DNA of 64,000 nt from Cyanobacteriota bacterium (GTDB taxonomy: Bacteria; Cyanobacteriota; Cyanobacteriia; Cyanobacteriales; Nostocaceae), in contig JBJOKS010000006.1 in the NCBI GenBank assembly GCA_046045965.1, positions 64,001 through 128,000 on the forward strand. The letters run 5' to 3'. A model generated the notes under the pieces. It did not search any database. It saw only the letters and a program-made list of their open reading frames with translations, and was not told the origin of the DNA. This document shows, piece after piece, positions 1 through 64,000 of this stretch. The translations under genes were made by a program, and so were the position numbers. Position 1 is the first letter of the stretch. Every line of letters starts with the position of its first letter.

Positions 1-89
1 TACCCGTTGCTTTGCATCCTTGGATGTTAACAGATAAGAGGACTTTTGAAGTAGTAGCAGCAGCATTAGATGAACCAATCAGTTATTAG
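1..89 (+). CDS. 3' end of a gene entering the window, probably a lipase/esterase-family alpha/beta hydrolase
   Basis: Frame from nt 3 reads PVALHPWMLTDKRTFEVVAAALDEPISY*. The HPWML motif resembles the C-terminus of small cyanobacterial lipases (recalled, not searched). Confidence 0.55.
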   Translation, partial: PVALHPWMLTDKRTFEVVAAALDEPISY

Positions 90-108
90 TTTTTTCCCCA
101 ATTACCAA

Positions 109-537
109 TTACATATCACCAATTTCTGTATATTCAGAACTGGCAAAAATTGCTTCTGGATAACGATAATATTTAAATTCCATTAAGTTGTAAAAAGGAT
201 CTTCTAAAAAGAAAGTGCGATGTTCTAGGGGAGAACCAATAAAACGGTTTTTGGGTTCTTCTCTAAATTTTAAATCTTTGATTTTTGACCTTTCTAGTAA
301 TTCTTGCCAGTCTTTTTCATGGGTAAAAATTAAACCAAAATGTCGGGGATAAATCGCCTTTTGAGGTGTTAAAGGTTCTTTGGTGATGTGTGCGACTAAT
401 TGATGTCCGTAAAGGTTGAGAATTAACGCATGGGGGTTTTCTCGTCCGGGTATGCAGCCTAAACCATCAACGTAAAAGGCTTTGGTTTGGGGGATGTTGG
501 TGACGGGGAAAGCGAGGTGAAATATGGCTTTGTTCAT
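109..537 (-). CDS. VOC/glyoxalase family protein
   Basis: FHLAFPV, FYVDGLG, HFGL and FFLEDPFYNLMEFK motifs of the VOC fold. Confidence 0.9.
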   Translation of the reverse strand: MNKAIFHLAFPVTNIPQTKAFYVDGLGCIPGRENPHALILNLYGHQLVAHITKEPLTPQKAIYPRHFGLIFTHEKDWQELLERSKIKDLKFREEPKNRFIGSPLEHRTFFLEDPFYNLMEFKYYRYPEAIFASSEYTEIGDM

Positions 538-599
538 GGTGGGAGTGGGTTAGAAGGTACAACTATTTTCAGGTAAATAAACTATATTTTAAATTTTTG

Positions 600-634
600 G
601 TTTACAATAAATATACTAACACAAATTTGTAAAC
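600..634. promoter_or_regulatory. Inverted repeat GTTTACAA-N19-TTGTAAAC, candidate autoregulatory operator of the XRE-IrrE gene
   Basis: Perfect 8-bp arms ending 11 nt upstream of the ATG at 646, with TATACT between the arms. Confidence 0.45.
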
Positions 635-645
635 TAACCACCGTA

Positions 646-1743
646 ATGATTGGCACTCGTATTAAACTAGCTCGAAAAAAAGCGGGTTACTCACTGCGTG
701 GTTTAGCCGAAGCTATGGGTGGCAAAGTTTCCGCACAAGCTATAGGTAAATATGAACGCGGTGAAATGACTCCTAGTTCTGATGTTTTGATTGCTTTAAG
801 CAAAGCATTGGGGGTGACATTGGCTTACTTAATGGATAGTCAAGGAATTGAATTAACTGCTGTTGATTTTCGTACCAAAGCAAGCACCACTGCAAAAGAT
901 CGCGCCCGTGTGGAAACGGAAGTGATTGAATGGGTAGAAAGATACTTGCAAATTGAGCAGATTTTGGAACTGGAAGGTAATAATTGGAAACAACCTTTTG
1001 AGCAACTAAAAGTAATTCATTCTATTGAGGAATCAGAAGATTTAGCTAATAGTTTACGCAATCATTGGAAACTAGGTCTTGATCCGATTCCTAATATGAC
1101 GGAACTTTTAGAAGAGAAAGGCTTAAAAGTTCTGATTGTTGATTTACCAAATGCGGTTTCTGGTTTTACTTGTCTGGTAAAAAGACCAACAGGTTTATGT
1201 GATTTACCTGTAATTGTTGTTAATAAAAAATCTTCCTTGGAGCGTAGAAGACTAACTCTTGCTCATGAATTATGTCATCGGTTGATTGATCCTCAATATT
1301 TATCTGATAAAGATGAAGAAAAAGCAGCAACTAGATTTGCGGGAGCTTTTTTGATGCCTTGTTTTTATTTAGAAAAGGAAGTAGGTAAACATCGCCATTC
1401 TTTAGGGTATCAAGAATTGATTTACCTGAAAAGAATGTACCGGGTGAGTGGTGCAGCTTTACTTGTACGTTTACGGGACATTGGTATTATTGACTCTTCT
1501 GTTCTTACCTATATGTTTCAATCTGTGGCGAGAAATTGGCGTACTCAAGAACCAGAGGAATTAGAACCTGAAAATAAAAGAGGTGAGTATGAACAACCGA
1601 GACGTTTTGAGAGGTTGTGTTATCGTGCTTTAGCTGAAGATTTGATTTCATTATTTAAGGCTTCAGAACTGTTACGTACAAGGGTAGAAAATGTCGAAAT
1701 TGGTTTGAAGGGACCACAGTTATCAGATGCAAATTCTCGTTAG
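646..1743 (+). CDS. XRE-family HTH fused to ImmA/IrrE (DUF955) zinc metallopeptidase
   Basis: N-terminal HTH (RIKLARKKAGYSLRGLAEAM...IGKYERGE). RRRLTLAHELCH carries an intact HExxH, followed by AGAFLMP. Confidence 0.92.
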   Translation: MIGTRIKLARKKAGYSLRGLAEAMGGKVSAQAIGKYERGEMTPSSDVLIALSKALGVTLAYLMDSQGIELTAVDFRTKASTTAKDRARVETEVIEWVERYLQIEQILELEGNNWKQPFEQLKVIHSIEESEDLANSLRNHWKLGLDPIPNMTELLEEKGLKVLIVDLPNAVSGFTCLVKRPTGLCDLPVIVVNKKSSLERRRLTLAHELCHRLIDPQYLSDKDEEKAATRFAGAFLMPCFYLEKEVGKHRHSLGYQELIYLKRMYRVSGAALLVRLRDIGIIDSSVLTYMFQSVARNWRTQEPEELEPENKRGEYEQPRRFERLCYRALAEDLISLFKASELLRTRVENVEIGLKGPQLSDANSR

Positions 1744-1780
1744 TGATACATCCTGTTTAATTGATCTGCGTAAATTCTGA
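1727..1780 (+). pseudogene. Truncated N-terminus of a PIN-domain gene
   Basis: ATG overlapping the end of the upstream gene reads MQILVSDTSCLIDLRKF*, a typical first PIN strand/helix (hhhDTSxLIDL), then stops after 17 codons. Confidence 0.65.
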
Positions 1781-1857
1781 TCCATAGTTGGTATCTGATA
1801 GAGAAAATATGTGTATACTAAATAATAGTTTTTATTCATCCCGATGGAGATAACAAA

Positions 1858-2058
1858 ATGAATATGCAGCCAGTAAGATCAAGAGCCATCAGTGCTGTTG
1901 GATATGATGAAACAACTAGGCGTATGAAAATTCAATTCACTAACAGAGGAACATACGACTTCTGTAATGTTCCAAAAGATATATATGAAGGTTTGTTATT
2001 AGCTGATTCTAAGGGAACGTATTACCATAACCATATAAGAGATAGATATCAGTGTTAG
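1858..2058 (+). CDS. KTSC domain protein
   Basis: SRAISAVGYD...IQF...Y.F.NVP..IYEGLL.A.SKG.YY...IR..Y KTSC pattern, GGAG RBS. Confidence 0.9.
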   Translation: MNMQPVRSRAISAVGYDETTRRMKIQFTNRGTYDFCNVPKDIYEGLLLADSKGTYYHNHIRDRYQC

Positions 2059-2145
2059 TGATATCGCCATTTTTATGAGGACTGGGTAAATTGTCAAGCG
2101 ATCGCATTTTCCTAAAAAACCCACTTTATTACCTATAATAAATAC

Positions 2146-2275
2146 ATAGGATGTAGCAGACATGGTTTAAACATGACATCCCGTTACCTTAAAGGTCGAG
2201 GAAATCCGGTAAAGACGTTCTGAATACCAAAATTTAATTTATTTTTTGGCGAGGACTCCTGAAGGAGTCTTTGTT
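2146..2275 (+). ncRNA. Candidate structured small RNA
   Basis: TATAAT at 2134-2139. Stems GGATGT/ACATCC, CATG/CATG, TTACC/GGTAA and CCAAAA/TTTTGG, then a terminator-like GACTCC-TGAA-GGAGTC-TTT. No sizeable ORF. Confidence 0.4.
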
Positions 2276-2387
2276 ATTGAAGGGGTTGATAATTTTTGAT
2301 TATGAAAATAGTTTTTGAAGTTTTTTACTATAACGCCATTCCAATATATTAAGATCAAATAGTGCTATATATTTAGAGACGATTATT

Positions 2388-2615
2388 ATGACGTTACATG
2401 AACTTCAAGATCAAGCACTAAAATTATCTGTTGAAGAACGTTTAAAATTAATCAATATCCTAACTCGCTCTCTCCTACCAAAAACACATTCAGCCACAAA
2501 ACCAAAAGGTTTAGCTGCAAGTTTAATTGGTATTGCCAAAACAGACACAGCACCACCTACAGATGAAGAGGTGAAAGCTTTACTAAATGAAAGGTTGGCG
2601 CAAAAATATTTATAA
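2388..2615 (+). CDS. Putative antitoxin (small protein coupled to the PIN gene)
   Basis: 75 aa, LQDQALKLSVEERLKLI N-terminus. Its TAA overlaps the ATG of the PIN gene. Confidence 0.7.
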   Translation: MTLHELQDQALKLSVEERLKLINILTRSLLPKTHSATKPKGLAASLIGIAKTDTAPPTDEEVKALLNERLAQKYL

Positions 2616-3028
2616 TGAAAGTTCTATTTGATACTAATGTTTTATTAGATGCTTTGTTAGCGCGTGAACCTTTTGTAACTGATGCTGCATTTTTACTAGA
2701 AGCAGTTGAATTAGGACAAATTGAAGGATTTATTTCAGCGACAACAGTAACAGATGTGCATTACTTGGTTGGACGACATACTAAAAGTTCTGAAATTGCA
2801 ATTACAGCAGTAACTCAATTGTTAGAATTAATGGAGGTTTGTGCAGTAGATCGCGGAGTGCTTGAGCAAGCTATAGAATTAAAATTAGCTGACTTTGAAG
2901 ATGCGGTACAAGTAGCATCTGCGATTAAATGGGGATTGGAAGCAATTGTTACTCGTGATGCGAGTGGATTTGAAGGTTCACCAATTTTAGTGATGTCACC
3001 TCAAGAACTAAAAAATCGGTTAATTTAA
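2615..3028 (+). CDS. PIN-domain (VapC-like) toxin
   Basis: VLFDTNVLLD, DFEDAVQ and IVTRD acidic PIN motifs. Confidence 0.9.
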   Translation: MKVLFDTNVLLDALLAREPFVTDAAFLLEAVELGQIEGFISATTVTDVHYLVGRHTKSSEIAITAVTQLLELMEVCAVDRGVLEQAIELKLADFEDAVQVASAIKWGLEAIVTRDASGFEGSPILVMSPQELKNRLI

Positions 3029-3106
3029 CAATGGTTAGGTAGTGAGAAGTTTACGCAGTGAGTCATTGTAAACTTACAGAAGTTCATACTCTGCTTCTCA
3101 CCAAAA

Positions 3107-3891
3107 ATGAAGACAAACACCATATTTTACACCCTCCTACAAAACCTCCCCAGCGTCTTATTTGAACTGCTGGAAAAACCACCCCAACTAGCTACTATGA
3201 ATTTTCATCAGTGGAAATCAAAGAACTAGCACGTCGCATAGATGGTGTATTTCTACCCAAACCAGAATACCCAGAAGATCCCATTTATTTTGTCGAAGTT
3301 CAATTTCAAAATGATGATGATTTATACGGGCGATTAATTACTGAAGTATTTCTCTCTTTAAACCAGTATAAACCTGATAAAAAATAGCAAGCTGTAGTAT
3401 TGTGGGCTAAACGTAGTCTTGATCCAGGTATTCCCTTTGCTTATCAAACTTCACTGCAAGAGGGACAAATTCATGTAATTTATTTAGATGAATTAACAGA
3501 TACATCATCTTCTATTGGTTTAGGAATTATTAAATTAGTAGTTGCACCAGAAGAGGAAGCAGTACAAACAGCGAGAAGTTTAATAAGTTTGGTACAACAA
3601 GCAGATGCGGCCAAGAGTCGTTATCTTTTAGAATTAGTAGAAAGGATGCTAATTTACAAGTTTTCCACCTATACCCCTCATGAGTTAGAAGCAATGTTTG
3701 GATTAACAGAATGGCGACAAACCAGATTTTATCAAGAAGTTCAGGAAGAAACTCAGCTAAAAACTAAGTTAGAAGCAATTCCTCGTCTTTTGAAAATGGG
3801 GTTGAGTGTAGAACAAATTGCCGAAGCACTCGAATTAAACATTGAAGTAGTGCAACAAGCAATAAAACAGCAAAGTAAAAAAGAATCTTAA
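3107..3891 (+). pseudogene. Rpn-family (DUF2887-type, PD-(D/E)XK) nuclease/putative transposase pseudogene
   Basis: MKTNTIFYTLLQNLPSVLFELL, then a frameshift near 3190 into YEFSSVEIKELARRIDGVF...FVEVQFQ. In-frame TAG at 3385-3387. C-terminus LLKMGLSVEQIAEAL is intact. Confidence 0.85.
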
Positions 3892-4047
3892 ATAGCAATT
3901 TTCAGGATTTAGCAGTCAGATTTTTATTATGACACCAAAAATCAATCGTGGAGAATATACTGATTGATAAACAATTCTGACTCCTGACTTCTGAATTCTT
4001 ATATTCGAGTATCATAAAAAACTGAAAATACTCATACCTCATTAACA

Positions 4048-4806
4048 ATGTTATCTTTACTTGATTCCATAAATCCCTGGTTAGTAGGTGCAGGTTTAAA
4101 CGCGATTTTGTTGGGAATAGTCGCCATAATTCCCAAAAAATTGCTCACTCCTGCGGGAATATTCCATGCTTGGTTATTGGGTGTAATTATTTGGGGAACA
4201 CTAGGCTGGCCAGGATATTTAGTGGTAGTGTTTTATTTTATCGTCGGTTCTGGGGTGACGCGCATCGGGATGGCGCAAAAGGAAGCAGCAGGAATTGCGG
4301 AAAAACGCTCTGGTGCTAGGGGTCCTGAAAATGTTTGGGGTTCGGCGTTAATTGCGGCTTTGTGTGCTGTGGGAGTGTTGCTTGTACCTGATTTAAAGTT
4401 TTTACTCTGTTTGGGCTATGTAGCGAGTTTTAGCACCAAATTATCGGACACGACAGCGAGTGAAGTGGGTAAAGCTTATGGAAAGCGTACCTTTTTGATT
4501 ACGACGCTGCAACCTGTTGCTAGAGGTACAGAAGGGGCGGTAAGCTTAGAAGGGACTTTAGCGGGTGTAGTTGGATCAGTAGCGATCGCTCTTGTCGGTT
4601 GGGGTGTAAATTTCATAGATATCTTAGGAATTGTTTGGTGTGTAATTGCCGCATTTATCGCTACAAATTTAGAAAGTGTAATTGGTGCAACATTACAATC
4701 TAAATATACTTGGCTTACCAACGAACTTGTTAATATCTTAAATACCCTTATTGGGGCGGTTGCAGCAATTATTCTGGCTGTAACTTGGCAAATGATATTT
4801 GTTTAA
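4048..4806 (+). CDS. TIGR00297/DUF92 membrane protein
   Basis: Multiple TM segments with RGPENVWGS, KLSDTTASEVG and GTEGAVSLEGT motifs. Confidence 0.9.
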   Translation: MLSLLDSINPWLVGAGLNAILLGIVAIIPKKLLTPAGIFHAWLLGVIIWGTLGWPGYLVVVFYFIVGSGVTRIGMAQKEAAGIAEKRSGARGPENVWGSALIAALCAVGVLLVPDLKFLLCLGYVASFSTKLSDTTASEVGKAYGKRTFLITTLQPVARGTEGAVSLEGTLAGVVGSVAIALVGWGVNFIDILGIVWCVIAAFIATNLESVIGATLQSKYTWLTNELVNILNTLIGAVAAIILAVTWQMIFV

Positions 4807-4833
4807 AAAGCTACTAATAAACCAAATCTATTC

Positions 4834-4858
4834 AACAGCAAATCTGCTGTTTTTTTTG
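4834..4858 (+). terminator. Rho-independent terminator
   Basis: AACAGCA-AATC-TGCTGTT hairpin followed by a T run, downstream of the DUF92 gene. Confidence 0.6.
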
Positions 4859-5063
4859 TATTTATTGCAACATAATATACGACTGTTCCCGTTGAAAACA
4901 ACACTCACTGTTAATGAGTTTTATGTAAATTTTATAATTATTTATTTTTCCCGTAACTTATTCATAGAATCTTTATCATTATGAACCGTATTTTTCTACG
5001 GTTTTATCTATTATTTAATGGAAAACTTGTATATATTTTTAGTGTTTTCCTCACATTTATTTC

Positions 5064-5822
5064 ATGGAATCTTCATCATTTTTCACAGTTAATGACGAAC
5101 AAATCGACCTTCATCAAGTAGTCAAGTATTTACAAGTGTCTGGTAAACTGAATCAGTTTATTAGTGATGTTCTGCGTCAATACATCTTAGAAAAAGAGCT
5201 AGAAAGCAGAAATGACATAGATATCAGTACAGCATTAATTGAACAAGCAATTATTGATTTTCGGTTAAAAAATCAACTCACAGATCCTGATCATTTCCAA
5301 GCTTGGTTAAAAAATAATGGTACTGACTATGCCACCTTTTATGAGTCAGTTACCTTTAGCTTCAAATTAGAAAAACTGAAAGCAGTAATTTCCGAACAAA
5401 ACCTACCAGAATACTTTATTGAAAGGAAGATTTATTTAGATAGAGTTGTACTTTCGCGAATAATGGTTGATAACCGAGAACTAGCGGAAGAATTACATAC
5501 TCAAATTGAAGAAGGAAGCAGTTTTGAACAACTAGCAAAAGAGTATTCATTGGCAGATGAAAAAACCTTTAATGGTATGATGGGTCCCATTAGTCGGGGT
5601 AGTTTACCGGATATTTTGCGTGCATCTGTGGATGCTGCTACTCCTGGACAATTGATTGGACCAATTGACCTAGAAGGACGTTTTAGTTTATTTAGATTAG
5701 AACAAATTCTACCTGCATCTTTAGAAAATACTCAACTAAAACAATCACTACAAAATGAGTTATTTGAGAAATGGCTAGGGGAGAAAATTCAAAACCTGAC
5801 AGTGAAATTACAAGTGAGCTAA
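5064..5822 (+). CDS. PpiC/parvulin-type peptidylprolyl isomerase associated with T1SS
   Basis: SFEQLAKEYS...GMMG rotamase motif, directly upstream of an HlyB-type ABC gene. Confidence 0.85.
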   Translation: MESSSFFTVNDEQIDLHQVVKYLQVSGKLNQFISDVLRQYILEKELESRNDIDISTALIEQAIIDFRLKNQLTDPDHFQAWLKNNGTDYATFYESVTFSFKLEKLKAVISEQNLPEYFIERKIYLDRVVLSRIMVDNRELAEELHTQIEEGSSFEQLAKEYSLADEKTFNGMMGPISRGSLPDILRASVDAATPGQLIGPIDLEGRFSLFRLEQILPASLENTQLKQSLQNELFEKWLGEKIQNLTVKLQVS

Positions 5823-8434
5823 ATACTCTGAATTATCAATCTTTAAGAATAAATGTGCTAGATGCTTTACCTTGGGAAAAACCACCATTATCCTGGTTGA
5901 CTCCTGAACAACAAACGGAGTTAAAAAATCAATTAGAAATTCGTCAATATCAACTTGGCGAAAAAATTTGGTCACAGGAAACAGGAGGATATCAGTTTTT
6001 TATTGTTACTGGTAAAGTCCGTCTACGCCAAGAAGGTGAAAGCAAACCTGTAGCGACTTTACAGGATGGAGATTGGTTTGGCGATTTGCAACAGTTATTT
6101 ACTAATTGTAAGGCTGTAGCTGCTAGTAAGGAAGTGGTAATTGTGTGTTGGAATTCATCACTTTGGGCAAAGTTTTCTCATCCTCAAATTGATGAATTTT
6201 GGAATTTTAAAGATGACAAACAAGGTGACAGAGGAAAGATAAAAGAAGAAGAAACTTCTACTTCATCTACTTCATCTACTTCATCCTCTTCACTGTCACC
6301 TGTCACCTCTCACCTATTACCTTCATATCCTTTTGTAGCAAATGGAAATACTGCTGCTGCTTGTTTAACAATGGTGGCGCAACATTTAAACAATGCTGTG
6401 CAACTGGAATGGGTGCAACGTCAACTGCGGGGACAACACCCTAAAAATGTGACAGAAACAGCAGAAAAATTAGGGTTAGTTTTGCGGAAGTTGCAAGTAA
6501 GTTGGGGTGAATTACGACAGTTATCATTTCCAGCTTTATTAATGTGGAAATCTGAATCTATTAGCAGTTGGGTTGTAGCTTATGGGATGAAAGGTAATTG
6601 TTTAATTATTGCCAATCCTCTCAATTTTGAATGTGAATATTTAACCCAATCAGTAGTAGAATATTGCTGGGATGGTAAATTATGGCAAGCAGAATTAATT
6701 TCCAAACAAGAAAAATTTAATCTTTCTTGGTTTACTCCCGCAGTTTGGAAATATCGGGTATTATTAGGTGAAGTATTACTGGCTTCCTTCACTTTACAAT
6801 TGTTGGGTTTAACTTCACCATTAATTACCCAAGTTATCATTGATAAAGTGATGGTACAGGAGAGTTTAGCAACTCTCGATGTCATGGCGATCGCACTTTT
6901 GTTAGTCGCTATATTTGAATCTATTCTGGGTATTCTCCGACTCTTCATTTTTACCCACACAGCACGGCGTTTAGATTTGAGTTTATCAGCCCAACTTTTT
7001 CGCCATTTAATGCGTTTACCTTTGGCTTATTTTGAGTCGAGAAGAGTGGGAGATACGGTAGCTAGAGTCCAGGAATTAGAACAAATTCGCCAATTTCTCA
7101 CAGGTACAGCTTTAACAGTAATTCTCGATAGTATCTTTGCTGTGGTGTATTTGGGATTGATGTTTTATTACAACATTCCCTTGACCTTTGTAGCTTTAGC
7201 CGTATTACCATTATTCGCGACTTTAACAATTGTCGCTACACCAATTTTAAGAAATTGGTTAAATGAAACTTTTAACCGCAGTGCTGACAGTCAATCATTT
7301 TTAGTAGAGACTGTTACAGGTATTCATTCGGTTAAAGCTCATGCTGCTGAACCAGTAGCCAGAGAACGCTGGGAAGGCTTATTTGCTAGGTTTATCCGCA
7401 CTGGTTTTAAAGCTTCCACCACATCAAATATTAGCAGTAATATTGGTGATTTTCTCACTAATTTTTCGACATTGTTAATACTCTGGTTTGGTGCAAGACT
7501 AGTCATTGATCATCAACTCACAGTTGGTCAATTAATCGCTTTTCAAATGTTATCTGGGCGAGTGACAGGACCTTTATTGCGCCTAGTGCAGTTATGGCAA
7601 AGTCTCCAACAGGTACTATTATCAGTAGATCGTATTGGTGATATTCTTAACGCTGCACCAGAAGCAGAAGCTGGAACAGGTTTAGTATTACCACCCCTCA
7701 AAGGTGAAGTGAATTTTGATCAAGTTTTCTTCCGCTATAGTGCTAATACCGAACCTGTATTAAAAGGAATTTCCTTTGATATCAAACCAGGGCAATTTGT
7801 AGGAATTGTGGGACGTAGCGGTTCTGGTAAAAGTACACTTTCCAAACTTTTGCAACGCCTTTATCAAATTGAATCAGGACGCATTTTGATAGATGGTTTT
7901 GATCTCAAAAGTTGTGATTTAGCTTCTTTAAGGCAACAAATTGCTGTAGTTCTCCAAGAAGACTTTTTATTTAATGGTTCTATCTTGGAAAACATCAGTT
8001 TAGGAAATCCAGATATTACCGCTGAACAAGTTGTAGAAGCTGCGAGATTAGCAGTAGCACACGATTTTATTAGTCAACTAACTTATGGTTATGAAAGCAA
8101 TGTTGGGGAAAGAGGTACAGCTTTATCTGGTGGACAAAGACAAAGAATAGCTTTAGCAAGGTTGTTTCTTTCTTCTGCACCAATTTTGATTTTAGATGAA
8201 GCAACTAGCGCCTTAGATAGTGAAACTGAACAGCAAGTATTACAAAACTTACAAAAGGTTTCTGCTAACCGTACCGTGTTTTTAATTGCTCACCGTTTTG
8301 CACCTTTAAAACGCGCAGATTTAATATTAGTCATGGAAAAAGGTATCATTGCTGAACGGGGTACACACGCGGGTTTATTGCAACAAAAAGGTTTGTACTG
8401 GTCACTTTATCAAAGACAACAGGCGAATATTTAA
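5771..8434 (+). CDS. Type I secretion ABC transporter (cNMP-binding, C39-like, TMD and NBD domains; HlyB type)
   Basis: Walker A GRSGSGKST, LSGGQRQR signature, ILDEATSALD and FESRRVGD. The C39-like segment NTAAACLTMV lacks the DCG Cys. The true start may be slightly downstream. Confidence 0.92.
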   Translation: MARGENSKPDSEITSELNTLNYQSLRINVLDALPWEKPPLSWLTPEQQTELKNQLEIRQYQLGEKIWSQETGGYQFFIVTGKVRLRQEGESKPVATLQDGDWFGDLQQLFTNCKAVAASKEVVIVCWNSSLWAKFSHPQIDEFWNFKDDKQGDRGKIKEEETSTSSTSSTSSSSLSPVTSHLLPSYPFVANGNTAAACLTMVAQHLNNAVQLEWVQRQLRGQHPKNVTETAEKLGLVLRKLQVSWGELRQLSFPALLMWKSESISSWVVAYGMKGNCLIIANPLNFECEYLTQSVVEYCWDGKLWQAELISKQEKFNLSWFTPAVWKYRVLLGEVLLASFTLQLLGLTSPLITQVIIDKVMVQESLATLDVMAIALLLVAIFESILGILRLFIFTHTARRLDLSLSAQLFRHLMRLPLAYFESRRVGDTVARVQELEQIRQFLTGTALTVILDSIFAVVYLGLMFYYNIPLTFVALAVLPLFATLTIVATPILRNWLNETFNRSADSQSFLVETVTGIHSVKAHAAEPVARERWEGLFARFIRTGFKASTTSNISSNIGDFLTNFSTLLILWFGARLVIDHQLTVGQLIAFQMLSGRVTGPLLRLVQLWQSLQQVLLSVDRIGDILNAAPEAEAGTGLVLPPLKGEVNFDQVFFRYSANTEPVLKGISFDIKPGQFVGIVGRSGSGKSTLSKLLQRLYQIESGRILIDGFDLKSCDLASLRQQIAVVLQEDFLFNGSILENISLGNPDITAEQVVEAARLAVAHDFISQLTYGYESNVGERGTALSGGQRQRIALARLFLSSAPILILDEATSALDSETEQQVLQNLQKVSANRTVFLIAHRFAPLKRADLILVMEKGIIAERGTHAGLLQQKGLYWSLYQRQQANI

Positions 8435-8645
8435 GTTGGAGATATTCGTCATATCCCGATCCTTGGCTTCTTCAAGAAGTCGGGGATCTATTTTCTATTT
8501 TCTATTTTCTGCATTGGGGAAAAAGTGACGTTGTATGAGAAAATAATAGAAACAACCTCACTCTTGGAATTTCATGTCTTCTTGGTAAAAATGTAAGCAT
8601 TCATCTGAGACATAAAGGTTGAATACTTACCAATATAAATAAATC

Positions 8646-8945
8646 TCAAAATGATGGATTATGTTGATCATCCCAACATTGATCATTTCGCCAAATTCTA
8701 CCTGTTGATTCACATTTTTCCTTGTCTTTAATACCAGGAATTGAGGTAGGGTGAATAGTGTTTAAGTTGGATGTAACAGAGGATATCATGAAAGAACCTG
8801 TATAAAAACCACAAAATATTAAAGTTCCAAAAAAAAAGGTAAAGCTGACACATTTAACAGCAAATAGAACAGAAAAGTTACCTTGTATACGAGATGGTGT
8901 AAAGCGCATATATTTCCTGAGTGTGGTGTTGATGGTAGATAACAC
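8646..8945 (-). CDS. Small membrane protein, paralog of the C-terminal half of 14752-15249
   Basis: TM segment followed by PTSIPGI..KEKCE..GRIW....CWDDQHNPSF. Confidence 0.7.
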   Translation of the reverse strand: MLSTINTTLRKYMRFTPSRIQGNFSVLFAVKCVSFTFFFGTLIFCGFYTGSFMISSVTSNLNTIHPTSIPGIKDKEKCESTGRIWRNDQCWDDQHNPSF

Positions 8946-9121
8946 CTTGAGAATGTTTACGCGCTGATTAATTTGACTTGCAGAATTTATTTATCGCAGA
9001 AAACCTGAGTTATTTCTGTTGAATATTTATCATATTTGTGAGGGCAGGGAATAGGTAAATAATTCAAAATTCCAACTTAAAAAGTTTGACTCCTGACTCC
9101 TGACTCCTCAATTGTGAATTT

Positions 9122-9553
9122 CTATAAAGTGGAATTGAGGTTAAAAATTTCTAAAATTTGCCGACAAATTTCTTTGAGTTTTTCGCCAACAGCAGGGGAA
9201 GGTAAGGACTCACCCACAAAACTCCATTGGTCTACGGTGGAAAGTCGCCATGCTTGGCCACGATGATCAAATCCTGATACTTCAATGCCAATAGCTCGCC
9301 GAGATTTATTGATAGGATCTTGATAAAAACGGATTTGAATTAAAACACTGCGACTGCGCCAAGATCGGCTGATTCCGGGAAAGTGAAAACCGATGTCGAT
9401 GGAATCAGGATCTACGAGTTCCCTGGTTTCTGGGTCATTATGCCAAGGTTTAAGATCGGATTTGGCATCAGGAAACTCTAATTTGAACAAATTTACTACA
9501 GTAGCAATCTTGCTGGCTAGTTCAAGGTTTGTTGCCTGTTCAGCTGCATTCAC
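9122..9553 (-). CDS. Conserved cyanobacterial hypothetical protein
   Basis: 143-aa ORF with GTG start and AGGAG RBS. No function recognised. Confidence 0.75.
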   Translation of the reverse strand: MNAAEQATNLELASKIATVVNLFKLEFPDAKSDLKPWHNDPETRELVDPDSIDIGFHFPGISRSWRSRSVLIQIRFYQDPINKSRRAIGIEVSGFDHRGQAWRLSTVDQWSFVGESLPSPAVGEKLKEICRQILEIFNLNSTL

Positions 9554-9887
9554 GTGAAAACTCTCCTAATATTGCATCGCCCTGTGGGGGATGTGAAAAC
9601 AGAAAAACCGCCAGAAGGCTTATCTTATTAGTGTTTCAGCTTATCAAGAAGATTGGAAATTTAGCAACTGTGAATTATGATTTCCTCACATTTATTTGAG
9701 TAATTGTGCTTAAAAAATGCCCCGAAATACCAAAAACTCTGCCTTTTGGCTGGGTGTGCCAAAATTTCTTCCTGGTGGAAGTAGAAAATTTTCTGCAAAA
9801 ACTTTCACTGGCAGGAACGAGAAATTACACTAGCGATCTAAAATGACACTGTAAATCGGTAAACAAACAGCAAATTAATTTCCGTTT

Positions 9888-10343
9888 ATGGTGCGTCAAC
9901 GCTCTATTTTGTCACTGATTCTCGTACTACTGACTACATTCCTGATCAGCTGTGGCAGTCCTAGTGTCGCTACTGCACCTCCAACTTACACACCGGCTCA
10001 AGTGGTGAAAATTCAGGCATATATTCCTGATATTCAGGTGGTGCGCGATCGCTCACAAGAACTGAAAACGCTGATTCAACGCGGTGAATGGATCAATGTT
10101 GGTAATTTTATTCATGGACCAATGGCGGAAGCTAGGCTCAATATGACTTACGTCATCCCTAACCTACTACCCCAAGATCAATCTAAAGCCAGACAGATTA
10201 ACAAGGATTTATTGGCTCATCTGGTGAAAATTGACCAAGCTGCTAGTGCAGGTAACACCAGTCTGGCGTTAAGCAACTACAAAGAAGTTTTTGCAGATGT
10301 TGACAAGTTCCTACAACTGATTCCAGAACAAGGTGAAAGTTGA
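9888..10343 (+). CDS. psbQ: Photosystem II extrinsic lipoprotein PsbQ (CyanoQ)
   Basis: Lipobox LISC, PPTYT and W..V.NFIHGP motifs. Confidence 0.92.
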   Translation: MVRQRSILSLILVLLTTFLISCGSPSVATAPPTYTPAQVVKIQAYIPDIQVVRDRSQELKTLIQRGEWINVGNFIHGPMAEARLNMTYVIPNLLPQDQSKARQINKDLLAHLVKIDQAASAGNTSLALSNYKEVFADVDKFLQLIPEQGES

Positions 10344-10364
10344 CAGGTGACAGGGAAGGGAACA

Positions 10365-10448
10365 GCGAGCAAGGGTGCAGGGAGCAGGGAGCAGGGAGCA
10401 GGGGAGAAGATTTGCCCCAGTACCCAGTACCCAGTCCCTAGTCCCCTC
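10365..10448. repeat. Short tandem heptamer repeats (GCAGGGA, CCCAGTA/CCCAGTC)
   Basis: Visible tandem 7-mers typical of Nostocales STRR elements. Confidence 0.8.
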
Positions 10449-10547
10449 ATTCTACTCTGAGTCATGAGTCACAAAACGTTAGGGTAATGGGGTGATAGGG
10501 TGAAGGGGAAACTCTTTACTCTTCACCCCTCACTGTTCACAAAAGTC

Positions 10548-11696
10548 ATGAATGTAGTAATTATCGGTTGTGGTGTAGTTGGGGCGGCGATCGCATATCA
10601 ACTCAGTCAAGTTAAAGGTTTAAATATCACTGTTTTTGACAAAAACCAACCCGCACAAGGTTCTACTGCTGCTGCTCTCGGTGTTTTGATGGGCGTAATT
10701 AGCCATAAAACTAAGGGCAAAGCTTGGAAGATGCGGGAAGAAAGTATTAAACGTTATGAAACTCTAATTCCTGAATTGGAAGCTATTACAGGGCGCAAAA
10801 TCCCTTGTAACCGTCAGGGCATTGTTATGCTATTGTCGGAAGACCCAGCACACCCTTTAGCCAGTGGTGTGGAAGTGATGACAGAATGGGAACAATTGCG
10901 GGAAGTTCGTAAATCTCAAGGTTGGCAATTAGCTGTTTGGGACAAAGAAAAACTTCAGAAATTCTGTCCACAAATTAATAATCCTACTGTTATTGGTGCT
11001 GTTTATTCTCCTCAAGACCGTCAACTTAACCCTACGGCTTTAACTTTAGCTTTAGTAGATGCAGCTCAACGCAATGGGGTAAAATTTAAATTTGGTGTGG
11101 CTGTACGCAATCACCAAGCACCATCTTCGGAAATAGTACAGATAACACCTCATGTTACTGAACAACTTAAATCTATTGAAACTTCAGAAGGTCCGGTGAG
11201 CGCAGATTGGTTTATTGTTGCTGCTGGTTTGGGTTCAACTTTACTGACTAGACAATTAAATCAAAAGGTGAATATTCGCCCGGTTTTAGGACAGGCTTTA
11301 TATTTAAGTTTAGGACGGGTTTTAGGAACTTCTGAGTTTCAACCGGTGATTACTGGTAATGATGTCCATCTCGTTCCTATGGGTAGTGGTGACTATTGGG
11401 TGGGTGCTACGGTAGAATTTCCCAATGATGCAGATGAGATACTTGCAAAGAAAGAATTATTAGAATCTGTGAAACAACAAGCGATCGCATTTTGTCCAGA
11501 TTTAGCTGAGGCGAAAATTCTCCGTACTTGGTCTGGTTTGCGTCCCCGTCCTGAAGGTAGACCAGCACCTGTGATTGATAAATTACCAGGTTTTAGTAAT
11601 GTTGTTTTAGCCACTGGTCACTATCGCAATGGTGTTTTACTCGCACCTGCTACAGCTTTAGCCGTACGGGATATGATTATTCCTCAAGGTTATTAA
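10548..11696 (+). CDS. FAD-dependent oxidoreductase (glycine oxidase/DAO family)
   Basis: GCGVVG Rossmann motif, STAAALG, WSGLRP and ATGHYRNGVLLAP. Start set at MNVVIIG. Confidence 0.88.
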   Translation: MNVVIIGCGVVGAAIAYQLSQVKGLNITVFDKNQPAQGSTAAALGVLMGVISHKTKGKAWKMREESIKRYETLIPELEAITGRKIPCNRQGIVMLLSEDPAHPLASGVEVMTEWEQLREVRKSQGWQLAVWDKEKLQKFCPQINNPTVIGAVYSPQDRQLNPTALTLALVDAAQRNGVKFKFGVAVRNHQAPSSEIVQITPHVTEQLKSIETSEGPVSADWFIVAAGLGSTLLTRQLNQKVNIRPVLGQALYLSLGRVLGTSEFQPVITGNDVHLVPMGSGDYWVGATVEFPNDADEILAKKELLESVKQQAIAFCPDLAEAKILRTWSGLRPRPEGRPAPVIDKLPGFSNVVLATGHYRNGVLLAPATALAVRDMIIPQGY

Positions 11697-11740
11697 TATT
11701 AGTTGACAGGTGACAGGATTAATTAATCATATCTTGATTT

Positions 11741-11783
11741 AATCCTGTAAATCCTATAATCCTGGATATCCTGATTCAGACAA
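11741..11783. repeat. Dispersed AATCCT-type repeat; reverse-complement copy at about 62379-62418
   Basis: AATCCTGTAAATCCTATAATCCTGGATATCCTGATTCAGAC versus GTCTGATTCAGGATATCCAGGATTTAAGGATGTACAGGAT. Confidence 0.75.
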
Positions 11784-11996
11784 AAATATTTAATTATCTT
11801 GTTTAATTATTTTATCATAGTTCTTCCTTGTCGAAATCAATGATATCAGGTTTTGGGATGCAAGTCAATAGATTAATCTCTGCAAATGCGAGATTTTTTT
11901 GTAAAAATTCTCTTCCCTATTTATAGGATGATAAAAGAGAATACAGTATTTAGGCATCTGTGCGGTGCTGTTGCATTTTCAGGATAGGAAAATAGA

Positions 11997-12848
11997 GTGG
12001 CAATACAAGAACATAAAATCACAGTAAATTCATTAGAATGGTTTTATCGGGAAGCGGAACCCATTGGACAAAGTGACTTATTACCAGTGGTATTACTACA
12101 CGGTATAGTTTCCCAAAGTTATAGCTGGAGAAACATTATACCAGCTTTAGCGGCACAAGGAACAAGAGCGATCGCACCAGACTGGATTGGATACGGCTTT
12201 TCTGGTAAACCTGAAAAACAGGATTTTGCTTACACTCCCGACGCATTTATCAAAGCTTTAGATGAATTTATTCAAACAATAGAATTAGAACGTTTTTCCT
12301 TAGTTGTGCAAGGTTTTTTAGGATCAGTTGGTTTACAATATGCCTTACGTCATCCTGAAAAAATAGCCAACATAGCAATTTTAAATACTCCCATTTCCAC
12401 AGATGCCAAACTACCTTGGAAAATTCAACAAATGGGTTTACCATTAGCAGGTGAAGTCATGACCCAAGACCCATTATTAGTGGATAGAACCCTAGAAGGT
12501 GGTAGTTGTTACCGCATCGAAGATAAAGATTTAGATATTTATCGCAAACCGTACTTAAAAAGTTCTGCATCTGGTCGCAGTTTGCTGTCAACAATTAGAA
12601 ATTTGCAACTAGACAAAGCCATGACAGAAATAGCAACTGGTTTTAAAGAATGGCAAAAACCGATTTTATTACAATGGGGAATGATCGATCCTTGGTTATC
12701 TGTAGATATTGCCGAAAGTTTTTTGAAATCTGTACGTGATGTGGAAATAATCAAACTCAATAATGTGGGACATTATCCCCAAGAACATTATCATGAAGTG
12801 ATTTTACAAGACCTGTTACCCTTTGTGCGTCGTTCTCAGTCGAATTAG
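11997..12848 (+). CDS. Alpha/beta fold hydrolase
   Basis: VVLLHG, APDWIGYGFSGKP and GHYPQE motifs. Confidence 0.88.
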   Translation: MAIQEHKITVNSLEWFYREAEPIGQSDLLPVVLLHGIVSQSYSWRNIIPALAAQGTRAIAPDWIGYGFSGKPEKQDFAYTPDAFIKALDEFIQTIELERFSLVVQGFLGSVGLQYALRHPEKIANIAILNTPISTDAKLPWKIQQMGLPLAGEVMTQDPLLVDRTLEGGSCYRIEDKDLDIYRKPYLKSSASGRSLLSTIRNLQLDKAMTEIATGFKEWQKPILLQWGMIDPWLSVDIAESFLKSVRDVEIIKLNNVGHYPQEHYHEVILQDLLPFVRRSQSN

Positions 12849-12852
12849 CTAG

Positions 12853-12903
12853 TGTAGAGACGTTTCATGTAGCGGAAGCTTCCCCAAGAGTAACGTCTCT
12901 ACA
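12853..12903. repeat. GTAG-type REP-like palindrome carrying a 21-nt insert
   Basis: TGTAGAGACG...CGTCTCTACA arms, with GCGGAAGCTTCCCCAAGAGTA (12872-12892) interrupting the centre. Confidence 0.65.
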
Positions 12904-13027
12904 TTTTTGAGAAAGTAATTATTGTTATACTTCTTAATATAATTTGTATCCTTGTCAACAATTGCCGTAACCTGATAATGAAAGTAAATGCAATCATCTG
13001 TAAATTGATTAAGGTAGGTTAGGATTC

Positions 13028-13621
13028 ATGGCTTATTCATGGTTTAAAGCCTTTCACATTATCGGCTTTGTCGTTTGGTTTGCAGGGTTATTCTACCTAG
13101 TGCGTTTGTTTATCTACCATGTAGAAGCTAACCAAGAACCAGAACCCGCAAAAACGATACTGAAAAACCAGTATCAAATTATGGAAAAGCGTCTCTACCA
13201 CATTATCACCATCCCCGGAATGATAGTCACAGTAGCGATGGCTATTGGTATTATTTCCACCAACCCAGACTTGTTAAAAGAAACCTGGTTACATTTTAAA
13301 TTAGGGTTTGTGGGTATTTTGCTGATCTATCATCATTATTGTGGTAGGTTGATGAAAAAGTTAGCCGCAGATGAATGTAAATGGAGTGGACAACAATTAA
13401 GGGCTTTAAATGAAGCACCAACTTTGTTATTAGTTGTGATTGTGATGTTGGCTATTTTCAAGAATAATCTACCCACAGATATCACCGCTTGGCTAATTTT
13501 TGGTTTAGTGATTTTCATGGCTGTGAGTATTCAGATGTACGCCAAAATCCGCAGACGCAATAAAGAAAAGATGATGGCAGAAATGAATCAAGTTAATCAA
13601 ATTCCCCAAGCACAAAGTTAG
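13028..13621 (+). CDS. hemJ: Protoporphyrinogen oxidase HemJ
   Basis: WFKAFHIIGFVVWFAGLFYLVRLFIYH, MEKRLY and RALNEAPT. Confidence 0.95.
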   Translation: MAYSWFKAFHIIGFVVWFAGLFYLVRLFIYHVEANQEPEPAKTILKNQYQIMEKRLYHIITIPGMIVTVAMAIGIISTNPDLLKETWLHFKLGFVGILLIYHHYCGRLMKKLAADECKWSGQQLRALNEAPTLLLVVIVMLAIFKNNLPTDITAWLIFGLVIFMAVSIQMYAKIRRRNKEKMMAEMNQVNQIPQAQS

Positions 13622-13666
13622 ATTTTCAGGTGGGTTTTGCCCACCCTCAAATGATAATTGATTTAA

Positions 13667-13752
13667 TAAAGCCCCCTCTTGAACGATTAATCACAAGAGA
13701 GGGTTTGGAGCTAAAGTCCGGTAGGGTAATCGGGCTATTTAATATTTAATAA
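13667..13752 (-). ncRNA. Candidate sRNA A of a tandem paralogous pair
   Basis: Minus strand reads ATTAAATATT..CCGATTACC..GACTTTAGCTCC, then the hairpin CCCTCTCTTG/CAAGAGGGGG and TTT. Confidence 0.4.
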
Positions 13753-13837
13753 TTATTAGTTAATTATCAAGTCCTCCTGAAGATAGATCAATTTTCCTGA
13801 AAAATCATTTGTTGGTATAATTAAATCAAAAACTGAT

Positions 13838-13914
13838 AAAAAAAGCCCCCGCTGTCAGATATCAACGGGGAGCATAAAGTATTAAAGTTCGTCAGGTGAT
13901 CGGAATATTTAATT
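13838..13914 (-). ncRNA. Candidate sRNA B of a tandem paralogous pair
   Basis: Minus strand reads ATTAAATATTCCGATCACC..AACTTTA..GCTCCCCGTTG/CAGCGGGGGC followed by T7. Confidence 0.4.
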
Positions 13915-14107
13915 ATTTAGTATTTATTGCTTGTATCTTTATTCCTCCATTAGAGAGAGAAATATTGATAAATCAGTTTAAAATCGTATATTAAAACACT
14001 AAAGGTTAATTTTGCAGATATATATAATATAGCAAAATGCAAGAGTCAGCAAGGGGTTAGCAATGCTAAACCCTGACAGGAGTTAAGAGTACAACCCGCT
14101 TGATAAC

Positions 14108-14243
14108 CAATACTTTTCGGTTAAGCCCAAAAAATATAATGATGTAGGTTGGGTTGACGATAGGAAACCCAACATTTACAAGGGTTTGTTGGGTTTCACT
14201 TTGTTCAACCCAACCTACGAAAACTCTTAACCGAACAGTATTG
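14108..14243. mobile_element. 136-bp MITE with 18-bp TIRs and 10-bp target-site duplication (Nezha-like dimensions)
   Basis: TIRs CAATACTTTTCGGTTAAG and CTTAACCGAACAGTATTG (17/18 match). Direct repeat GCTTGATAAC at 14098-14107 and 14244-14253. Internal palindrome GTAGGTTGGGTTGA...TCAACCCAACCTAC. Confidence 0.9.
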
Positions 14244-14282
14244 GCTTGATAACTATCTCGATTTTGAGAAACGTAATAGTTA

Positions 14283-14702
14283 CTAAATTTGAAAATCCTC
14301 TTTTAAAGACTGTCTAAGCTGTTCAATTTGGCTATATGGAAAAGCATCTATTTTTAATTGTCTTTCTATTATGTAGAGACTTCCCAGTAGTATAGTGCTG
14401 ATCATCGCTAAAATATAGGTTGTCCCGACAAAACTATTGATGACCTTGAATTTTGAATTTTTTAATCGCTGTAGTGAACGTTTTTCTTTACCCATTAATA
14501 ATACTAGATAAAATCTGCGTTTAAAAAAGGGAATAGAAACCCTCATATCTACAGCAGATGAATTATTATTTTGTTGTTCAAATACCTTTTTTAACTCTGC
14601 TATTTGAGCATCAGTAAAAGTTGCAGAAATTTCAGCAGGAATACGAGCTAAAAGTCTTTGGATAGCAGGATCATTCTGATTTGAAAAATGTTGTTCTGGC
14701 AT
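14283..14702 (-). CDS. Small membrane protein of unknown function
   Basis: IPAEISATFTDAQI..VDMRVSIPF..FYLVLLMGKEKRS, paralogous to the N-terminal half of the upstream gene. Confidence 0.8.
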   Translation of the reverse strand: MPEQHFSNQNDPAIQRLLARIPAEISATFTDAQIAELKKVFEQQNNNSSAVDMRVSIPFFKRRFYLVLLMGKEKRSLQRLKNSKFKVINSFVGTTYILAMISTILLGSLYIIERQLKIDAFPYSQIEQLRQSLKEDFQI

Positions 14703-14751
14703 TGTACTTTTCTGCTTATTTGTAATGTTTTTTTCTTGATATCAATGTGTC

Positions 14752-15249
14752 TTAAAAAGAAAGACTATGTTGATTATCCCAGCATTTATTATCCTTCCAG
14801 GTTCTATCAAATCGTTCACAGTCTTCTTGATTTTCTACTCCAGGTATTGAGGTAGGAAAAGCCAAGTTCAGGTGAGTAGGAAGTAGAGATTTTACTAAAA
14901 ATAGTGTGGAAATACTACCAGTGACGATCATCAAAGCAAATATAAATAAAATAGAAATATTACCAGGAGTCCAAAAAGGATATAAGCTCTTTTCGTATTT
15001 CCACCTTTGTTTTGAGCGACGTTCTTCACCTGCCAATAACACCACATAAAAAGGTAGTATAGGAATTAAAATAGATATTCGTTTGTCTATAAAATGCTCG
15101 TGCCACTCACGTCCTTGAAACCCATTTTTTATAGCTGCAATTTGCTCATTTGTAAACGTTTCTGCTATTTCTGGGGAAATTTGATAGAAGAGTTCTTCAA
15201 AACTACTGGGATTAACTTTCTGGTTTTCTTGGTGTTCTGCTATTTTCAT
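14752..15249 (-). CDS. Small membrane protein with a C-terminal two-Cys motif
   Basis: ISPEIAETFTNEQI..IDKRISI..FYVVLLAGEERRS, TM helix, PTSIPGV...CE....W....CWD.QH. Start set at MKIAE. Confidence 0.8.
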   Translation of the reverse strand: MKIAEHQENQKVNPSSFEELFYQISPEIAETFTNEQIAAIKNGFQGREWHEHFIDKRISILIPILPFYVVLLAGEERRSKQRWKYEKSLYPFWTPGNISILFIFALMIVTGSISTLFLVKSLLPTHLNLAFPTSIPGVENQEDCERFDRTWKDNKCWDNQHSLSF

Positions 15250-15737
15250 ACTGGCGATAAATAGATATATTATTAAATGCAATTTATTAATCAAGTTATT
15301 TAAAACTAACACGATTTTTCTGTTAGCGTTACAGCAATTTTACAAGAAAATTTTTTAGTATATGTACTTAAATAATTCTCCAATGATTCCCTGGAAACTA
15401 CTTAATTTTTAGCATACTCATTTTTCTTCTTAGACGATTTGACCACAAGATAGCCAAATAAACAATACCGAAGTTCTGAGGCTGAACCCTTTCCTTTAAC
15501 CAAGTATGGCGGGAATAAAAGAATTTATTTGGTAGGATATAGGAACCCAGCACCCAATATTTGTCAGATGCCAATAGTGTTCGGATTCGCTGTACAGTAT
15601 TACTAGAGGTTTACACTTAAGTAATATTTTTAAAGTTTAGTGGTTTTACGTTCCCAATTTTATGACGAACCATATTCAACCATCCCGACCTAATCAATGG
15701 TAAATTGACAGTAATTTCTTGCCCCCGTTTCTAAAAT

Positions 15738-16292
15738 ATGTTACTAATTCCCATCAACTTAGAAACACCAAGGTTACTGCTGCGTAACTTTGAAGATAGG
15801 CATATAAACGCTTTTACTGCTTATCGCAATGATCCTGAAGTTGCTAAATATCAAAGTTGGGAAATTCCTTACCCAGCAACAACAGCTAGAGAATTTATAG
15901 AATATCTGCAACAGACAAAACCGGGGACTTTGGGGGAATGGTATCAGATAGCGATCGCACTCAAAACCACAGATGAAATAATTGGAGATTGTGCTTTTTG
16001 CATCTTAGCTGAAGATGGACAACAAGCGGAAATTGGTTTTACTTTGTCACGTCAACATCAAGGAAAAGGTTATGCAACGGAAGCTGTAAGCTGTTTATTG
16101 GCATATTTATTTACAGAGTATAAATTGCATCGTATCCGGGCAAATTGCGACTCGGAAAATATCGCATCTGTTCAACTCCTGGAACGTTTGGGGATGCGAC
16201 GGGAAGGACATTTTATTAAGAGTTTGTGGTTTAAGGGTGAGTGGGTTGATGAGTTGTGGTTTGCTGTTTTGCGTGAGGAGTGGGAAAGGTAA
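15738..16292 (+). CDS. GNAT acetyltransferase, RimJ/RimL type
   Basis: LETPRLLLR, AEIGF, HQGKGYATEA and N.AS..LLERLGMRREG. Confidence 0.92.
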   Translation: MLLIPINLETPRLLLRNFEDRHINAFTAYRNDPEVAKYQSWEIPYPATTAREFIEYLQQTKPGTLGEWYQIAIALKTTDEIIGDCAFCILAEDGQQAEIGFTLSRQHQGKGYATEAVSCLLAYLFTEYKLHRIRANCDSENIASVQLLERLGMRREGHFIKSLWFKGEWVDELWFAVLREEWER

Positions 16293-16343
16293 AGTAGTTG
16301 CAAAAAGTGATATCATTAATTGGTTGCATTAAATGGTTATGTT

Positions 16344-16598
16344 ATGGAACGAGAAGCTTTAACAGTCCGTTTTCCCTCGGAACTACTAGCAAAAGCTAGG
16401 AAGATCAAAGAAAATAGCGAATCTTTTAATGATTTAATAGTTGAAGCTTTAGAACGTGAGGTCAGACGAAGAAGGGGATGGGCTGCACATCAAAGAATTA
16501 TTGCCAGGAGTGAAACCGTTAAAGCAAGAACTGGTACACAAGCAACTTCTACCGATATAATACGCAGTCTCAGAGAGGGTGAGGGAAGACGTGACTAG
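16344..16598 (+). CDS. Ribbon-helix-helix antitoxin
   Basis: MEREALTVRFPSELL..SFNDLIVEALERE, overlapping the downstream PIN gene. Confidence 0.8.
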   Translation: MEREALTVRFPSELLAKARKIKENSESFNDLIVEALEREVRRRRGWAAHQRIIARSETVKARTGTQATSTDIIRSLREGEGRRD

Positions 16599-17028
16599 AA
16601 TTTTGTGCATAGATACCAGTATTTGGATACCTTACCTTGTTCCAGAAGTGTATCAACCTCAAGCCAGAACCCTACTAACAGAAGCATTAAGTTTAAATAT
16701 ACGTTTAGTAGCTCCTGCTTTTGCTTGGGCAGAAATTGGATCTGTTTTACGGAAGAAAACACGAATGGGAGTCATAACAAAAGAGGAAGCACAAGATTTT
16801 TTTGAGGACTTCTGTGAATTGCCGATAGATTATATTGAAGATGAAGTAATCAGGGTAAAAAGTTGGGAAATTGCCGAAAAATACGGTTTATCTACCCTTT
16901 ATGATGCAGCTTTTCTGGCTTGTTCTGAGATGACATCTGCTGAGTTTTGGACTGCTGATGCTGCATTGGTGAAACAACTTACACCTAAACCTATTTATTT
17001 GCGAGAAATAGAAGAGATAGTCAATTAA
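16591..17028 (+). CDS. VapC-family PIN toxin
   Basis: LCIDTS, E in WAEIGS, LYDAAFLA and FWTAD. Confidence 0.88.
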   Translation: MTRILCIDTSIWIPYLVPEVYQPQARTLLTEALSLNIRLVAPAFAWAEIGSVLRKKTRMGVITKEEAQDFFEDFCELPIDYIEDEVIRVKSWEIAEKYGLSTLYDAAFLACSEMTSAEFWTADAALVKQLTPKPIYLREIEEIVN

Positions 17029-17063
17029 AATTATGCCTATTTTGTAATTCGTGAATCTTTATT

Positions 17064-18063
17064 ATGCAAGAAATAACCGCCAATTATGATGAATCCTGGA
17101 AAGAAGCATTAACAGAGTATTTTGAAAGCTTCTTAACATTCTTTTTCCCGTAAGTTCATCAATTAATTGATTGGACAAAACCACCCCGTTCCCTAGATAA
17201 AGAATTACAGGAAATTACAGCTTCATCAGAGACAGAAAAACGAATTGCTGATCAACTTTATCAAGTTTGGTTGCTTGACAAACGAGAAGTTTGGATATTA
17301 ATTCATGTAGAAATTCAAAGTCAATATGAAGTAGATTTTGGTGAACGGATGTATATTTATAATTACCGTTCCTTTGATCTGTATCACAAACCTGTAGTTA
17401 GTCTCGCTGTTCTCGGTGATGAAAGGAATAATTGGCGACAAGCGTGCTTATGGTTATTCCCTTGGAGGGTGTGAAGTTAGTCTGAAATTTCCCATTGCTA
17501 AACTTTTAGACTATGAATCTCGCTGGCAAGAATTAGAAGCTAGTGATAATCCATTTGCTATCATAGTAATGGCACATTTAAAAACTAAAGCAACCACTGG
17601 TAATTTATCAGAACGGGAACAATGGAAATGGATATTAATTCGCGGACTTTATGATAGAGGTTTAACAAAAGAACAAATTGTTAAGCTATTTAAAATCATT
17701 GACAAAATGATGACATTACCTGAGCAATTACAGCGAAAGTTAGTGAATCAAATTAATAGTTTTGAGGAGGAAAGAAAAATGCCTTTTATCAGTCCTACAG
17801 AAGAAATGGCAATAGAACGCGGTAAGGAGATTGGGAAAGAAATTGGTAAGGAGATTGGTAAAGAACTTGGTGCTTTACAAAAGGCTCGTGATAATGTCAA
17901 AACTGTTTTGCAAACTCGACTGGGTGAGGTTTCTTTAGAGATTATTGTATCTTTAGCTCAAATTTCTAATCTATCTATTTTGGATGAAATGTTGAAGTTG
18001 GCAGTAACAGTTAATTCCTTTGATGATTTTAAACAGGCTTTGGAAGTAGTAACATCTAAATAA
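17064..18063 (+). pseudogene. Rpn-like/DUF4351-type PD-(D/E)XK protein pseudogene
   Basis: MQEITANYDESWKEAL...FFFP* (TAA at 17151-17153), then ILIHVEIQSQ, and a frameshift near 17440 into YGYSLGGC... C-terminal GKEI repeats are intact. Confidence 0.85.
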
Positions 18064-18182
18064 TTCACAATGAATGGAATTTGCTAATAATAAATTCAGT
18101 TTTTTAAACCCACCTTTTACTTAGTTGTGAAATTGGTGGGTTTTGTCTATTGTTGCGTGTTTATAAATTGTTGCTTCATCAA

Positions 18183-18350
18183 TCATGGTGATTCTACTTG
18201 TTGAGATTTTTTATTTTGTGCGATCGCTCTCTTGACAATAACCTTAGCTAGTTGAGGAACACTGAGAAACTCTCTAGCAGCCCAATCTTCTAAGTATTTA
18301 TATTCGTCTTCTTCTATACGAATTGTCATTTGCGGTTTTTTGGAAGGCAT
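18183..18350 (-). CDS. 55-aa ribbon-helix-helix (CopG-like) protein, missing from the ORF track
   Basis: MPSKKPQMTIRIEEDEYKYLEDWAAREFLSVPQLAKVIVKRAIAQNKKSQQVESP*, a beta-strand plus two helices pattern, divergent from the XRE-IrrE gene. Confidence 0.75.
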   Translation of the reverse strand: MPSKKPQMTIRIEEDEYKYLEDWAAREFLSVPQLAKVIVKRAIAQNKKSQQVESP

Positions 18351-18386
18351 ATCTCACCATGATTCACTACTCCTAAATTATCGTTC

Positions 18387-18445
18387 TTATTAGTCTGATT
18401 GACTAATAATGAATTAAAGTAGTTACAGGTGAGTCACTTGTAACT
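18387..18445. promoter_or_regulatory. Two palindromic operator candidates in the divergent RHH/XRE promoter region
   Basis: TTATTAGTC-N5-GACTAATAA (18387-18409) and AGTTACAGGTGAGTCACTTGTAACT (18421-18445). Confidence 0.6.
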
Positions 18446-18545
18446 ATAATATTAACAGGTGATTTATTTGTCAAGCATCTAAAATTCTGACATTTTAACT
18501 AAAATAATAGTATTAATATCTAACATTGTCATAAATCAAACCATC

Positions 18546-19754
18546 ATGACTACCAACATCCTGGATAACATTGACCTGCGGACATTAGGTGAACTCCTGC
18601 AACAAGCCCGTAAAAAATGCGGCATGACTCAAGCGGATGCAGCCAAGATTATTGATGCTGCACGCACCACTATGATCGCTATTGAAAAAGGGGAACGTCG
18701 CCTCAAAGCCAATGAACTGATTAAACTTGCTCGTGCTTACGGACGTTCTGTAAGTGAATTTGTGCGATCGCGCCCTGTCGTACAACCTTTTGAAGTGCAG
18801 TTTCGTGCAGTTTATCAACGCAGTCAGGAACAACAAGCAGAAATTGAACCATTTATCTCCCAATTAGAGGAATTATGTCAGAATTACCTAGAACTTGAGA
18901 AAATCATGGATGCGCCAATAGCGCGAAACTATCCTCTTGAGTATCAAGTAACAGATATGCCCATTAAATCTGCTGCGGAAAGTATAGCAGTAGCAGAACG
19001 TCAACGCTTAGGTTTAGGTGATGCGCCTATTTCCCAACTGCGAGACATCCTAGAACAAGATGTGGGTTTACGGATCTTCTATTTGCAGATGCCGCAAAAA
19101 TACTCAGAAGTGTATAGCTATAACGAAGAAGTTGGTGGTTGTATGGCTATTAATGCCAATCATCCAGAAGAACGTCGGCGCTGGTCAATGGCGCATGGAT
19201 ATCTGCACTTTTTAGCGCATCGGCAAAAACCAGAGTTTCATTTTGAGGGACAATATCAACGATTTCCTGAAAGTGAACAACTAGCGGAAACTTTCCCCAA
19301 ATATTTCTTGATGCCTACCAGTGGATTGCTGAAGCGGTTTAATGATATGTACCGTACACACGGCAAATTCACACCGACTAATTTATTTACCCTAGCGCAT
19401 TACTATGGTGTGTCCGTAGAAGCCCTAGTTTATCGGTTAGAAGAAATGGAACTTCTACCTTCAGGAACTTGGGAGAAATTGCGAGATAGAGGTTTAAAAG
19501 TCAGAAAGGTACAGGAAGAACTAGGTTTAGAACAAATCCCGCAAAGGGTTGATATGATGCCACTGCACTATCAACACTTAGCAATTGAAGCTCTTGATCA
19601 AGGTTTAATTACAGAAGGGCGTTTTGCTGAATTTCTCCATGTTGACCGCTTAGAAGCCCGTCGCATAGCTGAAGCTTTACGGGAATATTCAAGCGGAATG
19701 ATGGAAAAAGATACGGATTTTGATTTGCGTCAAATCCAAACTGCTGGGAAGTGA
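18546..19754 (+). CDS. XRE HTH fused to ImmA/IrrE-like domain with a degenerate HExxH (HGYLH)
   Basis: LQQARKKCGMTQADAA..IEKGER HTH, RRRWSMAHGYLH, YFLMP and LAHYYGVS. Confidence 0.9.
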   Translation: MTTNILDNIDLRTLGELLQQARKKCGMTQADAAKIIDAARTTMIAIEKGERRLKANELIKLARAYGRSVSEFVRSRPVVQPFEVQFRAVYQRSQEQQAEIEPFISQLEELCQNYLELEKIMDAPIARNYPLEYQVTDMPIKSAAESIAVAERQRLGLGDAPISQLRDILEQDVGLRIFYLQMPQKYSEVYSYNEEVGGCMAINANHPEERRRWSMAHGYLHFLAHRQKPEFHFEGQYQRFPESEQLAETFPKYFLMPTSGLLKRFNDMYRTHGKFTPTNLFTLAHYYGVSVEALVYRLEEMELLPSGTWEKLRDRGLKVRKVQEELGLEQIPQRVDMMPLHYQHLAIEALDQGLITEGRFAEFLHVDRLEARRIAEALREYSSGMMEKDTDFDLRQIQTAGK

Positions 19755-19782
19755 GGAGTATATATAATATATCTAAATTATT

Positions 19783-20328
19783 ATGGAAATTACTCACTCC
19801 CATATTATTCTTGATGCTTGTTGTGTTCTCAATCTTTGTGCATCTGGTCAGTTTTTAGCAATTTTGAAATCTCTTCCTGCGGAAATTGTCGTGACTACAG
19901 TTGTCCAAGAACGGGAATTAAACACACTCCAAAAACTTCAAAAAGAAGAAAATGATGCCGTCTTAGAGTTTGAGGAAGCGATTCAAACAGGGTTATTAAA
20001 AGTTGTAGATTTTGAATCAGAAGAGGAGGAGGAATCTTTTGTTAACTATGCTGCTGTTCTTGATGATGGTGAGTCTGCAACTTTGGCAATAGCAGTTCAT
20101 AGAAAATGGGCGATCGCCACCGACGACAAAAAAGCAATCAAATTTATTCAACAAACTGCACCACACATTCAGGTTTTATCCACTCCAGAAATCATCAAAC
20201 ATTGGTCAGACGTAGAAAATATTAATTCCTCAACACTTCGTAATATACTTCAGGCAATTCAGTTAAAAGCAAAATATTCACCACCTAACAATCATCCTCT
20301 CAAAAATTGGTGGATAAATGCCTTTTAA
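19783..20328 (+). CDS. PIN-like domain protein
   Basis: IILDACCVLNL, LDDGESATLAIA and IATDDKKA acidic motifs. Confidence 0.82.
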   Translation: MEITHSHIILDACCVLNLCASGQFLAILKSLPAEIVVTTVVQERELNTLQKLQKEENDAVLEFEEAIQTGLLKVVDFESEEEEESFVNYAAVLDDGESATLAIAVHRKWAIATDDKKAIKFIQQTAPHIQVLSTPEIIKHWSDVENINSSTLRNILQAIQLKAKYSPPNNHPLKNWWINAF

Positions 20329-20384
20329 TTCGCATTTTTGCACCTTTACTTGAGAAAAAAAGGTGGGAAACACCCACCCAAAAC

Positions 20385-22454
20385 CTAAACCTCAACCCCC
20401 AAAACCCTCACCAAAAACCCCCACTTATCCGCCGCTTCTTCAATAATTTTCGTCGTCGGTTTACCCGCACCATGTCCCGCCTTCGTTTCAATTCTAATCA
20501 ACACTGGTGCATCCCCAACATGACATTCCTGCAAAGTTGCAGCAAACTTAAAACTATGGGCAGGAACTACCCTATCATCATGATCTGCGGTAGTAATTAA
20601 AGTAGCAGGATAAGCAGTACCCGGCTTTAAATTATGCAACGGAGAATAAGCATATAAAGTGTTAAACTCCTCCGCATTTTCCGAAGAACCATATTCAGCT
20701 ACCCAAGCCCAACCAATGGTAAATTGATGGAAACGCAACATATCCATCACACCCACTGCGGGTAAAGCTGCTGCAAATAATTCTGGCCGTTGTGTCATAC
20801 AAGCACCCACCAACAAACCGCCATTACTACCACCACCAATAGCTAATTTTTGCGGTTGGGTGTAATTATTAGCAATTAACCATTCCGCAGCAGCAATAAA
20901 ATCATCAAAAACATTCTGCTTTTTCTCTTTCATTCCGGCTTGATGCCATTCTTCACCATATTCACCACCACCGCGCAAATTAGGTACTGCATAAACTCCC
21001 CCCATTTCCATCCACACCAACAAACTAACAGAAAAATTGGGAGTTAATGAAGCATTAAAACCACCATATCCATAGAGATAAGTTGGGTTATTGCCATCTA
21101 ATTTAATACCTTTTTTATAGGTAATAAACATCGGTATTTGTGTACCGTCTTTACTTTGATAGAAGACTTGTTTTGTCTCATATTCATCAGCATTAAAATC
21201 TACCTTTGGCTGCCGGAAAATTTCACTTTTACCCGTTTTCATGTCGTAGCGGTAGATAGTTCCTGGTGTTGTAAAGCTGGTAAAACTATAAAATGTTTCT
21301 GTCTCATCTCGCTTTCCACCAAAACCACCTGCTGAACCAATTCCCGGTAATTCTACTTCTCTGATAAAATTACCTTGTAAGTCAAAGATTTTAATTTTGC
21401 TATAGGCATCTTGCAGATAATCAGCTATAAATTGATTATTTAAAATGCCCACATCATCTAATTTTTCATCTGCTTGAGAAATAATTTCTACCCAATTTTC
21501 TGAAGTCGGATGTTTCGTATCAATGGCAATAACTCTGCCCCGTGGAGCATTTAAATCTGTGCGAAAATAAAAAACATCATCATCATGATCAATAAAGCTG
21601 TAATTTGCCTCAAATTGGTTAATTAATTCAACAACTTCAGAATTTGGGTTAGTTAAATCTTTGTAAAAAACCAAGTTTCTGGAATCAGTTCCTAACCAAA
21701 CAGAAATTATCAAATATTTGCCATCTTCTGTTACATCACCACTAAAACCCCATTCTTTTTGATCAAGACGATGATAAATTAAGATGTCTTCTGATTGAGA
21801 TGTACCCAGTTTATGGTAATAAAGTTTTTGATAGTAATTAACATCCTCTAATTTAGTTTTTTCATTTGGTTGATCATAACGACTGTAGAAAAAACCTTGA
21901 TGATCATGAGTCCAAGAAGCACCAGAAAATTTAATCCATTGTAGATGATCTGATAAATCTGTACCTGTTTGAATATCTTTAACTTTCCATTCTTGCCAAT
22001 CTGAACCAGAGGTGGATAAACCATAAGCTAGAAGCTTACCACTTTCACTAATTTCTATTCCTGAAAGAGCAACAGTACCATCTTCCGAAAGTTGATTAGG
22101 GTCTAATAAAACTCTAGGTTCAGCATCTAAACTGGGAAGCGTATAAAGCACACTTTGGTTTTGTAGTCCATCATTTTTGAAATAAAAGTAGTTTTCACCT
22201 TCTTTAAAGGGAATGCCATATTTTTCATAATCCCACAGTTTAGTCAAACGTTGTTTAATTTTTTCTCTAGCAGGAATTTCGCTGAGGTACTTAAAAGTAA
22301 CTTGATTTTGTGCCTCAACCCAAACTTTTGTTTCTTCTGTATCAGGGTCTTCTAATGCACGGTAAGGGTCGGCAACCATAGTACCATGATAATTATCAAC
22401 TCGATTGCTTTTGCTAGTGGTAGGATAGTTGAAGGATTTTTTAGAGTTGGACAT
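20385..22454 (-). CDS. Prolyl oligopeptidase (S9A)
   Basis: ADPYRALED, GGSNGG nucleophile, DHDDRV and KAGHGAG. Confidence 0.96.
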   Translation of the reverse strand: MSNSKKSFNYPTTSKSNRVDNYHGTMVADPYRALEDPDTEETKVWVEAQNQVTFKYLSEIPAREKIKQRLTKLWDYEKYGIPFKEGENYFYFKNDGLQNQSVLYTLPSLDAEPRVLLDPNQLSEDGTVALSGIEISESGKLLAYGLSTSGSDWQEWKVKDIQTGTDLSDHLQWIKFSGASWTHDHQGFFYSRYDQPNEKTKLEDVNYYQKLYYHKLGTSQSEDILIYHRLDQKEWGFSGDVTEDGKYLIISVWLGTDSRNLVFYKDLTNPNSEVVELINQFEANYSFIDHDDDVFYFRTDLNAPRGRVIAIDTKHPTSENWVEIISQADEKLDDVGILNNQFIADYLQDAYSKIKIFDLQGNFIREVELPGIGSAGGFGGKRDETETFYSFTSFTTPGTIYRYDMKTGKSEIFRQPKVDFNADEYETKQVFYQSKDGTQIPMFITYKKGIKLDGNNPTYLYGYGGFNASLTPNFSVSLLVWMEMGGVYAVPNLRGGGEYGEEWHQAGMKEKKQNVFDDFIAAAEWLIANNYTQPQKLAIGGGSNGGLLVGACMTQRPELFAAALPAVGVMDMLRFHQFTIGWAWVAEYGSSENAEEFNTLYAYSPLHNLKPGTAYPATLITTADHDDRVVPAHSFKFAATLQECHVGDAPVLIRIETKAGHGAGKPTTKIIEEAADKWGFLVRVLGVEV

Positions 22455-22457
22455 AAT

Positions 22458-22605
22458 TAAACAGTTAACAGTTATCAGTTAACAGTTAACAGTTGTCAGC
22501 GGGAAAAGGCAATAGGCAATAGGGAATGAATAATTGGTAATTGGTAATTGGTAATTGGTAATTGAGTTATTTACCTCCCCATCTCCCCATCTCCCCATCT
22601 CCCCT
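22458..22605. repeat. Cluster of STRR-type repeats (ACAGTTA, GGCAATA, TAATTGG, CCCCATCT)
   Basis: Visible tandem 7- and 8-mers between the POP gene and hmpE. Confidence 0.85.
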
Positions 22606-22616
22606 GCTCTCTACCC

Positions 22617-25600
22617 CTAAGCAGTCACAAGTTTTTCTCCTCTCAGCATCCGGGTAGCTGCTTCTAGTAGTGCTTCTTCTAGATAGGGTTTAGTGAAGTA
22701 ACCACTAGCACCTAGTTGAACCGCCATTTGTCTATGTTTGTCTGCACCTCGTGAGGTGAGCATGGCAATAGGTAAGTGATTTAAGCTACTATCTGTTTGG
22801 ATGAGTGAGAGAAATTTTAGTCCATCACACTCAGGCATTTCGATGTCACAGAAGACGATATCACAAGGTAGACCAGAACGGAGTTTATTTAAAGCTTCCT
22901 TGCCATGACGGGCTTGTTCAACGCGATAACCCGCTTTGGTAAAGGTGAGAGAAAGCAATTCCCGTACAGTAATGGAGTCATCGACAATTAGCACTGTCGG
23001 ATCAATCTTCTCCTCTGGAATTTCATGTACAGGAGGAAGGGTTCTTCTTTGCCAAGAACTACCACCAATTTGTTTAGACATCTTGCCTTGGAAGATGTCA
23101 ATAATTTCTAAAACGTCGGCAATAGGCATAATGCGACCATCACCAAGCACTGTAGCACCAGCAACACCACTGGGTTTGGGTGCTGGGCCTTCAAATTGCT
23201 TAATGACTATTTCCTGTTCGCTTAATACTTGGTCAATTTGGAGAGCGACCATTGTATTGCCTGAGCGCACGACGACGACAGAAATCATGTTATCATCTCG
23301 CGTGCTGCTATAGATGTTACCGCGACTAATCTGGCGATTGAAGGCCAAAATTTCCTGTAAAGGTCGGAATGCTAGGACTGTATCCCGCCACCAAATAAAT
23401 GATTGCCCATCAGCATCTTTCTGGATATCCGTGACCGCTATATCTAGTGTGTCTTCCACACCGTCCATTGGGAAGGCAATTCTCGACCTATTAGAGATAC
23501 AGCAGAGAGCTTTACAAATACTCAGGGTCAGTGGTAAGCGAATGGTGAAGGTGGTTCCTTTGCCTAGTACCGAATCTGTGCTAACTGTGCCACGAATTTC
23601 GTTAATATTGTTTTCAACCACGTTCATGCCCACGCCCCGGCCTTTGATATCATCAACTTCATCGGCTGTGCTGAAATTGGGCAGAAACAAAAGTTCATAA
23701 GCATCTTGGCGAGACATATTTTTTGCTTCTTCTGGTGTAATCACACCTTTTTGTATCGCCTTCTGTTTAACTCTATCGTGATCAATCCCAGCACCGTCAT
23801 CAGTGACAGCAATTACGGTTTGGTTGCCTTGGTGGAAAGCGCGGATAGAGATAGTCCCCACCGGTGATTTACCTGCTGCTGTGCGGACTTCTGGAGTTTC
23901 AATACCGTGAGCGATCGCATTATTGAGCATATGGGTAAGCGGGTCAGTCAGATGATCCAAAATCATCTTGTCAACTAATGTATCTGCTCCTTCCGCCACC
24001 AATTCTACTTGTTTTCCATACTTGATGCCGTTATCCCGCACACCTCGGCGTAAGCGGTCAATAGCTTGAGCAAAAGGCACCATTCGCGTTCTTGTCAGAC
24101 CCTCTTGTAGCTGGGTGGTGACTTGGCGAAACTGCCGCGCTACTCGCTCGGTTTCTTCGGTAACAAAATCAATGTCGCTGGCTGACTCCCGCACTCGCAC
24201 AATGTATTCTATTGTCTCTTGAGAGAGGGTATGAAAGAGGGTAAACTGATCCATCTCCAGTTCACTAAAACCTCTATCATGGGCGTGACCAGAACGACCT
24301 TGTTCTCTGGATCTACGGCTACTCAACAACGAAGCCTCTAGGAGCGATCGCTCATATAACTCCTGCATCCTCGCACCCACATCGGAAAGATGTTGAATTT
24401 GAATTAGCAAGTTATCTAGGGACTGTCGTAGACGCTCTTGATCCTGCTCTAAGGTATTGCGATTGACCACCAACTCCCCAACTAAGTTGCTCATCTCATC
24501 CAGTTGCTTAACTGGAATCTTCATGCTTTCTTCTCTAACACGACGAATAGCCGGACGTGGTGTTTTGCTGGTGTTAGATTTTATCCCTCTTGCTGGTGCG
24601 TTCATTGTTTGATCCGCTTCGGCCAGCAACTTCTCCAAGTCTCCAAATTCATCAGGTATTTTTGAGGACTCAGTAGAATTTTGAGCTTTTGCCACCACAG
24701 GTTGGCTCAGTTTTGGTGGCGCTTTCGGCATCTGTGCGGCCTCAGCATTATCTGTACTCAATAATGCTTCTAAAGCTGCAAAATCTGCTTCTGGTATGGA
24801 TACTGGATTGGTAATGGTTTCTAATTGTTCATTTAGTAATGTGTCTAAGATAGCAAATTCATCTAGCACAGAAGTTGGATTTTCTGAGGTCTCCGCTTCT
24901 GGTTGCTGAGAATTTGCCTCTATCAGCGTTAGTTCCAGTTGAGCAAATACATCTGCTGTAACTTCCCCTGCTTCTAGACCCAATTTCAGTAAATTAGCAT
25001 CTAAAGGCTGATCAATCTCTTCTACCAAGCTTTCGCTCACATCCTGGTTCAATAGCTCTGGTTGTGTTTGCTCGCTGAAACTCAGGTTTCCAGACTGCTC
25101 TGCAGCAATTTCTGTGGTTTCCTGAAGATCAATTGACTCTATTGCTGTTGTATTCTCCAAGGAGACTGATAAATGCTCATTGCTGTTGTCAGCAAAACTC
25201 GTAAACAGATCTACTGCTTGTGGTTCCTGGGAGAAGTTATCAATTCTCGGCAAAGACAACTCATCATTATGATCTACTGTTGGGGAAGTAGATTGAGAAT
25301 CTGTTAAATAAGCAAATAAGTCATCTCCACCATCTGGTGTCAACCAATGATCTTCTGTTTCTTGTTGCTGGTGTTCAGTAAAATCAAAGTCTCCCAAGTA
25401 CAAGTTTTGGTTAGAACCTAACTGCTGACTATCAGCTACAGTTTCCCCAGAGGCTGCAAATAAACTTTCTTCTAATTCTTTCGCCACATCTTGTCCCAAT
25501 TGAGTAGTAGGTGGCTGTGCTGATGCTGTTCCTATCTGATCCCAGAAGCTGTTGAAGTCGTATTCAGCGGCAGAAACTTCTGCTTCTGAGTTGAGAGGTA

Positions 25601-27506
25601 AAGCAAATAAATCACCAATTTCTGAATCGTCTGTTGCTGCTGTTGTATCCTCTTCGAGTTCGTCAAAAATATTATCTAAAGACAAGCTTTCTGTTTGAGG
25701 TTGGATCAGTTCTGATGTCGGTTCCTCAAAAGTCAGTTCTTCAAAAGTTAGTTCCTCTGAAGAATCAATATTTGTATCCGTTAATAAATCATCAGAACTG
25801 GTTACTGCTACAGTTGATTCTGGTTGAGTAACTTCCTCTTGAGACAATGGTAATGATTCATTATCTTCTATTGTAAATTCCAAAAGACTTTCTACTGCTT
25901 CAACAGTATTGATACTGCTTGGTGCAGTTTCTGGAAGAGATGGGAGTGCGTCTGTAGAAATTGCCGTCAATTCTTCGTTAAGATCAGATAGGAAGAATTC
26001 TGAATTGGGATTAGTCAGGGAAAGATCGCCATTTGCTGGAGTCTCAGGAATTGTTGTTTGATGTTGCGGTGCTAAATTCTCTGATTCTAAAAATATTTCG
26101 CCGAATAATAGGGTTAGGTCTTCCGTAGTATTATTGGCAGGGCTTTGTAGTTCCTCACTGCTGATCTCATGATCCAAGGAGAGTAAATCAGCTAAATCCT
26201 GATCAATATCCTCTACTTGACCATTACTAATTCCTAATTGATGGATACTAGTTTCTAGTATTTCTTCTTGGTGCCAGGTTTGATCTAGTTCCTCAGTCTC
26301 CCCTTTAAACAAATCCTCTAGGGTATTTAACTCAGCAATGCCTACTTCAGGACCATTTAGGTCAATAAAATCGGTACTGAGGTTGGGTATTTCATCTTGA
26401 TCAGTGAATAATGAATTGATACTAGCCGCAGTTGTATCTGTTTCAGTTAGTGATATTTCTGACGAGTTATTAAATTCATGATCGCTGGTATCTGTTGAAG
26501 ATAGGTTAAGTTCTTCTATTGGTTCAAATGTAAGTGTGTTGTTGTCTGGTGACAGCAAATTATCTGGATGTATCTCTAGTGTATCTGTAACTTCTGTGTT
26601 GGTTTGTGGTTGGTCATCACCCCAATCTAATTGTAGTTCTGGGAACTCAAGTTCTGGAATTAACTCAAGTGCTTCTAGTTCCTGACTAATAGTTATTTCT
26701 GCTTCTCTACCTTGAATAACTAATTCTTGACCTTGTTTAATTTCGGTAATAATAATTTTGGCTAAAGTCAGATAACTATTGTCGGGATTAGCGATCGCAT
26801 TTCTTGCTGATTCAGACAATTTACTCCAACTGGGCAAATTAAATTGCTCACCAAGTTTAACTAATTGCTGACAGCATGACTGTAAATTTTCCCTGGATGC
26901 AGGTGTGCTACTTTGTTTAAACAGTTGCAGCATTTCCCGCAAGCATTGCAGGACTTGACTTTGAAACTCTGACCAGTTGTTTTGGTTGGTTACTAGCGGT
27001 TTTTGTGGCTGTTCTTGAGGTATAACATCTTGTTTTGGCAGTTGTGAGGGTGCAGATGCAGTGATAGGGGTGTAACCGTCTGTTGATTGTAAAAGCAGTT
27101 CTAGATGCTGATTGAGTCCTGCAAAAATCGGTTCAGTTTCTGACATCAAAGTTTTTGCAGTTTCCTCTGACAGTCCAAATGGACTACTCAAATGGTCCAA
27201 CAAAGCTTTTAGGGTATCCGAGACACTAAGAAACAAAGACTCCAATTTTTGATCTACTTGAACGGGATGCTCCCTCAGCACTTTAAAACAATCTTCCAGC
27301 CTGTGAGACGTTTCCTGGATACTACTCAAGCTCAACATAGCCGCCCCTCCTTTAATGGAGTGAGCAGCCCGGAAGACTTCGTTGATCATTTCCGAGTCAT
27401 TGAGAGTATCTTGCAGGTTCAGTAACCCCTGTTCAATGGTATTCAGGTGGTCTCTGGCTTCTTCGATAAAGTAACCTAAAATCCGTTGTTGTTGTTCAGG
27501 CTGCAT
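22617..27506 (-). CDS. hmpE: CheA-like hybrid histidine kinase (Hpt, acidic linker, HATPase, CheW, REC), HmpE/PilL
   Basis: FRAAHSIKGGAAML Hpt, NNAIAHGIE, DDGAGID, GRGVGM and a C-terminal REC domain. Last gene of the hmpA-E order. Confidence 0.9.
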   Translation of the reverse strand: MQPEQQQRILGYFIEEARDHLNTIEQGLLNLQDTLNDSEMINEVFRAAHSIKGGAAMLSLSSIQETSHRLEDCFKVLREHPVQVDQKLESLFLSVSDTLKALLDHLSSPFGLSEETAKTLMSETEPIFAGLNQHLELLLQSTDGYTPITASAPSQLPKQDVIPQEQPQKPLVTNQNNWSEFQSQVLQCLREMLQLFKQSSTPASRENLQSCCQQLVKLGEQFNLPSWSKLSESARNAIANPDNSYLTLAKIIITEIKQGQELVIQGREAEITISQELEALELIPELEFPELQLDWGDDQPQTNTEVTDTLEIHPDNLLSPDNNTLTFEPIEELNLSSTDTSDHEFNNSSEISLTETDTTAASINSLFTDQDEIPNLSTDFIDLNGPEVGIAELNTLEDLFKGETEELDQTWHQEEILETSIHQLGISNGQVEDIDQDLADLLSLDHEISSEELQSPANNTTEDLTLLFGEIFLESENLAPQHQTTIPETPANGDLSLTNPNSEFFLSDLNEELTAISTDALPSLPETAPSSINTVEAVESLLEFTIEDNESLPLSQEEVTQPESTVAVTSSDDLLTDTNIDSSEELTFEELTFEEPTSELIQPQTESLSLDNIFDELEEDTTAATDDSEIGDLFALPLNSEAEVSAAEYDFNSFWDQIGTASAQPPTTQLGQDVAKELEESLFAASGETVADSQQLGSNQNLYLGDFDFTEHQQQETEDHWLTPDGGDDLFAYLTDSQSTSPTVDHNDELSLPRIDNFSQEPQAVDLFTSFADNSNEHLSVSLENTTAIESIDLQETTEIAAEQSGNLSFSEQTQPELLNQDVSESLVEEIDQPLDANLLKLGLEAGEVTADVFAQLELTLIEANSQQPEAETSENPTSVLDEFAILDTLLNEQLETITNPVSIPEADFAALEALLSTDNAEAAQMPKAPPKLSQPVVAKAQNSTESSKIPDEFGDLEKLLAEADQTMNAPARGIKSNTSKTPRPAIRRVREESMKIPVKQLDEMSNLVGELVVNRNTLEQDQERLRQSLDNLLIQIQHLSDVGARMQELYERSLLEASLLSSRRSREQGRSGHAHDRGFSELEMDQFTLFHTLSQETIEYIVRVRESASDIDFVTEETERVARQFRQVTTQLQEGLTRTRMVPFAQAIDRLRRGVRDNGIKYGKQVELVAEGADTLVDKMILDHLTDPLTHMLNNAIAHGIETPEVRTAAGKSPVGTISIRAFHQGNQTVIAVTDDGAGIDHDRVKQKAIQKGVITPEEAKNMSRQDAYELLFLPNFSTADEVDDIKGRGVGMNVVENNINEIRGTVSTDSVLGKGTTFTIRLPLTLSICKALCCISNRSRIAFPMDGVEDTLDIAVTDIQKDADGQSFIWWRDTVLAFRPLQEILAFNRQISRGNIYSSTRDDNMISVVVVRSGNTMVALQIDQVLSEQEIVIKQFEGPAPKPSGVAGATVLGDGRIMPIADVLEIIDIFQGKMSKQIGGSSWQRRTLPPVHEIPEEKIDPTVLIVDDSITVRELLSLTFTKAGYRVEQARHGKEALNKLRSGLPCDIVFCDIEMPECDGLKFLSLIQTDSSLNHLPIAMLTSRGADKHRQMAVQLGASGYFTKPYLEEALLEAATRMLRGEKLVTA

Positions 27507-27593
27507 AAACAAGGATGAAGAATAAAGGATGAATGATTAATGCAGGATTAAGGCTGAAGCATGAATGATAGTTCATACTTCAAACTTCGTCCT

Positions 27594-30500
27594 TTACCTG
27601 GATTCAATGGTTTCCACTCGGAAGCGTTCCACAGAGGCGATCAAGTCGCGGGACACTCCCACCAAGTGTTGTAAGGCTCCGGAAACTCGCTGGGCTTCTT
27701 GGGAAGTTTCTTGGGCTGTGAGTTCCACTGATTGCATCACCTGAGCTACAGCGAGAGAAGTTTCCGTCTGTTCTACGGTATCAGTGGTAATTGAGCGTAC
27801 CAGACCGTCGATATGATCGGCTACCTGGATGATGTTTTCTAGCGATCGCTTGGCTTCTTCTGCTAGTTTTGTGCCTTTAATTACCTGTTGTGTACCTTCT
27901 TCCATCGCCGTCATGACAGAGCTAGTTTCGCTCTGAATTTGCATGACGATTTGTTCAATTTCTTTCAAAGATTTGGCAGATTTGTCTGCTAACTGCCGCA
28001 CTTCATCTGCTACAATCGCAAATCCCCTGCCAGCTTCTCCGGCTCTTGCTGCCTCAATACTGGCGTTGAGTGCCAAGAGGTTGGTTCTAGAAGCAATCTG
28101 AGATACCAAGGCGACGATAGAGTTAATTTCTTGCGAAGATTCCGCCAACCGTTTCACTTTTCTGGTTGTTTCTGCCACTGTTTCCCGAATTTCCAAAATC
28201 CCCGCTACAGTATTTTCTACTGCTTCTCCTCCTTTGACTGCGATCACGCTGGCATCACGGGCTACAGTTTCTGCTTCTTTGGCTGCCACTGCTACCCGTT
28301 TAATAGATTCCGTCATCACTTGTACGGAATTGAGGGTGACAGCCAACTCTTCTGCTTGACGCAAAGCATCACCTGATAAGGCTCTAGCGAAGGTTTCTGA
28401 GTTGGTTGAACCTTTGGTAACATCCCTGGCCGCCACTTTCACCTGTTGGACAATATCCCGCAGGTTTTGAATTGTCAGGTTAAAGGCATCAGCTACTGCT
28501 CCCAGTACATCGGCTGTCACTTCAGCTTGCACTGTTAAATCTCCTCTAGCGGCTCCTTCCACATCGTCTAAGAGGCGAATCACTTGGCGTTGCAGGTTTT
28601 CTTTGGCTTCTTCTTGTTCTACTGCTTTCCGCTGGGCTTCATTAGTAGTCATGAAAATGACCCGTGCCATATCGTTAAAGCTGGTAGATAAGTACCCTAA
28701 TTCATCCTCTGAGTAAACTGTTGCCTGAACATTGAGATTTCCTTCTCGGACAGCATCAAACTGAGCTTGCAAATCTTTGGTAGTACGTCGAATTTGCTTG
28801 AGTGTCAGATTACCCATAAAGCCAGCTGTCATTCCCCCGGCCAGTCCTGCGGCTAAAGCCATTGCCCAACCTGTATTCTGCACTGACTTTCGTTGTGAGG
28901 CTGGAGAAAATGAAGTGGCTCCAAAACTGATTAAAGAGGCTACCACGACTGAGGTTACACCCACTGTAACCCCTATATACCATTGCTTTTTCTCTAGAGA
29001 GGCATTTTCAAAGAATCCAAATAAGCCCTGCTCAACACTGACGTTGGGTTCTAGTTTAGAAACTTCTGGTTGGGTAAATACAGGAACTGCTTCTTGTGCG
29101 CCTGTAATTGTGAATAATTCCTCATCACGGTCAACATCGTCATTATTAATGGAGAAATCTTCGTTAAAGCTATTGCTACCAGTAGCTGCCTTTTCCCTGG
29201 TTTCAGATAATAACCCCATATCGCTGTAGCTAGAATCTTCAGCTAGGTCAAAGCTGGGAATACTACCTAAATCATCAAATTCGTCAAAATCGCCTAAAAA
29301 CTCGATATTGTTGGGAGAATTTTCTTCCCGTGCTACAGGATTGGCATCTTCATCAGTGGTAAAGCTTTCTGAGCCAAAGGCGGACTCAAATGCCTCTAAA
29401 TCGAAACTATCATCATCATCATCAAAGTCATTGGAGTTATATCTGGTATCTAAATGCACCTGCTGTCCATTAGTAGCAAAATTGTTGTTCAAAGATGATG
29501 AAATTTGGGTACTTGAGTCAGGATCTGTTGCAGGTTCTAACTTCTCTGGAATTTGTTCTCTCCAATTATGATCTGGGCTACTCAAATATGTATTTACACT
29601 GTTGTCTCTTAAATCATTTCTATTTAAATCATGATTGATTTCCTGTTCAGCAATGACTGAATTAATATCTTCTTGGCTATGATTGGCAACGCTCAAATTC
29701 TCCAGCTTCATATCTTCAAAGTCTGGTGCATATTCTTCCATCATTAATTCAGGCGCACTTTGCCAGTTATTGTCAGCGGAAAGATTAATTTCTCCCAAAT
29801 ATAAATTAATCTGCTCCTCACTGGTTGCTGAAGCTTCCTCTTCTGAATTTACATCGAGGTCAGCAAAATGACTATTTTCTCCTGATTCACCAATATTTTC
29901 TGATGAAATGCCTTTTTGCCAGAAAGAAGGTAACTCTAAATCTCCTAGTGCTTGAGCATCATCGTTAGTTGCTTCTAACTCTAAGAATGGTTGATCTAAA
30001 GTTAGTGGTAACTCTAAATCTCCTAGTGCTTGAGCATCATCGTCAGTTGCTTCTAACTCTGAGAATGGTTGATCTAAAGTTAGTGGTAACTCTAAATCTC
30101 CTAGTGCTTGAGCATCATTGTTAGTTGCTTCTAACTCTGAGAATGGTTGATCTAAAGCGAAAGGATCATGACCAAAATCTATTGAGTGATCCTGTAGTTG
30201 ATCCAATTCAACCTGATCAAATTCAACACTATTGAAACTATCTAAATCACTTGCAAACGGATTACTCAAAGATATATCTTCAATAGCATCTTTAGATGGT
30301 TCATATTCACCAAAGGCTTTCAGATCAAAGTTGGTGTTGTCCAAGTCTCTACTAACTCCTAAATCTAGTAAATCTGCTGCATCAGTTACCAGACCATTAG
30401 ACACTTCTACAGAATTTATAGGTGAATGAGGCTCGACTGAGAATTGATCCTCACCAAAAGCCTCAAAGTATTGTTTAATACTTTCAAGATAGTTGGTAGC

Positions 30501-30740
30501 AGAGCCTAGAATTTCTTGATCATCTGTTAAATGGAACACGTTCTCATATTCTGCTTTGGCGATCTCGAATTGCTGTAAAACATAGTAGATGTGACCCCGC
30601 AACAGATGAGAATTGGGGTCATTTGGTAAGTTATGCACCGCTTGGTCTATTAAAGTAGCGGCGGCTTCATAATCCCCTTCTGTATAGGCTGTTAGTGCCT
30701 GCTGATATTTTGAATTGCGATCATCTATATTTACTACCAT
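27594..30740 (-). CDS. hmpD: Methyl-accepting chemotaxis protein with N-terminal TPR, HmpD/PilJ
   Basis: [34 protein letters not shown] signalling hairpin, HAMP, two TM helices and an N-terminal TPR. Confidence 0.92.
29929..30157 (-). repeat. Three tandem 78-bp (26-aa) repeats inside hmpD
   Basis: LDQPF(S/L)[18 protein letters not shown](LT) three times. On the plus strand the units start at 29929, 30007 and 30085. Confidence 0.95.
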
Positions 30741-30756
30741 TTCCTCCCTCCCAACT

Positions 30757-31311
30757 TCAACCTGCCCACCTAGCACTCCGCAAAATTGCTGTTTGATCAA
30801 TCAGCCTTAGATACTTATTATTTTCAGGATCTAACCATTCTCCCCGGAGAAAAGGAGCCATCGTATCTGGTACATTATTTGGTGGCATTAGATACTGTAC
30901 ATCAAGCCAACCCATACCACAGATTTGGTCTACTCCTAAGCCTACTATGATGTCTTGATCTTCAATAGCAATGACTGGTATCTCAGACCTATCGGTGTTT
31001 AATGGTGTTACCTCCCCCAGAAATTGACCCAAATCTGCTACCCAAATTAATCGACCTCGTAAATTTAGAGTACCCAAAAGAAGTGGAGAAGCATTAGGAA
31101 TCGGAGTAATACGATCAGGACTTAGTTCTATGACTTCCCTAATACCAGTTGCTGGTAATGCAAACTCCTGATGGGAAGGAATATAAAATCTTAAATGTAA
31201 CTCGCCTTTTGGGTCTATGGCTTGTGCCACGCTATCAGGACTTTCTATTTGTAATTCTGGGCGAAATTGGTCTTGACCACTGCCACTTAAAAAGTCTGGT
31301 TTACTGACCAT
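30757..31311 (-). CDS. hmpC: CheW-like protein HmpC/PilI
   Basis: [20 protein letters not shown], and its position in the operon. Confidence 0.9.
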
Positions 31312-31324
31312 GTTTTTATCATCC

Positions 31325-31690
31325 TTATCCTCGCAGTAGTTGTTTGACTGTTCCTACCAACTCGGTTGGTTGAAACGGTTTGGCTATATAAGCGTCGGCT
31401 CCCTGTTTCATCCCCCAGTAGCGATCAAATTCTTCTCCTTTAGAAGAACACATGACCACGGGGACATTTTGGGTTTTGGGATCGGATTTTAACCGCCGAC
31501 ATAGTTCGTAGCCGTTCATCCGAGGCATGACAATATCTAAAACTACTAAATCGGGTGGTGTGCTTTGAATGGTTTCTAAAGCTTCTACTCCGTCTCCAGC
31601 ATGGGTGACAGTCAAGCCACTAGCTTTGAGGAGATCTGTAATCATCTCCCTTTGGGCAATACTGTCTTCGACAATCAGAACTGTACTCAT
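31325..31690 (-). CDS. hmpB: CheY-like response regulator HmpB/PilH
   Basis: Single REC domain with VEDS, LDIVMP and KPF. Confidence 0.92.
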   Translation of the reverse strand: MSTVLIVEDSIAQREMITDLLKASGLTVTHAGDGVEALETIQSTPPDLVVLDIVMPRMNGYELCRRLKSDPKTQNVPVVMCSSKGEEFDRYWGMKQGADAYIAKPFQPTELVGTVKQLLRG

Positions 31691-31882
31691 AAATACCTAT
31701 CTACCTCCTAATTCAAACTTTCTTTTCTGGAATGTTCACCAGTTCTCTTACCAGTTTTTTGTATAAATTAATTCTAGTCTTTAACTAATTTACTGAGTAT
31801 GGTTGTTTTACTGGAGTTAGCTGATTCTGTGATAACATTTTTTACCCTATCTTTGAGCAAATCCACAAGTCTTGTCTTGTGT

Positions 31883-33085
31883 TTATATTCCCACACTAAA
31901 ATCTAGGTTGATATATTTTTCTACTAGCATAAGTAATTCTGTATCTGTAAATGGTTTGGTTAAATAATCTGTAGCTCCAACCATCCTGGCTCTGACACGA
32001 TCAATAAATCCTTCTTTGCCAGTCAGCATGATAATTGGTACAAGTCGAAATGCTGTAGAATGTCGCAGCATGGTGCAAATTTCGTATCCATCCAATTCGG
32101 GCATGGCAATGTCGCATAAAATTAAATTGGGCTTGAGTTGAAATACGAGACTCAGGGCTTCTAACGGTTGGGTGATGGAAATTGCTTCATAGCCTTGTGG
32201 TTGCAGGATTGACTCTACGGTTTCACAGATGGAGATGGAGTCTTCAATACATACTATCCGCCCCTTGTTGTCTGGTATATCCCACCTTGGTATTTGAGTA
32301 TGGGGACTAGACGTGACTGAATATACTAATTGTAGCCATCCCTGTTGTACGTAAGGATATATTGCTTTGGCAACGGTTAAAATGTCACGATTCAGATAAC
32401 GAGCCAATTGGCGTAAAGATGTTTTACCATCTGCCCAATGTTGTAATTTATTCACTGTTGATACTGGTAGTGAGTCGGTCAATCTAGCGATATCAGCCAG
32501 CACTGGCAACTGTTCCGGCGATTGAATGTGTGGATATAGCTGCTTCCATTCTTGCACCTGCTTGGTGATTTTTGTTACTAAGTAGTTGATTTCCAAGCTG
32601 GTTAACTGGGGAACAAGTGCCGCTCCTAAATCGAAAATAAAACTACCCTGGTGTAAACTCAACAGATCAAACAGTGTCTCATGTACTAAGCCGTGAATAA
32701 TATTCCGGGCTGCTTTTGGGGTAATAATATTCTGCTCTAAAAGCGCCCAAATGTAGGCATACTCTGGGGAATTTGTTGATTCTAAGGTCGCAAGTTGCAT
32801 TTTGTTCAGCCTTTGCTCAACTCGGTAATGACGCAGGTAATCATCAATCCGGGATAAATTACTTTCACCAGCTTGACAGTAGACTATTTGACCGTTTAGA
32901 AAAAATACAAACCAGGATAGTGGTTGGCTCTCCGTGGCAAAACGACCTTTGGTGCTATCTTCACTACTCGATTTGTGACTTTGGTAAGTGTTGTGCGCCT
33001 CTACCCATAACTGCCCAGTTCTTTGTCCTAAAGAAATCAGTTGTAGGATACTACAAATATCAATCTCGTTTAAATTTCCCTGCAT
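31883..33085 (-). CDS. hmpA: PatA-type response regulator HmpA/PilG
   Basis: N-terminal PATAN (MQGNLNEID..ILQLISLGQRTG) plus a C-terminal REC domain. Confidence 0.88.
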   Translation of the reverse strand: MQGNLNEIDICSILQLISLGQRTGQLWVEAHNTYQSHKSSSEDSTKGRFATESQPLSWFVFFLNGQIVYCQAGESNLSRIDDYLRHYRVEQRLNKMQLATLESTNSPEYAYIWALLEQNIITPKAARNIIHGLVHETLFDLLSLHQGSFIFDLGAALVPQLTSLEINYLVTKITKQVQEWKQLYPHIQSPEQLPVLADIARLTDSLPVSTVNKLQHWADGKTSLRQLARYLNRDILTVAKAIYPYVQQGWLQLVYSVTSSPHTQIPRWDIPDNKGRIVCIEDSISICETVESILQPQGYEAISITQPLEALSLVFQLKPNLILCDIAMPELDGYEICTMLRHSTAFRLVPIIMLTGKEGFIDRVRARMVGATDYLTKPFTDTELLMLVEKYINLDFSVGI

Positions 33086-33723
33086 TTACCTACAATACCC
33101 TCCTTGGCATTCTAGAAAGAATACTTTATTAATTGTCACCTTCAACTTTTCCCTGTTTCCAGTAGAATGACAGGATAATTATTTGTGACAAACAGTCTGG
33201 GAACTTTAAGATATGATCATTTGGTGATAGATGTGGAAAAAGTTAGTGTTCACACGGTAGTCATAGTCACTATTTTGAATAGAGGATATAAAAGATGGGA
33301 TTTAGCTAGGTGTACCAAATATCAAGATATATCAATATGTGAGATATCACTTACATAAATAGTTTTATCTTTCTTGTACTGCTAAACTGATGTTAAACAA
33401 GATCGGTTCACAGCATAATTTAAGGTGTTCCCACTTACGGAGATCATGACTCAAAAGCAGTTAAATTTAAATCTAGTAGTTGCAGAATCAGAACTAAACT
33501 CTATAGAGCGAGTAATGGTTTATTGATTCATGTTGATGTAAAGGATAGTTTGAATATTTTACGTAAATTAGTCCCGACAACTTTATAGTCTAGGGATAAG
33601 GGGTGTTGTAGTTCGCCCTGTTGGGATTATTCCCGGCAAACAAAGGGCATAAGATATTTGTCTATGCTTTTTGCAACTATATACCAAAACACAGACGTAA
33701 AGTACATCAAAAGGACTAGCGGT

Positions 33724-35484
33724 GTGCTGTATTTAGCAGAAGTACAAAAGCAGAGAGGCGGTTTATTGGGTGGCGGTGCTAAAACTGAACTCAAGTTACT
33801 AGCTTGTCAACGCAGTGACCAGAATTGGAGTAATGTGTCAGAAGAAACTATTGCGGCTGAAGAAGCAAGCAAGTTGAATGATGGCGCACTCGTACTAGTG
33901 GAACTGAGTCCGAATCGTCAAGTGCAGCGGATTCAAGAGGCTGGAAGGCCACTAGTAAATATTTTGCAGAATTTTTCCCGTCAAATGGAAAAATTTAAGC
34001 TCAAAGAAGATGAGATTGACCAATGGAAGCAGTCACTAATGTTCCAAGTCCAAGAGCTAAATCGCCGAGAAATGGACATGGAAGCACGGTGGGAACAACT
34101 ACAACACCTGGAAAATGAGGTGCAACGCTTAGAAGAACACAAACAGGAAGTTGCAAAATCCCGTGAGCAAATTGAAAAGTTGCGGACAGAAGTTGAACGC
34201 AATCGTTACGAACTGGAAGGGGCTTGGGAGCATTTACGAGGTGAACAGCGTCGTCTTGATGAACTTAAATCAAATTCCCCCCAGGGTGCAGTTTTAGATC
34301 AGGGTCAAAGTCAACTAATCGCTGATTTACTCAATCGCTTATCTAATGGTGTAAGTTCTACTGGTATATTGCGGGAAAACCTCAATTTTACTTTTGAACT
34401 CGTAGAAAAGCAACAAGCTACTCTTAACCCACATTGGCAACATCTGGAGTTGCAGCGCCATTTGGCTCAACAACAACAAGGAGAAGTTGAACAGCTTGCT
34501 CAAATTTTGGGCGATCGCCAAGCGGACTTTCAACAAATCCAGGATTCTTTTCAGCAGGAAATAACTCAGTTACAACTGACTAAAACACAACTGAACAATA
34601 AACGGGATTTGTCTGTCATACTCCAAGAGCAATTGCGAAATCACGAAGATTTATACCAACATATCCAGAGTCTACTGGCTATGTCTGGGAATGTGGTTTT
34701 CGAACACCAAGTTGATGTGGAAGCTTTGCAAAACTTACCTTTGGAAGAATTGCAAAAAATGGCACAAGACTTGCAAGATAAACTAGAAATTGACTCTAGT
34801 TTCGTTCGAGACCAGGAACAGGAGCTAAATTACAAAGAACAAGCTATACAAGAACTAGAAGCAAAAATACAGCAAGCATCTGGAGAAGAGTTAAAAAATT
34901 TAGAAGCAGAACTAGCTGAAGAAAAAGACCTCTATCTCATGCTTAATAAAAGTCTAAAACCACAACGCAATAATTTACTAAAGCAGGAGCATATTTTTAA
35001 ACAACATCAAAATATACTACTACAAAGACAAGGACAGTCTGCTCCCAATTCTACAGGTGATAACGCAATCAATTTAGAGTCGCTGCTTTCCCAAATTGAC
35101 AGCCAACGACAACAACAGTCCCAGGAACTGCAAAAGCTAGAAACTGAGATTCAACAGTTGAGTGCTGATCTTGAGAGTAAGCAAGGGGAAATTGATCATC
35201 AAACCCATGAGTTAGAGTCTAAGCGTCAAGAACTTAAATCAATGGCAGAACAATTACTCAACTTGCAAACAGCAACCGCTGAATGTTGGGGCAGGGTAAA
35301 ACTTTATCAAGAAGCTCTACAACCTATTCAAGATTGTTTGGATGGTTTACGGGATAAGCTGCAAGCAATTTCTGACTCTTTAAATCACGTTCAAGAAAGT
35401 GGTGATTCTCAACTTCAGACTATTACCCAGATGCGTCAGACTATTCAAAGTTGGATTCCTCAAGGAGAGTTGTTAGCTTCTTAG
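33724..35484 (+). CDS. hmpF: Coiled-coil pilus motility protein HmpF
   Basis: (M)LYLAEVQKQ..KTELKLLACQR N-terminus and a long coiled coil, divergent from hmpA. Start set at GTG 33724. Confidence 0.9.
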   Translation: MLYLAEVQKQRGGLLGGGAKTELKLLACQRSDQNWSNVSEETIAAEEASKLNDGALVLVELSPNRQVQRIQEAGRPLVNILQNFSRQMEKFKLKEDEIDQWKQSLMFQVQELNRREMDMEARWEQLQHLENEVQRLEEHKQEVAKSREQIEKLRTEVERNRYELEGAWEHLRGEQRRLDELKSNSPQGAVLDQGQSQLIADLLNRLSNGVSSTGILRENLNFTFELVEKQQATLNPHWQHLELQRHLAQQQQGEVEQLAQILGDRQADFQQIQDSFQQEITQLQLTKTQLNNKRDLSVILQEQLRNHEDLYQHIQSLLAMSGNVVFEHQVDVEALQNLPLEELQKMAQDLQDKLEIDSSFVRDQEQELNYKEQAIQELEAKIQQASGEELKNLEAELAEEKDLYLMLNKSLKPQRNNLLKQEHIFKQHQNILLQRQGQSAPNSTGDNAINLESLLSQIDSQRQQQSQELQKLETEIQQLSADLESKQGEIDHQTHELESKRQELKSMAEQLLNLQTATAECWGRVKLYQEALQPIQDCLDGLRDKLQAISDSLNHVQESGDSQLQTITQMRQTIQSWIPQGELLAS

Positions 35485-35508
35485 AAAAGATGGAGCGGGG
35501 AAAAACAC

Positions 35509-36501
35509 TCATTCATCAGTCCTCTGCAATATACAGATCCACTCACCTTGTACTATGGCTGTCACACCTCCGGGAAAAGGATCGGTTTGAGAACGATTTG
35601 GTGCTGTAATTAAAGCTGTGATTTTTTCAATGTGTTCAAAGTTGGGAGCATCAGGTAATATTTGCTGTAATACCTGACGCATCACCCGACGTTGCAATGC
35701 TAGGGGCTGTTTTTGCAAAAGATGACGATTGATACGTAAATCACCTTTCTCACCCTTTGCTGAGGCTTCTAGGCGCAATTGATGGGCATTTTGTTCTAGG
35801 TATTCTACCTCAGCTTGTAAAAGTTCTGCTGTTTGTGCTAAGTGGGATTCTACTTGGGGGTTGAAATTTTGTTGGAGATATGGTAAGAGTTGGTTACGAA
35901 TGCGATTTCGTGCGTATTGTAAATTCTGATTTGTGGAATCTTCCCAAATTGGCAAGTTAAAATCTTGACAAAATTTTCCTGTTTGAGCGCGGGTCAGTTC
36001 TAAAAGTGGACGCACTAGGGTAATGTTTTCAGTAAGTGGACGTTGCCAAGTTAAAGCTTGTAAACCATCAGCACCAGTACCCCGCATGAGGTTGTAGAGT
36101 AAAGTTTCTGCGCGATCGCTTGCTGTGTGTCCCGTAATGATATATTGATAATTATAAGTTTGGGCAATATTCGTTAAAACCTGATAACGCCAACTTCTAG
36201 CTGTAGCTTCACTATTAACAGGATTTGTAGCTGTTTCTAAATAAAAAGGTAGATTCCAAGTTTGTGCTAAATGTTGTACATGATCAGCATTAGCTTGGGA
36301 GTCAGCACGCCAACGATGATCACAATGAGCTACAGCTAAACTCCATTCCCATTTAGGTTGTAAATCTAATAATAATTTAATTAAACACAAAGAATCTTGT
36401 CCACCAGAAACTGCGACTAATAGCTTTTGCTTAGGTGCAAATAAACCACGGGCGCGGATGGTACGATGTATTTGGGCGTGGAGAGGAGTCCATAAGCTCA
36501 T
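35509..36501 (-). CDS. tilS: tRNA(Ile)-lysidine synthetase
   Basis: AVSGGQDS PP-loop, EATAR, TGHTASDRAET and RNRIR. Confidence 0.95.
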   Translation of the reverse strand: MSLWTPLHAQIHRTIRARGLFAPKQKLLVAVSGGQDSLCLIKLLLDLQPKWEWSLAVAHCDHRWRADSQANADHVQHLAQTWNLPFYLETATNPVNSEATARSWRYQVLTNIAQTYNYQYIITGHTASDRAETLLYNLMRGTGADGLQALTWQRPLTENITLVRPLLELTRAQTGKFCQDFNLPIWEDSTNQNLQYARNRIRNQLLPYLQQNFNPQVESHLAQTAELLQAEVEYLEQNAHQLRLEASAKGEKGDLRINRHLLQKQPLALQRRVMRQVLQQILPDAPNFEHIEKITALITAPNRSQTDPFPGGVTAIVQGEWICILQRTDE

Positions 36502-36648
36502 TTTTCTGTTGCGGCTAGTGCATGATTTTACTGGACAGGGATAGATTTAAGGTTAATAAAATATAGGTTTATTTTGATTTTCCTTGTTCCCATCCTATGT
36601 ATAGTAATGAATTACAGAAAGTCTCATGTAATCAAGCTTGAGAATAAG

Positions 36649-37953
36649 TTATTTATAACGTCTTTTAATATATTTTTTAATTAAAGGATTCAGAACCCAA
36701 AGTATTTTATCTCCTGCTAATATATCCGCTTTCTCAATCAAACGAACTTGCCATAAATGATCTATAGCTTGACTAATTTCTCCCTTAGAGGGGAAAAATT
36801 GAGCTATTTGAGAAATTAATTGTGGCTCTGTAGCTATGGCTAATTTTTGCATAATTTGAATTTCTAGGTTTGACAAATAGGAAGAAAAGAGTTTATCCAG
36901 CAATCCGCTCATCACATTAGGTATAAAAATTGTTCCTTCCAGAAATTCATAAATTTGTCTATTATGAATATTTTTAATTGGTTCAGAAGCCAGAATTAAA
37001 GCTAATGGATGTCCCTTGTAGATTTCAATTAGTTGTTCTATTCCTGGATTTACAAGTCCCAACTCTGTCAATAGGGTTTTAGCATCTTGATATTCTAAAC
37101 CGCATAATGAAAGTTGCTGAATATTTCTTCTATGACCAAGTACATCTATTACTCCAGGTTTTTGTATACTGGTAAATACCAAGCAGCTTTGATGTTCTGA
37201 TTCCCCAATTCTTTTTAAGAATCTCTCATATTGATATTTTTGTTCATTGTCTAATGATTCACCCTTTGCCATCACACCTTCCCATTGATCAAATATCAAC
37301 AAACAACGATTATCTGTTAAGAAACTAATCAGGTTTGTAGTTCTCCGATCTATAGCTGTTTCTGAACTGCTCGATGAAAAAGACAATTCAACATCAGTTA
37401 AAATTTCTGCCAAGGAAGGGGAATATTCAAGACTCTTCCAAATAACATAATCAAAATCATTTTTAACCTTTTCAACTAACTCCCTCACAAGCGCAGATTT
37501 ACCAATCCCATTTATCCCCAAAACACCTACCACACGACAGCTTTCAGTAACTATCCATTTTTGTAAATCAGACAGTTCTTGTTCTCGTCCATAAAAATCA
37601 CTTACATCTGGTGCTTCCAGCAAATTTCTATGTGAATTTATCTGTGAGATAGGCTTAGTTTTTCCTTCCCTCACAGGTTCTTTCTTTTCTTTTAAAAGTT
37701 CGTCTAGCACTAATCGACAATTCTTTTTATTTACATTTGTTCCTATAATTCTACTCAGTTTCTTGAATAATTCGGGACCTTTAATAATCATGATAGTACC
37801 GGGAGCATAACTTGGAATTTTCATCTGTTTGTATGGTTCATCTTTGAGAGAATATTCCAGAATCGCTTCTTCACAAGGATCTAAATCTAAATCTATTCCT
37901 TTTTCCAGCTTTACCCAATCTTTAAATAGTTTGATTAACTCTTTCGCATCCAT
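36649..37953 (-). CDS. STAND NTPase: N-terminal HTH-like domain, NB-ARC and winged helix, with no WD40/TPR sensor
   Basis: APDVSDFYGREQEL, Walker A GINGIGKS, VIWKSL, Walker B CLLIFD, LVFTS and GHPLAL. Ends at LNPLIKKYI. Start set at MDAKE. Confidence 0.85.
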   Translation of the reverse strand: MDAKELIKLFKDWVKLEKGIDLDLDPCEEAILEYSLKDEPYKQMKIPSYAPGTIMIIKGPELFKKLSRIIGTNVNKKNCRLVLDELLKEKKEPVREGKTKPISQINSHRNLLEAPDVSDFYGREQELSDLQKWIVTESCRVVGVLGINGIGKSALVRELVEKVKNDFDYVIWKSLEYSPSLAEILTDVELSFSSSSSETAIDRRTTNLISFLTDNRCLLIFDQWEGVMAKGESLDNEQKYQYERFLKRIGESEHQSCLVFTSIQKPGVIDVLGHRRNIQQLSLCGLEYQDAKTLLTELGLVNPGIEQLIEIYKGHPLALILASEPIKNIHNRQIYEFLEGTIFIPNVMSGLLDKLFSSYLSNLEIQIMQKLAIATEPQLISQIAQFFPSKGEISQAIDHLWQVRLIEKADILAGDKILWVLNPLIKKYIKRRYK

Positions 37954-38003
37954 AGTCCAGTTTTCTCTCAAGCTCGTATTATGGATTGTATCTTAATTTG
38001 CAC

Positions 38004-38088
38004 TAACTTTATTAACTTTATTAGTTTTATTAGGCTTAAATACTGATAATTAGTTAGTAATGACGATTACATATAATGATGAGATACT
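38004..38088 (+). promoter_or_regulatory. Three 9-bp tandem repeats (TAACTTTAT x2, TAGTTTTAT) plus TTAGTAATGAC-N19-ATACT
   Basis: Visible directly; the same arrangement recurs at 39903-39994. Confidence 0.65.
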
Positions 38089-38120
38089 TTTTTGTGTAAG
38101 GACAAAAAAAAGAGGTTTAT

Positions 38121-38312
38121 ATGGCTAGTCAATACTTATTCAGGGTTAATATTGCAGATCAAATGGTTTCCCTATCAGAATTTGTGAACGTCAACAGACA
38201 AGATAATAATTGGCAGTTCATGTCAGTACAATCACCGGAATTAAGAAATATTTTATTTACACAGAGTTATGAGGGAGGGGATGATGATGATCCAATTGTT
38301 CCACCTAACTAA
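38121..38312 (+). CDS. 63-aa peptide with an acidic GGDDDDPIVPPN tail
   Basis: AGAGG RBS just upstream of the ATG, and the shared upstream repeat architecture. No family recognised. Confidence 0.65.
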   Translation: MASQYLFRVNIADQMVSLSEFVNVNRQDNNWQFMSVQSPELRNILFTQSYEGGDDDDPIVPPN

Positions 38313-38433
38313 TTGATCAAATACGGCTTTTCCAAAATTCTCAAGAAAGCAAGATCATGGTTTGTGCAGATGAAAGTTGCTCTTATAAATCTTTATTTTT
38401 TTGAATAGTAAATGCACTTTCATCTGATCTAAT

Positions 38434-39486
38434 TCAGTGAGATGAAGAATTAAGAACTCTAACTGCTTCAAGCTTCCAAACTTCTAATTCTGGTAATTTC
38501 CAGCGAAATGTTTGCACCTGCTGATCATCGGAGTAAAATTCTAGAAAATGTCGCCATGATTCTCTTGCACCTTCCTGTTCTCCCTGTACAGCTTGTACTT
38601 GTGCTAATAAACAATAAGCTGGAGCGTAATTACTTTCTAATTCCAGACATATGCGTAAATGTTGTTTTGCTTCTTGATAACGATTTTGCTGAAAATATGC
38701 CCAACCAAGATTTTTGTGTAATGTAACTTTAACGGTGTTATCTTTTACCCTTGACAAAATTGGTTCAATGAGTTGCACCGCATCTACACTATTTCCTTGG
38801 AGAATGTGCAACCGAGCTAAGTTATTAACAGCAGCATCAGCAGCACGATTTTGATATCTAATAGCAATTTGATAGTGACGAAAAGCCCCAGCTAAATTGT
38901 CTAGCTTTTCATAAGCTGCTCCTAAATTATAGTGAGCAGAACCATAGTTGTGATTGAATTCAACTGCTAATTCTAGATAAGATACCGCAACTGTAAAATC
39001 ACTATTGAGGTAGCTTTTATGTCCTATCTGATTGAGGGTTTTAGAAATTTGTTTCTTTTCTTGCTCATTCAAATTAAGGCGAGTGATTAATTTCTTAAAA
39101 TCTTCTGATTTGTGGGGATTAACTGATAGTAAATGCAATATAGATTCGGTAATGTTTTCCTGATCTTCATCTGTCGTTTCTGCTAGTTCTTGTGTAAATC
39201 TAGATTGACGATCAGTTAATAGTTCTGGTTTGTATTTAGCAAACAGTGCTACTAAGTCTGAGCGTTTATAACGACGAGTATCAGAAGGTTCATTACTCAG
39301 TCCAAATTCGTAACATATTCTTTCAATATATTTTCTGACAGATGGTTCTCCAATGTTCATAGCTTCAGCTATATCCACATCTGTCTCACCTGCTAGTATT
39401 TTTTGCAACACTTGTTTGCGTCTATCTGTCAGCTTGTTAAATATGTGTTCAAACTCTTGTTGATTCATCCTCGGTGTTACTTGCAT
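38434..39486 (-). CDS. LuxR/sigma4-like HTH plus TPR repeat protein
   Basis: LTDRRKQVLQKILAGETDVDIAEAMNI...VRKYIERI HTH. TPRs AHYNLGAAYEKL, AVNNLARL, LHKNLGWAYF and AYCLLAQV. Confidence 0.85.
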   Translation of the reverse strand: MQVTPRMNQQEFEHIFNKLTDRRKQVLQKILAGETDVDIAEAMNIGEPSVRKYIERICYEFGLSNEPSDTRRYKRSDLVALFAKYKPELLTDRQSRFTQELAETTDEDQENITESILHLLSVNPHKSEDFKKLITRLNLNEQEKKQISKTLNQIGHKSYLNSDFTVAVSYLELAVEFNHNYGSAHYNLGAAYEKLDNLAGAFRHYQIAIRYQNRAADAAVNNLARLHILQGNSVDAVQLIEPILSRVKDNTVKVTLHKNLGWAYFQQNRYQEAKQHLRICLELESNYAPAYCLLAQVQAVQGEQEGARESWRHFLEFYSDDQQVQTFRWKLPELEVWKLEAVRVLNSSSH

Positions 39487-39682
39487 TGGTTAAGTATTGA
39501 TCAGTAGTCACTTCACGAATGTGACTATTGTACAACAACTTATATCCATTATTGGTTTATTTTCTATCTATATTTTTATTTCTGCCCAAAACCTTGTGAC
39601 ACTTATTTCAGTCCAGGAATACCTCAATCTCTCCCATAGTCTTGACACTGGCAAGCAAATATGTCACATTTATAATTAAAGT

Positions 39683-39881
39683 TTATGTCACTCCAATATT
39701 TTTTATCCCGTGACATGGGTGTGGGAAGAAATGCTGCTAGAACGAAAGCTAGTCCGAACAAGGCAATCTCAATGTATTAATTAAAACTTAAGCGAAGTCA
39801 ATACTGAGGACATTTTCTGTCATATCTATATTTTAAAACTCACATAGTTAGCTAACCCTCTCAGATGAGAGAGGGTTTTTT
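39683..39881 (+). ncRNA. Candidate structured RNA of about 200 nt, or mRNA for a 31-aa peptide (39685-39780)
   Basis: TATAAT at 39671-39676. Stems ATGTCAC/GTGACAT, CTAG/CTAG and CTCA..GTATT/AATACTGAG. Terminator AACCCTCTC/GAGAGGGTT plus T run. Confidence 0.4.
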
Positions 39882-39902
39882 ATGACATCTAAAAGTAGCA
39901 CT

Positions 39903-39994
39903 TAACTTTATTAAGTTTATTAACTTTATTAAGTTTATTAATTAACTTATTATAAAAAATTAGTGATGACAAAAACGTAGTTTTCCTAAATACT
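39903..39994 (+). promoter_or_regulatory. Four 9-bp tandem repeats TAA(C/G)TTTAT plus TTAGTGATGAC-N19-ATACT
   Basis: Same motif order and the same 19-nt spacing as 38004-38088. Confidence 0.65.
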
Positions 39995-40026
39995 AGAGAC
40001 ATAAAGAAAGTAATTCCTATCCTACC

Positions 40027-40272
40027 ATGAATTCGCAAAAATATCATTCGTTTTCTATAGTCATGCTTGTTGAGCTTTATCCAGCATTAGGAATTTTATT
40101 AGGATTGACTTTAGTGTTACTTTTACAAACTTCATCAGACAAAGTATGTATTCAATTTCCATCAGCACCAGATCGGGGTATTCCTGAAAGAACCAATGGT
40201 GCTGGAACACGAGTAACAATTCAAAATCCTATAAATTTGGCAAATATTTTCAGACTCAGAAATTCTTTATAA
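40027..40272 (+). CDS. 81-aa peptide with a hydrophobic signal/TM segment and a PDRGIPERTNGAGTR motif
   Basis: ALGILLGLTLVLLL hydrophobic core. The Pro/Gly/Arg motif resembles the N-terminal motif of cyanobacterial DUF928 proteins (recalled, not searched). Confidence 0.55.
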   Translation: MNSQKYHSFSIVMLVELYPALGILLGLTLVLLLQTSSDKVCIQFPSAPDRGIPERTNGAGTRVTIQNPINLANIFRLRNSL

Positions 40273-40379
40273 TAAAATAGACTTAAACCCTCGAAATCAA
40301 ACTATAAAAAACGAAATTTTTTTAGGCTTGAATGTATTTGAATGCAGGGATATAGACTTATCTTGACTACCAGCCTAAG

Positions 40380-40512
40380 CTAAGTAGGTAGGCGTTAAAA
40401 ATTGTCGTTATGACGAGGCAGGAGGCAGGAGGCAGCTATGCTGGAGGGAAGAGGTTTTTAGGAATTTTAATTTTTTTTACATACCTCTGTTTTTTCATGC
40501 CGACTTACTTAG
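40380..40512. mobile_element. MITE-like element of about 130 bp
   Basis: Imperfect 22-bp TIRs CTAAGTAGGTAGGCGTTAAAAA and TTTTTCATGCCGACTTACTTAG (18/22 match), with internal GAGGCAG repeats. Confidence 0.7.
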
Positions 40513-40653
40513 TTTATCAATTTACTATTAAGCCATTTCATAGGATTATCAACTTATTTAAATTATGCTTTTTGCGGCTGTGTTTCTTAGGGTTTTTGTG
40601 CAGAACCTTGATCATTCTCCCCCCTCTCAACAGAAAGGGGGAAAAAGATGCAA

Positions 40654-41697
40654 TTAGAAAAACCAACCGTAAGAATGTAAACCCTTACCCAAAAGATTCA
40701 CACCCAAATAACAGATCCAAACTACAACAAAACCACCAGCGGCTAAAATTGCAGGTTTTCTACCTTGCCAACCGCGAGTAATTCTAGAATGTAGATAGGC
40801 TGCAAAAACCAACCAAGTAATTAAAGCCCAAGTTTCCTTTGGGTCCCAACTCCAATAAGAACCCCAAGCTTCATTAGCCCAAACACCACCGGCAATAATA
40901 CCAATTGTTAGTAAAGGAAAACCCAAACCAATCACGCGATAGCTGATATTATCTAAGGTTTCTGCCAGGGTGAGACGTTGAGGAGAAAGAATTTCCGCAG
41001 TTGAAATAGGCGCAGTTTTGACTACATCTAAAACAGCAGTACCATTACCATTGTTATTCGTTTCTAACCGGGAAAAACCATTGTTTTCAGATACAGAAGT
41101 TAGGGGTTCAGTTACTAACTCTCCAGCTTTGAGTAGTTTGTAACCATTGCTGCGATAACCACCATTACCAACAGAACTACCTTGTAATTGAATGTTTTGA
41201 CCACGTGTCACAATTAAAAAAGCGATCGCCAACAAAGAACCCACCATCAAAGCCGAATAACTCAACATCATCACACTGACGTGCATCATCAACCAATTCG
41301 ACTTTAAAGCCGGAACCAAAGGTTCAGAAACCTGCATTGCTGAAGGTAAGGTTAAAGTAGCAAAAGCTGTAATTCCCATCGCTACAGGAGCAGTTACAAC
41401 CCCCACCAAACGGCTACGACTTGTATTTTCAGCAAGTAGATGGACAGCAGTAATACCCCAAGTCAAGAAAAATAGAGACTCATAGAGATTACTGAGAGGA
41501 AAATAACCTGCTTCAATCCATCTTGCGCCTAATAAAGCAGCAATACACAAATTTGCGATCGCCATTCCAGCCGTCCCCAAAGCCGCAGTCACCGATAAAC
41601 TCGGAAAAGCCGCCCCCACCCAATACACCAGCATAGTGCAGAACAAAACAGCAAAGGAGGCATTATCCAGCCAGTTCTGGAGTACAACCAGATTCAT
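40654..41697 (-). CDS. ccsA: Cytochrome c biogenesis protein CcsA (annotated CcsB in many cyanobacteria)
   Basis: [15 protein letters not shown], the WWD domain [18 protein letters not shown], and GLHSYG. Confidence 0.95.
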
Positions 41698-41858
41698 AAA
41701 CACTTCTCCCTAGTGAATCAGTTATTCAGTTATTCAGTTAACCAGGTCAACATAATTAAATATAAAACGCTCAGGAGATAGATCCCCGACTTCTCAAAGA
41801 AGTTAGGTATCTGGCCGACTATCCTGATCCTATCTACTTTTGGTCTTCTGACTCCTGA

Positions 41859-43568
41859 CTATTTAATTTTCTTAAGTTCTAGAAAAATGTCATATTGCTG
41901 ACTACGACTATCGTTGACAGCAGTTGTCACTCCAACTGTACGTATTGCATTCAGTAATGCTTGTTGACTGGGAGACATAGTATTGGTATTGAAAGTAAAA
42001 CTTTTAATGCTCCGTTCCATATCCAAGAAAAACAGACCCTTAGCGGGATTCAATTCTTGAGGAACAGTTTGTTGAAAAGAGAGAGTGCTGGCTAGTGTGT
42101 GATTAGGTTGGGTAACAATTTTATCGCTAATAGGAGCGCCTAAAACAAAAAAAAGCACATCCTCATCTAACCAACCATGAGTAGCAGTTAAAGTCCCAAA
42201 AGGTGAAATCCAATTCACAACAGGTTTACCCGTAATATTAGCTGATTCGACTTTAAACTGGTATTGATTTTTCACCACATCATCGAGATTTTGTAAAGCA
42301 GCTTCAGCAGATTGACGTAAATTACCCTGAGCATCACTAGCCTTAATCATAAACACCAAACCCGCCCGAAAATTATCCGGTGCTGCATCTTTGGGAGTAT
42401 TGGGAATTACAGCAACGGAAAATTCCCCTTGCATCCAACTCAGTAAATCTTGTTCTAAATCTAAATTTGTCAGAGATTTTACACTCTGTCGCAGTTGTTC
42501 AGGCTTGATAGGTGACAAAGGATTTCCCTTGGAAGTAGAAACATAGTCTGTCCACAAACGCTGTAAGTTACTACCAGACCACATCATTAAAGTTTCACTA
42601 GGAAGGCGATTTTGCATACTTCCAGCTTTATTTTCTACCGCCAGCACGCGCTTACTATTAGGGTTTAACCAAGAAACAGCCTTTAAACGCATTCCTTGTG
42701 GTTCTAAAGTGACACTTCCCGCCAAACCTTGGTTACTCTGGAGTTGCGTCAATACCTGAGCGGGTAAACGCCGATTTGGAGCTATAGCTGCTATTTTGGC
42801 AGCGATCGGTACATTGACATAAAATTGAGCCAATGGTTTATAACTGCTCATTTTTGAGAAATTTGTAGCAAAACCGCCTAATGTTGCTAAAGATACTTTA
42901 TTTTTATAAGCATCAATCGTCCTCTCCGTAGCTTTAGGATGATCTGTAATTACAATAAAACGCTGATCTATTAATGCTGCGGAAAGTTTTACCCCAGCTT
43001 GTCCTTCGGTTTGTTTAATGGAGATACCTTGATAATTGCGCTCAATCCATTTACCTTGTTTCAATGGTTTAGGTCGTGCCAACATACTTTTAGCCACTTC
43101 TGGATTTTTGATCGGCAAAACCATCACCATTGACTGTTCAGAAGTATCAGCATCTGTTCCTACTGGTTTAGGTGCAGAATTATCGACTGAAGGAGCTAAA
43201 ACAGCGATAGTGACTTCATCCCCTATCCAGGGTTGAATATCTTTCTCAAAGTTGTAACCATTGTTAGTTAAAAAGCGTTCTTGCAACTTGAACAGATTTT
43301 TATCCAGTTGCTTTTGAATTTCTGGCGTTCCAAACTCCCTTAACTTTTGCCACTGTTGAGTATCTGTTGTCAAAGAAACTGCAAACAAAGCATCTTCAGG
43401 AATAATATTTGTACCCGCTGGCAAATTTCTAGAAAATGGTTGTCCTACGGTCAAAAACCAATAAGCTGCACTTCCAGCACCAATTAATAACCCCGCTGCT
43501 GATAGCGTTAGCACCAAAGACGGTTTCTTTTTTTTCTTCATCACACCAGACACAATAGGTAGTGCCAT
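41859..43568 (-). CDS. DUF3352 domain protein
   Basis: N-terminal TM anchor, DIQPWIGDEVTIA and DLLSWMQGEFS. Confidence 0.8.
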   Translation of the reverse strand: MALPIVSGVMKKKKKPSLVLTLSAAGLLIGAGSAAYWFLTVGQPFSRNLPAGTNIIPEDALFAVSLTTDTQQWQKLREFGTPEIQKQLDKNLFKLQERFLTNNGYNFEKDIQPWIGDEVTIAVLAPSVDNSAPKPVGTDADTSEQSMVMVLPIKNPEVAKSMLARPKPLKQGKWIERNYQGISIKQTEGQAGVKLSAALIDQRFIVITDHPKATERTIDAYKNKVSLATLGGFATNFSKMSSYKPLAQFYVNVPIAAKIAAIAPNRRLPAQVLTQLQSNQGLAGSVTLEPQGMRLKAVSWLNPNSKRVLAVENKAGSMQNRLPSETLMMWSGSNLQRLWTDYVSTSKGNPLSPIKPEQLRQSVKSLTNLDLEQDLLSWMQGEFSVAVIPNTPKDAAPDNFRAGLVFMIKASDAQGNLRQSAEAALQNLDDVVKNQYQFKVESANITGKPVVNWISPFGTLTATHGWLDEDVLFFVLGAPISDKIVTQPNHTLASTLSFQQTVPQELNPAKGLFFLDMERSIKSFTFNTNTMSPSQQALLNAIRTVGVTTAVNDSRSQQYDIFLELKKIK

Positions 43569-43648
43569 AGCAACTAATACCTATAATTGGATAAGGTTAA
43601 GATTCCCGACTTGTTATATTAGTCGAAAATCTTGTTGTTGGCTGCAAA

Positions 43649-44278
43649 TCATTGGTTCTCATTTAGTGGTTTTATCTGTGTCTGACCCAGATATTTAGTT
43701 AAATAAGGTGAAAAAACCTCATAAATTAAGGTTAGAGGCTGTCCATGATGCCAAAACAAATAATGACGACCCCAAAAAGGACCAGCTTGATCAAATCCTG
43801 ACTCCAGCGCCTCTGAGTAACCACAGTAAATTCCTCGAATATCTCGATACAACTCAGTGCGGATACGTGCTAAACTTGCCCAAATTGGCAAAGAACGGTT
43901 TTGCAAAAATTCATCTACATGACTGGCTTCCCACCAGGAAGTAGCATAACCCAATCTTTGACCGGAGGCAGAACGCAGCCATACCTGTCGGCGCAGTCGT
44001 GGACCTGGGACTGCTTCAATTAAGCTAGGCGCGTGATCCGAGTTCATGCCAATTAAAGACATATCAATGACATCCACTTCTATCGGTTCAGAAGTGAGTA
44101 ATTGTAAATGTCTGGTTGGAGAACCATCACCCAATAGTAGCAATTGCCATGCTGGTGCTAACTGAGTGTGAGGCAACCCTTTTTGAATCTCTTCTTCTTC
44201 ACCTTGCCAAATAGGATCTAGGCAATGCCAAGCGGTTGGCAGTGTTAAGTTATTTGTGGGCGTAACAATAGTAGTCAA
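43649..44278 (-). CDS. ubiC: Chorismate lyase (UbiC/DUF98 family)
   Basis: LLLGDGSPTRHL, RRQVWL, PIW and IYEVFSP. Confidence 0.82.
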   Translation of the reverse strand: MTTIVTPTNNLTLPTAWHCLDPIWQGEEEEIQKGLPHTQLAPAWQLLLLGDGSPTRHLQLLTSEPIEVDVIDMSLIGMNSDHAPSLIEAVPGPRLRRQVWLRSASGQRLGYATSWWEASHVDEFLQNRSLPIWASLARIRTELYRDIRGIYCGYSEALESGFDQAGPFWGRHYLFWHHGQPLTLIYEVFSPYLTKYLGQTQIKPLNENQ

Positions 44279-44949
44279 TGTTGTTTACAAAACTTCACCT
44301 ATTTCTATGAAAGCACAAAAAACCCAGTCTCCCAACGGGATTCTGGATAAAATATGCTGACAAGTATTTTTGTACTCTTGCTACTAGTTTGGTGACTTGG
44401 TACTGTGAATCATCTACTAAGTGTTAGTGATAGGTAGGTACTATAGTATGTCTGTATTGGTTGTTTACTGAATTTACCTGTTGTATAGTTGGTTATTGAG
44501 TAATTTTTTGACCACTGAATTACACCTGCACTTAGTTATTGATTTTAATTTATATCAATTACCATAATATCATAATTCTTTGACAACATCATAGGTAAAT
44601 TTTCCTTGTTCAGTCTGGCTGCTTGGGAAAGCAACCCTTTCTACCCAAACTCCATCATGAAATTCTCTAATGTACTATAAAAAATAGAGATGGCTCATGT
44701 AAACTTAATCAAGTGGGAGTCAAAAGCACAAAGGTCTTTGAGTATTGTAAAATATAGTAGCGTCTTCATTGATTCGATACGCTTCATAAACGCGAAAAGT
44801 TGTATCTCCGTGAGAAAGCGATAGCCCGTTAGTAAAACAACGGCATTACTAACCATAGCAGCTTTCGCCGCGCAACAGAGGAATTTACATTGACCGAAAT
44901 TACAACCAATAAACGCGATTATAAGAAATATATACCCTGAGAATCATCT

Positions 44950-45825
44950 ATGTTCAATACAACTGAAATTATCATTGATGCTTTTGTAAATCAACTACGA
45001 GCAGGTTATCAACGTACCTACGGCGGTTTAAAAACAGATCATCAAGACATCATAGCTTGGGCTGGTAACATGGCTTTGGAAAACATAGCCAACAGCGATG
45101 CTTTATATCACAATGTTGAACACTCTGTTCTCGTTACCCTCGTTGGACAAGAAATTTTGCGCGGTAGACACATCCGAGAAGGAGGAGTTTCCAGTGAAGA
45201 TTGGTTACACGTGATCATCTCCTTATTATGTCATGATATTGGCTATGTCAAAGGAGTTTGTCGCGAAGACCAAGAAACAGAAAGCCTATATGCTACAGGA
45301 CAAAATGGTAACATGGTTTCTCTTCCTGCTGGTGCTTCTGATGCCAGTCTCACACCCTATCATGTAGATCGGGCTAAACTCTTTATTGATGAAAGATTTG
45401 GTGGACATCCTTTAATAGATGCGGAAGCAATTAAGAACAATATTGAATTAACAAGGTTTCCAGTTCCTAGCGCCGATGATCATCAAGATACCACCCACTT
45501 TGCTGGCTTAGTACGGGCTGCTGACTTGATTGGGCAATTAAGTGATCCCCGTTACTTGAAAAAAATCACAAGTTTATTTTACGAATTTGAAGAAACTGGA
45601 ATCAATAAAGCTTTAGGCTATAAAAACCCTGGAGATTTACGTAAAAACTACTCCAAATTTTACTGGAATGGAGTCTATCCTTATATCAAAGAAGGATTGC
45701 GTTATTTGTCTCTCACACAACAAGGAAAACAAGTTTTAGCGAATCTTTATTCCAATGTATTTGTGGTTGAACATGAAAAACAAAATGAAGAATTACGTTA
45801 TTTAGCTGAACAGTTAAATGCTTAG
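44950..45825 (+). CDS. HD-domain metal-dependent phosphohydrolase (conserved cyanobacterial family)
   Basis: YHNVEH, LCHDIGY, YHVDR and RAADLIGQ. Confidence 0.88.
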   Translation: MFNTTEIIIDAFVNQLRAGYQRTYGGLKTDHQDIIAWAGNMALENIANSDALYHNVEHSVLVTLVGQEILRGRHIREGGVSSEDWLHVIISLLCHDIGYVKGVCREDQETESLYATGQNGNMVSLPAGASDASLTPYHVDRAKLFIDERFGGHPLIDAEAIKNNIELTRFPVPSADDHQDTTHFAGLVRAADLIGQLSDPRYLKKITSLFYEFEETGINKALGYKNPGDLRKNYSKFYWNGVYPYIKEGLRYLSLTQQGKQVLANLYSNVFVVEHEKQNEELRYLAEQLNA

Positions 45826-46006
45826 ATAACCCAATTCAAGTAACTTCTAGTTGGGGCTGGTAATTGGTAATTGGTAATTATTGCCTTTGTTACCTGTTTC
45901 CTATCACCTGTTCTCTAACTAGCAAATTAAGTTAGGTAATTTAATTAGCCTTCTTTTATTGGTCATTAAGCTTATAGCAATCACTATTGTTTTGTGAATA
46001 AAAATT

Positions 46007-47122
46007 ATGAATTGGTGGCAGAGACTCAAGAAAAATCCTTTAGCAAGATTTGGTGCAAGCGTATTGTTAATATTTTATTTAGCAGTAATTGGTGCTGACT
46101 TTATTGCACCTTACAACCCTTACGATTCACAGCCAAATGGTTCACTACTACCACCTACTCGCATTTATTGGGCTTCTCCAGAAGGGAAATTCATCGGACC
46201 TCATATTTATCCAACAATTCAAGGAGACACAAGCCTAGAAACAGGTGAACGGAAACTAATTGTAGACTTTAAAAAACCTTCACCCCTGGGGTTATTTGTT
46301 TCCGGTCCAGAATATAGATTATTTCAACTGAGTTTACCCTTACCTCCCAAATGGGATGAAGTCACCATCATTCCTGGTATCCCTCTAAATTTGCATTTAT
46401 TTGGCTCTACTGGTGAAGCTAAATTTAACATTTTAGGTACTGATGAACAAGGAAGAGATCAATTTAGCCGTTTGCTTTATGGTGGAAGGATTAGTTTATT
46501 TATCGGTATTTTTGGCATCATCATTACCTATCCACTGGGTTTAATAATAGGTGGTATTTCCGGCTATTTTGGAGGTGTAATTGATAGTGTAATCATGCGT
46601 TTAGCAGAAGTGCTGATGACTTTTCCTAGTATTTATTTGTTAGCAGCATTATCAGGAGTTTTAAGCCCCCAATTAACCAGTACACAACGCTTTTTTCTAA
46701 TCGTTATTATTACTTCTGTAATTAGTTGGGCAGGTTTAGCTAGGGTAATTCGTGGTCAAGTTTTATCAATTAAAGAACGAGAATTTGTCCAAGCATCATT
46801 GGCAATGGGTGGTAAACCAATTTATATTATTCTCCGTCATGTTCTGCCCCAAACTGCTACTTATGTAATTATTTCTGCTACTTTGACAATTCCCAGTTTT
46901 ATTGGTGCAGAAGCAGTTCTGAGTCTCATTGGTTTAGGTATTCAACAACCTGATCCCTCATGGGGAAATATGCTTTCTCTAGCTAGTAATGCTTCGATTT
47001 TAGTATTACAACCTTGGCTGATTTTACCACCTGCAATCCTGATTATTCTCACAGTTTTAGCATTTAATTTACTGGGTGATGGTTTGCGCGATGCCCTTGA
47101 TCCCCGCAGTTTGCAAAGATAG
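46007..47122 (+). CDS. Peptide/nickel ABC transporter permease (DppC/OppC type)
   Basis: LGTDEQGRD, EAA-like loop EFVQASLAMG and FNLLGDGLRDALDP. Confidence 0.93.
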   Translation: MNWWQRLKKNPLARFGASVLLIFYLAVIGADFIAPYNPYDSQPNGSLLPPTRIYWASPEGKFIGPHIYPTIQGDTSLETGERKLIVDFKKPSPLGLFVSGPEYRLFQLSLPLPPKWDEVTIIPGIPLNLHLFGSTGEAKFNILGTDEQGRDQFSRLLYGGRISLFIGIFGIIITYPLGLIIGGISGYFGGVIDSVIMRLAEVLMTFPSIYLLAALSGVLSPQLTSTQRFFLIVIITSVISWAGLARVIRGQVLSIKEREFVQASLAMGGKPIYIILRHVLPQTATYVIISATLTIPSFIGAEAVLSLIGLGIQQPDPSWGNMLSLASNASILVLQPWLILPPAILIILTVLAFNLLGDGLRDALDPRSLQR

Positions 47123-47229
47123 GTAAAGATAAACAGCAAATTTCATCTTCATAAGGTACAAAAGGGCGGGCAAGATGCCCAGCCCACAAAACTTTAAATC
47201 ATCAAAAATAGAATTCCAAATCAAATCTT

Positions 47230-48255
47230 CTAATACCTAATTCTCGGATCTACATAAGCATTAAGAATATCAATCAAAATACTCGCACTCACAACAATAG
47301 CCCCAAAAAATACTAACACTCCCTGCACTGTGGGATAATCTCGGTCAGAAATTGCTTGATATAATCTATTTGCTAAACCAGGCCAGGAAAATGTTACTTC
47401 TGTTAAAATTGCTCCTCCTAATAAAGATGCAAATGTTAAACCTAAAACCGTAATTACGGGAATTAAGGCATTCTTTAAAGCATGGGAGACTAAAATCTTA
47501 TTTTCAGAAATTCCCCGCGCTCTAGCAGCTTCTACATAATCAGCTTTTAAGGTTTGTTTTAAATTTACCCTGACAATACGCTCAAAAATACCACTCAGCA
47601 AAATTCCCAAAGTTAAACTTGGTAAAGCGAGATGATGTAAAGCTGTAAAAAATTGACTGAAATTACCACTTAATAAACTATCAATTGTATATAAACCAGT
47701 AATAGTTGTCGGTGGGTTAATATTAGGAGGAAAACGGTTAGAATTAGGAAACCAACGTAATTGAACTGAGAAAATTAATTGTAATAACATTCCCGCCCAA
47801 AACATAGGAAGTGCATAGGTAATAATTCCAAATAAACGCCCACCGACATCAAAAGATGTTCCCGGACGAGAAGCGGAAAGTGTACCCACTAAAATTCCCA
47901 CAATTAAAGCCACCAGCATACTACAAACGGCTAATTCTACTGTAGCTGGAAAATGTTGGCTGATAATTTCCCACACATTTTGACCTCTACTTGTTAAAGA
48001 AGTTCCTAAATCAAAACGCAGAATTTGTCCTAAATAATTGAGGTATTGTAACCAAATAGGTAAGTCTAAACCTAGTTGTTTTCTTAATTCTTCTTTGGCA
48101 CTTTCTGGCGCACGTCCACCAAGAATTGCATCTGCGGGATCTCCTGGTGTGGCTCTCAATAAAAGAAAGACAATGCTGATAATAGTTAATAGTTGCAGTG
48201 GTGCAAAAAGCAACCGAGAAACTATGTAATACTGTAAAGCTTTAGAACGAGACAT
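47230..48255 (-). CDS. Peptide ABC transporter permease (DppB/OppB type)
   Basis: PGDPA, DLGTS, DYVEAARARG, FSWPGL and DPRIR. Confidence 0.93.
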   Translation of the reverse strand: MSRSKALQYYIVSRLLFAPLQLLTIISIVFLLLRATPGDPADAILGGRAPESAKEELRKQLGLDLPIWLQYLNYLGQILRFDLGTSLTSRGQNVWEIISQHFPATVELAVCSMLVALIVGILVGTLSASRPGTSFDVGGRLFGIITYALPMFWAGMLLQLIFSVQLRWFPNSNRFPPNINPPTTITGLYTIDSLLSGNFSQFFTALHHLALPSLTLGILLSGIFERIVRVNLKQTLKADYVEAARARGISENKILVSHALKNALIPVITVLGLTFASLLGGAILTEVTFSWPGLANRLYQAISDRDYPTVQGVLVFFGAIVVSASILIDILNAYVDPRIRY

Positions 48256-48261
48256 ATTTTA

Positions 48262-48336
<75 letters not shown>

Positions 48337-48385
48337 TAAAGACTTAATTTTTCTCACCCAGTCCCCAGTCCCCAGTCCCCAATAC

Positions 48386-50044
48386 CTACTTTTTAATGTT
48401 CTTGTAAATCAAGTTTTGGGTAGGATCAAGTTTGACATCAGTTACGCCTTTTTGGGCAAATACATAATCTTTGTTTTGCCATAGGGGAACGTAAGGAACG
48501 TCTGTAACAACTTGGTTTTGAATGTCAGCAAAGATTTTTTTTCTAGCTTCTGGGTTTTGTTCTTTACGTTGTTGAGCAATGAGTTTATTCATTGTTTCAC
48601 TATAGTAAAAAGACCCTTGTGTTTGACTTCCACCGTCTTCACAACCTTTAGTTTCTGAACCTTTCTCACAAGCTAAAAATGGTTGTACGTAATTATCTGG
48701 ATCTAAAAAATCTGGATACCAATCTAGTAAAGCTATTGGATATAAACCCTTGGAAATTTCTTTAAAAAAGGTTGCACCTTCTACGGTTTTAACTTCCAGT
48801 TGTAAGATTCCATCTAGTTTAGTATCAGCCAAGGATTTTAGTGTTTGTGCTGCTAAACTCCGGGTAGGTGAACTAGCAGGATACCAAATTTGCACTTTAG
48901 CAGGATTTTGTTGGGAAAAACCAGCGGTAGTTAACAATTTTTTCGCTTCTTCAAATTTACCATCACCATATTTATCTTTAAATAATGGTTGGGAAACATT
49001 AAAGGTAGTGGGAATCATGCTGTAAAGCGGATCAGCTTGACCTAATAAAACACGTTCATTTAATAATGGACGATCAATTAATGATGCGATCGCACTTCTA
49101 ACTTCTGGTTTATCCAAAGGCTTCTGATTGCGATTCAACACCATATAACTAACTACACTACCCTGAGCGGTAATTGCTTGCCAATTTCCGTTTTTAGCAC
49201 CATCTTCTAAACTGCGAATTTGGTCTGGTTGTAAAGATAAATAAGCAACATCTACCGCACCAGTTTTAAAAGCATTAAATAAATTCACTGGACTGGTTTG
49301 AATCTGGACATTAATACCTTTATTCGCTGGTTTTTCTCCCCAATATTTGTCAAAGACATCAAATCTTAAAGAATCTGTACCATACTGGGCTAATTTATAA
49401 GCACCAGTTCCCACAAAAATATTGGGTTTAAATTTCCCCGCACCAATTTCATAAGCTTTGGGGGAAACTGGACACACTCCAGAAAATGCTAACAATGAAG
49501 GAAAAGCCGCAAAGGGTTTTTTCAGCTTAATTGTTAATTCATATTCCCCAGTAGCTTTAACTGAATCCACTGTATCAGAAAGCAGAAAAGATGGTTTACC
49601 CTTATTTTCGATAAAACGCTGGATGCTAAATTCCATTGCTTTAGCGTTAAAAGGTGTGTCATCGTGAAAAACTACTCCTTGACGTAGGGGAATAGTGTAT
49701 GTTAAACCATCTGCACTTACTTTAGGTAAAGCTGTTGCCAGTTGGGGTTTGATTTCTGTGCTACCTGGTTCGTAAGTATATAGGCGATCGCTCATATTAA
49801 ATACCAAACCCAAAGCTGCCAATTCATAAGCATCAGCGGGATCAAGAGTTCTAGGCTTTGAAGTTGTACCTATAGTAATCCGTCCATCACCAGCAGGAGT
49901 ATTGACAGCACCGGAGTTTGGTGTAGTTGTCTGTGGACTAGGAGTGCAACTAACAGCCAATAATAAACATAGAGAGAACAAAGATAGGAATTTTGTCACC
50001 CTACCCCACCGTCTCATAGACCAAGAAAACCAATTTATTACCAT
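48386..50044 (-). CDS. Peptide ABC transporter substrate-binding lipoprotein (family 5)
   Basis: Lipobox LAVSC, TLDPA, LRQGVVFHD and VGTGAY. Confidence 0.92.
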   Translation of the reverse strand: MVINWFSWSMRRWGRVTKFLSLFSLCLLLAVSCTPSPQTTTPNSGAVNTPAGDGRITIGTTSKPRTLDPADAYELAALGLVFNMSDRLYTYEPGSTEIKPQLATALPKVSADGLTYTIPLRQGVVFHDDTPFNAKAMEFSIQRFIENKGKPSFLLSDTVDSVKATGEYELTIKLKKPFAAFPSLLAFSGVCPVSPKAYEIGAGKFKPNIFVGTGAYKLAQYGTDSLRFDVFDKYWGEKPANKGINVQIQTSPVNLFNAFKTGAVDVAYLSLQPDQIRSLEDGAKNGNWQAITAQGSVVSYMVLNRNQKPLDKPEVRSAIASLIDRPLLNERVLLGQADPLYSMIPTTFNVSQPLFKDKYGDGKFEEAKKLLTTAGFSQQNPAKVQIWYPASSPTRSLAAQTLKSLADTKLDGILQLEVKTVEGATFFKEISKGLYPIALLDWYPDFLDPDNYVQPFLACEKGSETKGCEDGGSQTQGSFYYSETMNKLIAQQRKEQNPEARKKIFADIQNQVVTDVPYVPLWQNKDYVFAQKGVTDVKLDPTQNLIYKNIKK

Positions 50045-50514
50045 TAATTTTTTTTAATCAGCGGTCAGCCATTTTACTATATCTGTACCTTGATCAGTAA
50101 CAATTCTGCTGATGCCTTACCATCAGGAAATATATGCCAATATAACGAAATATAAGCTAATTAAGCGTTTGACGGTGATTGGGAACGATATTTTTAGGTA
50201 AAGCGAAGTAATCGCATCTGTTTACAAGCTTGCAAAGCGTTCCATCAATAGTTACACTTTTTAAAATATTCTCATTTTTGCTTGGCGATAGCCTACCTGC
50301 TCAAATAGCCACTTTCCCAAAAGTTCACAACTCAAAGGAAACCAGCGTATTAAAGCAGATAAGCATTGCTAAACCACAGGCTGATCTGTGGTAAAACTCA
50401 AGACTGGCAATAACAAAAAACTCAGAGAGTTCTCCAAGTCACGGCTTCCGTTTCCTGAGAACCTCAGTAAGAAAATTGCTTTGTAAACAAACTCTTCAAG
50501 GAGGATCGTAGTCG

Positions 50515-52044
50515 ATGGGACTACCCTGGTACCGAGTACATACAGTTGTTCTGAATGATCCAGGTCGGCTGATTTCTGTACACCTCATGCACACCGCCCT
50601 AGTCGCTGGCTGGGCTGGTTCAATGGCACTGTACGAACTAGCAGTTTACGACCCCAGTGATCCAGTTCTCAACCCCATGTGGAGACAAGGGATGTTCGTT
50701 CTTCCCTTCATGTCACGTTTAGGCGTAACTGAATCCTGGGGCGGATGGAGTGTGACTGGTGGCGCAGCAGTAGATCCTGGCTTTTGGTCATTTGAAGGCG
50801 TTGCTGCTGCTCACATCGTTCTTTCCGGTTTGTTATTCCTAGCAGCCGTTTGGCACTGGGTTTACTGGGACTTAGAACTGTTCAGAGATCCCCGTACAGG
50901 CGAACCTGCCTTAGACTTGCCAAAAATGTTTGGCATCCACCTGTTCTTATCTGGTTTACTTTGCTTCGGCTTCGGTGCTTTCCACCTCACTGGACTATTT
51001 GGTCCTGGTATGTGGGTTTCCGATGCCTTTGGTGTCACTGGCAGCATTCAACCAGTCGCACCAGAATGGGGACCTGCCGGGTTTAACCCCTTTAACCCCG
51101 GTGGTATTGTGGCTCACCACATTGCAGCTGGTGTAGTTGGTATTATCGCTGGTTTATTCCACCTCACTGTTAGACCTCCCGAAAGGCTCTATAAAGCCCT
51201 ACGGATGGGTAATATTGAAACCGTACTTTCCAGCAGTATCGCGGCAGTATTCTTTGCTGCTTTCGTAGTAGCTGGAACCATGTGGTACGGTAATGCTGCT
51301 ACCCCCATTGAATTGTTTGGTCCAACCCGCTATCAGTGGGATCAAGGCTACTTCCGTCAAGAAATTGATCGCCGTGTGCAAACCAGTGTTGCTCAAGGTG
51401 CAAGTCTAACTGAAGCTTGGGCGCAAATTCCCGAAAAACTGGCTTTCTATGACTACGTAGGCAATAGCCCCGCTAAAGGTGGTTTATTCCGTACAGGTCC
51501 AATGGTTAAGGGTGATGGTATTGCCCAATCTTGGCAAGGCCACGCAGTATTCACAGATGCAGAAGGACGCGAGTTAACTGTACGTCGTCTGCCTAACTTC
51601 TTTGAAACCTTCCCAGTGATTTTGACCGATAAAGATGGAGTTGTCCGCGCTGACATTCCTTTCCGTCGGGCTGAGTCTAAATACAGCTTTGAGCAAACAG
51701 GCGTAACTGTTAGCTTCTACGGTGGTAATCTCAACGGCAAGACCTTTACAGATCCTGCTGATGTGAAGAAATACGCTCGTAAAGCTCAAGGTGGAGAAAT
51801 CTTTGAATTTGACCGCGAAACTTTGAACTCTGATGGTGTATTCCGTACATCTCCCAGAGGTTGGTTTACCTTTGGTCACGCTGTATTTGCGCTGCTGTTT
51901 TTCTTCGGACATCTGTGGCATGGCTCTCGGACAATCTACCGAGACGTATTTGCTGGTGTGGAAGCGGATCTAGAAGAACAAGTAGAGTGGGGTCTGTTCC
52001 AGAAAGTGGGTGACAAAACCACTCGTACGCGGAAGGAAGCTTAA
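50515..52044 (+). CDS. psbB: Photosystem II CP47 protein
   Basis: [19 protein letters not shown] start and a full-length CP47 sequence. Confidence 0.99.
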
Positions 52045-52135
52045 ACTACGATCAAGTATGGAGTTTTATTACTTCATACTTTTTCCCAGGTTTGGTAAAC
52101 TAAGATTACTGGCCGGATAGGCAGGAACTCCTAAT

Positions 52136-52243
52136 ATGGAAAGCGTTGCATACATTTTAATTTTGACCTTGGCACTAGGTGTTCTCTTCTTTGCGATCGC
52201 ATTTCGCGAACCTCCCCGCTTTGAGAGAAAAGAGAAAGACTAA
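52136..52243 (+). CDS. psbT: Photosystem II protein PsbT, missing from the ORF track
   Basis: [35 protein letters not shown]. Confidence 0.97.
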
Positions 52244-52345
52244 GCAGTTAAACAGTAAAAACTGGCATTTTTTCTCAGTATTCACCATTTAGCAATTTTT
52301 CAAGTCAGATTCTTCTATCCAGACTTGTAAAAAACCTCAAAATTC

Positions 52346-52379
52346 TATCCGTTGCCTCCTCTTTAGGTAGCAACGGATA
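52346..52379 (+). terminator. Hairpin after psbB-psbT
   Basis: TATCCGTTGC...GCAACGGATA perfect 10-bp stem. Confidence 0.6.
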
Positions 52380-52606
52380 ATATTGTGAGTCTCTGTTGCT
52401 AAAATTATCAGGCTGCAAATGCCAACAAGTGAAAAATTTTTTGATATGTGATATAATATCCTATCTGGAAGATAATATGTGTGAACCTAGCTCTTCTGCG
52501 CTAGGATTGACAAAGATGTAAGTGTAGACTTATTGAAAAGCCACCGCATATACATCGTTAACTGTGACAAAAACTTGACGGAGACTAGAACCAGGAACAA
52601 ATCAGC

Positions 52607-53656
52607 ATGGTCAATCAGAATTTAACCGCTACAGAAATTGGATTTACTCACGAAGATTTCGCTGCTCTACTCGATAAATACGATTATCATTTTAGCCCTG
52701 GTGATGTTGTACCAGGTACAGTGTTTAGTATAGAGCCGCGCGGCGCTCTGATTGACATTGGTGCTAAAACAGCAGCATACATACCTATACAGGAAATGTC
52801 TATTAACCGGGTCGATGCCCCGGAAGAAGTCTTACAATCAAACGAAACACGGGAATTTTTCATCCTCACTGATGAAAACGAAGATGGTCAGCTAACCCTG
52901 TCCATTCGTCGTATTGAATACATGAGGGCTTGGGAAAGAGTACGTCAATTACAGGCAGAAGATGCTACTGTCCGTTCTGGTGTATTTGCTACCAATCGTG
53001 GGGGCGCATTGGTAAGAATTGAGGGACTACGTGGCTTTATCCCCGGCTCCCACATTAGTACCCGCAAACCCAAAGAAGAATTGGTAGGGGAAGAATTGCC
53101 CTTAAAATTCCTAGAAGTAGACGAAGAACGCAACCGCTTAGTTCTTTCCCATCGTCGGGCGCTGGTTGAGCGGAAGATGAACCGGTTGGAAGTTGGCGAA
53201 GTGGTAATTGGTACTGTTCGCGGTATTAAACCCTACGGTGCATTCATTGATATCGGCGGTGTTAGTGGACTACTCCACATTTCTGAGATTTCCCATGAGC
53301 ATATTGACACACCTCACAGCGTGTTCAATGTCAATGATGAAGTGAAAGTAATGATCATTGACTTGGATGCAGAAAGAGGTCGGATCTCGCTGTCTACCAA
53401 GCAGTTGGAACCCGAACCCGGTGACATGATTAAGAACCGCGATTTGGTCTATGATAAGGCCGAAGAAATGGCAGCTAAGTATAGGGAACAAATGTTAGCT
53501 AAACAGCAAGGTATCACTGCTGCACCTGTGGAAGCGGTAGAAGCAGTGGAAACTGTAGAAGCTGTAGAAACTGCACCTGTGGAAGCTGTAGCTGAAGAAG
53601 AAATTCCACCAGCAACTGAAGCTGAAGAAGAGATCCCAGCAGCTGTTGAAGAGTAA
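52607..53656 (+). CDS. rpsA: 30S ribosomal protein S1
   Basis: Three S1 domains (GALIDIGAK, GFIPGSH, YGAFIDIGGVSGLLHISEIS) and a low-complexity VEAVE tail. Confidence 0.96.
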   Translation: MVNQNLTATEIGFTHEDFAALLDKYDYHFSPGDVVPGTVFSIEPRGALIDIGAKTAAYIPIQEMSINRVDAPEEVLQSNETREFFILTDENEDGQLTLSIRRIEYMRAWERVRQLQAEDATVRSGVFATNRGGALVRIEGLRGFIPGSHISTRKPKEELVGEELPLKFLEVDEERNRLVLSHRRALVERKMNRLEVGEVVIGTVRGIKPYGAFIDIGGVSGLLHISEISHEHIDTPHSVFNVNDEVKVMIIDLDAERGRISLSTKQLEPEPGDMIKNRDLVYDKAEEMAAKYREQMLAKQQGITAAPVEAVEAVETVEAVETAPVEAVAEEEIPPATEAEEEIPAAVEE

Positions 53657-53696
53657 TATACCCTTAGTTGTAATTATTTACAACTCTGTATTTGAT

Positions 53697-53721
53697 GAAG
53701 AGGGATTTTCCCTCTTTTTTT
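53697..53721 (+). terminator. Rho-independent terminator after rpsA
   Basis: AAGAGGGA-TTT-TCCCTCTT followed by a T run. Confidence 0.7.
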
Positions 53722-53754
53722 ATATTCAAAATCATATTAGTGGGGTGTAATATT

Positions 53755-54492
53755 TTGGCAACTATAAAATGTAGAAACATCACGTTTTCTCATATTCAAG
53801 CGATTTTATTTGATAAAAATGGGACATTAGAAGACTCAGAAGCTTATTTGCGATCGCTCGGACAAAAAGGAGCGCGGATGATAGACGCGCAAATTCCCGG
53901 TATTGGCGAACCTTTATTAATGGCTTTTGGTATAAATGGCGATCGCTTAGATCCGGCTGGTTTAATAGCCGTAGCTAGTCGCAAAGAAACAGAAGTAGCC
54001 GCAGCGGCCTATATAGCTGAAACAGGTAGAGGATGGTTTGAGTCCTTAAAAATTGCCCGTCAAGCCCTAGCAGAAGCTGAAAAATACGTGAATAAAACCC
54101 CCTCACCTCTGTTTCCTGGTAGCTTAGAAGTTTTAAAATCTCTCTCAGCAGCAGGTCTAAAACTAGGTATCCTCTCAGCTGCAACAACTCAGGATGTGCA
54201 GAAATTTGTCATCACTCATCATTTAAGAGATTACCTACAATTAGAAATGGGAGTTGATGAAGGTCCGAGTAAACCAGATCCCATTTTATTTCTACACGCT
54301 TGTCAAACTTTAGGTGTACAACCGGGAGCTACTTTGATGGTAGGCGATTCTGTTGGTGATATGCAAATGGCGAGAGATGGTAAAGCCGCAGGTTGTATAG
54401 GTATTACTTGGATTGATAATTTAGGTAATGTTCAAGGTGCTGATGTCGTGATTAATAAACTTGAGGAAATTCAGATTTTAGAGGATGTCTGA
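53755..54492 (+). CDS. HAD-family hydrolase
   Basis: ILFDKNGTL, KPDP and VGDSVGD. Start set at TTG 53755. Confidence 0.87.
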   Translation: MATIKCRNITFSHIQAILFDKNGTLEDSEAYLRSLGQKGARMIDAQIPGIGEPLLMAFGINGDRLDPAGLIAVASRKETEVAAAAYIAETGRGWFESLKIARQALAEAEKYVNKTPSPLFPGSLEVLKSLSAAGLKLGILSAATTQDVQKFVITHHLRDYLQLEMGVDEGPSKPDPILFLHACQTLGVQPGATLMVGDSVGDMQMARDGKAAGCIGITWIDNLGNVQGADVVINKLEEIQILEDV

Positions 54493-54615
54493 GAAGTATT
54501 TTTAAGAGTGATTTAGAGAGATCAATACAATATTTACAATACTTTTCTTCCTTGTCAACAAAGTACGAATTTCTGATACAATCAAAAATCCGACTCCTTT
54601 AACATAGATTGATGT

Positions 54616-56019
54616 ATGAGCAAGGGTACACTATTTGACAAAGTTTGGGACTTACACACCGTTGGTACACTGCCATCAGGATTAACACAACTATTTATTG
54701 GACTACATCTTATTCATGAAGTTACCAGTCCCCAAGCCTTTGCTATGCTCAAGGAGCGGGATTTAAAAGTATTATTCCCAGAACGGACAATAGCCACAGT
54801 TGATCATATCGTTCCCACAGAAAACCAAGCTCGTCCCTTTGTGGATAGCATGGCCGAAGAAATGATCCAGGCATTAGAAAAGAGTTGTCAAGAAAATGAC
54901 ATAACTTTTTACAATATTGGTTCAGGAAATCAAGGTATAGTTCACGTTATTGCACCAGAACTGGGACTCACCCAACCAGGAATGACCATTGCTTGTGGAG
55001 ATAGCCACACATCCAGTCATGGTGCATTTGGAGCGATCGCCTTTGGTATTGGTACAAGCCAAGTTAGAGACGTTCTCGCCTCCCAAACTCTATCATTATC
55101 TAAACTCAAAGTCCGCAAAATCGAAGTTAACGGCAACTTAAAACCTGGAGTTTACGCCAAAGACGTAATTTTGCATATTATCCGTACATTAGGCGTAAAA
55201 GGTGGAGTAGGCTACGCTTATGAATTTGCAGGAACCACCTTTGCACAGATGAACATGGAAGAACGGATGACCGTTTGTAACATGGCCATAGAAGGTGGTG
55301 CAAGATGCGGTTACGTCAACCCCGACCAAATTACTTACGACTACCTAAAAAATAGAGACTTCGCCCCCAAAGGTGCAGACTGGGACAAAGCCCTTGCTTG
55401 GTGGGAATCTCTGCGGAGTGATGCCGAAGCCGAATATGATGATGTGGTAGTATTTAATGCCGAAGACATTCCCCCCACAGTCACATGGGGAATTACACCA
55501 GGTCAAGGAATAGGTGTAGATGAAAAAGTCCCCACAGCCGGAGAACTGCTAGAAGAAGACCGCTTCATAGCCGAAGAAGCATATCGCTACATGGACTTAT
55601 ATCCAGGTCAACCCATCCAAGGGACAAAAATTGACGTTTGCTTTATCGGTAGCTGTACCAACGGACGCATCAGCGACCTGAGAGAAGCCGCCAAAATAGC
55701 CAAAGGACGCAAAGTTGCAGAAGGTGTGAAAGCTTTCGTCGTTCCTGGTTCAGAAAGAGTCAAAAAAGAAGCCGAAGCCGAAGGACTAGATAAAATCTTC
55801 GTTGCAGCAGGTTTCGAGTGGAGAGAACCAGGGTGTTCCATGTGTTTAGCCATGAACCCCGACAAACTGCAAGGAAGACAAATTAGCGCGTCATCATCTA
55901 ACCGCAACTTTAAGGGAAGACAAGGTTCCGCTTCCGGTCGCACCTTACTCATGAGTCCCGCAATGGTAGCCACCGCAGCTATTAAAGGAGAAGTCGCTGA
56001 CGTGCGTGAATTCTTCTAA
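54616..56019 (+). CDS. leuC: 3-isopropylmalate dehydratase large subunit
   Basis: [31 protein letters not shown] and NRNFKGRQG. Confidence 0.97.
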
Positions 56020-56117
56020 TAACCCTGAATAACCCTTGTGGGGTGGGCATCTTGCCCGCCCATAACAAAAAAATCTCTCTTAAACTCTTTCCTTCGTGCC
56101 TTCGTGGTTCATTAATT

Positions 56118-56726
56118 ATGGTAAGTGAAGTAAAACAAATATCCAGTACCGCCGTTCCCCTCATCGGTAACGACATCGACACAGACAGAATTATACCCGC
56201 CCGCTATTTAAAAGCAGTCACCTTTGACGGCTTAGGAGAAGGTGTATTTATCGACGACAGAAAAGCCTTAAACGGTCAACATCCCTTTGACCTACCCCAA
56301 TACCAAGGAGCGAAAATATTAATAGTTAACCGCAACTTTGGCTGTGGTTCATCAAGAGAACACGCACCCCAGGCCTTAGCCAAATGGGGAATTAAAGCGA
56401 TAATTGGTGAAAGCTTCGCAGAAATATTCTTTGGTAACTGCGTCGCTATGGGGATACCTTGCGTAACAGCCGAACCTAGCATAGTTAAACAAATGCAAGA
56501 ATTAGTCACCGCGAACCCTCAAGCAATCTTTATCATAGATGTGGAAAAATTGCAAGTACAGATTGGTGATTTTATTACCCCAGTGGTGATGGGAGAAGGA
56601 ACAAGAACCGCTTTTGTTTCTGGGACTTGGGACGCTTGCGGACAGTTGGTAGCAAATGCAGAACAGGTAAAGGCGATCGCATCGAAATTACCTTATATTG
56701 GTTGGGGTAAATTAGCCGCAAGTTAG
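56118..56726 (+). CDS. leuD: 3-isopropylmalate dehydratase small subunit
   Basis: [20 protein letters not shown] and SFAEIF. Confidence 0.97.
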
Positions 56727-56749
56727 TTTGATCCCCCCAACCCCCCTTA

Positions 56750-56923
56750 GAGGTTGTTTGAAAAGTCTAATGTATTACCCCACCTAGCGACTAGAAGTCG
56801 TGGCTAAACAGACAAAACCCACCTACATGGGTTTCAAAACCTTGATTTTCCATTAGTCCACGCAGGTGGACTTGGTTTGTGTAGTAGCGAATTATATTCG
56901 CCCAAAACTTTTAAAACATCCTC
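56750..56923. mobile_element. 174-bp MITE with 17-bp TIRs and a TTA duplication (IS5-family-like ends)
   Basis: GAGGTTGTTTGAAAAGT and ACTTTTAAAACATCCTC (15/17 match). TTA at 56747-56749 and 56924-56926. It splits a CCCCCCTT-AAAAAGGGGG palindrome. Confidence 0.85.
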
Positions 56924-56991
56924 TTAAAAAGGGGGCTAAATTACTTAAAATCGCCTAAAATTGTTTCTACAATTAGGGAATTAATTATGAG

Positions 56992-57450
56992 ATGAATGCA
57001 ATTAATTATTGGTTAATGAAATCAGAACCAGCAGTTTATAGTATTACTGACTTACAACAGCAAAGTGAGACAATTTGGGACGGTGTGCGTAATTATCAAG
57101 CACGTAATTTCTTGAGACAAATGCAAATAGGAGATTTAGCTTTTTTCTATCATTCTAATGCTGAACCTCCTGGTGTTTTTGGGTTAATGCGAATAATTGA
57201 AACAGGAATTCCTGACCCTACACAATTTGACGTAAATAGTAAATATTATGATCCTAAATCTACTCCAGAATCTCCCCGCTGGCAAACAGTAAAAGTAGAA
57301 TTTGTAGAGGTATTTTCTCAACCTATTTCCTTATCTACACTTAAATAAAAATTTAGTGAAGATGAATTATTAGTGGTGAAAAAAGGAAATCGCTTATCAG
57401 TAATACCTATTTTGGCAGCAGTAGCTAAAAAGATTTTGGACATGAATTGA
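56992..57450 (+). pseudogene. EVE domain gene with a premature stop
   Basis: YWLMKSEP, WDGVRNYQARN and FFYHS. TAA at 57346-57348, after which the frame continues KFSEDELLVVKKGNRLSVIPI...MN*. Confidence 0.85.
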
Positions 57451-57802
57451 GTGATTATGTACCGAGTATATTCTTGACTCATCTTCTATGAAATTAGAAA
57501 TCATTTGAAAAGTAGTATTTTTTGTCAAGATAGATTAGACTAGAAATAGAACTAAATTGTCATGGTTTGGAATTCACAACTTTTATTTAAAAAAGAAACT
57601 CAACTAACAACTTACCTGACAATAGATTACATTCAAATATAGCCAAAAGTTTCCAGCGATAAATAAAGAGCAAGCATTCATGGTGTTGTAGTAAATATAA
57701 CCAGAAAATGCCAGTTTGGAAACATTGTCAGAACTGAAGAAAATTTTTCTGGCAAGCTTTTGAGTTAATCTAGTTTTTTCCCTATTCAAAGAGAATTTTG
57801 TT

Positions 57803-58036
57803 ATGCTTAACGGACCATTGCATGAACAACCTCGTAACCAACGAGCCACTGTAATTCGTACAAGTAATGAATTTGTACTGCTAGAATGGCTAAAGTCCAC
57901 TGGACGTTTAATAGCGCGTGAACCTGTAGAGTCTGAGCATCTCAAGGAAGTGGAAGAAATTTCAGAGATTATAGACCTCGATGATCTCACCTATGATAAT
58001 GATGATGATGACACAGATTTAGATTTAGAAGATTAG
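57803..58036 (+). CDS. DUF3134-like small acidic protein
   Basis: LHEQPRNQRATVI...LLEWLKSTGRLIAR with an acidic tail. Confidence 0.8.
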   Translation: MLNGPLHEQPRNQRATVIRTSNEFVLLEWLKSTGRLIAREPVESEHLKEVEEISEIIDLDDLTYDNDDDDTDLDLED

Positions 58037-58128
58037 TATAACTAGGCAGAAAGCACGAGGCAGAATGTAATTTGTAGCTGTCCTGTGATTTCTGCCGTTA
58101 TCAGTAATTTTACAGCATTTGCGTGAAA

Positions 58129-59541
58129 CTAATCTTTAATCAACTTCTCCAACGCTACCTGCAAATCTTTTGTTAATTCACTCACACCCTTTCTAGAAGC
58201 CTGTTTATTTCCTTGACAATTCTCCCATCTTTCACTCACAGAGATCGGTTCACCAACAATAATCATCGACTGTTTTAAACCTAAACGCGGCCTTCCTGGT
58301 AAAGTAGAATCTTGAATGCGAGACAGCATATCAAACATTAATAAAGTCGTTTCTGCAAATCTATCAGCCGTGGGTTTTTCTTGAATATAATTAGCTGTAA
58401 CTGCTACAAAACTTTCTGCTATTCTCATGTGTTGCATTTTCAAATCTGCTTCCTCCGCTACCCAGTCAGCCAGACCACGTTTAAAAGGTGGTAAACTATG
58501 AATATGCTCTATATCATCTCGATAAATATAATTCCAACCAGCTTCTTCTAACCTGCGACATCTATCAATAAAAGTTCCTTGGGCTGAAACATTAAAATAT
58601 TCTTCAGCAACCTGTAACGCTGTATCCATCAAATTTCTTAACCTAGCAATTAAAACCTCGTTGGGGTTAGCTGTTTCTTCAGCAGTAATGACTGGTAAAT
58701 CTCGATGATAGAAACGACGATAAAAGACTTCCATTTCTGTGACTAAATATTCTGCTAAATGGAAAATACGCTGATATAAAATTTCTGCTCTATTCTTGCC
58801 AGTTTGATTAATTTGTGTAACTTTTAAACCGCTATCAGCTTCTAATTTAGATAACAGCCAATCTATTTTTTCCCAAGGTGGGTTAACATAACTATATTTA
58901 ATAGCAATTGGGATAATAAAAACAGTTTCTTCACGGTTAGCTTTTTGCAAATCTTCCACACACCAAAAACCCAACTGTGCTACACCTGGTTCTAAAGGAC
59001 TGACAATACCACTATGACCATTTGTACCACCTTCAGGAGCGATCGCAATCGGCATTTTCGCATTTACAAATAAATTTCGTGCCATTTGAATTGCATTTCT
59101 GTCTACTTTTCTTCCCCTGCGAATAGGTACACCCCCAGCACGCGAGAATAACCATCCTAACCATTTTCCTGCCCATAAAGTCATCCCCCTTTCATACATA
59201 AAATGACTATGAACTGGGTATTTTAAATCAATTCCTTTTTCCCTTGCTACTTTAGGAACCATGCGAGAAAGTAAATATAACATTGACAGGGGATCTTCAA
59301 CTTCTGGATGACGAAAAGCAATTAAAAACCGAATTTTTCCTGCTTGAAATTCATGATATAATTTAGCTAAAACTTCAGTATTTTTAGCTTCAATTTTCAC
59401 AATACCAGCAGGTAGCCAAGGTCTGGTTCTCACTCGTAAAATAAAAGGGAGAAACCAAGACATGATCTTAAGTACCCAAGGTTGAAAATTTGGGGGAATA
59501 AATTTTAATGGTGGTTGGGTGGAATGAATAGACTTAGGCAA
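58129..59541 (-). CDS. Phospholipid/glycerol acyltransferase family protein
   Basis: RHPEVED (HX4D), IAPEGG and PIAIKY. Confidence 0.85.
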   Translation of the reverse strand: MPKSIHSTQPPLKFIPPNFQPWVLKIMSWFLPFILRVRTRPWLPAGIVKIEAKNTEVLAKLYHEFQAGKIRFLIAFRHPEVEDPLSMLYLLSRMVPKVAREKGIDLKYPVHSHFMYERGMTLWAGKWLGWLFSRAGGVPIRRGRKVDRNAIQMARNLFVNAKMPIAIAPEGGTNGHSGIVSPLEPGVAQLGFWCVEDLQKANREETVFIIPIAIKYSYVNPPWEKIDWLLSKLEADSGLKVTQINQTGKNRAEILYQRIFHLAEYLVTEMEVFYRRFYHRDLPVITAEETANPNEVLIARLRNLMDTALQVAEEYFNVSAQGTFIDRCRRLEEAGWNYIYRDDIEHIHSLPPFKRGLADWVAEEADLKMQHMRIAESFVAVTANYIQEKPTADRFAETTLLMFDMLSRIQDSTLPGRPRLGLKQSMIIVGEPISVSERWENCQGNKQASRKGVSELTKDLQVALEKLIKD

Positions 59542-59695
59542 TTTTTTGCTCCTATGTTCAGGGAAATAAAAAGCGATTGCACTTACACTAATTTTATGTG
59601 AATATTATGCAAATATGTAAAACTGTAAAAAATAAAACTACTCAAATTATCTGCGTTCATCTGCGTTCATCTGCGTTCCCTAAAAACTAAAAAAT

Positions 59696-60328
59696 ATGAA
59701 CACAACCCCAGAACAAAAACAATTTGCACCAGCAACCCAACGCAACCGCGAACCCATTTTAGAGGTACTTCAACAAATCTTACCCACAACAGGAACAATT
59801 TTAGAAATAGCCAGTGGAACAGGAGAACACGCAGTATTTTTTGCACCTCATCTAGCACCGCGAAAATGGCTACCCTCTGACCCAAACCCTCTATTAAGAG
59901 ACAGTATCAAAGCTTGGATAGCAGAATGTAAAAGTAATAATATTTACCCTCCTTTAGATTTAGATGCTCAGTTACCCGTTTGGCCAGTTGAAAAACAAAC
60001 ATTTACAGACTCGGCAATTGCCGCTATTGTTAACATTAACATGATTCACATTTCCCCTTGGTCAGCTTGTTTAGGACTCATGGCTGGGGCTGGACGGATT
60101 TTACCCCCAGATGGTATCCTTTACTTATACGGACCCTATAAACAAAACGGTCAACATACCGCACCCAGTAACGCTGCTTTTGATGAGTCGTTACAATTAC
60201 AAAACCCAGAGTGGGGAGTGCGTAATTTAGAAGATGTGGTACAAGCAGCAAAAGCTGAAAATTTGACATTGCAGAAAATTTACCAAATGCCAGCCAATAA
60301 TTTATCAGTTGTCTTCCAAAGAAATTAA
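59696..60328 (+). CDS. DUF938 family SAM-dependent methyltransferase
   Basis: PATQRNREPILEVL, LEIASGTGEH, NMIHISPW and MPANN. Confidence 0.92.
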   Translation: MNTTPEQKQFAPATQRNREPILEVLQQILPTTGTILEIASGTGEHAVFFAPHLAPRKWLPSDPNPLLRDSIKAWIAECKSNNIYPPLDLDAQLPVWPVEKQTFTDSAIAAIVNINMIHISPWSACLGLMAGAGRILPPDGILYLYGPYKQNGQHTAPSNAAFDESLQLQNPEWGVRNLEDVVQAAKAENLTLQKIYQMPANNLSVVFQRN

Positions 60329-60338
60329 ACTAAATAAG

Positions 60339-60411
60339 TGGAGGTTAGCGGACTCGAACCGCTGACATCCTGCTTGCAAAGCAGGCGCTCTACCAACTGA
60401 GCTAAACCCCC
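60339..60411 (-). tRNA. trnA: tRNA-Ala(UGC)
   Basis: GGGGGTTTAGCTCAGTTGGTAGAGCGCCTGCTTTGCAAGCAGGATGTCAGCGGTTCGAGTCCGCTAACCTCCA. 73 nt, G3:U70 pair, CCA not encoded. Confidence 0.97.
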
Positions 60412-60477
60412 GTTTTTCAAGTCAAAATCAAAGAAGTTCGTTTTTTCAGAAACGGGTTAAGTTTAAACTTAAACTAA

Positions 60478-60506
60478 ATAATATCCTATTATTCTTTTTT
60501 TGTAAA
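60478..60506 (-). promoter_or_regulatory. Sigma70-type promoter for tRNA-Ala
   Basis: TTTACA-N17-TATTAT on the minus strand. Confidence 0.6.
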
Positions 60507-60509
60507 CAG

Positions 60510-61415
60510 ATGAACCAAGAAAATAACCAAGAAAATATTATAGTTGTAGCTGCGTTGTATAAATTCGTCAGCTTACCCGATTATCAAGAACTGCAAGCAC
60601 CGCTGTTATTATTTTGTCAGCAACAAGACATCAAAGGGACAATTTTACTAGCAAAAGAAGGCGTTAACGGAACTATTGCAGGTTCTCGTTCAGCGATAGA
60701 TGCGGTTTTAGGGTTTCTGCGTAGTGATACTCGGTTAGCAGACTTAGAACATAAAGAATCTTACACAGAAACACCGCCTTTTGAAAAGATGAAAGTGCGG
60801 TTAAAACGAGAAATTGTCACATTGGGAATACCGGAAGTTGACCCAAATGAACAGGTGGGAAATTACGTTAGTCCAAAGGAATGGAATGATTTAATTTCCG
60901 ATCCAGAGGTGACAGTCATTGATACCCGGAATGATTATGAGGTAAGTATAGGAACTTTCAAAAGAGCAGAAAATCCCCAAACGCAGATTTTCCGAGAATT
61001 TCCTGAATACGTGAGTAAAAATCTAGACCCAAATAAACATAAAAAAGTTGCTTTATTCTGTACAGGTGGGATTAGATGCGAAAAAGCCTCATCCTATATG
61101 TTATCACAAGGCTTTGAAGAAGTTTATCATCTCAAAGGCGGTATTCTTAAATATTTAGAAGAAGTCCCCAAAGAAGAAAGTTTGTGGGAAGGGGAATGTT
61201 TTGTATTTGATGAACGGGTTGCAGTGCGTCACGGGTTGGAAGAAGGCAGTCATGAGTTATGCTTTTGTTGCGGTCATCCCATTGCTGAGGCAGATAAAAC
61301 TTCACCTAAGTATGAAGAAGGTATTTCCTGTCCCCACTGTTTTGATAGTTTAACGGAAGAGAAAAAAGCGAGACAACAGGAGAAGTGGAAGCAATATAAG
61401 TTACAGAATTTTTAA
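60510..61415 (+). CDS. trhO: Rhodanese-domain tRNA uridine(34) hydroxylase TrhO (YceA/UPF0176)
   Basis: [48 protein letters not shown] and CFVFDER. Confidence 0.88.
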
Positions 61416-61682
61416 AGCTCACGCAGAGTAGCAGAGAGATAAAACCTCTTTTCTCTGTGTCCTCTGTGTCTCTGTGGTTTGTTACTCATAAATTTTTTAA
61501 ATCTCAAAAATCCAAAAATTTTTCAACTCCCTTTTTTTCGCAATAATCACCCTCTATTCTCAAGATTATTGAGAACATTATCAATAATTTGACGAGAATA
61601 GGTTTTTTCAGCCATTGATATTGACATACTCTTTTTTTCTGGTATCATCTATGTATGATCCAAGGGAGTCATATATCAAGCT

Positions 61683-62369
61683 TCAGTTACTCTTGGATGC
61701 AAGTATTTTGTCAGATAACATAATTTTTGTTCCGTTCACTGCAATTTTTCCTTCTTGAGTGAGTTTGTAAAAAGCGCGAGAAAGGGTTTCAGGAACAGTA
61801 CCTAATAAAGCTGCTAGTTGGGTTTTGGGTAAATCTAATTCGACAACGTTAATATTACCGTTTTTCTGACTTAATTTTAATAAGTAATTGGTTAATCTTT
61901 CTGGGACTTCCTGAAAAGAAAGAGCGTTAACCAGGTGAGTTAAATGTCTCAGATGTCGTGCAAAAGTTCCCAACATTGATATTGCTAAAGTTGGATGTTG
62001 TTGTAAAACCATGAAAAATGAAGTTCTGGGAATAAACACAACTTCAGAAATTTCTATTGCTGCTGCGGATGCGGGGAAGTTTCCACCATCAAAAGCGGGA
62101 ACTTCTGCAAAATATTCTGAGGTTTCAAAGATGTGTAATATTTGTTCTTTACCGTTATTTGCTACTTTAAATACTTTGATTTTACCAGATTTAACAATAA
62201 AAAATCCCGTTGCTGTGTCCCCTTCCCAAAATAGGGTTTCGTTTTTTTTGTAAGTTTGGAGAATGGAAATATTCGCAACTGCTTGGAGTTGTTCGTCAAT
62301 GATGTTTTGAAATATTGGTGTTGTGTGGAGGAAGTTTTTAACTTCTAGGACTTTTTCGGTGAGAGTCAT
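61683..62369 (-). CDS. Crp/Fnr-family regulator, HcpR/DNR-like
   Basis: cNMP-fold barrel and HTH LGTVPETLSR, no Fnr Cys cluster, close to hcp. Confidence 0.88.
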   Translation of the reverse strand: MTLTEKVLEVKNFLHTTPIFQNIIDEQLQAVANISILQTYKKNETLFWEGDTATGFFIVKSGKIKVFKVANNGKEQILHIFETSEYFAEVPAFDGGNFPASAAAIEISEVVFIPRTSFFMVLQQHPTLAISMLGTFARHLRHLTHLVNALSFQEVPERLTNYLLKLSQKNGNINVVELDLPKTQLAALLGTVPETLSRAFYKLTQEGKIAVNGTKIMLSDKILASKSN

Positions 62370-62490
62370 GGGGATGATGTCTGATTCAGGATATCCAGGA
62401 TTTAAGGATGTACAGGATGAAATAGGGATTTAATATCTAAGAATATCTAAGTTTTGTGAAAGCACAAGTAGGGGAAATTAACAAAAAAAT

Positions 62491-62817
62491 TCAGGAGGAA
62501 ATAACTTTTGTTTGCACATTGATATCAACATTTAGCTTTTTCCTTAAAACATTAAAAATTGCAGTTAGATTATCCATTGTTGGATTACCTTTTGCAGATA
62601 ACATTCGATGAAGACTCTTACTTGGTTTAGAAGTTTCAATTGCTAACTGTTCAAAACCTACTGTTGCATTAACAATGTCTCTTAAAATAAGTCTTGCTGT
62701 TTCCGGTTCACCGTTGAGGAAAAGAGATATAGCTTCATCAAATAAAGCTATGACAAACTCAGGATCTTTTTGGAATCTTGCATTAACAGTTTCTTGAAAG
62801 TCTCTAGTAAGTGTCAT
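62491..62817 (-). CDS. Addiction module antidote (HigA-like HTH)
   Basis: GFEQLAIET...SLHRMLSAKGNPTMDNL. Confidence 0.85.
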   Translation of the reverse strand: MTLTRDFQETVNARFQKDPEFVIALFDEAISLFLNGEPETARLILRDIVNATVGFEQLAIETSKPSKSLHRMLSAKGNPTMDNLTAIFNVLRKKLNVDINVQTKVISS

Positions 62818-62822
62818 AGTAA

Positions 62823-63194
62823 CTACCTCTTATATCCTGTCTCGTTTTCAGCGTCTTGCGTTTTCCTAACTTCTTTTTTTCGTCTTTTGTACTCTTGGTA
62901 TAATTCCTTAGCACGATTAATATCAGATTGCTGATTTTTCTTTGTCCCTCCACCAAATAATATTATCAGTTGCTTACCATCCTGAGCTAAATAAATCCGA
63001 TATCCTGGACCCCAATCAATCCTATATTCACCTATGCCATCAAACCATTTAACATTTGATGTATTTCCTAACTGCAAACGAGACTTAGCAACTGTTACTT
63101 TTGCAGCAGCTTTGGCATCTAAGCTATCAAACCATTCTTGGTAAGGGCTTGAACCATCTTCTTGAATATATTCTTGAACTTTGATAATAGACAT
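62823..63194 (-). CDS. RelE/ParE (HigB-like) addiction module toxin
   Basis: [26 protein letters not shown] and [12 protein letters not shown]. Confidence 0.9.
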
Positions 63195-63203
63195 AAAATC
63201 ATG

Positions 63204-63219
63204 GTAACTTATGTGTTAC
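63204..63219. promoter_or_regulatory. Palindrome GTAAC-N6-GTTAC, likely TA operator
   Basis: Lies 9 nt upstream of the toxin start codon. Confidence 0.55.
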
Positions 63220-63328
63220 TATAATTCAAGTGGTTCTAGTGTAAATAAATTTAATGACAAATTAATTACAAATCAATAAATTTTAATAAATATGTACTAA
63301 AAAACTTTACCAAACTTTACCAATACAC

Positions 63329-63342
63329 TTGACTTAAATCAA
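63329..63342 (+). promoter_or_regulatory. FNR/DNR/HcpR-type box upstream of hcp
   Basis: TTGAC-TTAA-ATCAA against consensus TTGAT-N4-ATCAA. TAAACT at 63365-63370 gives class II (-41.5) spacing. Confidence 0.75.
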
Positions 63343-63398
63343 GGATATCCCCAATCGCAATGACTAAACTGTAAGCATCAAGAGTTGAGGAACGAATT

Positions 63399-64000
63399 AT
63401 GTTCTGTAACCAATGTGAACAAACCACCCGTGGAGATGTCTGTCATCAGTGGGGTGCGTGTGGTAAAAGTCCCGAAGTTGACGCTTTACAAGATTTATTA
63501 GTACATTGTTTACGCGGACTTTCCCAAATAGCATTACAAGCAAAATCTTTAGGTATTAATACTCGTGACACCGATGAATTTACCTGTGAAATGCTATTTT
63601 CCACATTAACCAATGTGAATTTTACCACTGCTGATTTTATGGCTTTTGTGAATCGTGCGATCGCACTTCGTGAAAGTCTCAAGTTAAAAATTCAAGCATT
63701 AGGTAATAAAGTTGTAGAATCAACAATTAATACTTTTCAACCTGCCAGTAGTTTAGCAGCACAAGTTCAACAAGGTAAAGATTTAGAATTTGAATTTATC
63801 AGTCAATCAGCGAAGAATGTTGATATTTTCTCTCTCAAACTTACCATATTATATGGTTTAAAAGGTGTTGCTGCTTACGCTTTCCATGCCTTAGAATTAA
63901 ATCAGCATGATGAAGGTTTATATACATTCTGCCATGAAGTTTTAGCTAATTTAGATGACCAAGATAAAACTTTACAAGATTGGTTGAATTTAGCTTTAAA
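63399..64000 (+). CDS. hcp: Hybrid cluster protein (hydroxylamine reductase), 5' part; runs off the window
   Basis: MFCNQCEQTTRGDVCHQWGACGKSPEVDALQDLL with the Cx2Cx8Cx5C Fe-S motif, plus FSTLTNVNF and YGLKGVAAY. Confidence 0.95.
   Translation, partial: MFCNQCEQTTRGDVCHQWGACGKSPEVDALQDLLVHCLRGLSQIALQAKSLGINTRDTDEFTCEMLFSTLTNVNFTTADFMAFVNRAIALRESLKLKIQALGNKVVESTINTFQPASSLAAQVQQGKDLEFEFISQSAKNVDIFSLKLTILYGLKGVAAYAFHALELNQHDEGLYTFCHEVLANLDDQDKTLQDWLNLAL

Follow-up and report, generated by a model that had tools for sequence, protein, structure and literature searches.

From comparative and modelling evidence, a putative 63-aa peptide precursor and the HTH-TPR protein encoded next to it appear to form a cyanobacterial peptide signalling system of a hitherto undescribed kind. 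The pair lies in an islet between tilS (35509-36501) and ccsA (40654-41703) in the window, which is the whole 64,000-nt stretch of Cyanobacteriota bacterium GCA_046045965.1 analysed here. ORF calls and Pfam searches bore out the gene order and strands originally read from the letters, and the islet is AT-rich as noted, with a GC content of 33.4% that ranks in the bottom 5% among 4955 genome segments of its size. HIP1 is indeed missing over 36112-41222, but this absence is at chance level and has no weight as a sign of foreign DNA because 18% of same-size segments also lack it. The islet and its edge carry the following features:

36649-37953, minus strand: sensor-less STAND ATPase with an HTH_VMAP-M9-like head and NB-ARC (Pfam NB-ARC, E 2e-9)
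37995-38038, plus strand: the A-box, a tandem array of 9-bp TTTATTAAC-like units in the divergent NB-ARC/peptide promoter
38121-38312, plus strand: putative 63-aa peptide precursor with a variable body and a conserved tail, GGDDDDPIVPPN-stop, without signal peptide
38434-39486, minus strand: 350-aa protein with a LuxR/GerE-type HTH and TPR (Pfam GerE, TPR_1/2/12)
39507-39714, no strand assigned: promoter region 5' of HTH-TPR with six GTGAC/GTCAC half-sites, candidate operators
39715-39810, plus strand: orphan 5' leader, from alignment to relatives
39854-39883, plus strand: intrinsic terminator-like hairpin, similar to one adjoining the ccsA end in locus L046
39903-39972, plus strand: second A-box array with TTAGTGATGAC, upstream of the 81-aa ORF
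40027-40272, plus strand: 81-aa ORF, a DUF928 5' fragment with a signal segment and an FP..DRG.P.RT..G.R motif
40379-40520, no strand assigned: MITE-like dispersed repeat just outside the islet (28 blastn matches in the genome, 21 of at least 100 nt)

A 123-aa ORF at 40410-40781 was discarded, as it overlaps the dispersed repeat and belongs to no family.

The 63-aa ORF belongs to a previously unannotated family, for which Pfam, NCBIfam and the ESM Atlas returned nothing usable. Its members end in (D/E)nP(I/T)VPP(N/S); here the tail is DDDPIVPPN, and PIVPPN is preceded by four acidic residues (DDDD). Precursors range from 26 to 69 aa, with Nostocaceae forms as short as 26-33 aa, and the ribosome site AAGAGG upstream of the ORF is conserved. 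Synonymous codon differences outnumber non-synonymous ones in the tail (485 versus 329) but not in the body (458 versus 4806), which suggests that the tail is under selection at the protein level, although these statistics are partly circular because the ORFs were chosen by an amino-acid pattern.

The peptide follows the receptor across genomes. HTH-TPR is present in 43 of 389 Nostocaceae genomes, and a hand tally places the peptide adjacent and tail-to-tail in 32 of them and elsewhere in 6; it went undetected in 4 that keep the receptor and was cut by a contig end in 1. A true motif was found in one of 346 receptor-less Nostocaceae genomes, with a pattern that overlooks roughly one peptide in three, having recovered 25 of the 38 peptide-holding receptor genomes. 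Seven of the 34 listed motif matches, all a DEDYPIVHPN-stop frame, were dropped, which takes out 4 of 30 genomes (G047, G048, G105 and G109); the four whose sequences were retrieved have 17 codons and lack a start. In G375, a single deletion removed both the peptide tail and the receptor. These genomes are related, so the counts are not independent. In other cyanobacterial families, the peptide also lies 3' of fused HTH-NB-ARC-TPR genes, in some forms with a signal-like N-terminus; it accompanies 9 of 13 assessable fused loci and 0 of 15 related NB-ARC loci in which this TPR domain is absent. Metagenome loci, retrieved only once the motif rule was settled, gave a motif ORF on the expected strand and side in 11 of 25 strong TPR matches. 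The other 14 failed the strict rule, and inspection by eye brought the failures down to 12. Same-strand and upstream positions each gave 0 of 25, and weak TPR matches 0 of 11. The background is low: apart from the gene itself, 5.3 Mb held a single match. The peptide and the TPR domain are thus shown, by comparison of loci, to be inherited together in several cyanobacterial families.

Modelling describes the HTH-TPR protein as a predicted peptide receptor and transcription factor (pLDDT 83.7). The sequence-only reading had suggested modelling the TPR or NB-ARC protein with each small peptide, and for TPR with the 63-aa peptide the complex prediction passes its controls: the tail is placed in the TPR groove with a score of 0.82, compared with 0.02 for the best control, bearing in mind that TPR grooves take many extended peptides and that the unrelated-partner controls were two. 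The mark used was reached by 116 of 157 solved pairs and 2 of 215 mismatched pairs, a calibration that is only rough because our own alignments were used. Runs agreed in at least 73% of contacts, with a partner pLDDT of at least 51. Peptide residues 54-55 and 57-63 are predicted to contact Y159, Y186, N187, N222, R225 and others, all invariant or nearly so among 74 homologues; N187, N222 and R225 are the invariant residues of the groove. Pocket conservation is only slightly above that of the remaining domain (0.73 versus 0.66), and loss of pocket residues was not seen in receptors without a peptide, three of four having an intact pocket. Co-occurrence, tail selection and the predicted complex together sustain the earlier idea that the 63-aa ORF and HTH-TPR are peptide and receptor.

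The region upstream of HTH-TPR offers candidate operators. In the upstream regions of 40 HTH-TPR genes, 14,000 nt in all, GTGAC/GTCAC occurs 122 times, whereas 200 shuffles gave a mean of 13.8 and a maximum of 23. A putative RNA had been suggested here; tested as 39682-39883, it has no Rfam family and a folding z of -1.26, and the two Rfam matches over 36400-40700 both have E>4, far below gathering scores, and lie outside that interval. We discarded the structured RNA in favor of operator repeats in a promoter, together with an orphan leader and a terminator, the first hairpin being two of the half-sites. In relatives, as seen in L190, the leader sequence lies 5' of an outer-membrane beta-barrel or secreted-protein gene that is missing here; the L121 gene behind it matches Pfam OMP_b-brl and has no match at E<=1e-10 in the genome with this islet. 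A 21-codon frame begins at 39716. In L201-L203, the box of the TTAGTGATGAC region array stands 5' of RTX-like repeat genes. Two metatranscriptomes were available as contigs only; contig X1 spans the TPR gene, part of NB-ARC and 39725-39979 and neither small ORF, a coverage that is evidence of neither transcription nor silence.

Taking co-inheritance, groove binding and box switching together, we think it rather probable that the tail of the 63-aa precursor is the HTH-TPR ligand. The C-terminal DDDPIVPPN tail would bind the neighboring HTH-TPR in its TPR groove, on a predicted asparagine ladder, and binding would switch the LuxR-type HTH at the GTGAC/GTCAC boxes to control the divergent genes, whose counterparts in relatives code for outer-membrane and secreted proteins. 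The sensor-less STAND protein, acting on the tandem A-box, would set peptide transcription, with its input probably coming from a membrane periplasmic-binding protein and a Ser/Thr kinase whose genes lie behind its own in most relatives. The least certain step is the last: the tail may be released and pass between cells, through Sec export where there is a signal peptide and perhaps through septal junctions in Nostocaceae. We give release and movement slightly less than an even chance.

The alternative closest to this scheme shares every step except the cell-to-cell one: the small protein would be an anti-regulator or co-activator of HTH-TPR within the producing cell, and would thereby link two transcription factors into a cascade. 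Judged by hydropathy only, the 63-aa form lacks a hydrophobic signal (its best mean over 11 residues is 0.82, compared with at least 3.0 in L138-L140), Nostocaceae precursors down to 26-33 aa have no clear signal peptide either, and no processing peptidase or transporter gene lies within the islet. The tail, moreover, is nearly identical between genera, which sets it apart from pheromones of the strain-specific kind. Distant members, however, look exported: L138-L140, L148, L154 and L250 have signal-like precursors by hydropathy, the hydrophobic segment of L138-L140 and L250 ends in A-S-A or A-V-A ahead of the motif, and the two motif copies in L250 fit a processed, exported precursor. We regard the purely intracellular reading as unlikely, though less so than the other alternatives.

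The proposed ligand-receptor pair appears to work like RRNPP or PatS systems, with no sign of membership in either. RRNPP receptors have XRE-type heads, whereas the receptor here, in a Gram-negative phylum, has a LuxR/GerE head. PMC10075063 describes RRNPP by an intracellular TPR receptor of 250-500 aa with an N-terminal HTH, and an adjacent propeptide of 10-100 aa with a C-terminal ligand. The predicted 350-aa receptor and adjacent putative 63-aa propeptide share these traits with the Firmicutes systems (PlcR-PapR, NprR-NprX, Rap-Phr, Rgg-SHP and AimR-AimP). In contrast, the 63-aa form, at a hydropathy of 0.82, lacks the secretion signal (Sec or SHP type) of RRNPP propeptides, the cyanobacterial receptor also exists as a STAND fusion, and the tail is nearly invariant. 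The HTH-TPR model matches PlcR-PapR (Z 15.9, rmsd 5.0, 201 residues) and Rap (Z 15.0) among generic TPR proteins, PilF ranks above PlcR (Z 18.5), and no RRNPP chain is among the best 60 profile matches. PatS/PatX, according to PMC7476756, is a small gene whose active C-terminal peptide targets the cytoplasmic transcription factor HetR and moves along filaments via septal junctions. The resemblance lies in the small gene, the C-terminal peptide and the (here predicted) cytoplasmic transcription-factor target. The 63-aa peptide has an acidic-proline tail instead of RGSGR/RGTGR, the RG(S/T)GR motif being absent from 40 of 40 aligned peptides, and its proposed receptor is a TPR protein from the adjacent gene, with a patchy accessory distribution. 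The fused relatives combine HTH, STAND and a TPR sensor as MalT/AfsR-type STAND factors do, and the HTH-TPR model matches MalT domain III (Z 15.9, rmsd 3.8, 208 residues); here the proposed ligand is a self-encoded peptide and the Nostocaceae receptor lacks the ATPase.

The HTH-STAND NTPase call was correct: the 434-aa protein starts at ATG 37953, the Met at which its orthologues also start (the ORF-tool call, 36649-37971, begins at TTG 37971), and it has a Walker A GxxGxGKS, an LLIFD Walker B, no C-terminal repeats, and an N-terminus that matches a cyanobacterial HTH_VMAP-M9 family in features and predicted structure. The TTTATTAAC-like array occurs at 11 NB-ARC-type loci and a different CCTTACTTTT array at 13 AAA_35-type loci, never crosswise, from which we infer that the A-box is the binding site of the NB-ARC head; NB-ARC is probably the regulator of the divergent peptide promoter. 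Each regulator had been read as divergent from a small unit. This is right for the peptide and STAND, but the peptide and its own receptor are instead tail-to-tail, 121 nt apart.

The TPR protein had also been cast as a trans-acting sensor of the adjacent NB-ARC protein, the two being triggered together by the peptide. In its favor, there are proteins of about 650 aa, also accompanied by the peptide, in which this TPR domain follows HTH-NB-ARC as a fusion, and NB-ARC here ends without repeats. The TPR neighbor varies, however, among NB-ARC, AAA_35 and DUF1822/CHAT; by locus comparison NB-ARC is exchangeable. It is only 26% identical to the fused NB-ARC, and its other paralogues in this genome are at least as close. 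The HTH of HTH-TPR matches the heads of the fused proteins, so HTH-TPR looks like a fused protein that has lost its NB-ARC. Of 21 full-length orthologue loci in this NB-ARC clade, 4 have neither TPR nor peptide, and in 16 NB-ARC is followed by a periplasmic-binding protein or kinase. NB-ARC is thus an unlikely partner of TPR, and we consider the split sensor highly improbable.

Phage-triggered immunity, with the peptide as alarm or amplifier of a STAND/NLR-type conflict system, seems still less credible. A STAND NTPase, patchy distribution and an AT-rich variable slot would suit it, and Kaur et al. 2020 (PMC7159879) tie small, fast-diverging precursors with a conserved, sometimes acidic C-terminus to AP-ATPase (NB-ARC) and TPR proteins in actinobacterial VMAP ternary conflict systems. 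The 63-aa family shares the variable body and conserved acidic C-terminus of these FxSxx-COOH/RxD/acidic modules, but it is cyanobacterial, with HTH outputs and a PIVPP motif, and the islet has no zincin peptidase, radical SAM or vWA-MoxR gene; no zincin metallopeptidase or vWA-MoxR was found among 37 neighbor proteins of relatives scanned. NF040586 (FxSxx_TPR) matches NB-ARC weakly (31 bits, cut-off 300). Against defence profiles, the STAND protein has an HTH head and no sensor or effector domain, Avs4 reaches only 14 bits (cut-off 1500), and the PADLOC matches, to P-loop and TPR regions, were all weak (E 8e-4 for the P-loop, 9e-5 and 3e-5). The neighbors are envelope and secretion genes, the housekeeping site is fixed, and no TPR relatives were found in viral contigs.

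The islet had been suggested to be self-contained, which it is not: relatives hold additional membrane-sensor, kinase and target genes, and judged against them this copy is reduced, with receptor, peptide and STAND intact and sensor, kinase and targets gone from the site. The 81-aa ORF does have the hydrophobic stretch first ascribed to it, but it is no conserved signalling peptide. Three DUF928 paralogues of the same genome, all full-length, align with it at their N-termini. It shares the signal segment and first motif of these secreted proteins and stops ahead of the Pfam domain: PF06051, present in the paralogues, has no match in the ORF, no DUF928 homology follows downstream, and the ORF was found in none of 26 related loci. 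GAGTR occurs inside its DUF928 motif. That the family is real and this copy a decaying relic without current function, as the missing genes, the truncated DUF928 and a truncated NB-ARC in same-genus G001 might suggest, is the least believable reading, given three intact core ORFs with motifs, pocket, ribosome site and boxes, and 83-89% identity to G002 orthologues without lesions.

No description of the peptide-receptor pair, and no match to the literal motifs PIVPPN, DDDPIVPP or DDPTVPP, was found in the main texts of the open-access literature.

The established cyanobacterial peptide signals are PatS, PatX and HetN, all acting on HetR, and neighbor sensing in cyanobacteria is largely an open question. 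The broader picture, which we offer tentatively and with some doubt, is a cyanobacterial peptide-pheromone system that arose independently of RRNPP: a STAND transcription factor would, through its TPR domain, read a self-encoded D-P-I-V-P-P peptide, ancestrally exported by Sec, and heterocyst-forming Nostocaceae would have a leaderless PatS-like form and an ATPase-less HTH-TPR, setting surface and secreted proteins by density or filament position. The proposal can be tested directly, as it specifies a ligand of 9-12 residues, a soluble receptor with predicted pocket residues, and candidates for both operators and target genes, and its host genera include the bloom-forming Dolichospermum and Aphanizomenon. 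For most bacterial NLR-like STAND-TPR proteins no ligand is known, and the fused relatives provide a candidate self-made ligand for one.

The positions that the sequence-only reading had given for the four ORFs between tilS and ccsA were borne out, and two of the ORFs were assigned by Pfam:

36649-37971, NB-ARC ORF (Pfam NB-ARC)
38434-39486, GerE-type HTH with TPRs (the predicted receptor)

The 63-aa and 81-aa ORFs received no family assignment from Pfam or another profile search. The NB-ARC ORF has intact Walker motifs and an N-terminal head similar to the cyanobacterial HTH_VMAP-M9 domain, and ATG 37953 is the start used by its orthologues. The block is AT-rich as claimed (33.4% GC, lowest 5% of windows), but its lack of HIP1 is not special, being shared by 18% of same-size windows. 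The interval is a variable slot, with the islet genes absent from it in four fetched relatives, and Anabaena, Sphaerospermopsis, and Dolichospermum supply close homologues.

Judging from translated DNA, the 63-aa ORF is a member of a real gene family. Short ORFs on the opposite strand behind HTH-TPR homologues all end in an acidic run, P(I/T)VPP(N/S), and a stop. The ORFs (40 aligned) measure 54–69 aa with NB-ARC, 26–32 aa with AAA_35, and 33–37 aa with DUF1822/CHAT genes, keep a ribosome site at a constant distance, and encode proline with all four of its codons. Across the motif in 37 ORFs, the commonest base has a frequency of 0.94 at codon position 1, 0.91 at position 2, and 0.65 at position 3, and 18 long forms show 485 synonymous versus 329 non-synonymous differences in the tail and 458 versus 4806 in the body, statistics that are partly circular because the ORFs were chosen by amino-acid pattern. 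In the 5.3-Mb genome, the pattern matches one site besides the gene itself. A conserved 17-codon frame ending in DEDYPIVHPN, with no start codon, was counted as a false pattern match (relative loci L050, L051, L058, and L060). One relative, G112, carries extra copies at L122 17448-17681 and L123 5435-5668, one adjoining a response regulator and a CHASE2/DUF928/CHAT cluster and the other divergent from an HTH-NACHT gene. At L045, two tandem small ORFs (6804-6914 and 7900-8106, minus strand) ending in GKTVPPNNHP.DAS follow a gene that fuses a kinase to a TPR domain of the same family; the fusion, whose pocket residues differ, and these ORFs possibly form a co-varying pair.

The proposed association of peptide and regulator held up in co-occurrence and synteny, the peptide ORF being inherited with the TPR domain. 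HTH-TPR is present in 43 of 389 Nostocaceae genomes. Counted by hand, 32 of these have the peptide next to the receptor gene, 6 have it elsewhere, 4 (G047, G048, G311, and G005) yielded none, and 1 is not assessable; such counts are descriptive because kin are not independent. One adjacent case (G175) has a divergent tail and an intervening insertion sequence. A DNA pattern that overlooks about one third of known cases detected the genuine motif in 26 genomes. The receptor is present in 25 of these, and the remaining one (G111, 85% complete) is among the 346 that lack it. Four genomes in which only an unrelated frame matched were left out. In G109, approximately 17 kb of insertion sequences and a CRISPR-Cas-like block (Cas named from sequence reading) lie between peptide and receptor (L219-L220). 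In G375, a single deletion took the peptide after eight codons along with the receptor; the eight codons now run into the leader sequence that precedes an outer-membrane beta-barrel gene (L190 2950-3200), and that gene thereby comes under the promoter carrying the tandem 9-bp array (A-box). Other cyanobacterial families have this TPR domain fused C-terminally to HTH-NB-ARC. The motif ORF accompanies 9 of 13 such fused genes with enough downstream DNA and none of 15 related NB-ARC loci that lack the domain. In a later metagenome set (66 loci, 44 distinct TPR ORFs, 36 with at least 600 nt downstream), a rule fixed beforehand was satisfied on the expected strand and side at 11 of 25 strong TPR matches. 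It hit none of the 25 on the same strand, none upstream, and none of 11 weak matches. Two further divergent peptides were spotted by eye.

Complex prediction supported the suggested interaction. Modelled with residues 33-63 of the peptide, residues 108-350 of the TPR protein gave a score of 0.82, versus 0.02 for the best control. Among solved complexes, 116 of 157 attain this mark, as do 2 of 215 mismatched pairs; these counts are only rough because our own alignments were used. Runs share at least 73% of contacts, with partner pLDDT of at least 51. Confident contacts involve only the peptide tail (54-55, 57-63) and groove residues including Tyr159, Tyr186, Asn187, Asn222, and Arg225; across 74 homologues, these show little or no variation. 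Conservation of the pocket as a whole exceeds that of the remaining domain only marginally (0.73 versus 0.66), and the pocket is retained in receptors without the peptide. The model supports tail binding by the TPR groove.

The receptor HTH matches the heads of the fused proteins, and NB-ARC shares 26% identity with the fused form. We read the receptor as probably a fused STAND protein that has shed its ATPase; the NB-ARC next to it would be an upstream regulator of peptide transcription. In the divergent promoter, 11 NB-ARC loci have the A-box array and 13 AAA_35 loci have another one, never crosswise; therefore, the array tracks STAND type, not TPR. Among 21 full-length NB-ARC orthologues, 17 face the peptide, 1 faces the deletion stub, and 3 face RTX-like glycine/aspartate repeat genes that lie in the peptide's place behind the same box, opposite the same NB-ARC clade (L201, L202, and L203). 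Downstream lies a membrane periplasmic-binding protein in 14 of 21 and, directly, a Ser/Thr kinase in 2 of 21; in this genome, the search for either found no orthologue (best identities 30–44%).

The right half of the islet is output-side debris. GTGAC/GTCAC sites are approximately ninefold enriched upstream of HTH-TPR genes, and six lie at 39507-39714, followed by sequence that in relatives serves as leader to an outer-membrane beta-barrel or secreted-protein gene, with a terminator 3' of it; the gene itself is missing from this genome. The supposed RNA has no Rfam match, folds no better than shuffles, and is explained by a first hairpin built from two of the six candidate operator sites, leader, and terminator. 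The 81-aa ORF, first read as a signal-bearing peptide, corresponds to the beginning of a DUF928 gene and was not found in 26 related loci; because it stands behind a second A-box, it may be a relic target of NB-ARC. In a metatranscriptome contig (run X1), the 9-bp array at 39902-39955 is shorter by two units (18 nt), which means that copy number differs between strains. A MITE-like dispersed repeat at 40379-40520 has 28 blastn hits in this genome, copies in relatives, and high depth in RNA-library contigs.

Elsewhere in the window, a PilJ-like chemoreceptor (27594-30800, minus strand) carries a TPR-like part at its N-terminus and an acidic repeat of approximately 22 aa in three tandem copies. 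Two HTH-led ORFs (646-1743 and 18546-20328, the latter followed by a PIN-like ORF) resemble XRE/ImmA-type regulators by sequence reading.

Ligand-receptor control of transcription by the peptide and HTH-TPR is the reading we favor, and somewhat probable. Four of the five RRNPP criteria in the consulted part of PMC10075063 are found in this pair, but Sec secretion is not. The TPR fold is a generic superhelix (PilF, Z 18.5; PlcR-PapR, Z 15.9; MalT domain III, Z 15.9), and similarity to RRNPP receptors is judged on this fold, PlcR-PapR ranking below PilF. By analogy, the pair would function like RRNPP but should not be classed there.

Cell-to-cell signalling by the peptide is slightly less than an even prospect. 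The 63-aa precursor lacks a hydrophobic segment (hydropathy 0.82); among distant members of the family, those at L138-L140 have one (3.0–3.2) terminating in A-S-A or V-S-A, those at L148 and L154 reach 2.2–2.4, and that at L250, behind a TPR gene, begins in a signal-like manner and contains a DD/GDE-VVPPR motif twice. We infer an exported ancestor with leaderless Nostocaceae descendants. PatS, as described in part of PMC7476756, is a precedent for a small C-terminal peptide travelling via septal junctions, and by that analogy export is a candidate only.

The phage-triggered immunity once proposed is very improbable, as defence profiles matched the islet proteins weakly and generically. Within the consulted part of Kaur et al. 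(PMC7159879), actinobacterial conflict systems pair acidic-tailed precursors with AP-ATPase-TPR proteins, and VMAP-type systems have a peptidase and a vWA-MoxR core, whereas the islet has neither. A literature search of open-access main texts found no published description of the peptide-TPR pair. The islet apparently holds a reduced form of a conserved cyanobacterial peptide-TPR regulator pair not previously described.
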